Below are positions 1-64,000 of a stretch of DNA of 64,000 bases, piece after piece (the stretch's first letter is position 1; each line of letters opens with the position of its first letter). Position numbers and translations under genes: made by a program. This DNA comes from Desulfosoma sp. (GTDB lineage Bacteria > Desulfobacterota > Syntrophobacteria > Syntrophobacterales > DSM-9756). Location: contig JBBFKW010000009.1 in NCBI GenBank assembly GCA_037481835.1, forward strand, positions 83,786-147,785, given 5' to 3'. Under the pieces are notes generated by a model. The model saw nothing but the letters and a program-made list of their open reading frames with translations, did not search any database and was not told the DNA's origin.

Positions 1-84
1 CCGTGATTTGTGTCGCAGCCGCCGGCTATCTCGTCTCTGTGAGCTTGAGTGCGCTGAAACAAAGAATGGGATACGGGCAAGGCC

Positions 85-522
85 ATGTGTGATCGCTGCA
101 ACTACAGGAAGCTCATGGAAGAGGCGGGCATCCGAGCCACGACCCATCGCCTCGCGGTTTTGCGGATCCTGGGAAGTGCCTCGAGCCCGATGAGCGCCCA
201 AGAAGTTTTCGACGCCCTTCAAGCCTGCCGATCCATCAATCGCGTCACCGTCTACCGCATCCTGGAATCCCTCGTGGAAGGGGGCGTGGTGGACAAGATC
301 AGCGCGGGGGACCGAAGCTTTCGCTACGGGCTGGCCCCCAACGAAAATCATCCGCAGCACGCCCATTTCTACTGCCGTCTGTGCGGCCTCATGGCGTGCC
401 TTCCCCCGGAAAGCCTTCCTCTGCCGTCCCGAAGTTCGTCGTCCATGATGCCGGGCATCGTGGAAAAGTGCGAAATCCGCTTGGACGGGGTGTGCCACCA
501 CTGCCGCCTGCGGCATCCCTGA
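85..522 (+). CDS. fur: Fur-family transcriptional regulator (Zur/PerR-like)
   Basis: Winged-helix segment (TTHRLAVL...TVYRIL), HAHFYCRLCG and C-terminal GVCHHC metal motifs typical of the Fur family. Confidence 0.9.
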   Translation: MCDRCNYRKLMEEAGIRATTHRLAVLRILGSASSPMSAQEVFDALQACRSINRVTVYRILESLVEGGVVDKISAGDRSFRYGLAPNENHPQHAHFYCRLCGLMACLPPESLPLPSRSSSSMMPGIVEKCEIRLDGVCHHCRLRHP

Positions 523-698
523 TCCCCCGTTTTTAGCCTTCATCGGAATCTTCGAATGTTTTAGGCTTTTTCGATCGAAACTATCTATTTGTCCCTGAAC
601 ATTTGTCTTTTCTATGCTTTCCCGGGTTTCGAACCCCGGGGCCCACAGCCCCCGGGGCTCTTCAAGAAGGGTGTTCAAGACCGCACATGGAGAAGCGC

Positions 699-1301
699 AT
701 GAAGGAAGAACGGGTGGACTGTCGGGGCCTGGCCTGCCCGGCTCCGGTGCTCAAAGTGAAGGACATTCTGGATCGATCCCCTGTGGAGCGCATTACGGTC
801 TGGGTGGACAATCCGGCATCGAAGGAAAACGTCAGCCGGTTTCTCATGCGGGCGGGGTTCCAGGTGCAGGTGCAGGAGGAGGCCCAGGGGTTTGCGGTCA
901 TCGGAAGCCGCGGGGCCCAGGAAACCTGCGAAGTCTTCGTGCCGAAAGCCGACGCCGAATCGGCCCGCATTTTGGTGCTCGTGGGCACGTCACGCCTGGG
1001 CTCGGGGGACGACGTCCTGGGGGCCAAGCTCATGGAGAATTTCTTGGGGACGCTCAAGGAAATGGGGCCCGCCCTGTGGCGCTTGGTCTTCTTAAACGGA
1101 GGCGTCCACCTTACGGTGGAAGGTTCTCCTGTGCTGGATATTTTGAAAGAGCTGGAAAGGGACAAGGTGAGCCTCCTTGTGTGCGGAACGTGCCTCAACC
1201 ACTTCGGCCTATTGGAAAAAAAGGCGGTGGGAGAAACCACCAACATGCTGGATATCGTCACTTCCATGCAGCTGGCCGACCGAGTCATCAGCCTGACATA
1301 G
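699..1301 (+). CDS. yedF: Sulfurtransferase-like selenium metabolism protein YedF (TusA/SirA + DsrE domains)
   Basis: VDCRGLACPAPV TusA motif, then DsrE-like LVCGTCLNHF and GETTNMLDIV; ATG 699 preceded by GGAG. Confidence 0.88.
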   Translation: MKEERVDCRGLACPAPVLKVKDILDRSPVERITVWVDNPASKENVSRFLMRAGFQVQVQEEAQGFAVIGSRGAQETCEVFVPKADAESARILVLVGTSRLGSGDDVLGAKLMENFLGTLKEMGPALWRLVFLNGGVHLTVEGSPVLDILKELERDKVSLLVCGTCLNHFGLLEKKAVGETTNMLDIVTSMQLADRVISLT

Positions 1302-1389
1302 AAGCGCACGACAAACGGGCTCCGAAACGCCAAAGGCGCCGCGCCCCGCGGCGGGAAAGGCCGGCTCACCGGCTTTTTCGCTGTAAAGA

Positions 1390-1417
1390 TTGACAAAATC
1401 GCGGGCTTTTCTAACAT
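1390..1417 (+). promoter_or_regulatory. Putative sigma70 promoter for the DAC-domain gene
   Basis: TTGACA (1390-1395), 16-nt spacer, TAACAT (1412-1417), about 40 nt upstream of ATG 1459. Confidence 0.55.
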
Positions 1418-1458
1418 GGGGCGACCATTCATGACCGCATTTTCAGGGAGCGCGCCCC

Positions 1459-2895
1459 ATGCCCACGAAAACCTCGAAAAACCACCTCATCTTCAACGTC
1501 TTGGAAGCGCTTCGCGAAGGGTTTACCCATTTTTCGGGGCCGAGTCGGGTGGCGCTGGTCTATGCGGAAAAGCGCGACGATCCCATGAGGATCTGCGATC
1601 CGGAAGATCTCCTCCGCGGCCATGAACCGAAGTTGAAGGAACTCTATCTGGACAGCGAGGCGTGGCGCGCCGACGCGCCGGATGTGCGCGACATGAAGCG
1701 CTTCGGGCAGATTTACCCTCTGCCGAACCTTAACCTCTCGGGGCTCATCTCCTACGGCGGCCGATCCCGATCCATTTTCTACCAGATGTGGTTTACGGAA
1801 CATCACCCCGACATGTGCTCCGTCCTGCCCACAGAACGGTGGCTCGAGCACGCGGCCTATCTTCTGTCCCACGATTTCGCCACGGCCAAGACATTCTACA
1901 CGGACTCGTCCCGATACGTCCTTCGCGAATACGCGACCCACGCCGTCCACGACGCCATTTTGGACGGGTTGAACCTCAAAGTCGGCTGGGACAGCCGGCT
2001 GCGCATTTACCCCATCTTGGACGCCGTTCTGGAAATTTCCAAAACCCCGGAAGAAGGCGCCTGGCCCCGGGGGAAACTCGTCTTTGTGGAAGAAACGTGC
2101 CTCAAGGATGTTCCTTTCATGGCCGTGTTTCCCCAGGGGGAACGTCCAAGTATCAGCAATGCGAAACACATCCGAAAGATCCTGCTGGCGGTGGAACATT
2201 CGGAACGCTGGCTCGTCTCTGAAGGCCGTACCCTTGTGGGAATCGGCAGGGGGCCTTTGCCGGACTGCCGGATCAGCGCCGAATTTTTCGGCAGTTACGG
2301 CTTTCTTCGCTTCAACGGCCAGCCCATGTGCAGCTTTTCGGAAGGCCGCTTCTACTCCTCGAACCGGCGCGCCAAATTGGTTCAGCTGGAAGAAACCCTC
2401 CTCACGTCGGACCTGGACCCTTCCATGGCCCATACGCTTTTTCAGATTACGGCGGCCCTCGTGCACGGCGCCCAGGAACGCAAGCACGGCTGCACCTTGG
2501 TCCTGGATCTGGGGACCAACCCCCTTTCCATTTCGGGGCATTTGTTGGAAAACCCGCTGGACCTCCAGGACCCCGCCAATCTGGATCTGGCCAAATCCTT
2601 GTCCAAAATGGACGGGGCTCTGCACATCGGGGCGGACGCCAAACTCCATCGGTTCGCCTGTCTTCTGGACGGGCGCAGTGTGCCGGGCGAAGACCGATCC
2701 CGAGGAGCCCGTTACAATTCAGCCCTTCGGTTCAGTGCGGAACACGATCAGGCCATCATCGTGGTCGTCTCTTCCGACCGCCCTGTCTCGGTCGTCCACG
2801 GGGGAGTAGAACTTTCGGCCCTGTGCCCTTGGAGCCCATCCTTCACGCTGAGCGGGCTGCCGCCCACCTTGTCCGATTGGATTTCCCTTGGCTAA
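1459..2895 (+). CDS. DisA_N/diadenylate cyclase (DAC) domain protein with long N-terminal putative sensor region
   Basis: C-terminal HGCTLV...SKMDGALHI...RGARYNSA...VVSSD pattern of DAC domains; the canonical RHR motif reads RYN. Confidence 0.75.
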   Translation: MPTKTSKNHLIFNVLEALREGFTHFSGPSRVALVYAEKRDDPMRICDPEDLLRGHEPKLKELYLDSEAWRADAPDVRDMKRFGQIYPLPNLNLSGLISYGGRSRSIFYQMWFTEHHPDMCSVLPTERWLEHAAYLLSHDFATAKTFYTDSSRYVLREYATHAVHDAILDGLNLKVGWDSRLRIYPILDAVLEISKTPEEGAWPRGKLVFVEETCLKDVPFMAVFPQGERPSISNAKHIRKILLAVEHSERWLVSEGRTLVGIGRGPLPDCRISAEFFGSYGFLRFNGQPMCSFSEGRFYSSNRRAKLVQLEETLLTSDLDPSMAHTLFQITAALVHGAQERKHGCTLVLDLGTNPLSISGHLLENPLDLQDPANLDLAKSLSKMDGALHIGADAKLHRFACLLDGRSVPGEDRSRGARYNSALRFSAEHDQAIIVVVSSDRPVSVVHGGVELSALCPWSPSFTLSGLPPTLSDWISLG

Positions 2896-3025
2896 TCCCG
2901 CCCATGCATCAGGATTTCCTATTGGATCGCCCATGGCCCTGGGATTATGGTCCCATGGCCACCCTGGGGGAATGTCCCCTTGGGATGGGACAACGGAGAC
3001 GATCATTGGGAGGGCCTCTCAGCTC

Positions 3026-3841
3026 ATGTGGAAACCCAAACTCGCCTGCCCCAATTTCACGAGGGATCTCACGGCGCTTCGCCGTTTCGCTCTGGAATCC
3101 GGACTGGACGGCGTAGATTGGAGCTTCACCCTGCAGGAACTTCCCCAGACCCCCAAAGAGGCCTCGAGGTTGAGTCGCGAATTGGCCGATCTGCGGCCTC
3201 TGGCCGTGCGCTACCACGCCGCCTTTCCCACCGTGGATCTGGGAGACCGCGACCCGGAAAAAGCTCAAGCCGCCTATCGAATATTCGAACAAGTGTGCCG
3301 TTTGGTTTCAAAGCTGGAAGGAGAAACCCTCACGATCCACGTGGGGCTGGGGCGAACCACCACGGAAGATCTTTCCTGGGAAAGAACGCTGGAAAACCTT
3401 TGGCGCCTGAACAGTTCGGCCCAAAGGCTCGGAATTCGGCTCTGCCTGGAAAACCTCGCCTGGGGATGGACCAGCCGCCCCGAGCTTTTCGAAAAGATGC
3501 TTCGCCGAAGCGGCCTCTGGGGCACCTTCGATATCGGCCATGCCGTGGTCAGTCCGTCTATTGTCTCTGAGCGGTTCGATGTGGAGGACTTCGTCACGCC
3601 CCACGGAGAACGCATCCTCAACGCCCACGTCTACCACAGGGAATTCGACAATCGTCACTTCCCACCCGAATCCGTGGACGATGTGGCCCAGCGGCTGGAT
3701 CTGCTTCGAGCCCTTCCCGCCTGTGAGTGGTGGGTCCTGGAACTTCGGGACGAGCCGTCTTTGCGTTCCACACTTGACGTCATCCTCAGGTATCTGGAAA
3801 AAGACAACGGAAACCTGGGGATGGTCGAATCGACCGCATGA
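3026..3841 (+). CDS. Sugar phosphate isomerase/epimerase family (xylose isomerase-like TIM barrel)
   Basis: Metal-ligand pattern TIHVG, CLENL, FDIGHA, NAHVY, HFPP, VLEL; ATG 3026 with GGGAGGG upstream. Confidence 0.8.
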   Translation: MWKPKLACPNFTRDLTALRRFALESGLDGVDWSFTLQELPQTPKEASRLSRELADLRPLAVRYHAAFPTVDLGDRDPEKAQAAYRIFEQVCRLVSKLEGETLTIHVGLGRTTTEDLSWERTLENLWRLNSSAQRLGIRLCLENLAWGWTSRPELFEKMLRRSGLWGTFDIGHAVVSPSIVSERFDVEDFVTPHGERILNAHVYHREFDNRHFPPESVDDVAQRLDLLRALPACEWWVLELRDEPSLRSTLDVILRYLEKDNGNLGMVESTA

Positions 3842-3868
3842 AGGGCACCACCCAAGAGGAAAGCGCTT

Positions 3869-4558
3869 TTGGCCTCATCGTCCTTGTCGTGGCAGACAAA
3901 ACCCACCGACCGGTTTATCCTGCGCTGGATTAAGCGCCACCTTTCGGCCCTCATGACGCCCCATCTGGCCCGCGTTCCCGGCCTCGCTCCGTGGATGGTG
4001 ACGGTCACTTCTGCCGCGCTGGGCGTCCTGGCGGGTTTCGTTTTCGGTCTGGGGTGGGGCTTTACGGCAGGCTGTTTGGCCGCCGTCGCCCAGGTTCTGG
4101 ACGGGGTGGACGGTCAGCTGGCACGGCTGAAAGGGACAGAAACCGCCTGGGGAGCCTTTTGGGATTCCACGTTGGATCGCTACGCCGACGGGGCCATGCT
4201 TGTGGGGATGGGCGTTTACGTCGCTCGAGAAGTCCCGTGCATTCCTTTGGGGGTGCTTATTCCCTTGGGCGCGGCAGCTGTCATCGGATGCGGTCTCATC
4301 AGCTACACCACGGCCCGTGCGGAAAGCTTGGCGCTGGACCTCGGGCCGCCCACTTTGGTGAGCAAGGGGACTCGAACCACGCTCATGATCCTTTCGGCAT
4401 GGACGACGGTTTTCTGGAAAGGGGCCCCGGTGATCGCCCTCGTTGTGCTCGCGGTATGGACCAACGCCGTCGTGGCGCAAAGACTCCGGCGCGTGAAGGA
4501 CAAGGGCCGGCCCCTTTCGCCAAAAGGGGGCGCTTCCGATAACGATGCCAAGGAATGA
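3869..4558 (+). CDS. CDP-alcohol phosphatidyltransferase family membrane protein
   Basis: Signature LDGVDGQLARLKGTETAWGAFWDSTLDRYAD; several hydrophobic segments; TTG start with AGAGGA RBS. Confidence 0.88.
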   Translation: MASSSLSWQTKPTDRFILRWIKRHLSALMTPHLARVPGLAPWMVTVTSAALGVLAGFVFGLGWGFTAGCLAAVAQVLDGVDGQLARLKGTETAWGAFWDSTLDRYADGAMLVGMGVYVAREVPCIPLGVLIPLGAAAVIGCGLISYTTARAESLALDLGPPTLVSKGTRTTLMILSAWTTVFWKGAPVIALVVLAVWTNAVVAQRLRRVKDKGRPLSPKGGASDNDAKE

Positions 4559-5111
4559 CGCGATGGAATACGCGGCACCGTGCGGCGTGATCCACGGACG
4601 GTTTCAGATCCTCCACAACGATCACCTCCGCTACCTCTTGGCGGGAAAGGCCCTTTGCCGCCATCTGGTCGTGGGCATCACCAATCCGGAACCCGCGTTG
4701 AGCGCCGACGACGAAGCGGACCCAAAACGCAGTGATCCAGCCGCCAATCCGCTGACTTACTACGAAAGGCAGGTCATGGTGCGGCGGGCTTTGGAAGCCC
4801 ACGGAGTTCCGCTCCAGGAATTCACCATCGTCCCCTTTCCCGTGAACTTTCCCGAGCGCTACCGGTATTACGTTCCCTTGGATGCGGTTTTCTTCCTGAC
4901 CATCTATGACGAGTGGGGGAAAAAGAAGCTTCGCATGTTCCAAGCCTTGGGGCTGAAAACCCACGTGCTGTGGGAAAAGCCGCCCCATGAAAAAGGCATC
5001 AGCGCCTCGGAGGTCAGGCGCCGGATCCGAGAAGGGCTGCCGTGGGAACACCTGGTCCCAGAAACCACCGCCGAACTCGTCAAGACCTGGAAGATCGCCG
5101 AACGCCTGTAA
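4545..5111 (+). CDS. HIGH-superfamily nucleotidyltransferase (NMN adenylyltransferase/cytidylyltransferase-like)
   Basis: HGRFQILHNDH, NPLTYYER, ISASEVRRRI motifs resembling NadM-type enzymes; start may be ATG 4563. Confidence 0.8.
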   Translation: MPRNDAMEYAAPCGVIHGRFQILHNDHLRYLLAGKALCRHLVVGITNPEPALSADDEADPKRSDPAANPLTYYERQVMVRRALEAHGVPLQEFTIVPFPVNFPERYRYYVPLDAVFFLTIYDEWGKKKLRMFQALGLKTHVLWEKPPHEKGISASEVRRRIREGLPWEHLVPETTAELVKTWKIAERL

Positions 5112-5188
5112 GCGCCCGCAGGTTCGTGGAAGCGGCTCAGGCGGTTTTTCATGGAAAGGGCTCCGGCTGCCGTGAAAGCAAAGCCGAC

Positions 5189-5560
5189 TTAACCCCTTCC
5201 CGAAGGAACTTCCCAGAGCAAATCCTTGTCCAAATCCCGGAACAAATCTTCCAGCCGGTACAAGAATTGGTCCAGCGCGCGCAATTCCCGCCCAAGGAGC
5301 GCCTCGCGGGCCTTGTCCCGGCACTCGATCAGGTGCGGCACGTGTTTTTCCAAAACCTTTTTCCACAGGCCGGAGACGTTCGGGTCCCTGGCCGTGCGGG
5401 CCAACTCTTCCACAAGATGGTAAAGGGTGAGCGGCTCATCGACGAGGCGCTTCTTGCCCACGTCCCGAAGGAGGGCACTGCAGCCGGGATACTGCTTGGC
5501 AAAACCTCCCTCGTCATAAACAGGAACCAGTCGGATGTCGATCTGCATGGTGCGACTCAT
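5189..5560 (-). CDS. Hypothetical protein
   Basis: 123-aa ORF with protein-like helical composition filling the gap between neighbours; AGGAGG upstream. Confidence 0.7.
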   Translation of the reverse strand: MSRTMQIDIRLVPVYDEGGFAKQYPGCSALLRDVGKKRLVDEPLTLYHLVEELARTARDPNVSGLWKKVLEKHVPHLIECRDKAREALLGRELRALDQFLYRLEDLFRDLDKDLLWEVPSGRG

Positions 5561-5725
5561 GGAAAGTCCTCCTTTCTTGCCAATGGCGAAAGAATGTGTT
5601 CAAGATGCGCGGCCATTGCGCCGAATTCTCTTGTGGGCTCATACCCCGGTGCACCGAGGTGCGGAAGAACCGCGCAGCCATAGGGTGACGCACAGCTCAC
5701 GCGCTGAAATGGAGCCATAGAAGTC

Positions 5726-6202
5726 ATGGACACGCTGAAAGTCTTCGCCACCGAGGATGGGAAAGGAATGATCGTCTGCCCTCAGTGCGGGTTTGCCCGT
5801 CAGGTGGATGTCGCCCGCTTCCTGCCTCAAAACAAACAGGTCAAGGTTCGGTGCCCATGCGGCCATTCTTTCCGGGTCTCCTTGGAAATCCGAAGGACAT
5901 ACCGAAAGTCGGTCTTCCTCTTTGGAGAATACCGAAAAAAGGCGGACGATGCCAGCAGCCCCTATCGGCAGATGATCGTCCAAGACATTTCGCTGGGTGG
6001 CTGCCGTTTTCAAACCCCCTTGGCCCACGGCCTAAAGATCGGGGATTTGGTCCATCTTGAATTCCCCTTGACCGATGAACGAAAGTCCCTTGTGAAAGCC
6101 GTCGGCGAGGTTCGCCGCGTGGAAGGAAAAAGCGTCGGCGTCACTTTCGTCAATTTCGACTCCGGCTCCGAAAAAGCCCTCTATTTTTTCCTCTTGCCCT
6201 AA
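5726..6202 (+). CDS. PilZ domain protein with N-terminal Zn ribbon
   Basis: CPQC...CPCG, then RRTYRK (RxxxR) and DISLGG (DxSxxG) c-di-GMP-binding motifs. Confidence 0.85.
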   Translation: MDTLKVFATEDGKGMIVCPQCGFARQVDVARFLPQNKQVKVRCPCGHSFRVSLEIRRTYRKSVFLFGEYRKKADDASSPYRQMIVQDISLGGCRFQTPLAHGLKIGDLVHLEFPLTDERKSLVKAVGEVRRVEGKSVGVTFVNFDSGSEKALYFFLLP

Positions 6203-6277
6203 ACGACCATGAGTTTCCGGAGTCGCCCGAACCGGTCGGCGGCTTTCGGGCGGGCTCCCCATTTCTCAATGGGCGTC

Positions 6278-6325
6278 TTGACCGCCTTTCCCTCTTTGCG
6301 ATAAGGTTTGTAAAAATTCTCACGC
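6278..6325 (+). promoter_or_regulatory. Putative sigma70 promoter of the cooS operon followed by a Rex-like operator
   Basis: TTGACC-N18-TAAGGT (6278-6307), then TTGTAAAAATTCTCACGC (6308-6325), an imperfect match to TTGTGAA-N4-TTCACAA. Confidence 0.35.
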
Positions 6326-6455
6326 ATCAGTGCCGGCAGGGCGAATCGGACGGCTTTACGGCCACCGGAGGGACCGTCATGAAGGCGGGCGAGACGGCAC
6401 GCGATGGCAGCACAAAAGCTCTTGCCACAGGGCATGGGCCGGTGATTCCCCTTTC

Positions 6456-6471
6456 TGTCGGGAGAGCGGCA
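6456..6471 (+). promoter_or_regulatory. Possible CooA-type (CRP/FNR family) binding site
   Basis: TGTCG-N6-CGGCA, one mismatch from TGTCR-N6-YGACA, upstream of cooS. Confidence 0.3.
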
Positions 6472-6595
6472 CCCCAAACCCCGGCGCCGCTCGCTCCGGA
6501 GCCGTCTTGTCTCAGCTTACCTGTTTTTGTCCGTTTTTCGCGTCCGTTCCCAGGGCTGAGAGATCCGAAGATCTTTCATGAGGAGGGCAGAAGCC

Positions 6596-8479
6596 ATGAT
6601 GCTCACAAAGGATGAGATACAGGCGCGCACCATCACCGAAGACGGCCGGGTTTTTCTCGAAAAGGCCGCCCGAGACGGCCTTGAAACGGTTTGGGACCGC
6701 TACGAAGCCCAAAAGCCGCAATGCGGCTTTTGCGAACTGGGGCTGAGTTGCCGCAATTGCTCCATGGGGCCGTGCCGGATCGACCCCTTCGGGGACGGGC
6801 CGCAGCGCGGCGTGTGCGGCGCCGATGGGGACATCATCGTAGCCCGGAATTTGGGGCGCATGATCGCCGCCGGATCGGCGTCCCATTCCGATCACGGCCG
6901 GGACCTGGTGGAAGTGCTCCGAAAAGTCGGTGAAGGCCGCGCTCCGGGATACACCATCCGCAGCCCGGAAAAGCTCAAGAAGGTGGCCGCGGAATTTGGG
7001 ATCCCCTCCGACGGCAAGACGCCCGAAGCCCTGGCGGTGGAGCTGGCCCATGCCATGGAGGAGGAATTCGGCACCCGCAAGAAAGCCCTGACGTTTCTCG
7101 GCAGGCTCCCCGAAAAGCGGCGGGCCCTCTGGGAAAAACTGGGGATCACCCCCCGGGGCATCGATCGGGAAACGTCGGAAATGATGCACCGCACCCACAT
7201 GGGTGTGGACAACGACTGGCAAAGCCTGCTCTTGCACGGCTTGCGCAATGCCCTTTCCGACGGGTGGGGAGGATCCCTCATCGCCACGGAGGTTTCCGAT
7301 ATTCTGTTCGGCATCCCGCAGCCGGTTTCGTCCGAAGTCAACCTGGGCGTGTTGAAACCGGACCAGGTGAACATCATCCTTCACGGCCACAACCCCATCG
7401 TCTCTGAGATGATTTTCGAGGCGGCCCAGGATGGGGAACTCACGGCGCTGGCGTCTCAAAAGGGGGCGGCCGGCATCAACCTGGCCGGCCTGTGCTGCAC
7501 GGGCAACGAACTCCTCATGCGCCGAGGCATTCCCATGGCGGGCAACCACCTCATGACGGAACTGGCCTTGAGCACCGGGCTTGTGGACATGATGCTCGTG
7601 GATTACCAGTGCATCATGCCGGCCCTGGGAGAAATCGCCAGGTGTTACCACACGCTCATGGTCTCCACGAGCGACAAGGCCAAGTACCCGCACATGGTTC
7701 ACCACGAGTTCCATCCGGAAACGGCCCGGGAAAAGGCTCGGGACCTGGTGCGGCAAGCGGTGGAAAATTTCACTCGGCGCATCCCCGCCAAGATCCTCAC
7801 CCCGCCCAACACCCCGACGAAAATGATGGCCGGATTCAGTGTGGAAGCCATCCTGGCGGCTCTCGGCGGAAGCCCGACCCCGCTGATCGAGGCCATCAAA
7901 TCCGGAGCGGTCCAGGGCGCCGTCGGGGTCGTGGGGTGCAACAACCCCAAAATCCGACACGACTTCGGCCATGTGACCCTGACCCGACGGCTGATCGAAA
8001 ACGATATCCTCGTCGTGGACACGGGCTGCGCCGCCGTCGCCCATGCCAAAGCCGGCCTCAAGGTCCCCGAAGCCGCGGCTCAGGCGGGACCGGGCTTGCG
8101 GCAGGTGTGTGCGGCCCTGGGCATCCCGCCGGTCCTGCACATGGGCAGCTGTGTGGATAACGTGCGCATCCTGGACTTGGCCGCCGCCCTTGCCAACACC
8201 TTGGGGACGGACATTTCGGACCTTCCCTTGGCCGCCGCCGCCCCCGAATGGTACTCGGAAAAGGCCGTCTCGATCGCCTGTTACGCCGTGGCCTCCGGCG
8301 TGTTCACGGTGCTCGGCACCCCACCGCCCATTTTCGGCAGCCCCAAGATCGTCAAGCTCCTCACGGAAGATATCCGGGGCCTTCTGGGCGCCTCCTTCGC
8401 CGTGGAACCCGATCCGGAAAAAGCGGCGGGCCTCATCGTGGACCACATCCGCCAGAAGAGGAAAGCTCTCGGGCTTTGA
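6596..8479 (+). CDS. cooS: Anaerobic Ni-Fe carbon monoxide dehydrogenase catalytic subunit
   Basis: CGFCELGLSCRNCSMGPC (D/B clusters), HSDH, HGHNP, CCTGNE, DYQC, GCNN, TGC, GSCVD, EKA C-cluster motifs. Confidence 0.97.
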   Translation: MMLTKDEIQARTITEDGRVFLEKAARDGLETVWDRYEAQKPQCGFCELGLSCRNCSMGPCRIDPFGDGPQRGVCGADGDIIVARNLGRMIAAGSASHSDHGRDLVEVLRKVGEGRAPGYTIRSPEKLKKVAAEFGIPSDGKTPEALAVELAHAMEEEFGTRKKALTFLGRLPEKRRALWEKLGITPRGIDRETSEMMHRTHMGVDNDWQSLLLHGLRNALSDGWGGSLIATEVSDILFGIPQPVSSEVNLGVLKPDQVNIILHGHNPIVSEMIFEAAQDGELTALASQKGAAGINLAGLCCTGNELLMRRGIPMAGNHLMTELALSTGLVDMMLVDYQCIMPALGEIARCYHTLMVSTSDKAKYPHMVHHEFHPETAREKARDLVRQAVENFTRRIPAKILTPPNTPTKMMAGFSVEAILAALGGSPTPLIEAIKSGAVQGAVGVVGCNNPKIRHDFGHVTLTRRLIENDILVVDTGCAAVAHAKAGLKVPEAAAQAGPGLRQVCAALGIPPVLHMGSCVDNVRILDLAAALANTLGTDISDLPLAAAAPEWYSEKAVSIACYAVASGVFTVLGTPPPIFGSPKIVKLLTEDIRGLLGASFAVEPDPEKAAGLIVDHIRQKRKALGL

Positions 8480-8503
8480 AGAATTCCGCTGAGGGAGTCC
8501 GCT

Positions 8504-9049
8504 ATGGAACAAAGCGTGAAAGAAAGGGTGATGGTGCGACTGGAGCGGTGCGTCGGGTGCCGTTCGTGCGAAATGGCATGTCGGGTGGCTCATTCCCGAG
8601 GCGGCACCCTTTTGGCCGCCGTGTGTGAGGAACCCAGACCCTCACGGCGGATCTTCGTGGAACAGGCGGCGGACAGCCCGGTCCCTTTTCTCTGCCGCCA
8701 TTGTGAAGATGCGCCGTGCGTGCGCTGCTGCCCCACGGGGGCCTTGGCCTTCGACGAAGACAGCCGCCTGGTAATCTACACGGGGCAGCGGTGTATCGGC
8801 TGCCATGCGTGCATCATGGCCTGTCCATTCGGAGTCATCCAAACCGGTGGAGGCGACGGGTACGTGGTCAAGTGCGATCGATGTCCGGGACGGGATCTGC
8901 CGGCGTGCGTGGAAGCCTGCCCCACCCAGGCTTTGGTGTTGGAAGGCCGCTTCGTTTCCGATCGGCGCCGCCGCACTGCGGCCCGGTTCGTGGAGGCCGC
9001 CCGCGGGGCCCCGCACGTGGAAGACATGCTCGCGTCAGGGAGCCCTTAG
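8504..9049 (+). CDS. cooF: CooF-like four-[4Fe-4S] electron transfer protein
   Basis: Four ferredoxin Cys groups (CVGCRSCEMAC, CRHCEDAPC, CIGCHACIMACP, KCDRC...CVEACP); directly after cooS. Confidence 0.85.
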   Translation: MEQSVKERVMVRLERCVGCRSCEMACRVAHSRGGTLLAAVCEEPRPSRRIFVEQAADSPVPFLCRHCEDAPCVRCCPTGALAFDEDSRLVIYTGQRCIGCHACIMACPFGVIQTGGGDGYVVKCDRCPGRDLPACVEACPTQALVLEGRFVSDRRRRTAARFVEAARGAPHVEDMLASGSP

Positions 9050-9054
9050 ACCCC

Positions 9055-11121
9055 ATGAACGCCGCGCCCCCCGTTCGCACCGTGTGCCCGTACTGCGCCG
9101 TCGGCTGCCACCTGGACCTTCTCGTGGAAAACGGCCGGGTCGCCGGGTTGGAACACGCCGTGGATTCCCCCGTGAACGGCGGCCGTCTTTGCGCCAAAGG
9201 CCATGCAGCCTTGGAAATTGTCAACCACCCCGATCGGCTGCAGAACCCCCTGCAGCGGTCGGCTTCCGGATGGGTGCCCGTTTCGTGGGACCGCGCCTTG
9301 GATACGGCGGCGGAACGAATCCGGAACATCCTGGCCGCCCATGGCCCTGAGGCTCTCGCTTTTTTGTCCACGGCCAAAGGGTCCAACGAGGAAAACTATC
9401 TGGTCCAAAAGCTCGCCCGAGCTCTCGGGTCCAACAATGTGGACCACTGCGCCCGACTGTGCCATGCCAGCACACTTACCGGCCTCGGGCCCATGCTCGG
9501 CATGGGGGCGGCGACCAATGCGCTGTCGGATCTTCGCCAATCCGAGTGCCTCTTCTTTGTGGGATCTAACCTGGCCGAAAACCACCCCGTGGCCTTCCGA
9601 TGGGTGCAGGAGGCCAAGGACAGAGGAGCGCGGATTCTCGTGGCCGATCCTCGGCGCACCCCCACCGCCTGGATCGCGGACCTTCACCTGCCGCTCAAAC
9701 CCGGAACAGACCTCGCCCTTCTCGCCGGCATGCTCCATGTGATTTTTCAGGAAGGGCTTCAAGACGACGCCTTCATCGCCCGTAGGACTCGAGGCGTGGA
9801 GGCCCTGCGCGCTTCCGTTCAGCACACCGACCCGCTGTGGGCGGCGCGCATCACGGGCGTGCCCGCCCGCGACATCGTCCGGGCCGCACGCCTGTATGCC
9901 AAAGCCCGCCGAGCGTCGCTTATCTATTGCATGGGCGTGACCCAACATGTGCACGGCACCGAAACCGTCCGCGCCTGCGCCGATCTCGCTTTGGTCACGG
10001 GTCACATAGGCCGGGCGGGATCGGGCCTGTTTCCGGTGCGCGGTCAGGACAACGTCCAGGGGGCGTGCGACATGGGCGCTTTGAGCGGCCTGCTGCCCGG
10101 CTATCGGCCGGTAACAGATCCGGACGCTCGCACTTTCTTCGAAAAAGCCTGGGGATTGCCCTCCGGAACCTTGGCCGCCGCCCCCGGCCTTACGGTGACC
10201 GAAATGGAACAGGCCGCGGGGCACAGGGTTCGCGGCCTCATCGCCATCGGGGAAAACCCCGTGGTGACCAGCCCGGATAGCCGAAGGACCAGGGAAAACC
10301 TGAAGCGCTTGGATTTCCTCCTGGTCGTGGACCTCTTTTTGACGGAAACGGCCGAACTGGCCCACTTGGTGCTCCCAGCCGCCGCCTGGGCGGAAAAAAG
10401 CGGTTCCCGGACCAACACGGATCGACGCGTCCAATGGTCGCCGAAAGCCGTCGATCCTCCTGGGGAAGCCCGACCCGACTGGAAGATCATCACGGACCTG
10501 GCCCACCGACTGGGATGGGACTCCTTTTTCCCGTACGGTTCTCCGGAAGACATTCTCGAAGAAATCCGCCGGGTGGTGCCCGCTTACGGGGGCATGAGCC
10601 CCCGGCGGCTTGCGACGGCCGCCGAAGGCATTCCCTGGCCGTGTCCGGATGAGACCCATCCCGGCACGCCGGTTCTCCACGAACATCGTTTCGCCACGGA
10701 AGACGGCTTGGCCCGTCTTTACCCCATAGAGTTCCTGGAGGCGCCCGAGCTTCCCGACGCCGATTTTCCCTATTGCCTGACCACCGGCCGTGTGACCCTC
10801 CATTACAACAGCGGCGCCATGACCCGGCGCAGCCCCAGCCTGGCGTCCCGCTCCCCGTACCTTTTCGTGGAAATCCATCCGGAAGACGCCGCACGGGAAG
10901 GGCTCCACCATGGAGACCGGGTGCGCGTCGTGACCCGCCGAGGCGCCCTGGAAGCGCAGGCGCACATCACCGGCAGCGTCAGCCGTGGTGTCGTCTTCGC
11001 GCCTTTTCACTTTCCCGAAACCAATGCCCTCACCCAGAACGTGCTCGATCCGTCCGCCAAAATCCCCGAATTTAAAACCGCGGCCTGCCGACTGGAAAAA
11101 GTGAAAGGGGCCGGACCATGA
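9055..11121 (+). CDS. fdhF: Formate dehydrogenase catalytic subunit, FdhF-like, Cys-type, cytoplasmic
   Basis: CPYCAVGC...LCAKG [4Fe-4S] site, NNVDHCARLCH active site (TGC at 9460), RGQDNVQG, KIPEFK C-terminus; no TAT signal. Confidence 0.9.
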   Translation: MNAAPPVRTVCPYCAVGCHLDLLVENGRVAGLEHAVDSPVNGGRLCAKGHAALEIVNHPDRLQNPLQRSASGWVPVSWDRALDTAAERIRNILAAHGPEALAFLSTAKGSNEENYLVQKLARALGSNNVDHCARLCHASTLTGLGPMLGMGAATNALSDLRQSECLFFVGSNLAENHPVAFRWVQEAKDRGARILVADPRRTPTAWIADLHLPLKPGTDLALLAGMLHVIFQEGLQDDAFIARRTRGVEALRASVQHTDPLWAARITGVPARDIVRAARLYAKARRASLIYCMGVTQHVHGTETVRACADLALVTGHIGRAGSGLFPVRGQDNVQGACDMGALSGLLPGYRPVTDPDARTFFEKAWGLPSGTLAAAPGLTVTEMEQAAGHRVRGLIAIGENPVVTSPDSRRTRENLKRLDFLLVVDLFLTETAELAHLVLPAAAWAEKSGSRTNTDRRVQWSPKAVDPPGEARPDWKIITDLAHRLGWDSFFPYGSPEDILEEIRRVVPAYGGMSPRRLATAAEGIPWPCPDETHPGTPVLHEHRFATEDGLARLYPIEFLEAPELPDADFPYCLTTGRVTLHYNSGAMTRRSPSLASRSPYLFVEIHPEDAAREGLHHGDRVRVVTRRGALEAQAHITGSVSRGVVFAPFHFPETNALTQNVLDPSAKIPEFKTAACRLEKVKGAGP

Positions 11122-11657
11122 ACGCTTTTCTTCACGTGGACTTTCGGCGCTGCACGGGATGTTTCGCCTGCGAGGCGGCTTGCCGAACGGCCCATGGCGG
11201 CGCCTGCCGCGTTCACCTGGCCTTCGCCGACGGGCTTCCCGTCCCTCTCATGTGCCGCCAGTGTGAAAACAGTCCCTGCGCCGCCGTGTGCCCGGAAGAG
11301 GCCCTGGTTTGGGATAAAACCCATGGAGTGGTTCTCCTCGTCGAACGATGCACCCGATGCGGCCTGTGCGCCGTCGCCTGCCCTTTCGGGGTATTGAGCG
11401 TCGATCCTTTTGGTCGGCCGAACGTCGTCAAGTGCGACCTGTGCCTGGGTCGCCGCGCCGAAGGAAAACGCCCGGCCTGCGTGCTCACTTGCCCGACGGA
11501 GGCCATCACCGACGAACCGGACCGTCCTCTGAAGCGCCGTCGCCTCGCCGGGTCGGTTCCGCCTATCGCCGCGCGTCCGTTTTCCGAGAGCCTCCCCGCT
11601 CCGATGGGAAAGGAAGGCGGGGTTCAGGGAGGCTTCAGGGGGAAAAATCCGCGATGA
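11118..11657 (+). CDS. HycB/HydN-like four-[4Fe-4S] protein
   Basis: Four ferredoxin Cys groups; ATGA overlap with the fdhF stop. Confidence 0.88.
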   Translation: MNAFLHVDFRRCTGCFACEAACRTAHGGACRVHLAFADGLPVPLMCRQCENSPCAAVCPEEALVWDKTHGVVLLVERCTRCGLCAVACPFGVLSVDPFGRPNVVKCDLCLGRRAEGKRPACVLTCPTEAITDEPDRPLKRRRLAGSVPPIAARPFSESLPAPMGKEGGVQGGFRGKNPR

Positions 11658-12112
11658 AAGAGACTCCAGCCGATCGACGGCTCATCATCGATTTGGAAAA
11701 ATGCTTCGGGTGTTTTGCGTGCGCCGCTGCATGCCCGGAAAAGCACATCGCTTTTACGGACCATGAAGGGCTGCGGCGTTTTAGGGCTCCGAGCTTGTGT
11801 GGCGCGCAATGCGACGCATGCCGAAAGGCCTGTCCCGTGGACGCCATCGTTTTGGAAGAGGTGGCTTCCGAAGAGCCACGACCAGCTCTGATCGAGCTCA
11901 CATGGGGTCTTCCTTTGACGCGGTGCCGCACGTGCGGTGAGGCGTTCACCACGGAAAAGATCCGCCAAAGCCTCTCGGACAAACTGGCCGCGCTCCTGGG
12001 ATCCGCGGACCTTGCCCTCGACCGGATCCCCCTGTGCCCTTCGTGCCGTCGCGACGATGAAGCCCAACGGATGCGATCCGCCACGCGAACCTTGCCCGAT
12101 CCCCTGCCCTGA
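11654..12112 (+). CDS. Two-[4Fe-4S] protein with HycF-like C-terminal four-Cys metal site
   Basis: CFGCFACAAACP, CGAQCDACRKACP, then CRTCG...CPSC; ATGA overlap with the previous gene. Confidence 0.82.
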   Translation: MKETPADRRLIIDLEKCFGCFACAAACPEKHIAFTDHEGLRRFRAPSLCGAQCDACRKACPVDAIVLEEVASEEPRPALIELTWGLPLTRCRTCGEAFTTEKIRQSLSDKLAALLGSADLALDRIPLCPSCRRDDEAQRMRSATRTLPDPLP

Positions 12113-12409
12113 AGTTTTGAGTTTCGTTTTTTGCTGCCTCCGACACACGATCTCGGACACGCTCCCAGGAGCCTGTCCGAGAAGGGCTTTTCCCCTGAAA
12201 GGGGCAGGAAGGGCGCATCGGTTTTCGCGGCACCGTGCGCGAGAGCGGCCCCATGGACTACGGGCGTCGCGCCCGCCTCTTATGCCGACAGTTGGACACA
12301 CTTCATGCCGCGCATGGCATCACTTCTTCCTCAATGCGCCTATGGCAAAACCACCTCCCATGGCGTTGCGGGGCTCAGAGGTGCGTGCAGGAAGAATGCG
12401 GCGCTTGGC

Positions 12410-12552
12410 GGGCGGGGATAAACCCCGCCCCTACCCAAGAACCGTTCTTGTACCCCTTCCCAAGACCTCAATATGTTCTCGTACGGACAGGCTTTATGCG
12501 CTTCCCAAGATCTCAATCCTTTCTCATTGGCGGTCGGGTTTTGTGCCCGCCC
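12410..12552. repeat. Cluster of GTAG-type REP-like palindromes with an about 45-bp direct repeat
   Basis: Minus strand GTAG-GGGCGGGG-TTTAT-CCCCGCCC (12410-12434); degenerate plus-strand copies near 12481 and 12528; CTTCCCAAGAyCTCAAT at 12456 and 12501. Confidence 0.65.
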
Positions 12553-12645
12553 CAGAATGGGCTTGACACGGCCGCTTTCATTTTCTACTTAGCAGAACCA
12601 GTGCTTGCATCGCGAAATTTTGTGGACTCTGAGGGAGTAAAACCA

Positions 12646-13476
12646 ATGGCGCCGAAGCTGTCGATCGTCGAGGATCCATCCAGGACCTTCATCCAGTCCC
12701 TATCCCGGGGCATGGCGGTCTTGGAAGCCCTGTCCCAGGCCGAACGGCCCCTCAACCTCACGGAAATCGCCGACGCCGTGGGGCTCAACAAGGTGACCGT
12801 CTCCCGGTTTTGTTACACCTGGGTGCGCCTGGGCTACGTGCACCGAACGCCGGACAAGCACTACCAGTTGGCCCCCAAGATGCTCAGCCTCGGCTATGCG
12901 GCCTTGAGCCGCATGGACATCCGGCAGGTGGGAGAGCCTTACCTCCAGGAGTTGTCCCGGCGACTGGGCGAAACGGTCAACATGGCCGTCCTGGACGGTC
13001 TGGACATTCTCTACGTGGACCGTTACGTCACGGAGCCGATCATGAAGCACCCCCTGCACATCGGGGCGCGGCTTCCGGTCTATTGCACGTCCATGGGCAA
13101 GGCCATGGCAGCCTTTCTTCCGACCAAGGAGCGGGAGGACCTTATCAAACGCCTCCATTTTTATGCCCTGACCCATCGCACGATCCTGTCCGCGGAAGCC
13201 TTCCGCACCGAGCTGGAGTTGGTGCGAAGCCGCGGCTATGCCGTTAACGATGAAGAACTTTCCGTGGGGCTGCGTTCCATCGCCGTCCCCGTTTTGAGGC
13301 GGGGATATCCTGTGGCGGCCGTCAACGTGGCCGTGCCGACGATCCGCTACACGGTGGACCAGCTCGTGGAACGATGCCTGCCGGCCCTCAAGGAAACGGC
13401 CCAGACCATTGCGGAGCTTTTGAGCAAGCAGCTTGTCGTTAAAAGGGTTTCCCGACGTTCCGAGGTCGCCCGATGA
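12646..13476 (+). CDS. IclR family transcriptional regulator (PcaR/PobR-like)
   Basis: FIQSLSRGMAVL HTH start, LPVYCTSMGKA, GYAVNDEELSVGLRSIAVP. Confidence 0.93.
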   Translation: MAPKLSIVEDPSRTFIQSLSRGMAVLEALSQAERPLNLTEIADAVGLNKVTVSRFCYTWVRLGYVHRTPDKHYQLAPKMLSLGYAALSRMDIRQVGEPYLQELSRRLGETVNMAVLDGLDILYVDRYVTEPIMKHPLHIGARLPVYCTSMGKAMAAFLPTKEREDLIKRLHFYALTHRTILSAEAFRTELELVRSRGYAVNDEELSVGLRSIAVPVLRRGYPVAAVNVAVPTIRYTVDQLVERCLPALKETAQTIAELLSKQLVVKRVSRRSEVAR

Positions 13477-14294
13477 AGAAGCTCGTCATCACTGTCGCCC
13501 CGACGGGTTCTTTGCCCACCAAGGCCAAAACGCCCCACGTGCCCATTACGCCTCAGGAAATCGTCGAGTGCGCGCTGCGCTGTGAATCGGCGGGAGCGGC
13601 CGTTGTGCACGTCCACGTTCGCGATCCCCAGACCCAGGCCCCTTCGCCGCGTTACGACCTGTTTGAGGAAGTTATGGAAGGGCTTCGGGCCCGATCCCGG
13701 CTGATCGTCCAGATTTCTACCGGCGGACGGGCAGGAATGGGCTATGAGGAACGCAGCGACCGGTTGAGGCTGCGCCCCGAAATGGCGAGCTTGACCACGG
13801 GGTCCGTCAACTTTCCCGATTCCGTCTATATCAACGGCCCCGATCTCATCGATAAACTGGCCGCCGACATGCTCCGATACGGCATCAAGCCGGAGATGGA
13901 AATCTTCGATACGAGCATGATCGCCAACGCGCTGGACCTGGCGGCTCGGGGGCTGGCTCGCCTGCCTCTCCATTTCAATTTCGTCATGGGCCTCAAGGGC
14001 GCCATTCCGGCCACGGCGGAAAATCTCATGCATCTTAAGAGCAGCATTCCGTCCGACGCCACCTGGACCGTATCGGGCATCGGCGCCGCGCAGTTGCCCA
14101 TGAATGTTTTGGGCATCGTCCTGGGAGGTCACGTCCGCGTCGGTCTGGAAGACAACATTTACTACCGCAAAGGGGAACTGGCCTCCAACGAACAGCTGGT
14201 GGAACGGATCGTGCGGATCGCCCGGGAAGTGGGCCGCGAGGTGGCCACACCCGATGAGGCGCGATCCATTCTCGGGTTGGGTATGACATCGTGA
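13473..14294 (+). CDS. Beta-keto acid cleavage enzyme (BKACE/Kce, DUF849)
   Basis: ITVAPTG, HVHVR Zn ligands, ISTGG, PEMASL, HVRVGLEDN. Confidence 0.92.
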   Translation: MKKLVITVAPTGSLPTKAKTPHVPITPQEIVECALRCESAGAAVVHVHVRDPQTQAPSPRYDLFEEVMEGLRARSRLIVQISTGGRAGMGYEERSDRLRLRPEMASLTTGSVNFPDSVYINGPDLIDKLAADMLRYGIKPEMEIFDTSMIANALDLAARGLARLPLHFNFVMGLKGAIPATAENLMHLKSSIPSDATWTVSGIGAAQLPMNVLGIVLGGHVRVGLEDNIYYRKGELASNEQLVERIVRIAREVGREVATPDEARSILGLGMTS

Positions 14295-14362
14295 GACGCG
14301 TTGTGGGGTGTGGGATTCCTCGCACCCCTTTGTGTGTAGGCCCATAAGGAAGGAGGTTTGGG

Positions 14363-15553
14363 ATGGTCTGGAAAAAAGTGTTGACGGTGCCGGTGGTTCT
14401 TGGGCTGTGCCTGGCAGGTTTTTTTTCCGCGCAGGCGGCGGAGACGATCAAGGTCGGGGTTGTGGGGCCGCGCACGGGGCCGGCGGCGGCCACAGGCACC
14501 GCTTTTGAAGAAGGAATCGCCCTCGCCCTGGATGTGATCAACGGCGAACAGGGCGGCGTTCTGGGCAAGAAGATGGAAGTGGTCTTTGAAGATACGGGCG
14601 GCACCCCGGAAAAGGCCGCTTCTGGTTTTGAAAAGCTTATCACTAAGGACCAGGTGGTGGTGACCGTGGGCGAAAGCCATTCGTCGTGCGCCCTGGCGGA
14701 AGTGCCCATCGCCGACCGTTACAAACACCCGCTCATCATCGCCGAAGCCTGGGCCGACGACATCACGGCCAAGAATTCCCGCTACGTCTTTCGAGCCGGC
14801 CCGTGCAACAGCGGCGTCGTCAAGGACAATCTGCTGGGCTTCGTCAAGGATTACGGCTTCAAGCGCGTGGCCATCGTGGCGGAAAACACCGATTGGGGCC
14901 TGGGCATCAAGAAGCTGGCCGAAGACGGCCTCAAAGCCATGGGCGTGGAATACATGACGGTGGAAACGGAGCGCCAGAGCCAGGATCATTACACGGAACT
15001 GAACAAGATCGCGGCGTTCCAGCCGGATCTCGTTTTGGCTTTCATTTATGGGTTCGGTGTCCATTATTTCATCGCCCAAGCCAACGAAACGGGCCTGTTC
15101 CCGAAAAAAGCCCTGATTCTCGAAGGAGCCGGCCCGCCGAGCCTGTGGCCCGAGTTCTGGCAGAACGTGGGGGATGCGGGCAATCTGGAGCTTTTCCTGT
15201 CCCGGATGCACGCCAAGGTGGACTTTAACCCGGTGTCGAAAAAATTCCGGGAGGCCTACACGAAGAAATTCGGGAAAGAGCCCACCGATTACAAGTCCCG
15301 CTCCATTTATGACGTGCTGCTCGTCGCCGCTGATGCGCTGCGTCGAGCCGGATCCACGGACAGCGAAAAGGTCGTGGACGCTCTGGAAAAGACCAAACTG
15401 GAAGTGGGCAGCGGCGTGGTCCAGTTCGGTTTGGAAAAGGGCGATTATCGATACCACCAGTGGCAGCCGCCCATGCTCATCGTGCAATGGCAAAACAAGG
15501 AGCAAGTGGTGGTCTATCCCACGAACGTCAAGACGGGTGAGCTGAAAAAGTAA
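14363..15553 (+). CDS. Liv-type ABC transporter substrate-binding protein
   Basis: Signal peptide ending AQA; TIKVGVVGPRTG type I periplasmic binding fold. Confidence 0.9.
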   Translation: MVWKKVLTVPVVLGLCLAGFFSAQAAETIKVGVVGPRTGPAAATGTAFEEGIALALDVINGEQGGVLGKKMEVVFEDTGGTPEKAASGFEKLITKDQVVVTVGESHSSCALAEVPIADRYKHPLIIAEAWADDITAKNSRYVFRAGPCNSGVVKDNLLGFVKDYGFKRVAIVAENTDWGLGIKKLAEDGLKAMGVEYMTVETERQSQDHYTELNKIAAFQPDLVLAFIYGFGVHYFIAQANETGLFPKKALILEGAGPPSLWPEFWQNVGDAGNLELFLSRMHAKVDFNPVSKKFREAYTKKFGKEPTDYKSRSIYDVLLVAADALRRAGSTDSEKVVDALEKTKLEVGSGVVQFGLEKGDYRYHQWQPPMLIVQWQNKEQVVVYPTNVKTGELKK

Positions 15554-15561
15554 GGGCGCTC

Positions 15562-15680
15562 GGGCGGGCGGCGCGCCCGCCCGTCCCCACCCGGCGCACC
15601 GTCATGGCCGGCGTAGGGGAATCGCAGCCGAGGTTGTGCCCACAGGTTCACATCCTAGGGCCGGCTTGCCGGCCCTAGGG
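15562..15680. repeat. Intercistronic GC-rich palindromes (REP-like or mRNA-stabilising hairpins)
   Basis: GGGCGGGC-ggcgc-GCCCGCCC near 15562 and perfect CCTAGGGCCGGC-TT-GCCGGCCCTAGG at 15654-15679. Confidence 0.55.
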
Positions 15681-15763
15681 TCCGCGGCCAAGGCCGATCC
15701 GACAAACAGCCACCAAGAAGGCTCTTTCGCGTTCAATCGACGGTTCGCAGAGGAACTTCGCGC

Positions 15764-16627
15764 ATGCAGGATCTCCTTCTCTACTGCACCAACGGCCTCC
15801 TGCTCGGCGTCATCTATGCCCTGTCCGCTCTAGGGGTTTCCCTTGTTGTGGGCATCATGAACGTCATCAATTTTTCCCACGGGGAACTCTATGTTCTGGC
15901 CGGCTATTTCAGCGCGCTGTTCGCCAGGGCTCTGGGCTTTCCCGTAGTCGTTGCCGCAGCGCTCGCCGTCCTTCTGGTTTTCCTCTTCGGCCTGCTCGTA
16001 GAACGCACCCTCATTCGAAACACGTACGGCAACGACATGGCCTCCCTGATCATCACCTTCGTCCTGTCCATCGTCTTGCAGAATGCCTACCTGCTTATCT
16101 TCGGCCCCTACCCTCAAAAACCTCCCAATTGGGTGGACGGTTCCACGCACCTGTTCGGCTTGTTCTACTATGGCAACCAGCGCTTGGCCGCCTTGGGGGT
16201 CGGAGCCGCCGTCATCGCCGGGCTCTTTGTCGTAGTGAAGAAAACCTGGTTCGGCAAAACGGTGCGTGCGGTGGCCCAAGACCGGGAAATGGCCGCCATG
16301 GTTGGGGTCAACCCCGACGGGGTCAACATGTTTTCCTTCGCCTTGGGATGTGCTCTGGCCGCTGCGGCCGGCGTCATCCTGGCGCCGATCTTCCCCGTCA
16401 CCCCCACGGTGAGTGTGGGCGTGAGTCTGACGGCTTTCATTGTGGTCGTGCTGGGAGGCATGGGCAGTCTCGGCGGCTGTGTCATCGGAGGGCTCATCCT
16501 CGGATTGGTCCAGAATCTGGGTTCCGCGTATGTGTCTTCGGGCTACAAACACTTTTTCGGGTTTTTCATTCTCCTGCTGGTCTTGACCATCCGCCCCACG
16601 GGGCTTTTCGGCCGAAAACAGCTCTAG
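15764..16627 (+). CDS. livH: Branched-chain amino acid-type ABC permease (LivH-like)
   Basis: GVSLVVGIMNVINFSHGELY and VVLGGMGS motifs; hydrophobic. Confidence 0.9.
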   Translation: MQDLLLYCTNGLLLGVIYALSALGVSLVVGIMNVINFSHGELYVLAGYFSALFARALGFPVVVAAALAVLLVFLFGLLVERTLIRNTYGNDMASLIITFVLSIVLQNAYLLIFGPYPQKPPNWVDGSTHLFGLFYYGNQRLAALGVGAAVIAGLFVVVKKTWFGKTVRAVAQDREMAAMVGVNPDGVNMFSFALGCALAAAAGVILAPIFPVTPTVSVGVSLTAFIVVVLGGMGSLGGCVIGGLILGLVQNLGSAYVSSGYKHFFGFFILLLVLTIRPTGLFGRKQL

Positions 16628-16654
16628 GGGCTGAGTCTCACAAAGGAGTTTCTT

Positions 16655-17578
16655 GTGCCGCGCCGTTGGACCCCAGCCTTCCAAATCCTCATGGTCGTCG
16701 GGCTCTGCGTCTTTCCCTTTCTCGCAGGGGAGTACTGGCTGCATACGGGCATTCTTTGCCTTTTTTACATCATGATGGCCTCAAGCTGGAACCTGCTGGC
16801 GGGATACACCGGCCAGGTCTCTTTCGCCCACGCCGCCTTTGCCGGCGTCGGCGCTTATGTCTCCGGCCTGGCGGCCATTCATTTTCATCTGCCGCCGCTT
16901 CTCGGGGCCCTTTTGGGCATGGCCGTCGCCGCCTTTCTCGGACTCCTGCTCGGGGTCCTGTGTATCCGCATGGGCGGCATCTACCTCTCACTGACGACTC
17001 TCGCCTTTTCCGAAATGCTGCGCATCATCATCGACAATGAATATGAATTCACGCGCGGCACCATGGGCCTTTCGGTTCCGTTCCTCCTTCCCGTTTATTC
17101 CAAAACCGCCGCCTATTTCCTCATGGGGCTCGCCACCCTTGCCGTGCTCTACGCCATCCGCGTCATCGTGCGCTCCGATCTGGGCACGGCCTTTCGAGCG
17201 GTCCAGAACGATGAAACGGCCGCGGCGTCTTTGGGCATCCACGTGGTCAAGGTGCGCCTGGCCGCCTTCGTCATCTCAAGCACCATGGCCGGCCTGGCCG
17301 GCGCTTTATACGGCCACTACCATCAGCTCATCACCCCCGAAATTCTTTCGCTCAACCTCATGTTTTTCGTTTTGGCCATGACGGTTATCGGAGGGATGGG
17401 CACCTTCGTCGGTCCGATCGTCGGCGCCGTCTTTCTCGAGTTTCTGTCCGAATACATCCGCATCTACGGCCAATTTCACGTGCTCCTTTTCGGCCTCATC
17501 GCCCTCGCCGTCTGCCGGTTCGCCCCTCAGGGCCTGATGGGCCTGTGGCAGCGGCGCGTGCGGGCTCTGCCTTCGTGA
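16655..17578 (+). CDS. livM: Branched-chain amino acid-type ABC permease (LivM-like)
   Basis: WNLLAGYTGQVSFAHAAF, YLSLTTLAFSE motifs. Confidence 0.9.
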   Translation: MPRRWTPAFQILMVVGLCVFPFLAGEYWLHTGILCLFYIMMASSWNLLAGYTGQVSFAHAAFAGVGAYVSGLAAIHFHLPPLLGALLGMAVAAFLGLLLGVLCIRMGGIYLSLTTLAFSEMLRIIIDNEYEFTRGTMGLSVPFLLPVYSKTAAYFLMGLATLAVLYAIRVIVRSDLGTAFRAVQNDETAAASLGIHVVKVRLAAFVISSTMAGLAGALYGHYHQLITPEILSLNLMFFVLAMTVIGGMGTFVGPIVGAVFLEFLSEYIRIYGQFHVLLFGLIALAVCRFAPQGLMGLWQRRVRALPS

Positions 17579-17581
17579 GGA

Positions 17582-18311
17582 ATGTCCATGGCGTTCTTGG
17601 AAGTTCAGGATGTGGTGAAACGCTTCGGCGGTCTTGTGGCCGTCGCCGGCGTGCGTTTCGAGATCGAAGAGGGCCGCATTGTGGGGCTCATCGGGCCCAA
17701 CGGCGCCGGGAAAACGACGCTCTTCAACCTCATCGCGGGGACTTTCCCTTGTGATGAAGGCGCCATCCGGTTTTGCGGGGAAGACATCACCGGCAGCAAA
17801 CCCTACCACGTGTGTCGCAAGGGCATTGCCCGAACTTTTCAAATCACGCGGCCCTTCAACGACATGACTTGTTACGAAAACGTGGTGGTGGGTCTCATCG
17901 GCCGCGACGGCTTTACCGGGGAGACGGCGGCCCGGCGTCGCCAGGTGGAAGAGCTCCTGGAGTTCGTCGGCCTGAAAGACTTCATCCACACAGAAGCCCG
18001 CCACTTGAACCTTATCCACAAGAAGCTTTTGGAAATCGCCAGGGCTTTGGCCACGCGCCCCAAGCTCGTCCTTTTGGACGAGGTCCTGGGCGGCCTGAAC
18101 ACCGGGGAAATTTTGAAAGCCTTGGATCTCATCCGCGCCATTCGGGACCGTTTCGGAGTCACCATCCTGTGGATCGAACACGTCATGGGCGCACTCATGC
18201 AGGTTGTGGAAAAGCTCTTGGTGCTCGATCGCGGGCGGCTGTTGTGTGAGGGAGAACCGGCGGCCGTGGTGAACGATCCCCGCGTGATCGAGGCCTATTT
18301 GGGGGAAGCGG

Positions 18312-18319
<8 letters not shown>
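17582..18319 (+). CDS. livG: ABC ATP-binding protein (LivG-like)
   Basis: GPNGAGKTT Walker A, LLDE, VIEAYLG C-terminus. Confidence 0.92.
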
Positions 18320-19013
<694 letters not shown>

Positions 19014-19247
19014 TCAGCCGCCTTCCAGGGGAGGGAAAAAAACCAGCGAGTCGCCTTCCCGAAGAACGGTTTGCGGCGTCCGCGCCCTGCCGTTTACCAG
19101 GAGAATCTTCGGGGCGTCCTCCGGAACGCCCAGCAGGGCCAGCACCTCGGCCACTCGGGTCCCTTCCGGGACGTCCATGGACTTGTCTTCGGGAAGGCTT
19201 CGCGTATAGGCTCGGTATGTGGCAAAACTTTCGACTCGAATCTTCAT
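19014..19247 (-). CDS. MoaD/ThiS family sulfur carrier
   Basis: 77 aa ending FFPPLEGG; divergent from aor. Confidence 0.88.
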   Translation of the reverse strand: MKIRVESFATYRAYTRSLPEDKSMDVPEGTRVAEVLALLGVPEDAPKILLVNGRARTPQTVLREGDSLVFFPPLEGG

Positions 19248-19366
19248 GGTTCCGCTGGGCTCAACGCTCTCGGCACGGGGACACGGATCCGGCGAGGCCT
19301 GTGAAAGCCCTGTTAGATTAAACGAAAAATCCTGAAAAATCGAGCTGCAAGCGCTGGAGGACGGTT

Positions 19367-21196
19367 ATGGGATGGATGGGAAAGATCCTTCGGGTCGACC
19401 TGACGGCGGGAACGACCGCCGTGGAACCTTTGGACCGGCAAAAGGCGGTGGATTACGTGGGCGGACGGGGCCTCGGGATCCGGATGCTGCTTGATGAAGT
19501 CCCGCCCACAGTGGATCCCTTTTCTCCGGAAAACAAGCTCATTTTCCTCACGGGCCCCCTTACGGGAACCGGAACCCCCACCGGCGCCCGTTACATGGTC
19601 ATGACCAAGTCGCCGCTCACGGGAGCGCTGACCTGTTCCAACGCCGGGGGGCAGTTTCCCACCATGCTCAAGAAGGCGGGATTCGACGGGATCATTTTCG
19701 AAGGCCGTTCCCCCGAACCCGTGTATCTCTGGGTCTGCGAAGGGGTGGCGGAACTTCGCAAGGCTGGGCATCTGTGGGGAAAAGACACCCATGAAACGGA
19801 TGGGATCCTGCGCCGAGAAACCCGAGACGATGCCAAGACGGCCGTGATCGGCCCTGCGGGGGAACGCCGTGTGCTCTTCGCCGGCATCATGAACGACAAG
19901 GATCGTGCAGCGGGCCGATCGGGAGTGGGCGCCGTCATGGGATCAAAGAATCTCAAAGGGGTCGTCGTGTTCGGCACCCAGAAGGTTCCCATTCACGACC
20001 CCGAAGCGTTCAAGAAGCTCCTGAAGGACATCATGGCCGGCTTCAAGGAAGCCACCAAGAAAGGGCCTTTGCCCCTTCGGGTCTACGGGACGGCCATCAC
20101 CTCCACAGGAACGCAAAACGTGGGCGCCTATCCCACGCGGAATTTTCAGCAGGGCACCTTTGAGCACTGGAAGGATATCGGCGGAGAGGTCCTCACCGAA
20201 AAATACCTGGTGCGGACCAAATCCTGTTACAGCTGCCCCATTTCCTGCGGCCGGGTGACCCGCGTGGCCGAAGGGCCTTTCCAAGGGGAGGGCGAAGGGC
20301 CGGAATACGAGACGGTGTACGCCCTGGGCAGCAACTGCGGCGTGCGGGACTTGGCCGCCGTCATCAAGGCCAACTACATTTGCAACGAAATGGGCATGGA
20401 TACCATTTCCGCAGGGGCGACCATCGCCTGTGCCATGGAAATGTACGAACGGGGCATCCTGGACCAAAAGACCATCGGACGGCCGCTGCCTTTCGGGGAC
20501 GCTCACGGCCTGGTGGAAATGGTCCGCAAGACGGCGCTTCGCGAAGGCTTCGGCAACGAACTGGCCGAGGGGAGCCTGCGGCTGGCCACTCGTTACGGGT
20601 GTCCCGAACTGGCCATGGTGTCCAAAGGACAGGAATTCGCCGGCTACGAACCCCGGGCGGAAAAGGGCATGGGATTGGCCTATGCCACGTCGCCCATCGG
20701 GGCGAGCCACATGCGCGGAGATCCCGCCTATATCGAAATTCTCGGGGTGCCCGTCCTCATAGATCCGCTCACCTGGGAAGACAAGCCCCAGATCGTCAAA
20801 GACTGGCAGGACGTCTTCGCGTTGATCGATTCGGCCGGCCTGTGCGTGTTTTTCTCCGTAAGAAACCTGGTGAGCAAGACCAAAGACATCCGCCCGGTGC
20901 GGATTTTGGAGCTCCTGAACGCGGTGACGGGAGCCGGCTACACCATGGAGAGCCTGCTGACCGCCGCAGAACGGATCATCAACGCGGAACGGCTCTTTTT
21001 GGTCAAAGCGGGCTTCGACGCCAAGGACGACACGCTGCCTCCGCGCATCACGCGAGAACCCATGCCCGTCGGACCCGCCAAGGGGCAGGTGTGCGAACTG
21101 GAAAAGATGCTGCCCGTCTATTACAAGCTGAGGGGATGGGACCCAGCGGGTCGCCCCACCCCCGAACTCTTGGAACGATTGGGCCTTTCAAGCTGA
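19367..21196 (+). CDS. aor: Aldehyde:ferredoxin oxidoreductase (tungsten AOR family)
   Basis: KSPLTG, AAGRSGVGAVMGSKNLK, CYSCPISC, GPEYET, MGMDTIS. Confidence 0.95.
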   Translation: MGWMGKILRVDLTAGTTAVEPLDRQKAVDYVGGRGLGIRMLLDEVPPTVDPFSPENKLIFLTGPLTGTGTPTGARYMVMTKSPLTGALTCSNAGGQFPTMLKKAGFDGIIFEGRSPEPVYLWVCEGVAELRKAGHLWGKDTHETDGILRRETRDDAKTAVIGPAGERRVLFAGIMNDKDRAAGRSGVGAVMGSKNLKGVVVFGTQKVPIHDPEAFKKLLKDIMAGFKEATKKGPLPLRVYGTAITSTGTQNVGAYPTRNFQQGTFEHWKDIGGEVLTEKYLVRTKSCYSCPISCGRVTRVAEGPFQGEGEGPEYETVYALGSNCGVRDLAAVIKANYICNEMGMDTISAGATIACAMEMYERGILDQKTIGRPLPFGDAHGLVEMVRKTALREGFGNELAEGSLRLATRYGCPELAMVSKGQEFAGYEPRAEKGMGLAYATSPIGASHMRGDPAYIEILGVPVLIDPLTWEDKPQIVKDWQDVFALIDSAGLCVFFSVRNLVSKTKDIRPVRILELLNAVTGAGYTMESLLTAAERIINAERLFLVKAGFDAKDDTLPPRITREPMPVGPAKGQVCELEKMLPVYYKLRGWDPAGRPTPELLERLGLSS

Positions 21197-21320
21197 AAGG
21201 GCCCGCCTTTTCCGAACAGGTCGGGAGCGCGGGGCGTTTCGTCGGCACGGCCTGCGGGCCTCACGCCCGCGCTCCCAAGGCACAGTTCCGTTCAGTCGAC
21301 GGGCGATTGTGGGCCGCCCT

Positions 21321-22523
21321 CTATTCCCGCGCGACAAGGGTCGCCATGCCCATGCCGCCCCCCACGCACAAGGTGGCCAAACCCACGGAAAGATCCCGCC
21401 GAGCCATTTCATAGACGAGGGACACCACGATCCGCAACCCGGTGCATCCCACGGGATGGCCCAGCCCGATCCCGCTTCCGTTCACGTTGGTGATGGAGCG
21501 GTCCAGTCCTAATCCGCGTTCGCAGGCAATGTACTGGGCGGCAAAGGCTTCGTTGAGTTCGATCAGTTGGATGTCTTTCAGGGACATGCCGGTTTTCTTG
21601 AGTATCTTTTCGGTCGCCGGAACCGGGCCGTAGCCCATGTATTCAGGGTCCACGCCCGCCGCCGCCGTGGCGATCACGCGAGCCATGGGGTGAAGCCCCA
21701 ATTCTTTCGCCTTGGCGCGGCTCATGACCAAAGCCGCCACCGCCCCGTCGTTCAAGCCCGACGAATTGCCCGCTGTCACCGTGCCGTCTTTTTTGAACAC
21801 GGGTTTGAGCCGCACCAAGTCGTCCATGGTCAGGCCGAACCGCGGATGTTCGTCCTGTTCGAACAAGGCGCTCTTGCCTTTGGGGCCCGGAATTTCTACG
21901 AGAACGATTTCGTCCTTGAACCTGCCTTCCTTGATGGCCGCTTCGGCATTGCGGTGACTGCGAAGCGCCACCTCGTCCTGATCTTGTCGGGAAATGCCGT
22001 ATTTTTCCGCAAGGTTTTCCGCCGTCACCCCCATGATCATGGGATTGCCCAGAAGGCGGCTCCCGGAATGCAGCATTTCCCACACGCTGTCCACCACCTC
22101 GTGGTTCATGAGGCGCATGCCCCACCGGGCGTTGGGCAGGTAATACGGCGCCGAGCTCATGGATTCCACCCCGCCCACCATGACCACGTCGGCATCCCCG
22201 GCTTTGATCATCTGGGCCGCCGCCGCCAAGGCCTGCATGCTGGAAGCGCACTGGCGTTGAATGGTGTGGGCCGGAATGTCCACGGGAAAACCGGCTCGAA
22301 GCATGGCCGTGCGGGCCGTGTTCGCCTCATCGAAACACTGGACGCAGTCTCCGGTGACCACTTCGTCGAGAAGGTTCGGCGAGAGATTCCCCGCCCGTTT
22401 CAAGACTTCCGTCATCACATGGGCCAGTAAGGCCGACGCCCGCACGTCCTTTAAGGACCCACCGAATTTGCCGATGGGTGTGCGGGCCGCCGCCACAATC
22501 ACCACGTCTCGATCCCTGTTCAT
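21321..22523 (-). CDS. Acetyl-CoA C-acetyltransferase (thiolase)
   Basis: QCASS nucleophile, NEAF, GHPVG, LCVGGG. Confidence 0.95.
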   Translation of the reverse strand: MNRDRDVVIVAAARTPIGKFGGSLKDVRASALLAHVMTEVLKRAGNLSPNLLDEVVTGDCVQCFDEANTARTAMLRAGFPVDIPAHTIQRQCASSMQALAAAAQMIKAGDADVVMVGGVESMSSAPYYLPNARWGMRLMNHEVVDSVWEMLHSGSRLLGNPMIMGVTAENLAEKYGISRQDQDEVALRSHRNAEAAIKEGRFKDEIVLVEIPGPKGKSALFEQDEHPRFGLTMDDLVRLKPVFKKDGTVTAGNSSGLNDGAVAALVMSRAKAKELGLHPMARVIATAAAGVDPEYMGYGPVPATEKILKKTGMSLKDIQLIELNEAFAAQYIACERGLGLDRSITNVNGSGIGLGHPVGCTGLRIVVSLVYEMARRDLSVGLATLCVGGGMGMATLVARE

Positions 22524-22538
22524 CGAATCCCTCACACC

Positions 22539-23396
22539 CTACTTGGAGTAATCGTAAAACCCGCGGCCGCTCTTTCGCCCCAAATAGCCCGCGCGGACCA
22601 TCTTGCGCAGCAGCGGCGCCGGCCGATACTTATCTTCCCCCAGTTCCTTGTGGAGCCCTTCCAAGACAAAAAGGAGCGTGTCCAGGCCCACCATATCGGC
22701 CAGAGCCAAGGGGCCGATGGGATGATTGGCGCCCAGGGTCATGGCCCGGTCGATATCTTCCGCAGAGGCGATCCCTTCCGAATAGACGAAAATGGCCTCG
22801 TTGATCATGGGGCACAAAATGCGGTTGACCGCAAAACCCGGCGCTTCTTTGACTTCAATGGGCACCTTGCCGATCTTTTCCACCAAAGCTTTGGTCTTTT
22901 GGTAAGTGTCGTCCCCCGTGGCCAAACCGCGGATGATTTCCACCAGCTTCATCACCGGAACGGGGTTGAAGAAATGCATGCCGATGACCTTATCCGGTCG
23001 TTTGGTCACGGACGCCATTTCGGTGATGGAAAGCCCCGAGGTGTTGGAGGCCAGGATCGCTTGCGGCGGACAGAGGGTGTCCAGTTCCTGAAAGACCTTG
23101 CGTTTGAGGTCCATGTTTTCGATGACGGCTTCGATGACGAAATCGGCTCCGGCAGCCGCTTGGGCCATATCCGTGGTCCCGTGAATGCGACCCATGACGG
23201 CCTCGGCTTCGGCCGCATCCATTTTCCCTTTGGCCACGGCACGATCCAAATTCCCCTTGATCCCGCTCAGGCCTTTGTCCACGAACCGCTGCTCGATATC
23301 CCGCAAGGCCACCTCGTACCCGGATTGAGCCAGCACTTGGGCAATGCCCGACCCCATGATGCCGGCTCCCAACACGCACACTTTTTTCACGTCCAT
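22539..23396 (-). CDS. hbd: 3-hydroxybutyryl-CoA/3-hydroxyacyl-CoA dehydrogenase
   Basis: [39 protein letters not shown] 23396 with GGAGAGG RBS. Confidence 0.95.
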
Positions 23397-23467
23397 AACC
23401 CTCTCCTTAGAATTTTCCAGTATGTCTCCGATCGGCCCGCCCCCCCGGAATCGGGCCGGGTTTCCCG

Positions 23468-24139
23468 CTACGGCGGGTCGTCTCGAAACCGCTCCTTCAA
23501 AGCGCCTACGGTCCGGCGGTAATCGGATCCTTGAAAGACGGCTGATCCCGCCACGAAAACATCCACGCCGGCCTCCACCAGATGGTCCACCGTGTCCACG
23601 CTGACCCCGCCGTCCACCTGGAGGAGCACGGGAAGGGATCGCTCGTCGATCCACCGGCGCATTTCGCGAATCTTGGGCAGCACCGAAGGAATAAACCTTT
23701 GCCCTCCGAAGCCGGGATTGACGGTCATAAGGAGGACCATGTCCACGTGGGGCAGAATGGGTTCCACGAGACACAGGGGAGTGGCCGGGTTGACCGCCAC
23801 CGCCGCCTTGGCACCCAATTCCCGGATGCGCTGCACCGTGCGATGCAGGTGCACGCAGGCTTCCACATGCACCCCGAGCCAATCGGCGCCGGCTTCCACG
23901 AAGGCGTCCACAAAGCGATCGGGTTCCGAAATCATCAGATGGACGTCCACGGGAAGGGTCGTCGCCCGGCGCACGGCTTTGACCACATCCGGCCCGATGG
24001 TGATATTGGGCACGAAATGGCCGTCCATCACATCCACGTGAATCCAGTCGGCACCGGCCTTTTCCACGGCCCGGATTTCTTCGGCAAGTCGGCCGAAATC
24101 CGCCGACAAGATGGATGGGGCGAGTTTTTGCTTTCCCAT
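23468..24139 (-). CDS. rpe: Ribulose-phosphate 3-epimerase
   Basis: [35 protein letters not shown]. Confidence 0.97.
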
Positions 24140-24146
24140 AACTCTC

Positions 24147-25502
24147 CTAGAGGCGGCGCCACCGGGCTGCGAAAAAGCCGTCCGTACCGTGCCGGTGGGG
24201 CCACGTGGCCAGATACGGCCCATCGGTCATGGCCCGGCACGATTCTGGAAGAACCTCCGCCGCCGACTCCAACACCCAATCGGGAAAATCCCTGGAAAAA
24301 CCTTCGGCCACCCCCTCGTTTTCCAGCTCGAAGACCGTGCAGGTGGCGTAGACCAAAATCCCGCCCCTTCTAACAAAACGAGCCGCCTGGCGCAAGAAGG
24401 CCTTTTGGGTGAGGCTCGCCCGGTAAGGGGATCGAGCCGCACGGCGCCATTTGATGTCGGGATTTCGTCGAAGCACTCCGAACCCTGTGCACGGGGCATC
24501 CACGAGCACGCGATCGAAGAGGCCCATCTTCGCCGGTTCCAAGTCAAGGGCGTCCGCCGCCGTCACCGTGATGCATCGGATCCCCTGCCGGTCGGCGTTT
24601 TCTTGGAGTGCCTCAAGCTTCCACGCCTCCCGGTCCACGGCGACCACTTCGCCCTCATCGCCCATGAGTGCCGCACAATGGGTTGTTTTTCCGCCGAAAC
24701 CGGCGCACAGATCCAAGATGCGTTCCCCCGGCTTGGGATCCAACACGAGGGACACCATCTGGGACGCCTCGTCCTGGACCTGAATCCATCCCTGCACAAA
24801 AGGCTCACAGGCGCCCACATCCATGCGAAGGGCTCCCAGCCGAACGGCCTCCGGTACAAGCGGCGAAGGCTCCACGGCCATATCCCTTTCCCGAAACCAG
24901 CGGATGACCTCGTCCCGACGGGCTTTCAGGGGATTAACCCGGCAGGTCGTCCCTGCCGGCGCGTTGTTCGCCTCCAGGACGGCGCGAGCCTCCTCGAATC
25001 CCCATCGTTTCAAGGCGTATTCGGCGAACCATTCCGGATGCGAGGTCATGACGGACAAGTACGCCACGGGATCTTGCCGAGGATCCGGCCACGGCCATGC
25101 ATCGCCGAAGCGAAGGGCTCGGCGCAACACCGCGTTGACGAATCCCACCACCCGCTTTCCGTGGGCGGTCTTGGCCACTTCCACCGTCTCATGCACCGCC
25201 GCATGGGCCGGGATCTTCCTCAAAAAAAGGATTTGATAAAGGCCCAGCCGAAGGAGGACCAAAACATCCGCATCGATTTTTTCCCGTTCGCTGAGTACCC
25301 GGGCATGCCAGTCCAAACGCCGGCGCCATCGCAAAACCCCGTAGACAAGTTCGGTGAGGAGGGCGCGGTCCCGAGGGTCCAGGAGAGGGTTTCGACCCAG
25401 AGCCACCCGAAGAAGTCGATCGGGATGGGCCGGCCTCTTATCCATCTGCAGCAGAAGGCGATAGGCGAGGGATCGCACATCATCCATGGCCGACTCCGTC
25501 AT
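24147..25502 (-). CDS. rsmB: 16S rRNA m5C967 methyltransferase
   Basis: NusB-like N-terminus, QDEASQ, DAPCTG, YATCT. Confidence 0.93.
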   Translation of the reverse strand: MTESAMDDVRSLAYRLLLQMDKRPAHPDRLLRVALGRNPLLDPRDRALLTELVYGVLRWRRRLDWHARVLSEREKIDADVLVLLRLGLYQILFLRKIPAHAAVHETVEVAKTAHGKRVVGFVNAVLRRALRFGDAWPWPDPRQDPVAYLSVMTSHPEWFAEYALKRWGFEEARAVLEANNAPAGTTCRVNPLKARRDEVIRWFRERDMAVEPSPLVPEAVRLGALRMDVGACEPFVQGWIQVQDEASQMVSLVLDPKPGERILDLCAGFGGKTTHCAALMGDEGEVVAVDREAWKLEALQENADRQGIRCITVTAADALDLEPAKMGLFDRVLVDAPCTGFGVLRRNPDIKWRRAARSPYRASLTQKAFLRQAARFVRRGGILVYATCTVFELENEGVAEGFSRDFPDWVLESAAEVLPESCRAMTDGPYLATWPHRHGTDGFFAARWRRL

Positions 25503-26263
25503 TTCCCTTCGAGAAGACGCGCGAGGACCGATCGAACTTCACTCAAGGGGACGTGGGTGTCCACACACGGTCCCCTGGGTCGTTCGTTGAAAATCCCGTA
25601 GACCGGCAATGGCAGCGTGTCCTGAATCCCGCTCACCAAATCCCGTTCGCACGCCACGGCCACGATGAGGTCAGGCCGCGTTTGCACGACAATGCGCCGC
25701 GCGATGGTCCCCCCCGTCGCCACCGCCAGGTCGACCCCGTACCGTTCCTTGATTTCCAAAAGCTCGGCGATGGGACAACGGCCGCACCGCTTGCAATTTT
25801 CCACCTCAAAGGTGATGCGCACCCCGCACTGGGAAAGCTGGATGCAGTGGGGCATGAGCAGCAGTACGTTCCGGGGTTTTTTCCCCGAACGAAAGGACGC
25901 CATGACCAGTTCGTTGTTCACCCCCACAAAGGCGTGCTGCACGGCCTTCTTGGGCACGCCCAAGAGTCGCCCTACGGCGATGAGGAGGGGCAGCAGGCCT
26001 TTAGCGCTGATGCGGCGCAAAAAGGCGGAAAAGGGTACATCCCGGCCGAGCACGACGGCCGCGATGAGAAGAGAGACGGCGGCAAGGTGCGCCGCCATGA
26101 GGAACGCGAAAAAAACCCCCGCAATGCGGGGAAGGATCGGGTGAATGCGCTCAAACCCCCAGTAGGGGACCACGAAGAGCAGCCCCAGGGTCACACTGAC
26201 AAGCAGGCCGGCCAGAACCAGCAGCATCACCATCAAGGATTTTTCGGAAGGTACGAAGCGCAT
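25499..26263 (-). CDS. DUF116 family membrane protein
   Basis: PHCIQ...CKRCGRC, VATGGT, AVACERDL; usual position between fmt and rsmB. Confidence 0.85.
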   Translation of the reverse strand: MRFVPSEKSLMVMLLVLAGLLVSVTLGLLFVVPYWGFERIHPILPRIAGVFFAFLMAAHLAAVSLLIAAVVLGRDVPFSAFLRRISAKGLLPLLIAVGRLLGVPKKAVQHAFVGVNNELVMASFRSGKKPRNVLLLMPHCIQLSQCGVRITFEVENCKRCGRCPIAELLEIKERYGVDLAVATGGTIARRIVVQTRPDLIVAVACERDLVSGIQDTLPLPVYGIFNERPRGPCVDTHVPLSEVRSVLARLLEGK

Positions 26264-26361
26264 GGCGACGGTAAGCCTTCACGGTTCATGGGAGAGTGAG
26301 CCGCACATGACCGTGAGCGGACCCATATGGGGAGGTGGGTTTTTCGGACCCAGGGCGCATG

Positions 26362-27309
26362 TCAGTGAAACACCGAGCCCACGGGAAGATCGTGCCCTCG
26401 CAGGAAGGCTTCCGCCGGTACCGGTTTCCTCCCTTCCAGCTGGAGCGTCCCGATGACCACGGCCGTGCCGTCCCCGGCACGCACAAGCAGGCCGTCCCGC
26501 GTCAAGCCGAGCACTTCTCCGGCAACGCCTTCCGTCGCATAGGAAGACATTCGGGCGTCAAAGAACTTGATCCGGGACGATCCGTGGTAGCCGTAGGCAC
26601 CGGGCCACGGGTCGAAGGCCCGAATCCGACACCACACGGCAGAAGCCGGTTGGTGCCAATCCACATGGGTTTCTTGCTTTTGGACGGGAGAAGCCGGCAC
26701 GGCTCGGCTGTGGTCCTGCGGCACGGGGCGACACAGGCCGCGACGCCAGGCATCCAAGGTGCGACATAAGAGCCGCGCGCCGCGGCGGGCCAACGTGTCG
26801 TGCAAGGTTCCGAAGGTATCCTCGGGACGGATGGGCACCGGTTCCGCGGCCAAAACGGGCCCGGTGTCCATGCCCTCGTCCATGAGCATGATGCAGACGC
26901 CGGTTTCCGTATCCCCATTGAGGATGGCTCTCTGGATAGGGGCCGCCCCGCGGTACCGGGGGAGCAAGGAAGGGTGCACGTTCAAAGCGCCCAAGGGAAA
27001 GGCATCGAGGAGAGCCTTGGGCAATAACTGCCCGTAAGCCACAAGGACGAGACAATGGGCATCGAGAGATGTGAGGGTGCGGATCACTTGGGGATCCCGA
27101 ATCCGTTCCGGTTGGATTACGGGCAGACCCAACCGTTCTGCCGCCGTCTTGACCGGCGGCGGGCTCGGTTTGCGGCCTCGGCCCTTCGGCCGATCAGGCT
27201 GGGTGACCACCCGTAGGATGTGCGCACCGCTTCGATGAAGTTCTTCCAGGGTGGGCACGGCGAAATCCGGCGTGCCGCAAAAGACCACCCTTACGGGTTC
27301 CTCCGTCAC
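26362..27309 (-). CDS. fmt: Methionyl-tRNA formyltransferase
   Basis: FCGTPDFA, TQPDRPKGRG, NVHPSLLPRYRGAAPI; GTG start overlapping the def stop. Confidence 0.96.
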   Translation of the reverse strand: MTEEPVRVVFCGTPDFAVPTLEELHRSGAHILRVVTQPDRPKGRGRKPSPPPVKTAAERLGLPVIQPERIRDPQVIRTLTSLDAHCLVLVAYGQLLPKALLDAFPLGALNVHPSLLPRYRGAAPIQRAILNGDTETGVCIMLMDEGMDTGPVLAAEPVPIRPEDTFGTLHDTLARRGARLLCRTLDAWRRGLCRPVPQDHSRAVPASPVQKQETHVDWHQPASAVWCRIRAFDPWPGAYGYHGSSRIKFFDARMSSYATEGVAGEVLGLTRDGLLVRAGDGTAVVIGTLQLEGRKPVPAEAFLRGHDLPVGSVFH

Positions 27310-27818
27310 GCCGACGCCTCGAGAAGCCGCTTCTTCCATTTTCTTTTGAACATGTCCCGCTTGATGGGATTCAGATGATCGATAAAAAGGCGCCCGTTCA
27401 AATGGTCGATTTCATGCTGGAGCACGACGGCGAGCAATCCGTCGGCGCGGATCTCCACCGGCTTTCCGTCCGCGTTCAGGCCGCGCACGACCACGTTTTC
27501 ATGCCGCTGGACCTGGGCAAAGAATTCGGGGACACTCAAACACCCCTCTTCCCATATGAGCTCGCCGCTTGCCTCGATGATTTCCGGATTGACGAGCATG
27601 ATCAAGCCGTGCGGGTCTTCTTCCCTTTGAAGGTCGATCACGATGAGCCGAACGGGCCGTCCCACCTGATTCGCCGCCAGACCGATCCCCGGGGCGTTGT
27701 ACATGGTTTCGGCCATATCGTCCATGAGCTTTCGCACGGCGCCGTCCACGATATCGATGGGGCGGGCCTTTTCACGAAGGACCGGATCCGGGTATACGCA
27801 AATGTCGAGAACAGCCAT
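27306..27818 (-). CDS. def: Peptide deformylase
   Basis: GIGLAANQVG, EGCLS, QHEIDHLNG. Confidence 0.97.
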   Translation of the reverse strand: MAVLDICVYPDPVLREKARPIDIVDGAVRKLMDDMAETMYNAPGIGLAANQVGRPVRLIVIDLQREEDPHGLIMLVNPEIIEASGELIWEEGCLSVPEFFAQVQRHENVVVRGLNADGKPVEIRADGLLAVVLQHEIDHLNGRLFIDHLNPIKRDMFKRKWKKRLLEASA

Positions 27819-27934
27819 TTTCCGCCTCGCCACGAGTCAGATGGGAAAACGGACACCAAAGATGTCCAAGTGACTTCACAGTAATGGTCCACTGAGGAAT
27901 TTGCAAGCTTCGGGAAAACGAGCACGCTTTGTTT

Positions 27935-30406
27935 TCACAGGCTCGAGACGGGATCGCGATCCACTGCAACCCGGACGCCGTGAAAATCGGCGGCCTTCGA
28001 AACGCCCAGCAGGGTTTTTTCCAAAAAAGCCTGGAGGTCTTCGGCACGCCAGGCTTTCACGTAGAGATTGTAACGGAAGCGGTTTTTCAACTTCTGGATA
28101 GGAGCGGGAGCCGGACCCAGGACCGCCAGAGAGATGCCCTGGGATTCCAGAGCGGTTTTTGTTTCCCGGGCGACCCGCCCGAGTTCTGCAGCGGCTTGGG
28201 CGGCCGTGGTTTGTTGGGGCCCCGTGACCAGCAACCGGGCCATCCTCGTAAACGGCGGATACTGGAGCGTTCGGCGGGTGGCCAATTCGTGTTTGCAAAA
28301 ATGATCATAGTCTAACGCGGCCGCCGCTCGGATGACGTAATGGTGCGGGTTGTACGTCTGGATGACGACCCGTCCCGGCTTTTCGCCTCGGCCGGCCCGG
28401 CCCGCCACCTGCATGAGAAGTTGGGCCGTGGTTTCGCCCGAACGAAAGTCGCTGATCTGCAACGACGTATCCGCGTTGATGACCCCCACCAGGGTGACGT
28501 TGGGAAAGTCATGCCCCTTGGTAATCATTTGCGTCCCCACCATGACATGGGCCTTCCGGGAACGAAAGGCGTCGAGGGTGCGGACAAGCTTGGCCGGGCA
28601 TGTCATGGCGTCCCGGTCCACGCGAAGTGTCTTCACATGAGGGAATTTCTGCCTCAGCTCCTCCTCGACCCGCTCTGTCCCGAACCCGAAAGGAATCATC
28701 ACCCCCTTGGCACACAGAGGGCAGGTTCCCGGCACGGGTTCTTCATGGCCGCAATAATGGCACAGGACTCGCTGCAGGCTTTGGTGATAGGTGAGGCTTA
28801 CGGCGCAATGGGGACATTGGAGCACTGCGCCGCACGTGCGGCACAAAAAAAAGGAAGCGAACCCTCGACGGTTCAAAAAAAGCATGGCTTGGCCGTCGTC
28901 TTCCAGCGTCTCTTCAAGGGCCTTGTGCAATTCGGGGGAAATCACTCGAAAGGGACCCCGATGGCGCCTCATGTCCACAATATCGATGAGCGGCAACGGG
29001 CGGTCTTCCACTCTCTTCAAAAGCGTCACCAAGGCGTAGCGGCCCGCGCAGGCGTGATGGAACGATTGGAGCGACGGGGTGGCGGACCCCAGGATAACGG
29101 GAACGTTTGCGATCCTGGCGCGCATGACGGCCACATCCCGGGCGTGGTAGCGGAGCCGCTCTTCCTGCTTGTAGGAGCTGTCGTGTTCTTCATCCACGAT
29201 GATCAACCCCAGGTTTTTCACAGGACTCAAGACCGCCGACCGCACTCCGAGGATCACCGCGGTGCGCCCTAAAGTCATTTTGCGCCACTGGTCGTCCCGC
29301 ACCCCTGAAGCCAAGGCGCTGTGCCAAACGGCGAGGGACTCACCGAACCGTGCCCGGAAAAGCCCTTCCAGCTGGGTGCTCAGCGCGATTTCGGGAACCA
29401 AGACAAGAGCGGTTCGTCCCAGGCGGACCGTTTCTTCCACGAGTCGCAGGTAAATTTCTGTCTTCCCGCTTCCCGTGACCCCATAGAGCACAAAGGGCTT
29501 AAAGGACGGCGAGAGCACCGCCCCTTCCATCGCCTCCATGGCCGCCTTCTGCTCCGGAGTCAGCTCGTAGGGCGGGCTCGGCTCCAGCTCCTGCGCCATG
29601 GAGGATTCCCGCAAAACCTCCCGTTCTTCAAGGGCAATGAAACCCTCGGCGGCAAGCTTCCTGACCCAATAGGACGCCTGGGGCACCTGACGGCGAAGAT
29701 CCGAAAGGGGACACGCCCCGCCCGAATCCCGTAAAACCGTCACAAACCGCCGAAGATGGGGGCTTGCGGACAATCTCTTTTCCGGCGGATCTTCTTTCAG
29801 AATGACGACCTTCACCCTCTTTGCGGAAGGCTCCAAAGACGGCCACGCGTACTCCCACGCGACCCACCCGAGGGATTCCAGGCGCTTGATGTGGGCCTTC
29901 CAGCCTTTAGGGAGTGTTTCCAGGTCCTTGAAGTCGAGCGCATCCTTATCCAGAAGGGCTGACTCCAAAGCTTGAGCGCCCAGTGTCTTTGGCCCTTGGC
30001 GCGGCCCTTGAAGGAGCGCGGTACGCCCCTCGACCGTGAGGCGATACCGCCTTTGGGGATGAGCCAAAAGGCTCGAGGGCAAGACGGCTTCCAGAATAGA
30101 CGGCAGCGGATGGAAATAATAGGAGGACATCCAGCGGCACAGCGCGAGCATATCCGCCGGGAGAAGAGGTTCATCGTCCACCACGGCGCGGATGTCCTTC
30201 AGCCCTCCCCGGATGTTTTCCTCGGGACCCCGATCGTCCAAGGCCACGACAAGAGCCACGGCTTCGCGATGCCCCAAAGGGACCAAAACCCGCCGGCCCA
30301 CAAGGTCCGCCCCGACCAACCCCTCGGGAACGCGATAATGCAAGCAGGTGGACGGGCCTCTCAGGACCGCGCACAAAGCCAAGGGCTCATGGGAGGAAGA
30401 CAGCAT
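27935..30406 (-). CDS. priA: Primosomal protein N' (PriA helicase)
   Basis: GVTGSGKT, DEEHD, four CxxC, QVAGRAGR. Confidence 0.96.
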   Translation of the reverse strand: MLSSSHEPLALCAVLRGPSTCLHYRVPEGLVGADLVGRRVLVPLGHREAVALVVALDDRGPEENIRGGLKDIRAVVDDEPLLPADMLALCRWMSSYYFHPLPSILEAVLPSSLLAHPQRRYRLTVEGRTALLQGPRQGPKTLGAQALESALLDKDALDFKDLETLPKGWKAHIKRLESLGWVAWEYAWPSLEPSAKRVKVVILKEDPPEKRLSASPHLRRFVTVLRDSGGACPLSDLRRQVPQASYWVRKLAAEGFIALEEREVLRESSMAQELEPSPPYELTPEQKAAMEAMEGAVLSPSFKPFVLYGVTGSGKTEIYLRLVEETVRLGRTALVLVPEIALSTQLEGLFRARFGESLAVWHSALASGVRDDQWRKMTLGRTAVILGVRSAVLSPVKNLGLIIVDEEHDSSYKQEERLRYHARDVAVMRARIANVPVILGSATPSLQSFHHACAGRYALVTLLKRVEDRPLPLIDIVDMRRHRGPFRVISPELHKALEETLEDDGQAMLFLNRRGFASFFLCRTCGAVLQCPHCAVSLTYHQSLQRVLCHYCGHEEPVPGTCPLCAKGVMIPFGFGTERVEEELRQKFPHVKTLRVDRDAMTCPAKLVRTLDAFRSRKAHVMVGTQMITKGHDFPNVTLVGVINADTSLQISDFRSGETTAQLLMQVAGRAGRGEKPGRVVIQTYNPHHYVIRAAAALDYDHFCKHELATRRTLQYPPFTRMARLLVTGPQQTTAAQAAAELGRVARETKTALESQGISLAVLGPAPAPIQKLKNRFRYNLYVKAWRAEDLQAFLEKTLLGVSKAADFHGVRVAVDRDPVSSL

Positions 30407-30712
30407 GGGCGGGCGACCTCCGTTCGCCTTTGTGTCGGAGAAACCGCGGAACGAACTTTAGGGAACGTTGGAGTTCCCGGAAGAAGCGGTTTTTCACCTA
30501 ACACATCCTCAAAGAACCCGTCAAAACAAAGGGGACCGACCCCGGGCTCACCGACGCCGGTCTCCGCGCGGCATTCCCGCCTCATGGAAACCCTTCAGCT
30601 TAAGATCCTGTTTTTTCATCATTATTTTTTATAGAAACCGACCCGGCTTTCCCACGAAGACGGCCCTTTCAAAAAATTCTTGATTCCATGCGGTTTTTCA
30701 GCGATTAATCCC

Positions 30713-30740
30713 TTGCCAAGGGCACTTCGGCCGCTATAAT
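30713..30740 (+). promoter_or_regulatory. Putative sigma70 promoter of hup
   Basis: TTGCCA-N16-TATAAT in an AT-richer intergenic region. Confidence 0.65.
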
Positions 30741-30864
30741 TGCCCTGACTTTGTGAACCTTCAGCCCCCGTGGAATGAGTGCCATAAAGCTTTTCGGTGT
30801 TTCCCTTTGGTATGTTGCCGGGAGTGGGGTGAGGCTTGAATCATAAATCTTAGAGGAGGAGAGC

Positions 30865-31137
30865 ATGACGAAGGCGGATCTTATTTCCAAAATGGCCGAC
30901 GAGGCAGGAATCACCAAGGCCGCGGCGGAGAAGGCGCTCAACAGTTTCGTGGCCGCCGTCGCCGACAGTTTGGCCAAGGGGGACAAGGTGACTTTGGTGG
31001 GCTTCGGCACCTTCAGCGTCGCCGAAAGGGCCCAGAGGGAAGGCCGGAACCCGCGCACGGGCGAAACGATCACCATCGCCGCCAGTAAAACCATCAAATT
31101 CAAAGCGGGCAGCAAGCTCAAAGACGCTCTCCAATAA
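30865..31137 (+). CDS. hup: HU family DNA-binding protein
   Basis: [40 protein letters not shown]. Confidence 0.97.
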
Positions 31138-31161
31138 CTCTCCTTCACTCACAGGCTGGAC

Positions 31162-31211
31162 GGGAGAACCTGGCGCTCGGCAAAACGAACGCCAGGTTCT
31201 CCCTTTTGTTT
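31162..31211 (+). terminator. Rho-independent terminator after hup
   Basis: 14-bp stem GGGAGAACCTGGCG/CGCCAGGTTCTCCC followed by TTTTGTTT. Confidence 0.85.
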
Positions 31212-31228
31212 ATGAGCCCCCAAGGGCC

Positions 31229-31963
31229 GTGCGCTTCATGGAAAAAGCCGTACCCAAAGCCCTCATCGAGCCCGCACGATCCAAGAAGGACGTTCCGCTG
31301 CCCGCCGACGCCTTCCTTGTGTTCACTGCCGAGGACATGAAACTCATGAAGGCTCAATGGGCTTCGTGCCGTCGCGCGCAACGTTTGTTTCTGAGCGATG
31401 TGATCCTCTGCACCGGCGACGGACCCCCCGCCGCACTTGTCGGTCCCCTGATCGGTGCGCCGCAAGCCGTCTTGGTCCTGGAAAAGATGATCGCCCTGGG
31501 GGTTCGCCGGGTGATCGCCTACGGATGGTGCGGTTCCCTGCAACCTCAGGTCGCCATCGGCCATGTGGTGCTGCCCGAGGCGGTCCATTCCGAGGAAGGG
31601 ACCTCGGCCCATTATCCCATCCCCGGCGCTCCCGGCCCTTCCCCCGAACTGTTCCGAAGGCTCGAAGCCGCCCTGCGCTCCGACCCACATCTTACGGTCC
31701 ACAAAGGGTCCGTTTGGTCCACGGACGCCCCCTATCGGGAAACGGAAGAAAAAGTCCGATTTTTCCAGGAACGGGGCGTTCTCGGGGTGGACATGGAAAT
31801 GTCCGCGCTCTTCACGGCGGCCGCGTTTCGAGGAATCGACCTGGCCGGTGTGTTGGTGGTCTCCGACGACCTTTCGCGCCTGACGTGGCGTCACGGATTC
31901 CGAGACCCTCAATTCCAGGAAACGAGAAACCGCCTGCCCGAGCGGCTCCGCCGTCTTTTCTAA
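31229..31963 (+). CDS. Nucleoside phosphorylase (PNP_UDP_1 family)
   Basis: IGAP, GWCGSL, EEGTSAHY, WSTDAPYRET, VDMEMSA, VVSD. Confidence 0.9.
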   Translation: MRFMEKAVPKALIEPARSKKDVPLPADAFLVFTAEDMKLMKAQWASCRRAQRLFLSDVILCTGDGPPAALVGPLIGAPQAVLVLEKMIALGVRRVIAYGWCGSLQPQVAIGHVVLPEAVHSEEGTSAHYPIPGAPGPSPELFRRLEAALRSDPHLTVHKGSVWSTDAPYRETEEKVRFFQERGVLGVDMEMSALFTAAAFRGIDLAGVLVVSDDLSRLTWRHGFRDPQFQETRNRLPERLRRLF

Positions 31964-32315
31964 AACCGCGCCTCCGCCCTTGCTCCCGCCCTGAAACACC
32001 GTGTATTTTGAACGGCGAGGGGAAACACGCCCCTGGCCGTCACACCGGTCGAGAAAGGGCGGCAAGCCCTTTCCATGGCTAGAGCCTCATCTCCCAACTC
32101 TTTGGCCGGACTTGTGCGCGCTTCGGGAATCCAAGAGGGCCGGCAGGGACATTGAAAAATTACCGCGCATGAGCGCGAATGAATATATCCGGGCGCAGAT
32201 GGATTCGGGAGGGCATTAGGAACGGTTCTGGCCGCGACCCGAATCGTCGGCATATCGGCTTCACCAGAAGGGGCGCATGCACGGCGGACTCTTTTATGGA
32301 TGCGGAGGAGACCCC

Positions 32316-35395
<3,080 letters not shown>

Positions 35396-35441
35396 GCCTG
35401 AGCCGGGCGGACCACGCACTCAGGGATGGAAAGGAACTGGG

Positions 35442-35726
35442 ATGGAAAAGAAACGCGTGCATGTGTGGATTTCCGGCAGAGTCCAGGGGGTCTTCTACAG
35501 GGCCTACACCCAGGACGCCGCACGAAGTCAGGGGGTCACCGGCTGGGTGCGCAATCTTCCGGACGGCCGGGTGGAAGCGGTCTTCGAAGGGGACGCCCGG
35601 GCCGTGGACGCCATGGTCCAATGGTGCCATCGAGGAAGCCCCCTGAGCCGCGTGGATCGGGTGGATGTGCAAGAAGAACCTTACCAAGGGGAATTCGCCG
35701 ACTTCGGCGTGCGCTCATGGAGATAA
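35442..35726 (+). CDS. acyP: Acylphosphatase
   Basis: GRVQGVFYR, GWVRNLPDGRVEA. Confidence 0.95.
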   Translation: MEKKRVHVWISGRVQGVFYRAYTQDAARSQGVTGWVRNLPDGRVEAVFEGDARAVDAMVQWCHRGSPLSRVDRVDVQEEPYQGEFADFGVRSWR

Positions 35727-35730
35727 AGCT

Positions 35731-36063
35731 ATGAAAGAAACCTGGGACGCGGTTGTGGCCTTCCTGAAGGAATACAACATGACCAAAGCCGGCGAAGCGC
35801 TGCGCAACGTGGACTGGACGAAACTCCTCCACGAACCCCTGGTATGGCTTGCCATCATTTTCTTTCTCGGATGGGTGGTCTGGAAAAAAGCCCTGCGAAG
35901 CCTCCTCGTCGTCTGCTCCATTATCGCTTTCGTCGTCCTGCTCCACTACACCCTGCCGCCCGCCGGGGAAGCTTTCTCACTGGGGAAACTCCTGCCGTTC
36001 GCCGGAGGATGCCTGGGACTGCTTGCCGTGAATATTTATTTTCTCATCATTCGGAACGGCTAA
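35731..36063 (+). CDS. Small hypothetical membrane protein
   Basis: Three hydrophobic segments; follows acyP by 4 nt. Confidence 0.7.
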   Translation: MKETWDAVVAFLKEYNMTKAGEALRNVDWTKLLHEPLVWLAIIFFLGWVVWKKALRSLLVVCSIIAFVVLLHYTLPPAGEAFSLGKLLPFAGGCLGLLAVNIYFLIIRNG

Positions 36064-37472
36064 CCCAGAGGCTTCCATTGGATTTCCAGCACCGTTCGGG
36101 TCCGATCGCTCACCTTAACGCGATCATCCATGCGATACCCGACGACCCAGCAGATCTTTTCGCGGTCGCACACGAGAGGAACCCGGGGTCGCGTTGTGCG
36201 CGGCACTTTGGCGTCCGTGAAAAAATCCTGGAGTTTTTTCGATCCGGGGCCGCCTAAAGGGCGAAAGCGGTCACCGGCCCGGAAGGTGCGCACTTTCAGA
36301 GGCCAAAGGACGGCTTGGGCGTCCAGTAGCGCAGTCCAAGGATCCGCACCCGGGATCCGCACCTCACGGACCGCGCGCTCCCGGATCGTGATTTCCGCTT
36401 GGAATTCAGGCACCGCATGCCCGCCGAGCCCGAACATCTCCCGGCTTTCCACCAAGGGCGGCTCTTCGGCGCGCTTTGTCAGCACAATCCTTGAGCCTTC
36501 CCGAAACACACGAACTCCTGCAGGCAAGATCACCTGCCGCCCCGAAGGGGCTTGCCGAAGGAGCCGTTCCAGAGCCTTAAGGTGCACGGCAAAGATTCCC
36601 GCGGAAAAACCGATTCTCTCCAGGGCCCGCCGAAACAGGCGGGAGGACAGGGCGCCGTGGAGGGCCTGCATCCCCAAAGCGTCAAAAACCACGGTGTCGA
36701 TCCCTTCGGCGCAAACCACGCGGCCCCACGCCTCATCGATCTGGCCGGCCCAATAGTCGTCGTCCTCGGCCGCAAGGTCCGCATGGCGGCATAGCACCCG
36801 CCGCACCGTTGGGTGGAAGATCTTTTCCAAAAGAGGCAAAACCTCGCGTCGGACTCGATTTCTCTGGCAAAAGCCATCCAGGTTCGTGGCGTCCTCGCGA
36901 AAACTCCGGCCCGTATCACCGAGATAATGCAAGATTTCGGCACGGCTCGCCCACAAAAGAGGCCGAATGAAGCCTCCCGCCGTGTGCGCCCGCATGCCCC
37001 TAAGGCCCCCCGGGCCCGTGCCACGGCATAACCGCAGGAGCACCTCTTCGGCCTGGTCGTCCGCCGTATGGCCCAGGGCAAGTCGCTGGAGGTTCCGACG
37101 ATGCATGGCCTCCACGTAGAAGGCCCGCCGGCACAACCGCGCCGCCATCTCCAAAGAAACTCGGTGATCTCTTTGAAACCCACGCACGTCCCCACGGCCG
37201 ACGAGGATCTCGCACCCCAGCCGCCCGGCCAGTTCTTCAACGAAACGGCGATCGGCCGAGGAATCCTCGCCTCGAAGGCCGTGATCATAGTGAAGGACGA
37301 CCAGCGATTCGATGGAAAGGAGCGGCCTAAGGGCGTGGAGGGCGTAAAGAAGGGCCACCGAATCCGGGCCTCCGGAAACGGCGACACCCAAGGACAGGCC
37401 GATGTGGCACAATCCGGTGCGCCGCATGGCATCCAGGGTTTTTTTTTCGAAGGGGTGAAGCAATCCCGTCAC
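36060..37472 (-). CDS. tilS: tRNA(Ile)-lysidine synthase
   Basis: SGGPDS PP-loop, HTADDQAE, RNRVR, KKLQDFF C-terminal domain. Confidence 0.95.
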   Translation of the reverse strand: MTGLLHPFEKKTLDAMRRTGLCHIGLSLGVAVSGGPDSVALLYALHALRPLLSIESLVVLHYDHGLRGEDSSADRRFVEELAGRLGCEILVGRGDVRGFQRDHRVSLEMAARLCRRAFYVEAMHRRNLQRLALGHTADDQAEEVLLRLCRGTGPGGLRGMRAHTAGGFIRPLLWASRAEILHYLGDTGRSFREDATNLDGFCQRNRVRREVLPLLEKIFHPTVRRVLCRHADLAAEDDDYWAGQIDEAWGRVVCAEGIDTVVFDALGMQALHGALSSRLFRRALERIGFSAGIFAVHLKALERLLRQAPSGRQVILPAGVRVFREGSRIVLTKRAEEPPLVESREMFGLGGHAVPEFQAEITIRERAVREVRIPGADPWTALLDAQAVLWPLKVRTFRAGDRFRPLGGPGSKKLQDFFTDAKVPRTTRPRVPLVCDREKICWVVGYRMDDRVKVSDRTRTVLEIQWKPLG

Positions 37473-38287
37473 GTGTTGCAGTCGGGAGCCGGCGCGTGGG
37501 GAAGGGCTTCCTGGCTGGACATCGGTGAGGAACTCTCCGGAGTCACGTCAAGGAGCGGCACAGCATCCTTCCATTTCTTGCCGCGAACAAGGAGCTTTCC
37601 GTCCCGATTGAGGACCGTATTGTCTTCAAGAATGACCAACCCGTAGCGTTCGGCCACTTGCGATTTATAGTGGTATTCCATGGAGCGCTTACGAAGCTTG
37701 TAGTTGAGGATGAGAAAAACCAAAGCGAAAAAGCACGTCACAGCCAACAGGGTTCCACCGGCCATGAGGGCCACGCGCACGGTTTGTTCTCCAATTTCTC
37801 CGATGACGCGCAGCACCACATCCAGGTGGTAGACCACGCCGATGGCGGCCGCCAAGAGTATCAGGAGCCCCAGGTAGGGAAGTTTTTGCAACCAGGCAAT
37901 GGCCGCAGTCAGTCTGTAGCTTTTGGCTTCTTGGGGCGCGATTCGGGACAGGTCGTCTGTGGCGTCCTCTGCGGGATGGACCCCGCCGGAGCCCCCAAAA
38001 TACCGGTTGAAACCCACAACGACGGTTCCCAAAAGGAAGGTGACGGCCACAGGAGAAAGAAAGGCCACAAGGAAGTAGACCTTCCATGGGAAATGGCGCT
38101 CCACGGGCCCGAAACGGTCGTAGCCGTCCGTTCCCAGCTGGTAGAGCCAGCAGCCGATGAAAATGGCCACTTCCAGCCACCCGAGAAAAATCAGATACTT
38201 GCGAAACAGCTCCTTGCGTTCCGTGTCGTCGAACAAGGCGGCCACACCACCTGGGGTTCTCTTGACTTTCTGCTCTTCTGCATTCAT
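37469..38287 (-). CDS. Hypothetical membrane protein
   Basis: About four hydrophobic segments; ATGA overlap with tilS; start uncertain (38287 or 38350). Confidence 0.7.
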   Translation of the reverse strand: MNAEEQKVKRTPGGVAALFDDTERKELFRKYLIFLGWLEVAIFIGCWLYQLGTDGYDRFGPVERHFPWKVYFLVAFLSPVAVTFLLGTVVVGFNRYFGGSGGVHPAEDATDDLSRIAPQEAKSYRLTAAIAWLQKLPYLGLLILLAAAIGVVYHLDVVLRVIGEIGEQTVRVALMAGGTLLAVTCFFALVFLILNYKLRKRSMEYHYKSQVAERYGLVILEDNTVLNRDGKLLVRGKKWKDAVPLLDVTPESSSPMSSQEALPHAPAPDCNT

Positions 38288-38544
38288 GGTCGCGCCCACA
38301 GTTATACCCTCATCAACAAGCCTGAATCCCCGCATGCCGCACCTTACCAAAACCCTCTCGGAACGGTCAACTCGGAAACAGGCCCGGAAGGCCCCCCATG
38401 TCCGCTGTGGCCATTTCCGGACGGCCGTGCCTTATCCACGAAAGCGTGTACAATAAACGGGACACGGGGATGACGGCACTGCCACGGGAAAATAGGGGCG
38501 GGCGCTTTCCACCAGCTTTCGGTTCTTCGATGCGGGAGAAAAGC

Positions 38545-39366
38545 ATGGATGTTTCTCATGAGAAGGTGATTCGGCTGGGTTGTTTTGCGGGGGCCTTAGT
38601 GATCATGGCCCTCCTGGAAGAGATCTTCCCGCGGCGTCCCAGAAGCCGCCCCAGGAGAGAGCGATGGCCTGCGAACCTGGCCATGGTCGTGTTGGGAGCG
38701 GTCCTTGTGCGGGGAGCGCTGCCGCTGGTGCCCGTGGAGGCCGCTGTGCTGGCGGCGCGAAAAGGCTGGGGCCTTTTGAACACGACGGCACTTCATCCGG
38801 TCTTGGCTTGGGGGGCCGCCGTCGTAATCCTGGACGGTGTGATCTACCTGCAGCATGTGCTCACCCACGCCGTGCCCACCCTCTGGCGGCTCCACATGAT
38901 GCACCATGCGGACCTGGATCTTGACTGCACCACCGGCGTGCGCTTTCACCCGGTGGAGATCCTCCTTTCCGCAGGACTCAAGACGGCTGTCGCAGCGTCT
39001 CTCGGAGCGCCGGCAGGGGCGGTCGTCCTTTTCGAAATTCTTCTTAACGGCACAGCTCTCTTCAATCATGCCAACCTGAGACTGCCGATCCCGCTGGACG
39101 GACTGGTGCGGTTCGTGCTGGTCACCCCGGACATGCACCGGGTGCACCATTCGGTGATCATCCGGGAAACCCACAGCAACTTCGGCTTCTGCCTGTCCTG
39201 GTGGGATCGTCTCTTCGGGACCTACAAGGACCAGCCGGAAAAGGGGCACCTCGACATGACCATCGGCCTCAGCCAGTTTCGGGACCCGACCCAACTTACC
39301 CTGTTCAAACTTCTAACCCTTCCGGTCACGGGCGATCCCGGCCGTCAGCCCATCAACCGGCACTGA
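38545..39366 (+). CDS. Sterol desaturase/fatty acid hydroxylase family di-iron membrane enzyme
   Basis: His boxes QHVLTH, HMMHH, HRVHH plus FNHAN and NFG...WDRLFGT. Confidence 0.88.
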   Translation: MDVSHEKVIRLGCFAGALVIMALLEEIFPRRPRSRPRRERWPANLAMVVLGAVLVRGALPLVPVEAAVLAARKGWGLLNTTALHPVLAWGAAVVILDGVIYLQHVLTHAVPTLWRLHMMHHADLDLDCTTGVRFHPVEILLSAGLKTAVAASLGAPAGAVVLFEILLNGTALFNHANLRLPIPLDGLVRFVLVTPDMHRVHHSVIIRETHSNFGFCLSWWDRLFGTYKDQPEKGHLDMTIGLSQFRDPTQLTLFKLLTLPVTGDPGRQPINRH

Positions 39367-39661
39367 CCGGGCCTTTGCAGGCATCAGCCCCAAAGATGCC
39401 ATGGGAAGGGGTCGCTCAGGACGCGCCGATGCCGTTTAGGGCGGCGTGGGCATGCCTGTTCCTCTGGATATGGAGGCTTTTTCGGGATCGATCCGGTCGT
39501 AACAAGTCACGGCTTTTCAGAGAACCGGGGAAAAAGCTTTTTGATCTTTGGCGGCGCATGGGGCCTGTGGTAAGAAATCGTGCGTCGGTGAGTCCGGGCA
39601 ATCGCGGGCGCTCTTGCCCTCTATCCAAGCTTGAAAGGGTCCCGACGGACGCGACGCTTTC

Positions 39662-39711
39662 GGAGGAGCCGGTTTCTTGGCGGTGGGGATCACGGCCAAG
39701 GCCGCTCCTAC
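39662..39711. repeat. GTAG-type REP-like element (imperfect inverted doublet)
   Basis: Minus strand GTAGGAGCGGCCTTGGCCGTGAT (39689-39711) facing a degenerate plus-strand copy GGAGGAGCCGGTTTCTTGGCGGTG. Confidence 0.5.
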
Positions 39712-39778
39712 ACACCGGCGAAAGCTCTGTGCCTGCACGTTACTCGGCGAGAATCGAATGATTGTTGAGGAGACTGCC

Positions 39779-40678
39779 ATGCCAAATCCGACTCTTTTCG
39801 AAACCCACTTCCCAACCCTGGCGCTCAAATCCCGAGGGAAAGTCCGCGACATTTACGATCTCGGAGACTCCCTGCTCATTGTCGCCACGGATCGCATCTC
39901 CGCCTTCGACGTGGTCATGCCTACGCCCATTCCCGATAAAGGTAGGATCCTTACGGCGCTTTCCCTTTTTTGGTTCGATTTCTTAAAGGATACCGTGCCC
40001 AATCACCTCCTCGGCACGGACGTGGCCGCCTTTCCCGAGGCGTGCGCCCCCTATGCCGCCACACTCTTCGGCCGGTCCATGTGGGTGCGCAAAGCCGAAC
40101 CGCTGCCCGTAGAGTGTATCGTCCGCGGATACTTGGTGGGTTCGGGATGGAAAGATTACCAGAAGACCGGTGCCGTGTGCGGCATCCCTCTTCCCAAGGG
40201 TTTGAAACTGGCCGAAAGGCTTCCCGAACCCATCTTCACCCCGTCCACCAAGGCGGAAAAAGGGGCACACGACGAAAACATCAGCTTTCAGGAAATGGTC
40301 GATCGGATCGGCGCCGATCTGGCTTCCCGGGTTCGGGACATGACCTTGGCCATCTACGAAAAGGCAGCGGCCTACGCCTTGGAAAAAGGCATCATCCTCG
40401 CCGATACCAAATTGGAATTCGGCCTTGCCGATGGTCGGCTCATCCTCATCGATGAAGTTCTGACCCCGGATTCCAGCCGCTTCTGGCCGGCGGACCGATA
40501 CCGCCCTGGATCGAATCCGGAAAGCTTCGACAAACAGTACCTTCGGGATTACCTGGTGGATATCGGCTGGAAGACGGAACAGCCGCCGCCGGAATTGCCG
40601 GAAACGGTCGTCCGAAACACCAGATCTCGGTACCTGGAAGCTCTGGAACGGCTTACAGGCCGGGGCTTGGACGGGTGA
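39779..40678 (+). CDS. purC: SAICAR synthase
   Basis: [35 protein letters not shown]. Confidence 0.97.
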
Positions 40679-40684
40679 AACTTT

Positions 40685-41707
40685 ATGCTTTGCCGAGAGC
40701 TCAAGGCCGTCCCTCTGGCCGCCATCGACTGGGACGATGAGGGGTTCGCCATTCCCGGTGCTGTCCCCGATGAATCCCTCTTTCAGTCCCTGGACGCCGT
40801 GGGGATCCTCCATCCGCCTCTCTTGTGGGAAAAAAAGCCGAACCGTTTCACCATCGTGGATGGGTTTAAGAGGCTTTCATGGCTTCGGTCCCGATCTCCC
40901 TACGTGGACGCCCTCGTGTTTCCGGAAGATGCGGATGCGGCACGGCTTCTAGCCATGCGCCTTGAGACCAAAATGTTTTCCGGAGGGTTGAACCGCGCGG
41001 AGAAGGCCCAGATCCTGGCGCGATACGCCGCACTCACGTCCCACGAGGACCTTCGGCGAAGAATCTGCCCGGCTTTGGGCATTTCATCGCAGACCGAAAG
41101 CCTTGCCTTGTGGCGGTCCATCGCCGCATGGCCCGCTCGGCACCTGGAGGCTCTCGCCCGGGATTTCATCGCCGAAAAGACGGCCCTGGCTCTGGCTCCC
41201 CTGCCTGAAAAAGACCGGGAATCTTTCCTGGAGCTCCTGAGCGCCCTGCGATGCAGCTCGAGCCTCCAGCTGGAAATTCTCGAGCGGTGCGTGGACATCG
41301 CGCGACGCGACGGCATAACGCTCCGTAGCGTGGTGGAATCCCCCGAAATGCAGGCGATCCTCCAAGACGAAAACCGCAACCGCCGCGAAAAGACGGCCGC
41401 GGTCAGAGAGCTTGTGCACCGACGCCGGTTTCCCAGACTTCATGAAAGAATGGAAGGGCTTGAGCGCGCCATGGCCAAGGTGAAAATGCCCTCGGCCTTT
41501 TCCCTCCTCCCGCCTCCTCATTGGGAAGGGGACGTATGGGAACTGCGGGTGCGCTTTCGAACGCCGTCGGAGCTGGCCGCATATCTGGCGGAAGCAACAA
41601 ATCTGTGCACGGCGCCTCAATTTCAAGGCGTTTTCGATGCCTTCGAAAACGCCTCTGCTGTGTCACCACCCGCGCCGACGTCTGTCCCGCCCCATGCGGC
41701 GGCGTGA
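40685..41707 (+). CDS. ParB/Srx N-terminal domain protein
   Basis: LFQSLDAVGILHPPLL...IVDGFKRL ParB-like segment followed by a helical region. Confidence 0.7.
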   Translation: MLCRELKAVPLAAIDWDDEGFAIPGAVPDESLFQSLDAVGILHPPLLWEKKPNRFTIVDGFKRLSWLRSRSPYVDALVFPEDADAARLLAMRLETKMFSGGLNRAEKAQILARYAALTSHEDLRRRICPALGISSQTESLALWRSIAAWPARHLEALARDFIAEKTALALAPLPEKDRESFLELLSALRCSSSLQLEILERCVDIARRDGITLRSVVESPEMQAILQDENRNRREKTAAVRELVHRRRFPRLHERMEGLERAMAKVKMPSAFSLLPPPHWEGDVWELRVRFRTPSELAAYLAEATNLCTAPQFQGVFDAFENASAVSPPAPTSVPPHAAA

Positions 41708-41711
41708 ATCC

Positions 41712-42836
41712 ATGATTCCCCGCCTTAAGAACCCTATAAGAAACGTGGTGGTTGAACGGGCTGTCTCCGGGAGCCCTGTGGTGGCCGCCCTACGGGAACG
41801 ACTCCCCGGCGTTTCCTTTTCTCTTGTGGACAAGGTTCCCGAAAACCCCCGGAGAATTCCGGGGCTCCTGGAAGTCGTGCATTTCAAGGGACGGTTTTGG
41901 CGATCGTGCCCGGGCACCAAGATCTACGACTGCTGCGGATACCAGATCGTGCATATCGGCACCCAGTGCAGCCTGGAATGCACCTACTGCATTCTTCAAT
42001 CCTATTTCGAAAGCCCCAACTTGAAAATCTTCGGCAATATTGATGACCTTACAGCCGAAGTCCGGCAGGTGCCGGCCTCGGCACCCCACAGGCTTTTCCG
42101 GGCCGGAACAGGAGAATTTACGGACTCCCTGCTCCTGGATCCCTGGACGGGATTGTCCAGCCATCTCGTTCCCCTCTTCGCCCGCTTTCCCAATGCCGTC
42201 CTGGAACTGAAAACGAAAACGGATCATGTGGCTCAGCTGGAAAAACTGGATCACGGCGGTCACAGCATCGTGTCCTGGTCGCTGAATGCGGAGGACCTGA
42301 TCCGATCGGAAGAACCGAAATCCGCCCCCTTGGAAGCGCGGTTGCGCGCCGCCCGGCGCTGCGCGGACTGGGGCTATTTCCTCGGATTTCACTTCGATCC
42401 CATGATCGAATATCCCGGCTGGAGGGACGGATACCGGCGCACGCTGCATGCTCTTTTTGATGCCGTAGACCCCTCACGAGTGGTGTGGATCAGCCTAGGA
42501 GCTTTCCGGTTCATGCCCGAACTCAAAGGAATCATCGAACGGCGCCATCCCAAGAGCCGAATCGTCACGGGGGAGTTCATTCGCGGTTTAGACGGTAAGA
42601 TGCGCTATTTCCGAGATATACGCTGCGCGCTGTACACCCAGATGGTGGACGAAATCCGGGCCTGGGATCCCGCCCTGTGCGTCTACTTGTGCATGGAAGG
42701 CCCCTGGATCTGGAAGCGGGTCTTCGGGTTCGAACCTTCGGAAAAAGGAGGACTTCCGGCCATGCTGGATAAAGCCGTAAGGGAACGCATGGGAATCGGG
42801 GGATCGCCCCAAGGAGAGGAAGATGCCTTTCGATGA
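41712..42836 (+). CDS. Spore photoproduct lyase-like radical SAM protein
   Basis: CSLECTYC radical SAM motif, GTGEFTDS, ELKTK, GLDGKMRY, YLCME. Confidence 0.82.
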   Translation: MIPRLKNPIRNVVVERAVSGSPVVAALRERLPGVSFSLVDKVPENPRRIPGLLEVVHFKGRFWRSCPGTKIYDCCGYQIVHIGTQCSLECTYCILQSYFESPNLKIFGNIDDLTAEVRQVPASAPHRLFRAGTGEFTDSLLLDPWTGLSSHLVPLFARFPNAVLELKTKTDHVAQLEKLDHGGHSIVSWSLNAEDLIRSEEPKSAPLEARLRAARRCADWGYFLGFHFDPMIEYPGWRDGYRRTLHALFDAVDPSRVVWISLGAFRFMPELKGIIERRHPKSRIVTGEFIRGLDGKMRYFRDIRCALYTQMVDEIRAWDPALCVYLCMEGPWIWKRVFGFEPSEKGGLPAMLDKAVRERMGIGGSPQGEEDAFR

Positions 42837-43869
42837 ACACGAAAGACGGACCGTGAGGGCGTGGGCCGCCCATGTGCAGGGAAAAATCCCCTTGGTTCTG
42901 GAAACCACGCGTGACCGACGCAGCGGCGTGCTGCAGACTTTCGCTCAAGAATTGACCGCTGTGGCGCCCCAAATCGTCCTGGACCTTCTGTTCAGGGAAA
43001 ACGACGACCCGCCGGCTTTTTTCCCGGGCCACGGGTGGATATGGCATGCGGCTCCCACGGGGGCGGAACTTCGACCTTTTCTCGAAATCTTGGACATCCA
43101 CGGCGAACGCTCCGCGTCGTCTCGAAAGCCTGCGGATGCGCAAGAGGCGGATTCCAGGAAGACGGTCCCAAATCTGCGTGTGTCGCCCCAGTTGGCATCA
43201 CTTCTTGAAACGATCCAAAGCCCCCGGGAACTCGCCGTCTTTACAACGCCCCAATGCCCCCATTGCGCCCATATGCTCCTGGAACTGGCCCCCATCCCTT
43301 TTGTGGCGCCGTATCTCGTCATCCGGGTCTTTGACGCCACCCTTTTCCCTGAAAGAGCCCACGCGGCGGGCATCCGTTCCGTGCCCACCGTGCTTTTTGG
43401 GGACGATTTTCGTTGGACGGGCCGCGTCGACATCCAGCACATTTTCGAAGTGGTGTGCCGGGGCGAACACACGGCGCTTTCCGCCGCAGCCGCCATCCGC
43501 GTGCTCAAAGAGGGCAAAGCCCACGAACTCGCCCGTCTTATGCTCGCATCCCCCACAATGTGGAACGATTTCACTGCGGTGCTCAGCCATCCCGATTGGT
43601 CCGTCCGACTCGGGGCCCTAGTCGTCCTGGAAGAACTGGCGGAAAAGGATCCAGCCAAAGCCGGCGCCTACCTTCCCGTTCTCTGGGAAAAAATGGAGGC
43701 CCTCCCCACACCCGTCCAAGGGGACGTGCTCTATGCGACAGGAATCGTCGGAGACGCCTTGTGGAAGGACAAGGTCGTCCAGTGGATGGAAACCCGCAAA
43801 GACGATCCCGACCTTCGGGAAGTTGCCGAAGAAACCCTGAAAAAACTGGAAGCGGCCGGCTGCCGGTAA
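42823..43869 (+). CDS. Thioredoxin-fold protein (AhpF-NTD/PDO-like) with helical C-terminus
   Basis: FTTPQCPHC and IRSVP cis-Pro motif; HEAT-like C-terminal helices (HPDWSVRLGALVVLEEL). Confidence 0.72.
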   Translation: MPFDEHERRTVRAWAAHVQGKIPLVLETTRDRRSGVLQTFAQELTAVAPQIVLDLLFRENDDPPAFFPGHGWIWHAAPTGAELRPFLEILDIHGERSASSRKPADAQEADSRKTVPNLRVSPQLASLLETIQSPRELAVFTTPQCPHCAHMLLELAPIPFVAPYLVIRVFDATLFPERAHAAGIRSVPTVLFGDDFRWTGRVDIQHIFEVVCRGEHTALSAAAAIRVLKEGKAHELARLMLASPTMWNDFTAVLSHPDWSVRLGALVVLEELAEKDPAKAGAYLPVLWEKMEALPTPVQGDVLYATGIVGDALWKDKVVQWMETRKDDPDLREVAEETLKKLEAAGCR

Positions 43870-43978
43870 ATGCCCAGGAATTTGTGTTGTCCTCCGGTCG
43901 AGAATCCATTATATTTGGTAAAAATCTGAGCGCGACTTTCGCAATGGTGCCTCTGAGTCAGCTTTTGGGAAACAAGCC

Positions 43979-45235
43979 ATGACGGCCGTTACGGATCTCA
44001 TTCGCCGCCTTGAAGAAGCTTCTCCGGATATCCAAGATATCCGAACGGCTGTGCTTTTTATTCTCCAGCAGTGGGAAACCCTGAAACAACACGAAGACCT
44101 GGGACAAAAACTCGCAGATTTGACGGATGCCGTGCGCCAATCGAATAGGGCGCAATCGCGAACCGACGAAGTTCTCCTGCAGTTGGCCGAGGCCCAAAAA
44201 CGCACTGAAGAGAGCCTTGGAAAACTCGCGCACCACGTCGATCAACTCACAGAGCGGCTCGATCAACTTACTCAACGCGTCGACCAACTCGCCCAACGGG
44301 TCGATCAGCTCGCAGACGCCCAAAAACGCACCGAAGAGAGCCTTGAAAAACTCACCCAGCGGGTCGATCAACTCACAGAGCGGCTCGATCAACTTACTCA
44401 ACGCGTCGATCAACTCGCCCAACGGGTCGATCAGCTTGCAGAGGCCCAAAAACGCACCGAAGAGAGCCTTGGGAAACTCACCCAGCGGGTCGATCAGCTT
44501 ACAGAACGACTCGACCAGCTCACGCAGCGGGTCGATCAACTGACAGAACGACTTGATCAGCTCACCCAGCGCGTCGATCAGCTTACAGAACGACTCGACC
44601 AACTCACCCAGCGGGTCGATCAGCTCACAGAACGACTTGATCAACTCACGCAGCGCGTCGATCAGCTTACAGAACGACTCGACCAACTCACCCAGCGGGT
44701 CGATCAGCTCACCCAACGGGTGGATCAATTAGCGGTAAGGTTCGACCAGCTCGCCGAAGCCCAAAAGCGCACCGAAGAGACCCTCCAGGGCCTCATCAAG
44801 GAATTCAAGGGCTTCAAGAAGACCCTGGGGGGTGTCACGGACGCTGTGGGTTATGGGCTCGAAGACCGCATCATCTCTCTTATTCCGGCTTTTGCGGCCC
44901 GTGAATACGACCTTCAGGTCAAGACAGCCCTCCGCCGCTTCATTGAATATCCGGACGGGCGCACCGACGAACTGAACATCTACGCCGAAGGACAGCGCCA
45001 AGGGAAGCCTGTGGCCTTGATCGGGGAATGCAAGTCTCAACCGGGTAAGGGCGACCTGAAAGACTTCGCCAGAAAGGTGGAGCGACTCAGGCGGCATCTC
45101 GGAATGGAGGTGGAGCCGTTCCTCGTGGGCTACAGCATCACGCCGGATGTGGCCCGCTACGCCGCGGCCGAATACCCACACATCAAGCTCTTTTGGAGCT
45201 ATGAATTTGAAATTTTGCGCGAATCTTCGCGCTGA
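43979..45235 (+). CDS. Long heptad-repeat coiled-coil protein with C-terminal PD-(D/E)xK-like domain (DUF3782-like architecture)
   Basis: About 200 aa of heptads, then LGGVTDAVGYGLED, ELNIYAEG, IGECKS. Confidence 0.75.
   Translation: MTAVTDLIRRLEEASPDIQDIRTAVLFILQQWETLKQHEDLGQKLADLTDAVRQSNRAQSRTDEVLLQLAEAQKRTEESLGKLAHHVDQLTERLDQLTQRVDQLAQRVDQLADAQKRTEESLEKLTQRVDQLTERLDQLTQRVDQLAQRVDQLAEAQKRTEESLGKLTQRVDQLTERLDQLTQRVDQLTERLDQLTQRVDQLTERLDQLTQRVDQLTERLDQLTQRVDQLTERLDQLTQRVDQLTQRVDQLAVRFDQLAEAQKRTEETLQGLIKEFKGFKKTLGGVTDAVGYGLEDRIISLIPAFAAREYDLQVKTALRRFIEYPDGRTDELNIYAEGQRQGKPVALIGECKSQPGKGDLKDFARKVERLRRHLGMEVEPFLVGYSITPDVARYAAAEYPHIKLFWSYEFEILRESSR
44183..44782 (+). repeat. Intragenic tandem repeat (21-nt unit with 42-nt and 126-nt higher-order units)
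   Basis: Units encoding LTERLDQ, LTQRVDQ and LAEAQKRTEE; five consecutive 42-nt units from about 44499. Confidence 0.95.
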
Positions 45236-45456
45236 GGATCGCGGCACGATCCCAGTAAAGCCGGATATATACTGTCGGCTTGCAAAGCCTTGGCAGGCTT
45301 TCGGCAGGGCACTTCGCAAGGCCGATGCGCGCTTCCCCGTGGTGTGCGCGATTTCGCAATGACGGCACTAAAAACCGGGGTTTCGGCATCCCCGCCGACG
45401 ACCCCGGCGATCCACGATGCGCCTGGTTCTAGGGCACGAAGCCCCGACGGCGCGCA

Positions 45457-45657
45457 CTACGCCGCCTTACCCATGAGCATGCTTTCCAAGGCAGCCCGTT
45501 TCGCGGCAAATTCCCCCGTAAACATGGGCGGACAGGCTTTGAGATCCACTTCCTTTTTGGCCAGCTTGGCGGCAAACGCCATGCACGTGGCCTCTCCACA
45601 TTCCTTGCAATTGGTCTTAGGCAAATGCTTTAAAATTTCCACAACGTTGAGCTTCAT
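45457..45657 (-). CDS. Small stand-alone Fe-S domain protein (AcsC/CdhE N-terminal-like)
   Basis: LPKTNCKECGEATCMAFA...CP; GGAGG RBS. Confidence 0.85.
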   Translation of the reverse strand: MKLNVVEILKHLPKTNCKECGEATCMAFAAKLAKKEVDLKACPPMFTGEFAAKRAALESMLMGKAA

Positions 45658-45998
45658 GCTTCCACCTCCTTTCCCTCAAGTTCAGGGAGTTGCCTTTCGG
45701 TCGGCGCCTTCGCGACGCCGCTCTCGTCAGCCCAAAAGCCGGCGGTCTCAGTCATGAAGCGCAGGAGCAAGGACGGCACAGGAACCCAACACCCGCATCC
45801 GAAAAGCGACTCAACGTATTGAATAGCCGATTTTTTATAACCAGCCCTGTTCAAAATCGTCAACCCCGCAGGGGGCCCTCCAGCCAAAAGGCAAAAAATA
45901 CTCGGAATGCTTGTGCTGATCGCTCGAAACGAGGGCATGGACCTCGGCCAGGAACATGCAACGGCCGGGGGCGTCTCTGCGCGGAGGATCTTCGGGGA

Positions 45999-47447
45999 TC
46001 AGTCCGTTTTCGGGCCGGGCGTGCGAAATTTTTCGGCGTGGACGCCGAAACGCCGCAGGATCTGTTGCAGCGCCTGCCGCTCCAGCCCGCATCGTTTGGC
46101 GGCCTGGGTGACATTGCCTCCGCAGGTCGCCAGAAGGTTTTCCAAATAGAGCCGATGAAAACGCTGAAGGACCACTTCCTTGGCTTCCTTGTACGGCAGG
46201 TTCTGGAGGCTTCCGTCGTCAAAGACTAGGCATGATCGGTGTTCCGGGGCAAACCCCACATGTTCCGGGCGGATTTCTTCCCCCGGGGCGAAGAGGATGC
46301 CGCGCATAACGGCGTTTTCCAGTTCCCGCACGTTCCCTTCCCACTCCCGGCGCAGGAAAATTTCCATCAGTTCCGGGGAAATGGTCTTGCACGGCCGGCG
46401 CAGTTCGGCGCAGTGCTTCTTGAGGAAATGGTCGCACAACAGCGGGATGTCTTCCCGGCGTCGGCGCAGAGGCGGCATTTCGATGGGCACCACGTTCAAC
46501 CGATAATACAGGTCCTCGCGAAATTCGCCGACTCGGATTTTTTCCTGCAAATCCCTGTTGGTGGACGCCACCACCCTCACGTCCACCTTGATGGTTTTGG
46601 TGTCCCCGAGGGGCTTGATGGTTTTTTCCTGGAGCACCCTCAGGAGCTTCGTTTGGATGGCGGGGGAAATGTCCCCGATTTCATCCAAGAAAAGCGTCCC
46701 CCTATGGGCTTCCTGAAACAGCCCGATCTTGTTTTGGGTCGCATGGGTGAAGGCCCCCTTCTTGTATCCGAAAAGCTCGCTTTCCAGGATGTTTTCCGGC
46801 ACCGTCGGGCAATTGACCGCAACGAATGGACCGTGGCTGCGCTCACTCAGGTTGTGAATGGCCCGCGCCACAAGGTCTTTGCCCGTGCCGGACTCCCCGG
46901 TGATGAGAACCGTCAAGTCGGAAGGGGCCACCATCTGGATGGCGTCGAAGACGCGGCGCATGGCGGGGCTGCCGCCTACGATGTTCTGAAAAGCGCCCTC
47001 CCCCCTGGAGCGCCGCTGCAGGCGCACATTTTCCCGTAAGAGGCGGTTGCGTTCCAAAGCCTTACGCAGCGTAAAAACCAACGTTTCATGGTCGAAGGGC
47101 TTGCTGATGAAATCGTAAGCGCCCTGCCGCATGGCCTGAACCGCCAGTTCCACGCAGCCGTGGGCCGTCATCATGATGGCGGTCACCCAGGGATGCATCG
47201 CCCGCAGGCGCTCGAGGAATTCCAAACCGTCCATGCCGGGCATTTTCATGTCCACCAGCACCACGTCCACGGGCTCTTCCTCCAGTATCTGCAAAGCGCT
47301 TTCTCCGGAAGAAGCCGTCAGGACCTCGCAGTCCACGTCCTTGACCAGGCTGCGCTTCAAAAGACGCAGGAAGTCCGCTTCGTCGTCCACGATGAGGACC
47401 CGGTCCTTGATCTTTTCCGCGTTTTCGGGGGTGTGGCCGTCAGTCAT
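45999..47447 (-). CDS. Sigma54-dependent response regulator (NtrC family)
   Basis: REC domain, GESGTGKD, ESELFG..KGAFTHA, LFLDEIG, WEGNVREL, Fis HTH. Confidence 0.95.
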   Translation of the reverse strand: MTDGHTPENAEKIKDRVLIVDDEADFLRLLKRSLVKDVDCEVLTASSGESALQILEEEPVDVVLVDMKMPGMDGLEFLERLRAMHPWVTAIMMTAHGCVELAVQAMRQGAYDFISKPFDHETLVFTLRKALERNRLLRENVRLQRRSRGEGAFQNIVGGSPAMRRVFDAIQMVAPSDLTVLITGESGTGKDLVARAIHNLSERSHGPFVAVNCPTVPENILESELFGYKKGAFTHATQNKIGLFQEAHRGTLFLDEIGDISPAIQTKLLRVLQEKTIKPLGDTKTIKVDVRVVASTNRDLQEKIRVGEFREDLYYRLNVVPIEMPPLRRRREDIPLLCDHFLKKHCAELRRPCKTISPELMEIFLRREWEGNVRELENAVMRGILFAPGEEIRPEHVGFAPEHRSCLVFDDGSLQNLPYKEAKEVVLQRFHRLYLENLLATCGGNVTQAAKRCGLERQALQQILRRFGVHAEKFRTPGPKTD

Positions 47448-48978
47448 TGCGCCCGCCAAGTTCCAATGGTTCCGCCGTCACCGGAAGCAGGACCGTGAAG
47501 ACGGATCCCTTGCCTGGTTCGCTTTCCACAAAAATTTCACCGCCGTGGTCCTTGACGATCCCATAGCTCACCGAAAGCCCCAATCCCGTTCCCTCGCCGG
47601 GGCTCTTGGTCGTAAAGAAAGGGTCGAAAATAAGCGGGAGATGCTTTGGATCGATCCCCGTGCCCGTATCCGACACCGACACACGGACGTGCTTTCGGTC
47701 GTCGCTCAAAACGGTCCGGATGGAAATCCGCCCGTCCTTTCCGATGGCTTGCTGCGCATTCATGATAAGGTTCAGGAAGACCTGGCTGAGCTTGGCCTTG
47801 TCCACCACCAGCGCCGGCACTTCCGGCTCGAAGCGCGTCTCCACCTCGATTCGGCGCAGCTCCAGATTGTGCCGCACGACGCTCAACACTTCGTGAATGA
47901 TGTCATGCAAGGAGGCAGGCTCTTTTTTCGTATGCGAACGGCGCGCAAAGCTGAGCAGATCCTCGACGATGGTCTTGCACGTGCGCGTGTGTTTTTCAAT
48001 GGTCTTGAGGTCCTCCAGGCGCTCCGTGCCTTCCGGCTCTTCGCGGATCAAAAGCTGCGTGTATCCCAGGATGATGCCCAGCGGATTGTTGATTTCATGG
48101 GCGACCCCGGCGGCGAGCTGACCGATGGAGGCCAGCTTGTCCGCCTGGAGCAATTGCTGCTGCATGGCCTTGCGCTGGGAAATATCTTTTGCCACAAAGT
48201 GAAAGATCTCCGTCTTTTCCGAGACGTCGCATTGGGAGGCGGCGCTGAGCAAGGCGCTGATTTCTCTTCCATCACGCCCCACCAGTTCGACTTCTGCATC
48301 GGTCACGGAACCCTCCCGTTGCAGCCGCTCCTTAAGCTCATCCCATTCCTCGCGGCGGGCGAAAAACATCCCGAAGGAGAGGCGCTCGTCCCCAGCCCCC
48401 CACCGAGGATTCTGGCCGTCGACCCCCAGCATTTTCCGGCCCGCCGGGTTCATATCCAGCACAGTGCCGTCCGACGCCACCACGGCGATCATGTCGAGGG
48501 ACGTCTCGAAAATGCGGCGGAATTTCTGCTCCGAACGCGCCAATTCGGCCGTCCGCTCGGACACCAAATCCTCCAGCCGCTTGTTGAGGTTCACCAGGCT
48601 TTCGTGAGCGTCCCGCAAGGCGCGCCGATCGCGAAGAATCTGCTGATAGACCTTCCAGATCCTTTCGAAAAAAAGCGTCACCGCACCCACGACGCAAAAG
48701 CTGATGGTGTTCAGCGATCCGCTGTACGGTCTCAAAGCATCCCAAACGTCCCGATATCCGCCCAGAAGAAGGAGTTGCTTGGCAATATGCCCCACACCGC
48801 GCGAAACGGCGAAGATTGCCAGCGCGTGGGACACCATCAATAAATAGATCCAGAGCACGTTCTCGCGGTCCTGAACGTGAAGTCTATAGGACAGGCGCAC
48901 ACACGCCCCGGCAAAAAAGATCATGAGGGCGGAACCCAGGAGATCGACCACGAAGATGGGCAAGATCGGGAAGGTCAT
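47440..48978 (-). CDS. Membrane-bound PAS sensor histidine kinase
   Basis: N-terminal TM helices, PAS domain, AHEINNPL H-box, N/G1/F/G2 boxes. Confidence 0.93.
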   Translation of the reverse strand: MTFPILPIFVVDLLGSALMIFFAGACVRLSYRLHVQDRENVLWIYLLMVSHALAIFAVSRGVGHIAKQLLLLGGYRDVWDALRPYSGSLNTISFCVVGAVTLFFERIWKVYQQILRDRRALRDAHESLVNLNKRLEDLVSERTAELARSEQKFRRIFETSLDMIAVVASDGTVLDMNPAGRKMLGVDGQNPRWGAGDERLSFGMFFARREEWDELKERLQREGSVTDAEVELVGRDGREISALLSAASQCDVSEKTEIFHFVAKDISQRKAMQQQLLQADKLASIGQLAAGVAHEINNPLGIILGYTQLLIREEPEGTERLEDLKTIEKHTRTCKTIVEDLLSFARRSHTKKEPASLHDIIHEVLSVVRHNLELRRIEVETRFEPEVPALVVDKAKLSQVFLNLIMNAQQAIGKDGRISIRTVLSDDRKHVRVSVSDTGTGIDPKHLPLIFDPFFTTKSPGEGTGLGLSVSYGIVKDHGGEIFVESEPGKGSVFTVLLPVTAEPLELGGRND

Positions 48979-49460
48979 GGTCTTTCGTCGTCCTGAGGCG
49001 AAAACCGATGGGGAGACCGGGTCATGTGTCGAAGAGCCAAATAGAGGAAAATGATGGCCGGAACACAGAGCAGATGGTCCATCTTGCACACGTAAAACAG
49101 CACGGTCACCCATTCCCGGCCGGGGTACGGCTGGAGAAAGGCATGAAGGGTCCCTTGAGAAAACTTCATGAAAAGATCATCACGGTTTTCCAGGTAATGC
49201 ACCACAATGGCATCCACATTCCACAGCACGAAAAGCAACGCTGAATACTGAAGGTAGCGCCACCCGCGATCCCGAATCAAACGACGGCCTCGAAGCCAGT
49301 AGACCAAAACCCCCATGGACAGGACGAAGAACCCGTGCCCCAGTTGGTGGCTGTAAAGCCCCTCAGGCTCGGCATGGACCTGGGTCGCCCAGGCCATGCA
49401 GGGAATGCCGATCACCCCAAGAAGAGCCAAAAAGGCTACCGTCAAGTTCCTGATATCCAA
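48975..49460 (-). CDS. Hypothetical membrane protein coupled to the kinase
   Basis: Signal-like N-terminus plus about three TM segments; TTG start after GGAGG; stop overlaps the kinase ATG. Confidence 0.72.
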   Translation of the reverse strand: MDIRNLTVAFLALLGVIGIPCMAWATQVHAEPEGLYSHQLGHGFFVLSMGVLVYWLRGRRLIRDRGWRYLQYSALLFVLWNVDAIVVHYLENRDDLFMKFSQGTLHAFLQPYPGREWVTVLFYVCKMDHLLCVPAIIFLYLALRHMTRSPHRFSPQDDERP

Positions 49461-49721
49461 AAGGATCCTCCGCCTCGTTCGTTTTTCCCCTGCCCTCTGC
49501 CTTTACCTCAGGCGACTCAAAAGGTCAATCGCAGGTCGTCGCCTCTTCCGACATTTTCGGACGGGGGCAGCTGAAAGGAGGATTCCCGAAATTCGGGGGG
49601 AGGTGAGCCCAAGGGCTTTACAGGGATGGGAAAAGCACGAAAACGGGAATGGATAAGGAAAAAACAGCGAGGCATCCTTCCGGTCAGGAAGCGAGCCACG
49701 GAAGGAACGTTTCCGGAAAGA

Positions 49722-50435
49722 TCAAAAACCGACGCTGGGGATCTCCCGTGCGGTGTTTCGAGGACGGCCCCGTCCCCGCTTCCACGTGATACCGTATTGG
49801 TGCACCTTCTTGTGGAGCGTGGATCGGTGCAGGCCCAGGACGCGGGCGGCCCGTGAGACGTTTCCTTCCCAGTGCGCGAGGACGTTTTCGATGTGCCGCC
49901 GTTCCACTTCGGCGAGGCTCAGTTCCACAGGCACCCAAAATCCATCCTGGACCATGCCGATATGGCGTTGCATAGCCGGGGAATCCTCTGGCGGGTTCTC
50001 AAAGCCCATGACCCGATGGATCTCCTCTCGAAGGAGCGCGTTTTCCATCATCAGAGCCTTCATGCGCATGAGGCGCGCCATGAGCGGCTCCAAGAGATCC
50101 GGGGCCGGGGGCTTGATCAAAAAGTCGGCGGCCCCTGCCTTTACAGCCTCCGCAGCCGCTTCCCCGAACGCCCCATGGGTGCGATCCGCCATCACAACCA
50201 CAAGGGCCTCGGGGCATCTTTCCTTGACCTGTTGAAGCACAGCCAACCCGTCCATGCCGGGCATGGTCATGTCCCAAAAGACGATATCAAAAATCTGCCG
50301 GTCGAGCCTTTCCAAGGCCTCTTCGGCACAATTCGCGTCGTCCGCTTCGTAGCCCTGGTTTCCGAGCCAGCGGCGCAGGAATTCCCGTTGATTTTCTTCG
50401 TCGTCCACGATGAGGATGTTCGGGCGTCGCTTCAT
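49722..50435 (-). CDS. Response regulator with REC + Fis-type HTH, lacking the AAA+ domain
   Basis: ILIVDDE, DMTMPGMDG, FLIKP; then LSLAEVERRHI...GNVSRAARVLGLHRSTL. Confidence 0.82.
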   Translation of the reverse strand: MKRRPNILIVDDEENQREFLRRWLGNQGYEADDANCAEEALERLDRQIFDIVFWDMTMPGMDGLAVLQQVKERCPEALVVVMADRTHGAFGEAAAEAVKAGAADFLIKPPAPDLLEPLMARLMRMKALMMENALLREEIHRVMGFENPPEDSPAMQRHIGMVQDGFWVPVELSLAEVERRHIENVLAHWEGNVSRAARVLGLHRSTLHKKVHQYGITWKRGRGRPRNTAREIPSVGF

Positions 50436-50560
50436 GCTGCCCCCTCAACGGCCGCCGTTGGGAAAGTCGTCGAAACGGAGTCCAACAAGCCCCGTGGAAT
50501 CCGCAACGGCGCGGATCGAAAATCTTCCAAGCGCAGCCTCCGCCCCGGATCTCGGCTTTC

Positions 50561-51319
50561 TCACCGCTGTTTCTGCCGCAAAGCCAGCTTGACCCGATCG
50601 GCGAGAAGTTTGGCGCACGTCGGGCAATACCGATGGTGTTCTTTCACATCCGGATGGGGCTGGACGTGCTTTTCCGCATATTCCATGAATTTTCGCGTGG
50701 CAAACGGCCGGCCGCAGGCTTGGCAGCGTTCCATGGCGTGGATGCCGATGATTTCATCCCGGATGGAAATGGTTCGAACCCCTTCGCTGTCGCACACCGT
50801 GATGGCGCCGGTGGGACAAATGTTGGCGCACGTCCCGCACCCGATACAGGCCCCTTCCACGGGCACCACGTAGTCAATCCCGTCGCGTTTTTCCATCCGC
50901 AACGCCCCCGCCCCGATGATTTCCTTGCACACCCGGATGCAGAGCCGGCAGCGCACGCAGCCGTCCGGCGGAGGGCCCAAGTCCACGCCGTACTGTTCGG
51001 CCAAATCCCGGATTCTCGTGCTCTGCGGGGCCATCTGCAAAAGCCTTCGGAAGGCCTTGGCCCGAGCGGCCTGGACGATTTCCCCCGAAGTCTTGATGTG
51101 CAGACCGTCCTTGACCGGCATGATGCACGAGAGCATGGCCACAGGACGTCCCGATTTGCCGACCACTTCCACGGCACACAGCCGGCAGCTGCCCGAGGGT
51201 TTCAGAGCGGGGTGGTAACAGAGCGTGGGAACTGCCACGCCGTGAGTCCGCAAGACCTGCAAAACGGTCTGCCCCTCTTCGGCTGGATAGTCCCGTCCGT
51301 CAACGGTAATGGTGACCAT
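50561..51319 (-). CDS. [2Fe-2S] + two-[4Fe-4S] protein (NuoG/HoxU N-terminal-like) with C-terminal four-Cys site
   Basis: PTLC...GSCRLC...SC, CVRCRLCIRVC, CIGCGTCANICP, CQACG...CPTC. Confidence 0.85.
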   Translation of the reverse strand: MVTITVDGRDYPAEEGQTVLQVLRTHGVAVPTLCYHPALKPSGSCRLCAVEVVGKSGRPVAMLSCIMPVKDGLHIKTSGEIVQAARAKAFRRLLQMAPQSTRIRDLAEQYGVDLGPPPDGCVRCRLCIRVCKEIIGAGALRMEKRDGIDYVVPVEGACIGCGTCANICPTGAITVCDSEGVRTISIRDEIIGIHAMERCQACGRPFATRKFMEYAEKHVQPHPDVKEHHRYCPTCAKLLADRVKLALRQKQR

Positions 51320-51336
51320 CTGGAGACACCTTTCTT

Positions 51337-51786
51337 TCAGTCGTATTGCGCATCTTCCAGGCGGTTGATGTAGTCCTGTAGGTAGGTGAGTTCCGCTTTT
51401 AACGAACCCACGTACTGGTGGATGATGTCTCGGATGGAAAGAACGCCGATGATCCGGCCTTGGGAAACCACGGGCATGTGCCGGATATCCGCCTGGACCA
51501 TGGCGGACATGACGGCGTTGAGGTCATCGTCCGGCCGGGCCACAATGAGCTTTTCCGTCATGGCGTCCCGCACGGCAATGGCCCCGAAGGGCTTGTCCCG
51601 AAATTTCAAATGAATTTTCAAGACATCCCTTTCCGTGAAAATTCCCGCAGGACGCCCTTTATCCATGACAATCAAGGCACTGACGTGCTTGGCGGCCATT
51701 TCGTCGATGGCTTCGTCCACCGTCTTGTCCACGTCGATGGTGTAAACATCGGACCCCTTGAGGGTGAGCACATCCTGAACTTTCAT
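51337..51786 (-). CDS. CBS-pair protein
   Basis: GIFTERD and IRHMPVV...GVLSIRD. Confidence 0.9.
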   Translation of the reverse strand: MKVQDVLTLKGSDVYTIDVDKTVDEAIDEMAAKHVSALIVMDKGRPAGIFTERDVLKIHLKFRDKPFGAIAVRDAMTEKLIVARPDDDLNAVMSAMVQADIRHMPVVSQGRIIGVLSIRDIIHQYVGSLKAELTYLQDYINRLEDAQYD

Positions 51787-51846
51787 GGCCGCTCCCTTAT
51801 TGACTCTCATTGAATCCGTATCGAACGGACAGGTTACGGCTCCCAC

Positions 51847-52059
51847 CTAATCCTGCACCACCCGAAGACAGTCCTGGGGAAAACGGTGCGTGCCCTTCTC
51901 ATCCAGCGTCACTTCAATCAAGTCGTTGGGATCGTTCTTGCTCGTATCCGGATCCGTAATGACACCCCGCACCCCGATATATTCGTCCATGTACGGTTCC
52001 CAGCTTTCGTCGCTGGATCTGCGGTAGATTTCCACTCTTTGACCGCGGCGAAAAGTCAT
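51847..52059 (-). CDS. Small hypothetical protein, possibly SH3-like beta barrel
   Basis: 70-aa ORF with GGAGG RBS inside the operon; beta-strand pattern. Confidence 0.7.
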   Translation of the reverse strand: MTFRRGQRVEIYRRSSDESWEPYMDEYIGVRGVITDPDTSKNDPNDLIEVTLDEKGTHRFPQDCLRVVQD

Positions 52060-52140
52060 AGGGCACCTCCCTTTCCTGCGGTTCGTCCTGCCCCCCGCCG
52101 TTCCAGCGGCTCGAAGGGCGAAAGCCGGGGCCTCAGTTCG

Positions 52141-54312
52141 TTACGTCCCCGCACCGGCGGGAGGAACCAGATCCGCATGGCTGTTAGCCGCCTTTTTCCG
52201 TGCACATTCCAAGCACAGTCGATGGCCCCGCACAACCGACGCCAGGTCCTTCATGCGCTTCATCATGAAATCATGGTACCGTTCAGGGCCCAAAACACTC
52301 CCGCACTCTTCACAGTATTCCAACTTGAGCCGGTTGAGAGTCGTCCCGCACAGTGAGACGACTCTCGTGCCGTCCCGATCCTCCATCTGCATGGCGCCGG
52401 TGGGACAATTGACGGCGCACGCCCCGCAGGCGATGCATTTTTCCGAGGTCACGCGAAAATCGGTCTCCGACCGATGCTCCCGATCCAAGTAACCGAGCTT
52501 CAAGGCTTCGACTTTCATCCTATCCCGACAGATTTCCACGCACCGCCCGCAGCGCACGCACACATCGCAGCGCAGGCACCTCAAAGCCTCTTCCCTGGCC
52601 TGGGTCTCCGACAAGCCCAACTCCACCTGTTGGAACGTGATTCTTCGGCGGTCCGTGTTGAGCTCGGCCATTCTGGGTCTTTCCAGCCGCATCTTCTTGG
52701 ATGCGGAGACCTCGAGGAACGGCAGGCGACGGCGCCGCACGGGAACCGGGGGCATCTTGGGCTGTGGAAGCCCCTGCAAATAGCGGTCAATAGCGTCGGC
52801 GGCCACTTTCCCCATGCCGATGGCCTCGATGACCGTGGCCGGGCCCGTCACCACGTCTCCCGCGGCAAAGACGCCCTCTTGGGTTGTTTCCATGGTCGCC
52901 GTGTTGGCCTTGATGGTCCCACGCTTGGACCACGTCATGCGATCCAGTTGATCCAAGCCCTGGGAATCGATGGCCTGGCCAATGGCCGCGATGACACAGT
53001 CCACCATGAGATCGTGGTCGCTTCCTTCCACGGGAATGGGCCGTCTGCGGCCACTGGCGTCGGGCTGACCCAATTCGGCCCGCAGGCAGTGGAGCGCCGT
53101 CACGCGGCCGCCTTCTCCCTTGATTTCCACGGGAATGGTCAGAAACTGCAGCTGGACCCCTTCCTCTTCCGCCTGGCGAACTTCTTCCTCATGAGCCGGC
53201 ATTTCGGAACGTGTCCGCCGATAGAGCAGGGTGACGGTTTCGCATCCCAGGCGGATACACGTCCTGGCGGCGTCGATGGCCACGTTCCCGCCCCCGATGA
53301 CGGCCACCTTCTTGCCCGGGGCATGACGTTCCCCCAAGGCCACGTTCCGCAAAAAGTCCACGGCGCTGATCACTTGAGGAAAATCGTCTTCGCCCGGAAT
53401 CATGAGTTTGTACGAGCTGTGGGCGCCGATGGCGATGAGGAAGGCCTCGTAGCCTTGCTTTCGAAGCTCTTCGATGGTCACGTCCTTGCCGAACCGGGTG
53501 TTGAGCCGGATCTCCACGCCCATGTCCTCGATCATGGCCACTTCCCGATCGATGACCTCCCGAGGGAGCCGATAGCGGGGAATTCCCACCATCATCATGC
53601 CGCCCGCCACAGGCAGGGCTTCCAGGACCGTCACTTCGTAACCCTTGAGCCGCAGGTAATAGGCCGCGGTCAAACCCGCAGGGCCGGCCCCGACGATGCA
53701 CACCTTGCGCCCGTTGGATGGGGGCACCGGCGGATTGACGTATTCCATGCGGGACATGGCCCGTTCCGCCGCATAGCCCTTGAGGTCCTTGATGGCGATG
53801 GGCTTGTCGATACGACCCCGCACGCACACGAATTCGCACGGGTGCGTGCACACCAGGCCGCAGACCCAGGGAAATGGATTGTCTTCCCGAATGATGCTGA
53901 TCGCTTCCGCTTCACGGCCCATCCCGATCAGGGTCACGTAGCTTGGGATGTCCAGCCCGGCGGGGCACGCCATCTGGCACGGGGATGGGGCCAGTTTGAC
54001 GCAGTCCCCCGTGGCACAGTTGTGGGTTTCGATATGACTGACGAAGACTTCCCGATATTCGTCCAAGGCGTCCGTGAGGAACCTCCCCGTCTCGACCGTC
54101 TTGGGGTCGGGTCCCTGGGATGCCAGGGTTTCCCCAAGAGATCGAAGGGCGGCAAGGTGGTCCGGACCGCCTCGCCCCCAGGCGATATCTTCCAGAAGAA
54201 GAAAAATCTCTTCCGTCAGGTGTCGAAACCGGGGCGTGGTGATGGCATCCGTAGCCAGAAGCTTTTCAAAATGCCGACGGCACTCGCTGACCGGACATGT
54301 GGCTCCCGTCAT
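52141..54312 (-). CDS. GltD/NfnB/SudA-like FAD- and FeS-containing NAD(P)H oxidoreductase with extra N- and C-terminal FeS-type modules
   Basis: PCQMACP, CGLVCTHPCEFVC, GAGPAG, GGGNVAIDAA...YRR, AGD, RCLRCDVCVRC, CIACGACAVNCP, CEECG...CLEC. Confidence 0.9.
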   Translation of the reverse strand: MTGATCPVSECRRHFEKLLATDAITTPRFRHLTEEIFLLLEDIAWGRGGPDHLAALRSLGETLASQGPDPKTVETGRFLTDALDEYREVFVSHIETHNCATGDCVKLAPSPCQMACPAGLDIPSYVTLIGMGREAEAISIIREDNPFPWVCGLVCTHPCEFVCVRGRIDKPIAIKDLKGYAAERAMSRMEYVNPPVPPSNGRKVCIVGAGPAGLTAAYYLRLKGYEVTVLEALPVAGGMMMVGIPRYRLPREVIDREVAMIEDMGVEIRLNTRFGKDVTIEELRKQGYEAFLIAIGAHSSYKLMIPGEDDFPQVISAVDFLRNVALGERHAPGKKVAVIGGGNVAIDAARTCIRLGCETVTLLYRRTRSEMPAHEEEVRQAEEEGVQLQFLTIPVEIKGEGGRVTALHCLRAELGQPDASGRRRPIPVEGSDHDLMVDCVIAAIGQAIDSQGLDQLDRMTWSKRGTIKANTATMETTQEGVFAAGDVVTGPATVIEAIGMGKVAADAIDRYLQGLPQPKMPPVPVRRRRLPFLEVSASKKMRLERPRMAELNTDRRRITFQQVELGLSETQAREEALRCLRCDVCVRCGRCVEICRDRMKVEALKLGYLDREHRSETDFRVTSEKCIACGACAVNCPTGAMQMEDRDGTRVVSLCGTTLNRLKLEYCEECGSVLGPERYHDFMMKRMKDLASVVRGHRLCLECARKKAANSHADLVPPAGAGT

Positions 54313-54390
54313 CCGTGGTTTCCTCAAAAATCGAATGAAACATTGACCGCCTCATCCCCCGCGGCCGCCCCATGGGCCCTTGCCGACGAA

Positions 54391-54894
54391 TCAGTCCAGA
54401 GGGGACAAGGCCTTCGCGTGACGTATCCGCCGAATCTCACGCAATTCTTCCGGTTTTCCGAAGTTAAGGCAATGGGTCGTGCACACGGTGACGCAGGCGG
54501 GCTTTAAACCCTGGTCCACGCGATCCTTGCAATAGTCGCACTTGACCACCTTGCCCGTCTGGGCGTTCCACTGGGGAGCCCCCCACGGGCACGCCGAGAT
54601 GCAGGTCTTGCATCCCACACACAGATCCTCATCGACGAAGACGATCCCGTCCTTGGTGCGCTTCTGCATGGCCCCCGTCGGGCAAGCCGCCACACACCAA
54701 GGGTTTTCGCAGTGAAAACACGGCATGAAGATGTACGAAGCCCTGGGTAGCGCTCCCACGAATTTCGGGCCCACCTCCACCACCTGGCACACCTTGGGCC
54801 CCACGGGCAGCCCCTTGTTGGCCTTGCATTGGACTTCGCACGTATGACATCCGATGCACTTCTTCACATCCTGAAAAAGGTAGTATTGACTCAT
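54391..54894 (-). CDS. PhsB/DmsB-like four-[4Fe-4S] subunit
   Basis: CIGCHTCEVQC, CFHCENPWC, CVGCKTCISACP, KCDYC. Confidence 0.9.
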   Translation of the reverse strand: MSQYYLFQDVKKCIGCHTCEVQCKANKGLPVGPKVCQVVEVGPKFVGALPRASYIFMPCFHCENPWCVAACPTGAMQKRTKDGIVFVDEDLCVGCKTCISACPWGAPQWNAQTGKVVKCDYCKDRVDQGLKPACVTVCTTHCLNFGKPEELREIRRIRHAKALSPLD

Positions 54895-54925
54895 GGGTAT
54901 GCCCTCCGGATTCCTTCCGTCGTCA

Positions 54926-57016
54926 TCAGCGAACGCGTTTGACCGTCACGACCGTGTGATCCAGTGCGGGACTGCCGCCGATCATGTCGGAGATGTTTTC
55001 CTGCAGCAGGGTGTCGGCCAAGCCGCGGTTGAAGCTCCGCGCCGCCAATCGGGCTTCATGGCCGAACCCGTGGAGCATGAAGACCGCCTCAGGATGGATC
55101 AGGTCCGTCACATAGGCCTTGATCTGGCCCGACCCCACCCGTGAGCTCAACTCGACCCAATCCCCGTCCTTGATGCCGAGGCGTTCCGCTTCCTTCGTGT
55201 GGATCCACAGGCGGTTTTCGGGAACCAGCTCGTTGAGATAAGGATTGTTCTGCGTGGAAACATGGGTGTGTTGGGCGCATCGGCCGACCATGAGTCGATA
55301 GTGCCCTTCGGGAGGCGCCGTTACGGGCTCATAGGCGGGAAAAGACGCAAAGCCCGCCTTTTCCATGAGCGAAGAGACGAATTCGATCTTTCCGGAAGGC
55401 GTCTTGAACTTGAGGCCCTTTTCCCGATCCCAAAAGATCTGCTTGTCCGTGTAGGCCACGAAGCCTTTCTTTTCGAAATCTTCCAAGCTGAAACCCGTTC
55501 CTTCCAGCTGCCAGCGCACCAGATCTTCCATGGTTTCGTAAGGGAAGAACTGGCCTATCCCGAGCCGCTCGGCCAGCTGCTTCAAGATGACGGCGCCAGG
55601 GCGCGTGTCGTATCGCGGGCTTACCGCCTGGTGGCGGAGGAACATCTGGGGTTTAAGGCCGTTGGCCTGCTGGACGCAATCGAGGCGCTCCAGATAGGTG
55701 GACTCGGGCAGGATCACGTCGGAATACCACGCAATATCGCTGTAGTTGATGTCGATCGCCACCACCAGGTCGAGCTTTTCCAAGGCCCGCTTATTCTGGT
55801 TGAGGTCCGGGATGGAAAGCAGAGGGTCGAAACGATAGGCGATGAGGGCTTTCAAAGGATAAGGATCTTCATTCAATATGGCTAAAGGGAGCCTTTGGCC
55901 CACGCCGTGGTCTTTGTCGGGAAGCGGGAATTCGGGCGTGCCCACCTTGTCGAAGCGCACCTTGTCCACCTTGGGCAGCCCTTCCTGTTCCGTCAGTTTC
56001 CGAGCCGGCTTGCCGCCCACTTCTCCCGGCCCTTTTTTGAAGAAAAGCCCCCCCTTGGCCTCCACGCTCCCCATGAGCGCGTTAAGGATCATAATGGATC
56101 GGCGCACATAAATTTCGTTGGGGTGGCTGGCCCCACGGTAGCCGAAATGGAAAATGACCGAAGGCTTCTTTTTGCTCATCTCCCTGGCCAAATTCACAAT
56201 GCGGTGGGCATCGATCCCCGTTTCACGCTCCGCCCATTCCGGCGTGTAGGGCTGCACAAAATCCTGGAGTTCCGAAAACCCGCTCACCCAGCGTTCCACA
56301 TAGGGGGCGTCGTAGAGCTTTTCCTTCAAGATCACGTGCATCAGAGCGTAATTCAAAGCCAGGTCCGTTCCCGGGCGGATCATGAAATAATCATGAGCCT
56401 TCGTCGCCGTCACGGTCACCCTGGGATCGATGTAGGTGATCTTGGCGCCGTTTTCCAGGGCCTCCATGAGGCTGTTGACGGCCCTGACCTCCACGGCTTC
56501 GAAGAAATTACGACCGTAGAAGACAATGTGCTTTGTGTTCTTATAATCGAAGCCCATCTGGGCGTCCGTGTAGCCGAACAGAGACCGCGCGGCGGTGTTG
56601 ACGGATCCCTTGCAGATGGCGTCATGGGTGCAATGGTTGGGCGATCCCAGGGCCCTCATGAAGGTCTTGCTCGCATGGGTGGCGAGTTGCGTGCGCTCGG
56701 CTAAGACGACACTTTCAGGTCCATACTTCGCCGTGACTTCCTTGATCTTTTCGGCCACGTAATTAAGCGCCTCGTCCCAGGAGGCCTTTTTCCATTGGCC
56801 GCTTCCCCGGGGCCCGGAACGGATCAAGGGCGACTGGACCCTTTGCGTATCGTTCAAAAGGGCGATCCCCGCCGCACCCCGCGGGCACAAACTTCCTTCC
56901 ATGCCCGGCACGTGGGGGTTGCCTTCGATCCACTTGACCTGGCCGTTTTCCACGATGACCTTGATGGGACACCGCACCGAACACATGAAACACAAACTGT
57001 ATACTTCTCTTCTCAT
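54926..57016 (-). CDS. Molybdopterin oxidoreductase, PhsA/PsrA (thiosulfate/polysulfide reductase)-like, no TAT signal
   Basis: CFMCSVRC...LCPRG, GSPNHCTHDAIC (putative Mo-Cys), ILPESTYLER, TPSGKIEF. Confidence 0.8.
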   Translation of the reverse strand: MRREVYSLCFMCSVRCPIKVIVENGQVKWIEGNPHVPGMEGSLCPRGAAGIALLNDTQRVQSPLIRSGPRGSGQWKKASWDEALNYVAEKIKEVTAKYGPESVVLAERTQLATHASKTFMRALGSPNHCTHDAICKGSVNTAARSLFGYTDAQMGFDYKNTKHIVFYGRNFFEAVEVRAVNSLMEALENGAKITYIDPRVTVTATKAHDYFMIRPGTDLALNYALMHVILKEKLYDAPYVERWVSGFSELQDFVQPYTPEWAERETGIDAHRIVNLAREMSKKKPSVIFHFGYRGASHPNEIYVRRSIMILNALMGSVEAKGGLFFKKGPGEVGGKPARKLTEQEGLPKVDKVRFDKVGTPEFPLPDKDHGVGQRLPLAILNEDPYPLKALIAYRFDPLLSIPDLNQNKRALEKLDLVVAIDINYSDIAWYSDVILPESTYLERLDCVQQANGLKPQMFLRHQAVSPRYDTRPGAVILKQLAERLGIGQFFPYETMEDLVRWQLEGTGFSLEDFEKKGFVAYTDKQIFWDREKGLKFKTPSGKIEFVSSLMEKAGFASFPAYEPVTAPPEGHYRLMVGRCAQHTHVSTQNNPYLNELVPENRLWIHTKEAERLGIKDGDWVELSSRVGSGQIKAYVTDLIHPEAVFMLHGFGHEARLAARSFNRGLADTLLQENISDMIGGSPALDHTVVTVKRVR

Positions 57017-57042
57017 GGGCTTTCCTCTCCTTTGGCTGACCA

Positions 57043-57417
57043 TCACCCTGGCACGGAACGCTTTTCCAAAGCCTTGTCCACGCGGGATTCCAAATCTTCG
57101 ATTTCAACGGGTTTGATGAGATAATCTTCCACGCCCAACCGGAGCGCCTCCTGTGTCGTTTGCGCGGAAGGATACCCCGTGATCATGATCACTTTGACGG
57201 ACGGCCGATGGGTGCGCAAGAATTTGAGAACGGACAATCCGTTATCTTCTTTGAGCTTGATGTCGAGCACAGCCAAATCCGGCTGGGACGTCTCAAGCCA
57301 CCGCCGCGCCTCATCGGCACGGCAAAACGCTTGGACTCGGTGCCCGAGCCGCGAAAGGATTCTCTGCATGAGCCGGCACGCATCCCGTTCGTCATCCAAA
57401 ACCATGATGAGCGCCAT
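57043..57417 (-). CDS. Single-domain response regulator
   Basis: MVLDDE, VLDIKL, MITGY, YLIKP. Confidence 0.9.
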   Translation of the reverse strand: MALIMVLDDERDACRLMQRILSRLGHRVQAFCRADEARRWLETSQPDLAVLDIKLKEDNGLSVLKFLRTHRPSVKVIMITGYPSAQTTQEALRLGVEDYLIKPVEIEDLESRVDKALEKRSVPG

Positions 57418-57553
57418 AACTCGGCACTTTCCCCTTGATCAAGCCCCAAATCTCATATCGTCCGGCTTCCTGAGAGAAAACCCGCCGCCGGGCCCCAACC
57501 GGCACGCCCCTCCGACGCGGGCGAAACCTCCAAAGGCCCCGACTCCAGCAAAG

Positions 57554-57568
57554 GCAAATTACATGCCA
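57554..57568 (-). promoter_or_regulatory. Sigma54 (-24/-12) promoter for the molybdoenzyme operon
   Basis: Minus strand TGGCATGTAATTTGC (GG-N10-GC). Confidence 0.75.
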
Positions 57569-57746
57569 TGAAAAAAATTCTCTCCGCGCCCAAGCGGCGG
57601 AGGCCGTCCCGGCGGCGAAGGGTTCGGCGCCCTCGGAAACGCCCTGAGCCGCCTCCAGGTCGGAACAAGCACCAGAGCGCCTCCAGGTGTGCCGCATTTT
57701 CCTTGCACCGCAATTTTTTCTTTGCACCTCGGATCGGGCTCCCGCC

Positions 57747-57779
57747 TTTTAAAAAAAGTAATTTAATTTCAACATATTC
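57747..57779. promoter_or_regulatory. Possible IHF site
   Basis: A/T tract followed by TTTCAA-CATA-TTC, near WATCAA-N4-TTR, between two sigma54 promoters. Confidence 0.4.
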
Positions 57780-57907
57780 TTCCTGGAGCGGGCTTCGGGG
57801 AGGCTCCTTACGACGGCGCGGAGCTGAAAGAAAACGATGACAGGGGCGGGGTGGAGGGGGGGGCATGTTCCGGGGCGGCGGGGCTTTGCGAGGCGGCCCC
57901 CCAAGGA

Positions 57908-57923
57908 TGGCATAAAAGGTGCT
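57908..57923 (+). promoter_or_regulatory. Sigma54 (-24/-12) promoter for the TauE/SafE gene
   Basis: TGGCATAAAAGGTGCT (GG-N10-GC). Confidence 0.7.
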
Positions 57924-58025
57924 TTATCGCCCTACGAATAAGGAATGCGGCTTTGCGCGCCGCATGGGTCCGCGGTTTTCTTCGGCGTTTTCATGAAAGA
58001 CATTTTCTTTGAGGAGGATCGGACA

Positions 58026-59351
58026 ATGAGGAAACGGTTTGGATGGCAGACGGCTTTCATGGTTTTCATCGCGGTGCTGTTTTTCGGAGGGATTGCGGTC
58101 GGACCCGCCCTGAGCCAACAGCAGCAAAGCGAGACCCAGGGAACGGCTCCCCAACCGGCCCAGCAGCCGGCGGCGCCGTCGCCTCAGGTTCAGCCGGCCG
58201 CACCGGCCCCGCAAGGGCAACCTGCTCCCGCCGCGGAAAAACCCGCGGCCGCCGAACCGAAAAAAGTCGGCGACACTCTGGGCCTTCCCGGCAAAATCGG
58301 CCAGGAAGTGGCCAAGGCGCCGCTCGGTAAAGAAAAAGGCTACATCGACCCCGAAGCCCCTCGGGGCGCCTTCGGCATTCCCGGCGCCCCCCGCATCAAT
58401 TACGTGGTGGCCATCCTGTGGGCCGTGTGGGTGGGCTGGATCTTTTCCACCGTGGGGGCGTTCGGAGGCATCATGGCCGGTGTGGGCCACATGACTGTTC
58501 TCGGCTTGGCCAACTACGCGAAAGCATTTTCGAAAACTGCACCAGGTCTCAACAAGGCTTTGACCGACAGCGTGCGCACGTCCAACCAGTTCCTCGTAGG
58601 CCTGTCCGCCTTAATCAGCACCATCAATTATCTCAAGGCGCGCACCCTGGCCTGGCCCGTGGGCGTTGTCCTAGCTTTGGGATCCATCGCCGGTGCCGTT
58701 TTCATCCCGTGGATCACGGGGGGCAAAGTCACTTTCAAACAGTATCAGGGATGGTTCGGCCTCTTTGTGTTCATCGTGGGGGCTTTTCTCTTTTATGAAA
58801 CCACTCCCGCCGGGCAGAGCAAGAAGAAGGCAGCCAAGGAAGCGGCTCAAGCTTTTGCTCGAGCCATGAGAGAAAAGAAGGACGTGGCGAGCCAAGGGAT
58901 CCAATTCAAATCCTTTACCATCACCCGGTCAAGCTTCACCTTCTTCGGCAGCGAATTCCACTTTAACCCCATTATTATTTTTATTGGCGGATTGGTCATT
59001 GCGGCGATTTCGTCGTTTATCGGCGTGGGCGGCGGATTCCTCTACGTGCCCTTCCTGACGACTTTCACGGGAGCCCCGATGTACGTCGTGGCCGGAACGT
59101 CCGCCATGGCCGTGCTTCTGAGCATGATCACCAGCATTGCCAGTTACATCACGGTGGCCAAGGCGGGTATGGACTGGACCTTGGTCGGTCTCGAGCTCAT
59201 CGGCATTTTCGTGGGCTCCATGATCGGCCCGAGAACGCAAAAATACATTCCGGACATCTGGCTCAAACGCCTCTTCGTCCTCCTGGCTCTCTACGTGGGG
59301 TTGGGCTATTTCAGCCAGGGGTTCTTCGGTCAAAAGTGGGTTCCCATGTAA
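58026..59351 (+). CDS. TauE/SafE (DUF81) sulfur-compound transporter with N-terminal signal-like peptide and Pro/Gln/Ala-rich linker
   Basis: STVGAFGG and FIGVGGGFLYVP repeats, VAGTS; many TM segments; GAGGAGG RBS. Confidence 0.85.
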   Translation: MRKRFGWQTAFMVFIAVLFFGGIAVGPALSQQQQSETQGTAPQPAQQPAAPSPQVQPAAPAPQGQPAPAAEKPAAAEPKKVGDTLGLPGKIGQEVAKAPLGKEKGYIDPEAPRGAFGIPGAPRINYVVAILWAVWVGWIFSTVGAFGGIMAGVGHMTVLGLANYAKAFSKTAPGLNKALTDSVRTSNQFLVGLSALISTINYLKARTLAWPVGVVLALGSIAGAVFIPWITGGKVTFKQYQGWFGLFVFIVGAFLFYETTPAGQSKKKAAKEAAQAFARAMREKKDVASQGIQFKSFTITRSSFTFFGSEFHFNPIIIFIGGLVIAAISSFIGVGGGFLYVPFLTTFTGAPMYVVAGTSAMAVLLSMITSIASYITVAKAGMDWTLVGLELIGIFVGSMIGPRTQKYIPDIWLKRLFVLLALYVGLGYFSQGFFGQKWVPM

Positions 59352-59421
59352 TATCTCAAAGGTGAGCCACGTCTCTCAGGCTTCGAGCACCGCATGACGT
59401 GGTTTGTGCCGTGAAACCGAA

Positions 59422-59466
59422 ACCCCGCCGATGCCCTGCCATTGGGCAGCGGCGGGGTCTCCCTTT
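59422..59466 (+). terminator. Hairpin, possible terminator after the TauE gene
   Basis: ACCCCGCCG...TGCCC/GGGCA...CGGCGGGGT with a weak T tail. Confidence 0.45.
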
Positions 59467-59482
59467 GCCAGGAGTCGGCCGC

Positions 59483-60019
59483 ATGTTCAACGGGGTTTTT
59501 GACCGGACGGCATCCTTCCTTGGCCCCTACGGGCCCTATCTGTTGGAAGTTCTTGTTCTGGCCGCTACGGCCACGTTCATCGGGGAACTCACCTTGGCCC
59601 TAGCCTATCGGATCAACCGCCAGCACCTGCAGTCCCTGAACCGGGAAGTGATCCGTTTTCAACAGCTTTCCGAGGAAGCGGAGCGGCTCGGGGATGAAGC
59701 CGCTTACCGAAGCGTCAACAAGGAAGGCAACGAAGTCTGGGGGCGGATGTTCTTCTTCAAGATCGCTCTGTCCGCCGCGGCCCTGTGGCCCCTTTTTTTC
59801 GCCCTTTCAAGGCTTCAGAGCCGTTACGCCGATCTGGATCTCCCCATCCCCGGCACCTCCATCGAGCTCAATTACGTGGTGGTTTTCCTGCTGGCCTATG
59901 TGACCACCCGCATCGCTTTTTCAAAGGTATCCCGAAAACTTCCTTTCTTCAGAACCGTGCTGCACATGGTGGACGCCGACGCCGCCTATTCGGATACAGA
60001 CCCTCGCACCCAGCGGTAG
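59483..60019 (+). CDS. Hypothetical membrane protein
   Basis: TM, coiled segment, two TM; AGGAG RBS before ATG 59483. Confidence 0.7.
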   Translation: MFNGVFDRTASFLGPYGPYLLEVLVLAATATFIGELTLALAYRINRQHLQSLNREVIRFQQLSEEAERLGDEAAYRSVNKEGNEVWGRMFFFKIALSAAALWPLFFALSRLQSRYADLDLPIPGTSIELNYVVVFLLAYVTTRIAFSKVSRKLPFFRTVLHMVDADAAYSDTDPRTQR

Positions 60020-61647
60020 ATTTCGCCGGCGAGCCGTTCCTTCTTTGTGTTCCACAGTCTCAGGCACCCCCTGCGGCACTCCTTCATTTCTTCCACCATG
60101 TAGGCCAAAAGGAGCCGGTCTTCGTCTCGAAGAAGGCCTCGGTCCAAATCCTTCTGCATGCGGGCGACCATGGCCAAAACGGCGAAGGTGTAAAGGCTCA
60201 GCGTGGTGAAGCGCCGCAGGACATACTCCTTGGATCCCACCTTGGAGCCGTAGAGCGCCGGAAGGATCAACAGGGCGTAACGCAAGAAGCGGCCGTTACG
60301 GGCCGCCTGCCGTGCGGCCTTTTTGAGATCCTTGTCAGTCACGGGTACGGTCCACTGCATGGAGGCCGTGAGCTGGCGCCACAGGGCTTTGATCATCCCC
60401 CACGGCCCAAGGTGTTCATCAGCCGCCTCCTTGGCCATGCGCCGCATGGCGAAAAGAGGAGGATAGATGGAATGGATTTCCGTCGTTCCTTCGAAGATGG
60501 TCGTCACCCGAAAATCGCGCAGCCGTTTTTCGTAAGGCTGGGTGGTGAGATATCCCGAACCGCCCGCGGTCTGGAGCGCATCGTAGAGCACGTCCCAGGC
60601 GCGGGTGGTGCCGAACAGTTTCACGTGGCTCGTTTCCATGGCCGTGTTGCGGTAGGGGTCGGCCTCCAAGAAAGCCGCCGTAAGGGTCGTCATGGCGTCG
60701 CAGGCGAAGGCGTAGGCACGCCCTTTGACGATCTTCTCCTGAATGAGCTCGAATTTCTCGATGGGAACGCCGAACTGGATGCGCGACCGCGCCCGGCGGA
60801 CCATGTCTTCCACGGACTGTTCCATGAGGCCCGTGGAAGCCGCCCCCAGACCCAGGCGGCCGTAGTTCAGAATGGTCATGGCGATCTTGAAGCCGTCACC
60901 GGGCTTTCCCAGGAGGTTTTCCCGGGGCACCTTGACATCCCGAAAGTGGATGGCCGCTGTGGAGCTGGCCTTGAGGCCCATCTTGGGCATGTCCGCCCCG
61001 ATGTTCACCCCGTCCCAGTGGGTTTCCACGATGAAAGCCCCCATGTGTCCGGGGCGGTCGGGATCCAGCTGGGCGAAAACGGTGAGGCCCCCGGCGTAGT
61101 TGGCGTTGGTGATGTAGGTCTTGTGCCCGTTCAGGATGTAACACCCGTCGGCCTCGGAAAAAACGGCCGTGGTTTGGATGTGCTTGGCGTCGGAGCCCAC
61201 GTGGGGTTCCGTCAAGGCGTAGGAAAAAATCATGTCGCCGGAAGCCGCCGGCGGAAGATACTTTTGTTTTTGCTCTTCCGTCCCGAACAGCTGGATGCCT
61301 TTGACGCCGATGGAAAGATGAGCGATGGACACCAAGGCGATGGAAAGATCCCTTCGGGCCATTTCCCTGATGACTTCCAGGTATTCCCACAACGTGAACC
61401 CCAGCCCGCCGTACTCCGCAGCGATGGAAAAACCGAACAGGCCGGCTTCACCCATGCGACGAAGCATGGCGTCGGGGACTTTCCCTTGGGCTTCGATCTC
61501 CTGGGGTGAAAAATCCCGAAGCAAAGCCTCGTAGGCGTCAACCACCGCCGCCACTTTTTTTCGGTCCACGTGGATGGGAAACTTCTCGAAAATGGACGCA
61601 TCCAGGACGCCTCGGTACGCCTTTTCCAAAAACCCCGCTTTCTCCAT
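59986..61647 (-). CDS. Acyl-CoA dehydrogenase (ACAD9/VLCAD-like, long form)
   Basis: YALTEPHVGSD, NGHKTYITN, KMGLKASST, IFEGTTEI. Confidence 0.93.
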   Translation of the reverse strand: MEKAGFLEKAYRGVLDASIFEKFPIHVDRKKVAAVVDAYEALLRDFSPQEIEAQGKVPDAMLRRMGEAGLFGFSIAAEYGGLGFTLWEYLEVIREMARRDLSIALVSIAHLSIGVKGIQLFGTEEQKQKYLPPAASGDMIFSYALTEPHVGSDAKHIQTTAVFSEADGCYILNGHKTYITNANYAGGLTVFAQLDPDRPGHMGAFIVETHWDGVNIGADMPKMGLKASSTAAIHFRDVKVPRENLLGKPGDGFKIAMTILNYGRLGLGAASTGLMEQSVEDMVRRARSRIQFGVPIEKFELIQEKIVKGRAYAFACDAMTTLTAAFLEADPYRNTAMETSHVKLFGTTRAWDVLYDALQTAGGSGYLTTQPYEKRLRDFRVTTIFEGTTEIHSIYPPLFAMRRMAKEAADEHLGPWGMIKALWRQLTASMQWTVPVTDKDLKKAARQAARNGRFLRYALLILPALYGSKVGSKEYVLRRFTTLSLYTFAVLAMVARMQKDLDRGLLRDEDRLLLAYMVEEMKECRRGCLRLWNTKKERLAGEIYRWVRGSVSE

Positions 61648-61659
61648 GATCGCACTCCC

Positions 61660-62988
61660 TCATCTGGGATTCACCGGGACCTCTTCGGACAGGGCCTCTT
61701 TGGGGACGAATCGCAACCGCCCGCCGGGATCGTTGACCCATCCGACGCGGCCGTCCCGAAAAAGCACATCGGAAAAATCATAGAACCACAGGTTGCCGCG
61801 CACACTGGTTGGAGTCCCCTGGACCGCCAGGACTTCGTCGGCCGATGAGCCGATGGTAAAGAAGGACGGGGTCCTCCCTCCCGTCTTTTCCAGATATTCC
61901 CGGGACGGCTCAAGCCGAACTTTCAGGTTACCGAAAGAATTGTCGAAGGACACCACGCGGTCTTCGGAAAACCGCACGGACCCGAACCCGTAGTGCCACA
62001 CCGACCCGCGAACGCTCGTCGGCGTTCCCTGAACACGCAAGACTTCGTCCTTGGAGGATCCCAAGGTGAAAAAATCGGCGCCCGAACCCGGGTGGGACCC
62101 CTCGGCCGACGGGAGGAGCGAGACGCGGAGTCGCCCGTCGAAATTGTCATAGCCCGACACCCGGCCGTCCTTGAAGCGCACCTCGGAAAGGCCGTAGGCC
62201 CATCGGCCGCCCCCGGCTTTATCCGGCGGGCCTTGAATGCCAAGGACATCCTTTTCCGAACTGCCCAAGGTGAAGGTCCCGCTCTTGCCGGCGGGTCCGG
62301 CCGGAGCCTCCCCGGGGGTTTGCCCACCGCGCCGTTCTTGGCCGGGAATCGCTCGGGGCGAAGACAGAGCCTCTTCCACCCGTGCCAAAAGATCCGAGCC
62401 CGAAGAGGCCTGGCTCCCGTTGGGGACCGAAACCGCCGGGGCCGCCGGAACCGTCTTCAAAGGAACATCCTTCGAATGGCGCTCATGAACCCAATAGCCC
62501 CAAAGGGCGGCCAAAAGGAGCACGGCCGCTGCAGCCGCCCTTTTCCCGGAGCCGAGCGATTTCACGAGCCGGGCGCTTGCCTCGAACCAGCGTTTTTCCC
62601 ACGGCGAAGCCGCTTCACCGGTTTTGTCGGAACCCGGGCGAGAAAAGGGCTCCTTTTCCCGGGAAGGGCTCCGTGCACCATTGGGTGCCGGCCTCCCGGT
62701 CGCTTTTTTATCCGGTGCGGCCTCCCTTTCCGAAAAACCGCCCGGGCTGAGGCTTGCCAGAATGCGCCTGTAGGCATCCTGAAGGTCCTTGAACTTTTCT
62801 TCCGCCCGAGCTCGCTCCCAATCCGAGACGCCCGCGTAGCGGTCGGGATGCCATCGCTTGGCCGATTCCCGGTAGGCCCGCTTCACCTCCTGCAGAGAAG
62901 CCCCGGGGTGGAGGCCCAAAAGGCGGTAGTCGTCGGCGGTGGGGTGATCCGAGCCCGTCATGAACATGCGTCCGTTTTTCGTCGGCAT
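61660..62988 (-). CDS. J-domain membrane protein with three C-terminal BamE/SmpA-like repeats
   Basis: WHPDRY J domain, single TM (AAAAVLLLAALWGYW), 3x FT(L/I)GSS.....QG.P......W.Y; start uncertain. Confidence 0.8.
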   Translation of the reverse strand: MPTKNGRMFMTGSDHPTADDYRLLGLHPGASLQEVKRAYRESAKRWHPDRYAGVSDWERARAEEKFKDLQDAYRRILASLSPGGFSEREAAPDKKATGRPAPNGARSPSREKEPFSRPGSDKTGEAASPWEKRWFEASARLVKSLGSGKRAAAAAVLLLAALWGYWVHERHSKDVPLKTVPAAPAVSVPNGSQASSGSDLLARVEEALSSPRAIPGQERRGGQTPGEAPAGPAGKSGTFTLGSSEKDVLGIQGPPDKAGGGRWAYGLSEVRFKDGRVSGYDNFDGRLRVSLLPSAEGSHPGSGADFFTLGSSKDEVLRVQGTPTSVRGSVWHYGFGSVRFSEDRVVSFDNSFGNLKVRLEPSREYLEKTGGRTPSFFTIGSSADEVLAVQGTPTSVRGNLWFYDFSDVLFRDGRVGWVNDPGGRLRFVPKEALSEEVPVNPR

Positions 62989-63121
62989 TCGGGATGGAAA
63001 TCATCGACGCGAAAAAGAATAGCTTTTCCGGTTTTTTGCTTCAAGACTTTCCGGGACATTTCCGATAACCTAAGAGAAGAGCCATGAGGCCCCAGGGAGC
63101 CTTTTGTAAGGAGAACGATTC

Positions 63122-63988
63122 ATGGATCATGCACAGAGCGCTCAGGCCAAGCCGGTGGACGAAATTCTTCGCGTGGCGGAAAAACTCCCGCCATTTCCCG
63201 ACGTGGTGCAAAAAGTCATGCCCTTGCTGCAACGCATGGCCCCCGTGGAAGAAATCGAAGGGGTCATCCGCTACGACCAGGTCATCGCCGCCAAGGTCCT
63301 GGCCCTGGCCCGTTCGCCCCACTATGCGCGAAGCCAACCCGCCCGGTCCCTCAAAGAGGCCATCATTTCCCTGGGCCAGAGGGCCCTGGTGGAGGTGATC
63401 CTGGCGGCCTGTTCGGCACGCTTCCAGGACAATGCCGTGCAGGGCTACGACCTGAGGGAAGGGGAACTGTGGGAACACGCCGTGGGCACGGCCATCATGG
63501 CCGACCGCATCGCTGAGAGGATCGGGAGCCCCGAGCGGCTGACCACCTACACGGCGGGGTTGCTCCATGATATCGGCAAAACCGTCCTCAACCACTATGT
63601 GGACCACTACCTGGACCGCATCATCGAAGCCGTCAAGACGCGAAAACAATCTTTTCTGGATGCGGAGCGGGACATCCTGGGGATCGACCACCAGGAACTG
63701 GGCGGGCTCATCGCCACACGATGGAACTTTCCTGCCGGCGTGGTTTCCGGCATCGCCCATCATCACAGCCCCGAGGACGCCGACGGAAATCGGCAGGTGG
63801 CCGCCGTCGTCTATGCCGCCAACCGCATGGTGGCCGCCATGGGCATCGGTGCCGGCGTGGACGGCTTTCTCAACCCCAACCAGGACCACGTCTTCGAAAC
63901 CCTCGGGCTGGACGGCCGCGCCATCGAACGCCTCATGGCCGACGTCTTCATCGCCCTGGACGAAACCAAGAAATTCCTGGCCGGTTGA
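63122..63988 (+). CDS. HDOD domain protein
   Basis: LPPFP, LWEHAV, AGLLHDIGK, IDHQELG, W.FP...HHH. Confidence 0.92.
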   Translation: MDHAQSAQAKPVDEILRVAEKLPPFPDVVQKVMPLLQRMAPVEEIEGVIRYDQVIAAKVLALARSPHYARSQPARSLKEAIISLGQRALVEVILAACSARFQDNAVQGYDLREGELWEHAVGTAIMADRIAERIGSPERLTTYTAGLLHDIGKTVLNHYVDHYLDRIIEAVKTRKQSFLDAERDILGIDHQELGGLIATRWNFPAGVVSGIAHHHSPEDADGNRQVAAVVYAANRMVAAMGIGAGVDGFLNPNQDHVFETLGLDGRAIERLMADVFIALDETKKFLAG

Positions 63989-64000
63989 GCCAAACCGCGA

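Follow-up and report, generated by a model that had tools for sequence, protein, structure and literature searches.

The region under study occupies positions 6596-12112 (+) of the window, that is, of the whole 64,000-nt stretch of Desulfosoma DNA that was analyzed. Here, five genes, cooS, cooF2, fdhF, hycB and hycF, follow one another on one strand (Table 1) and are joined, in this order, by a 24-nt gap, a 5-nt gap and two ATGA overlaps. The motif GAGGAGG is located 8-15 nt ahead of the cooS ATG at 6596, an alternative ATG is present at 6578, and no sigma-70-like site was found upstream of cooS (6203..6595). The flanks are unrelated according to a family scan, with PilZ on the 5' side and IclR, BKACE and a Liv-type ABC transporter on the 3' side. 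Family scans detected no gene for a hydrogenase, ACS, a flavoprotein or a membrane protein within the five-gene unit. Neither HycE/HycG [NiFe] hydrogenase subunits nor an [FeFe] hydrogenase such as HydA2 are encoded in the unit or its flanks in the window; these flanks contain no NADHdh or Proton_antipo gene that would encode HycC/HycD-type membrane subunits, and no energy-converting hydrogenase genes adjoin cooS-cooF2. Both the layout of five co-oriented genes and the lack of a hydrogenase, ACS, flavoprotein or membrane subunit had been part of the original prediction, with which coordinates and family scans agree.

Table 1. Features of the five-gene unit and its upstream region (window positions).
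Feature	Position	Strand	Product length	Description
presumed promoter/regulatory region	6203..6595	+		393 nt intergenic between PilZ (end 6202) and cooS
cooS	6596..8479	+	627 aa	monofunctional Ni,Fe-CODH catalytic subunit; TIGR01702
cooF2	8504..9049	+	181 aa	CooF/HydN-type polyferredoxin, 4 x [4Fe-4S] motifs; Fer4_11; 3' of cooS
fdhF	9055..11121	+	688 aa	cytoplasmic Cys-type molybdo/tungstopterin formate dehydrogenase catalytic subunit; TIGR01591
hycB	11118..11657	+	179 aa	FHL-type polyferredoxin, 4 x [4Fe-4S] motifs; Fer4_11; ATGA overlap with fdhF
hycF	11654..12112	+	152 aa	HycF/NuoI-type, N-terminally shortened, 2 x [4Fe-4S] + extra 4-Cys motif; ATGA overlap with hycB

The catalytic motifs of both enzymes are intact. 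CooS scores 690.9 bits against TIGR01702 (cut-off 478) and keeps 20 of 20 conserved columns of the presumed B-, C- and D-cluster region, defined as those occupied by one residue, Cys, His or Lys, in at least 95% of 144 aligned CooS sequences. Among solved structures, its best relative is entry 6b6v, a carbon monoxide dehydrogenase (815.7 bits, residues 7-627 aligned), which we take to be the D. vulgaris CODH and which displays the same N-terminal Cys pattern in the alignment. FdhF exceeds the TIGR01591 cut-off (775.6 versus 666.25 bits) and carries an N-terminal Molybdop_Fe4S4 domain (E 1.6e-16). Its Cys136-His137 pair occupies the positions of Sec(X)-His in 9t1s_L and of Cys-His in 7qv7_S. 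Arg329 belongs to an alignment column with R in 95 of the 98 sequences, and direct reading of the N-terminus revealed no twin-arginine leader. The FdhF of the T. kivui HDCR is its second-best solved relative (649 bits).

Sixteen Cys residues are invariant across 24 CooF2 orthologues, and the same number over 27 HycB sequences that include three FHL HycBs. In HycF, 12 Cys are invariant in an alignment with HycFs from FHL operons; they form two 4-Cys motifs and a CxxC...CxxC. An intact Ni-CODH, a Cys-type cytoplasmic FdhF and FeS proteins with 4+4+2 [4Fe-4S] motifs had been anticipated, and the data bear this out: CO oxidation is predicted for the first and formate/CO2 activity for the second, and the Cys counts agree for the FeS proteins, with the invariant CxxC...CxxC of the fifth gene product as an addition. 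The best solved relatives of CooF2 are 9mqx_E and the HDCR subunit HycB4 (7qv7_B), while the PDB matches of HycB include HycB3 (7qv7_A) and the FHL HycB 7z0s_B. HDCR subunits and tungsten aldehyde oxidoreductase subunits are both represented among the best solved relatives of the two polyferredoxins; the title of the PNAS paper on 9mqx contains the term 'protein nanowire'. HycB belongs to one clade with FHL HycBs (support 98). CooF2 clusters with CooFs encoded 3' of cooS and outside a 72-member clade of upstream CooFs.

The best NCBIfam match of HycF, PRK12387 (FHL iron-sulfur subunit; E 6.9e-10), starts at profile position 37 and stays below the cut-off (39 versus 204 bits), as does a genuine FHL-operon HycF (L092, 144.7 bits). 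The AlphaFold2 model (pLDDT 91.4) has the E. coli FHL subunit HycF (7z0s_F, E 3.2e-8, TMq 0.70) as its best Foldseek match; 7z0s_F and 7z0t_F both score at E about 3e-8 with TM 0.65-0.72, and the match covers the HycF fold including the C-terminal extension. The next matches, 9mqx_A and then NuoI chains, have E values of 1e-3 or worse and a TM of about 0.3 (about 0.33 for the NuoI family). An N-terminal segment of about 40 residues (profile positions 1-35) is present in all three FHL HycFs aligned and missing in 24 of 24 CODH- or cooF2-linked HycFs. This shortening is consistent with the hydrogenase and membrane partners having been lost.

The five-gene cluster is not unique to the Desulfosoma genome. 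A synteny search for cooS beside fdhF, suggested along with the original prediction, yielded 21 distinct complete loci with the order cooS-cooF2-fdhF-hycB-hycF, window included. They comprise five Thermodesulfobacteriota (Syntrophobacteria-type), 12 Chloroflexota and four Methanotrichaceae, and thus three phyla and two domains; outside this set stand L186, in which fdhF is fragmented, and L012, L173 and L179, which are ended by contig ends. The carriers include thermophilic type strains available in culture, namely Desulfacinum infernum DSM 9756 and D. hydrothermale DSM 13146.

A tree of 98 FdhF sequences revealed the origin of the formate dehydrogenase part. It contains a CODH-linked clade (n=28, support 99), every member of which is Cys-type. 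The clade is made up of 22 CODH-linked FdhFs, four encoded after cooF2 without cooS (L168, L178, L180 and L181) and two context-poor ones (L086 and L090); a fifth FdhF encoded after cooF2 without cooS (L213) lies outside the clade and its sister group. This sister group consists of four Sec-type Anaerolineae FdhFs encoded in fdhF-hycB-hycE-hycF-hycG-hycD operons, which indicates that the unit derives from formate hydrogenlyase (FHL). The ancestry is that of a group-4 [NiFe] FHL (HycE/HycG/HycD) and not that of HDCR. The original prediction of an HDCR-like complex with CODH in place of the hydrogenase has therefore to be corrected as far as descent is concerned. Its other half stands: that a CODH takes the hydrogenase's usual place on an FdhF/HycB-type wire, with no other acceptor encoded, is strongly supported by the comparison of genomes, in which the arrangement recurs at the 21 loci and the FDH module is monophyletic, with a sister group from genuine FHL operons.

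By sequence, the unit can be described as the soluble arm of FHL (FdhF-HycB-HycF) minus the [NiFe] hydrogenase and membrane arm, plus CODH/CooF. FdhF, HycB and HycF are homologous to, and ordered as in, the FHL of E. coli (Hyc/FHL-1) and of Anaerolineae (L084, L087, L088 and L092), whereas HycE/HycG and HycC/HycD are missing, HycF is shortened, FdhF is Cys-type instead of Sec-type, and CODH and CooF2 have been added upstream. Since HycE/HycG are absent in and beside the unit, it is not an FHL. A soluble FdhF, two HycB-type polyferredoxins and a second catalytic subunit are reminiscent of the HDCR of Acetobacterium woodii and Thermoanaerobacter kivui, in which the partner enzyme is an [FeFe] hydrogenase instead of a CODH and a HycF-type subunit, found in the window unit, is presumably lacking. 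With the coo system of Rhodospirillum rubrum and Carboxydothermus it shares a monofunctional CooS and an adjacent four-cluster CooF. In the CODH-CooF-ECH architecture, CooF passes electrons to a NuoI/HycF-type FeS subunit; the window unit ends in FdhF instead of an energy-converting hydrogenase and, having no membrane subunit, is not expected to translocate ions. The same chemistry as proposed below has been engineered in Thermococcus onnurineus, where CFOR, an Fdh3B-CodhA fusion, links CODH and FDH through FeS proteins for the conversion of CO to formate, according to the sections of PMC9166738 on this construct. In comparison, the window unit consists of separate natural subunits with a HycF-type adaptor.

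On balance, the five genes probably encode a soluble cytoplasmic CO:formate oxidoreductase. CooS would oxidize CO to CO2. From there, the electrons would pass along some ten [4Fe-4S] clusters, housed in CooF2, HycF and HycB, and reach FdhF for the reduction of CO2 to formate (net CO + H2O -> HCOO- + H+). In such a complex, the CooF-type adaptor would plug the FHL-derived soluble arm onto the CODH. That the five genes are co-transcribed and their products physically assembled is inferred, as are the order of carriers in the wire, the direction in which electrons flow and the physiological role. It is improbable that CODH-CooF2 and FdhF-HycB-HycF instead both dock in trans on a separately encoded Ech, giving CO- and formate-dependent H2 evolution by a split FHL/CODH-ECH. 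HycF does adjoin the hydrogenase small subunit in the gene order of FHL operons, and an Ech-type hydrogenase is present in the Desulfosoma genome on another contig, C7, but this locus has its own NuoB-like and NuoI-like FeS subunits. Moreover, tblastn maps, made with the five window proteins as the only queries, show for 21 of 21 complete loci an interval between hycB and hycF that is too short for the large subunit of a hydrogenase, unlike in FHL operons. No hydrogenase was found among the downstream genes in a family scan of the window, L164, L005 and L085, and the uniform N-terminal shortening of the 24 HycFs likewise argues against docking on Ech.

The main alternative to a CO:formate oxidoreductase, which we regard as unlikely, is that two ferredoxin-linked modules are merely co-located and co-regulated, with electrons meeting only in the soluble ferredoxin pool. 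CooS-CooF2 would then act as a CO:ferredoxin oxidoreductase, and FdhF-HycB-HycF as a formate:ferredoxin oxidoreductase or a ferredoxin-dependent CO2 reductase. In its favour, 24 loci (many from Methanothrix, others for example from Syntrophobacter) contain cooS-cooF of the same subfamily and no fdhF despite contig room, an observation that counts against a single complex, and at L086 fdhF-hycB-hycF is preceded by neither cooS nor cooF. At seven loci from Chloroflexota, cooF2 and fdhF are separated by unrelated genes or by 0.8-3.2 kb of additional sequence; the inserts include a cyclase (PF04199), DUF4870, PIN, DJ-1 and an acyl-CoA synthetase-like gene. The two halves are thus separable, which again speaks against one complex. 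HDCR-type FdhF/HycB modules can accept electrons from CODH-reduced ferredoxin, as stated in a passage of PMC9166738. The Desulfosoma genome elsewhere encodes another Sec-type FdhA, ACS, FTHFS and the Ech hydrogenase, so that CO and formate could also pass via the ferredoxin pool. In the CooF tree, the cooF2 proteins do not form a single exclusive clade: the window group (n=7, support 78) is placed apart from the Chloroflexota/Methanotrichaceae group, and this split, too, counts against a single complex.

Several features of the gene neighborhoods are difficult to reconcile with two independent modules. Four loci contain cooF2-fdhF-hycB-hycF without cooS, and for three of them the same MAG has a cooS elsewhere that has no adjoining cooF (L006/L168, L028/L180 and L015/L181). 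Of the 80 nearest CooS loci, no more than 8 are without a neighboring cooF. The retention of cooF2 with fdhF-hycB-hycF when cooS is located elsewhere counts for a single complex, as do the intact, tightly coupled genes and the lack of any other encoded acceptor module. Moreover, 22 of the 28 FdhFs of the CODH-linked clade are encoded directly downstream of cooS-cooF2, and the five-gene order is kept in two domains, with at least three exchanges of the CODH partner. In a tree of 144 CooS sequences, the partners fall into three separate CODH clades, and at least five state changes are required; the FDH module has thus had different CODHs as partners. Less securely, a history may be proposed in which a ferredoxin-independent CO:formate oxidoreductase arose once: an FHL would have swapped its hydrogenase and membrane arm for a CODH, with a CooF-type adaptor on a shortened HycF, and the four-gene module would have spread horizontally among Chloroflexota, Syntrophobacteria and Methanothrix onto at least three CODH lineages.

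With potentials of -520 and about -430 mV, the net conversion of CO to formate releases roughly 17-19 kJ/mol under standard conditions and is near-reversible at trace CO. The likely role of the proposed oxidoreductase is CO scavenging or detoxification, and formate could be delivered to formyl-THF synthetase or to syntrophic partners. FocA-family formate channels gave no match in the genome (completeness 99.4%), which leaves a formate-export role without its usual partner. Because the CO and formate couples are only about 90-100 mV apart, the direction depends on concentrations, and the same complex might run in reverse, oxidizing formate and reducing CO2 to CO at very low CO pressure, for example to feed acetyl-CoA synthase. 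The presence of ACS and FTHFS in the Desulfosoma genome is compatible with this, and the formamidase-like cyclase gene (PF04199) within four Chloroflexota clusters could hint at formate as the substrate. We consider the reverse operation very improbable, given that it is uphill at standard conditions and that CODH/ACS makes its own CO internally.

Direct enzymatic conversion of CO to formate is a biotechnological target for the valorisation of syngas and off-gas and has hitherto depended on viologens, on separate enzymes or on an FeS fusion made by engineering. If the proposed function is correct, a native five-subunit version would provide a ready template for the wiring of two metalloenzymes that convert CO2 and an example of how modular respiratory-type complexes evolve by swaps of catalytic heads. 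It would also add a hydrogen-independent CO-to-formate route to anaerobic carbon cycling, and in syntrophic and methanogenic communities formate would arise directly from the oxidation of CO. Natural direct coupling of CODH and FDH is not known according to the passages on this subject in PMC9166738 and PMC13644391, which describe the synthetic FeS fusion as functional. The adjacency of cooS and fdhF as such is already on record: in the table in Data S1 of a 2026 survey (PMC13240472), the Desulfacinum clusters appear under clade E, 'One carbon Pool', with no functional reading in the entries. The CODH of Desulfovibrio (Nitratidesulfovibrio) vulgaris belongs to clade E as well, like the Desulfacinum orthologues of the window CooS, but its gene is accompanied only by a regulator and cooC (PMC13056359), whereas the window cooS leads a five-gene FDH operon.

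The five genes cooS, cooF2, fdhF, hycB and hycF form a real, intact and widely conserved predicted operon, whose products are predicted to make up a modular, FeS-wired oxidoreductase of the formate hydrogenlyase (FHL)/hydrogen-dependent CO2 reductase (HDCR) kind, a natural CO:formate oxidoreductase. The open reading frames (ORFs) bear out the co-oriented arrangement first proposed, the first two junctions being gaps of 24 and 5 nt and the last two ATGA overlaps. A family scan of the unit and its flanks likewise found no hydrogenase, ACS, flavoprotein or membrane subunit in the unit, as had been stated, and showed that the flanking genes are unrelated to it. On the 5' side, all on the plus strand, lie genes for a diadenylate-cyclase sensor protein, a sugar-phosphate isomerase-like protein, lipid-head-group enzymes and a PilZ protein; an IclR regulator, a BKACE enzyme and a Liv-type ABC transporter are encoded on the 3' side. 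Within positions 5600-13000, neither promoter-like sites (0 against 0.8 expected) nor terminator-like sites (6 against 9.0 expected) were found above chance.

Positions of the genes of the unit and of other features in the window
Feature	Position	Strand	Remarks
Diadenylate cyclase gene	1459-2895	+	DACND and DACNH sensor domains and DisA-type diadenylate cyclase domain in one protein
PilZ-domain gene	5726-6202	+	directly 5' of cooS
cooS	6596-8479	+	ORF
cooF2 (cooF-type)	8504-9049	+	ORF; HydN/Fer4_11-type polyferredoxin
fdhF	9055-11121	+	ORF
hycB	11118-11657	+	ORF; HydN/Fer4_11-type polyferredoxin
HycB C-terminal tail	11520-11657		residues 135-179
hycF	11654-12112	+	ORF; best family PRK12387 (FHL iron-sulfur subunit)
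IclR-type regulator gene	12235-13476	+	3' of hycF
Tungsten-type aldehyde:ferredoxin oxidoreductase gene	19367-21196	+	AFOR_N and AFOR_C; 7 kb downstream, beyond ABC transporter genes
Molybdopterin oxidoreductase gene	55070-56995	-	G000:C9:138855-140780; Fdh-alpha model 295 bits, under cut-off

An IclR-type regulator also lies 3' of hycF in the Desulfosoma MAG locus L164 (12774-13640). The PilZ-domain protein encoded next to cooS is of the kind that we take COG5581 to denote. COG5581 adjoins cooS in Desulfacinum infernum and in a Desulfacinum MAG, according to COG strings in the accessible part of Data S1 of PMC13240472. The PilZ-cooS adjacency is conserved synteny inside the family, and a c-di-GMP regulatory link through the PilZ neighbour is possible.

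The original prediction of an intact Ni-dependent CO dehydrogenase (CODH) stands, as CooS passes the TIGR01702 model (690.9 bits, curated cut-off 478) and keeps 20 of 20 conserved columns, defined as those occupied by one and the same residue, Cys, His or Lys, in at least 95% of 144 CooS sequences. Its residues 7-627 align with the carbon monoxide dehydrogenase of 6b6v (815.7 bits), which we take to be the Desulfovibrio vulgaris enzyme. FdhF reaches 775.6 bits against TIGR01591 (curated cut-off 666.25) and aligns end to end with the solved formate dehydrogenases (FDHs) 9t1s_L, 7qv7_S (T. kivui HDCR FdhF) and 1aa6 (E. coli FdhH). With Cys136-His137 at the Sec-His position and Arg329 present it is of the Cys type, and since no twin-arginine motif can be read at its N-terminus the enzyme is assigned to the cytoplasm, both in agreement with the first reading.

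The 4+4+2 FeS motifs originally counted are found as 16 invariant Cys each in CooF2 and HycB and two 4-Cys motifs in HycF. The match of HycF to PRK12387 is weak (39 bits, from profile position 37); beyond its two [4Fe-4S] motifs, a CxxC...CxxC pattern at residues 91, 94, 128 and 131 is invariant in all 27 aligned HycFs, including those of FHL operons. The AlphaFold2 model of the window HycF (pLDDT 91.4) has its best fold match in HycF of E. coli FHL (7z0s_F, E 3.2e-8, TMq 0.70), NuoI chains reaching only about TM 0.33. An N-terminal segment of about 40 residues is kept in all three FHL HycFs aligned and absent from all 24 CODH- or cooF2-linked ones. In enzymes of the complex I type this stretch is packed onto the large and membrane subunits, and its disappearance fits the loss of these partners. 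A Pro/Arg/Gly-rich C-terminal tail of 30-45 residues is present on HycB in the window and L164 and not in other CODH- or cooF2-linked orthologues. A HycB-HycF fusion in L166 was rejected because its translation has a stop codon, and a Rosetta-stone search for HycF fused into longer proteins, in itself weak evidence, gave no scoring match.

Conservation was followed in three scans, each species being represented by a single genome; the queries were CooS, FdhF and an alignment of CooF2, and all five proteins were then placed on every locus by tblastn. The adjacency of cooS and fdhF recurs: the order cooS-cooF2-fdhF-hycB-hycF is complete at 21 distinct loci, counting the window, which belong to Thermodesulfobacteriota (n=5; window, L164, L004, L166, L005), Chloroflexota (n=12; L085, L089, L091, L167, L169, L171, L172, L174, L176, L177, L184, L187) and Methanotrichaceae archaea (n=4; L093, L094, L191, L201). 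Duplicates were counted once (L165=L004, L183=L005, L175=L085, L203=L093, L194=L094). One more locus has a fragmented fdhF (L186) and three are interrupted by contig ends (L012, L173, L179). Of the 80 nearest CooS relatives, just 3 are accompanied by FDH genes; most of the others are simple cooF-cooS pairs, cooF preceding cooS and the genes downstream varying.

The nearest FdhFs without a CODH link (50-54% identity) come from the Anaerolineae MAG loci L084, L087, L088 and L092, in each of which fdhF has an in-frame stop at the Sec position; a 512-residue partial match (55%) in L116 shares their downstream layout. In L084, L087 and L092, scanning the ORFs for protein families revealed canonical FHL operons of fdhF, hycB, hycE (a fused 30-kDa/49-kDa [NiFe] large subunit), hycF, hycG (20-kDa subunit) and hycD (NuoH-like). 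A FastTree phylogeny of 98 FdhF sequences contains one clade of 28 (support 99), all Cys-type, comprising 22 CODH-linked members, four of the five preceded by cooF2 without cooS (the fifth, L213, falls outside) and two context-poor ones. Its sister group consists of FHL-linked Sec FdhFs (support 85), and HycB forms one clade with FHL HycBs (support 98). Taken with the fold and N-terminal loss of HycF, these two groupings identify the unit, by its predicted ancestry, as the soluble arm of FHL with CODH/CooF in the hydrogenase's former place. Descent from HDCR was not upheld for the HDCR-like complex first suggested, and HDCR membership was rejected, given the absence of an [FeFe] hydrogenase and the FHL ancestry; HDCR is a good functional analogue of the unit, though not its source.

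In the 144-sequence CooS tree, the FDH-linked members are spread over three separate clades (Anaerolineae; Chloroflexota and Methanotrichaceae; Syntrophobacteria) with at least five state changes, and the Syntrophobacteria clade is nested among ordinary cooF-cooS CODHs. L005 and L012 still have a native upstream cooF beside the downstream cooF2. Four loci carry cooF2-fdhF-hycB-hycF without cooS (L168, L178, L180, L181), and three of these are matched in their own MAG by a cooS without adjoining cooF (L006/L168, L028/L180, L015/L181), a situation found at just 8 of the 80 nearest CooS loci. This complementarity is the pattern expected if CooF2 were the CODH-docking end of an FDH wire, and we infer from it the strongest argument for direct coupling. 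A single exclusive cooF2 clade that co-evolves with FdhF was not supported by the CooF tree.

The two halves are nevertheless separable, which counts against a single obligate complex. At 24 loci, many from Methanothrix and others from organisms such as Syntrophobacter, cooS-cooF of this subfamily occurs without the FDH half, L086 has fdhF-hycB-hycF alone, and in seven Chloroflexota loci cooF2 is separated from fdhF by 0.8-3.2 kb of additional sequence or by unrelated genes. Four of the Chloroflexota loci hold a PF04199 'putative cyclase' gene there (L085:6982-7779, L091:4462-5292, L167:2889-3719, L169:9576-10409), accompanied in L091 by a DUF4870 gene; PF04199 includes kynurenine formamidase, which releases formate. 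Only cooS-cooF is present in the Methanothrix loci L195, L196, L200, L204-L207, L209, L212, L214, L216, L219-L221, L225 and L227. The CooS proteins of cooS-cooF-only Methanothrix nest inside the FDH-linked Methanotrichaceae clade, which suggests that the FDH half was lost secondarily.

With slightly better than even confidence, we read the unit from its sequence as a natural CO:formate oxidoreductase, in which CooS would oxidise CO and electrons would pass through CooF2, HycF and HycB to FdhF for the reduction of CO2 to formate. With potentials of -520 mV for CO2/CO and about -430 mV for CO2/formate, the reaction would release some 17-19 kJ/mol under standard conditions and near equilibrium at trace CO; the unit, which lacks a membrane subunit, is not expected to translocate ions. 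The cell would gain from CO removal and from a product usable by formyl-THF synthetase or taken up by partners.

CooS and CooF2 are most closely related to those of a Desulfosoma MAG (identities of 94% and 84%) and of Desulfacinum species (CooS 84-86%), and the host is therefore a thermophilic, sulfate-reducing member of the Syntrophobacteria type. Its genome, 99.4% complete, encodes a second CODH, ACS, formyl-THF synthetase, a Sec-type FdhA and another Sec-containing formate dehydrogenase-like gene, several [NiFe] hydrogenases, a complex I, and an Ech hydrogenase that has FeS subunits of its own. Formate export or cycling through FocA was rejected, as this genome has no FocA-family channel gene. 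A second FHL was also rejected: the FdhA-like match on contig C1 is NuoG of the complex I operon, and the group-4 hydrogenase on contig C7 is the Ech enzyme.

In their accessible parts, PMC9166738 (2022) and PMC13644391 (2026) describe direct CODH-FDH coupling as unreported in nature, and the genomic-context surveys PMC13056359 and PMC13240472 pool fdh neighbours in a 'one-carbon pool' class. The available part of Data S1 of PMC13240472 lists clusters of Desulfacinum infernum, D. hydrothermale and a Desulfacinum MAG with the COG string CooS-CooF-FdhA-HycB-ferredoxin, tagged 'One carbon Pool', clade E. The cooS-cooF-fdhF-hycB adjacency is thus already on record there, and no functional interpretation of it was found in the accessible text of that survey. 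A full-text literature search, mostly outside subscription journals, found no description of the five-gene unit or of a native CO:formate oxidoreductase. The predicted function would address the stated gap of natural CODH-FDH coupling and can be tested directly in cultured type strains such as Desulfacinum infernum DSM 9756 and D. hydrothermale DSM 13146.

In two Desulfatitalea MAGs, cooF-cooS is followed about 3.4 kb on by a divergent molybdopterin oxidoreductase and a HycB-like protein (L058:15218-17907, L061:15204-17893). This oxidoreductase shares 28-29% identity with FdhF, has Trp at the position of Sec and Gly at that of His, and may be another CODH-adjacent molybdoenzyme, other than an FDH.
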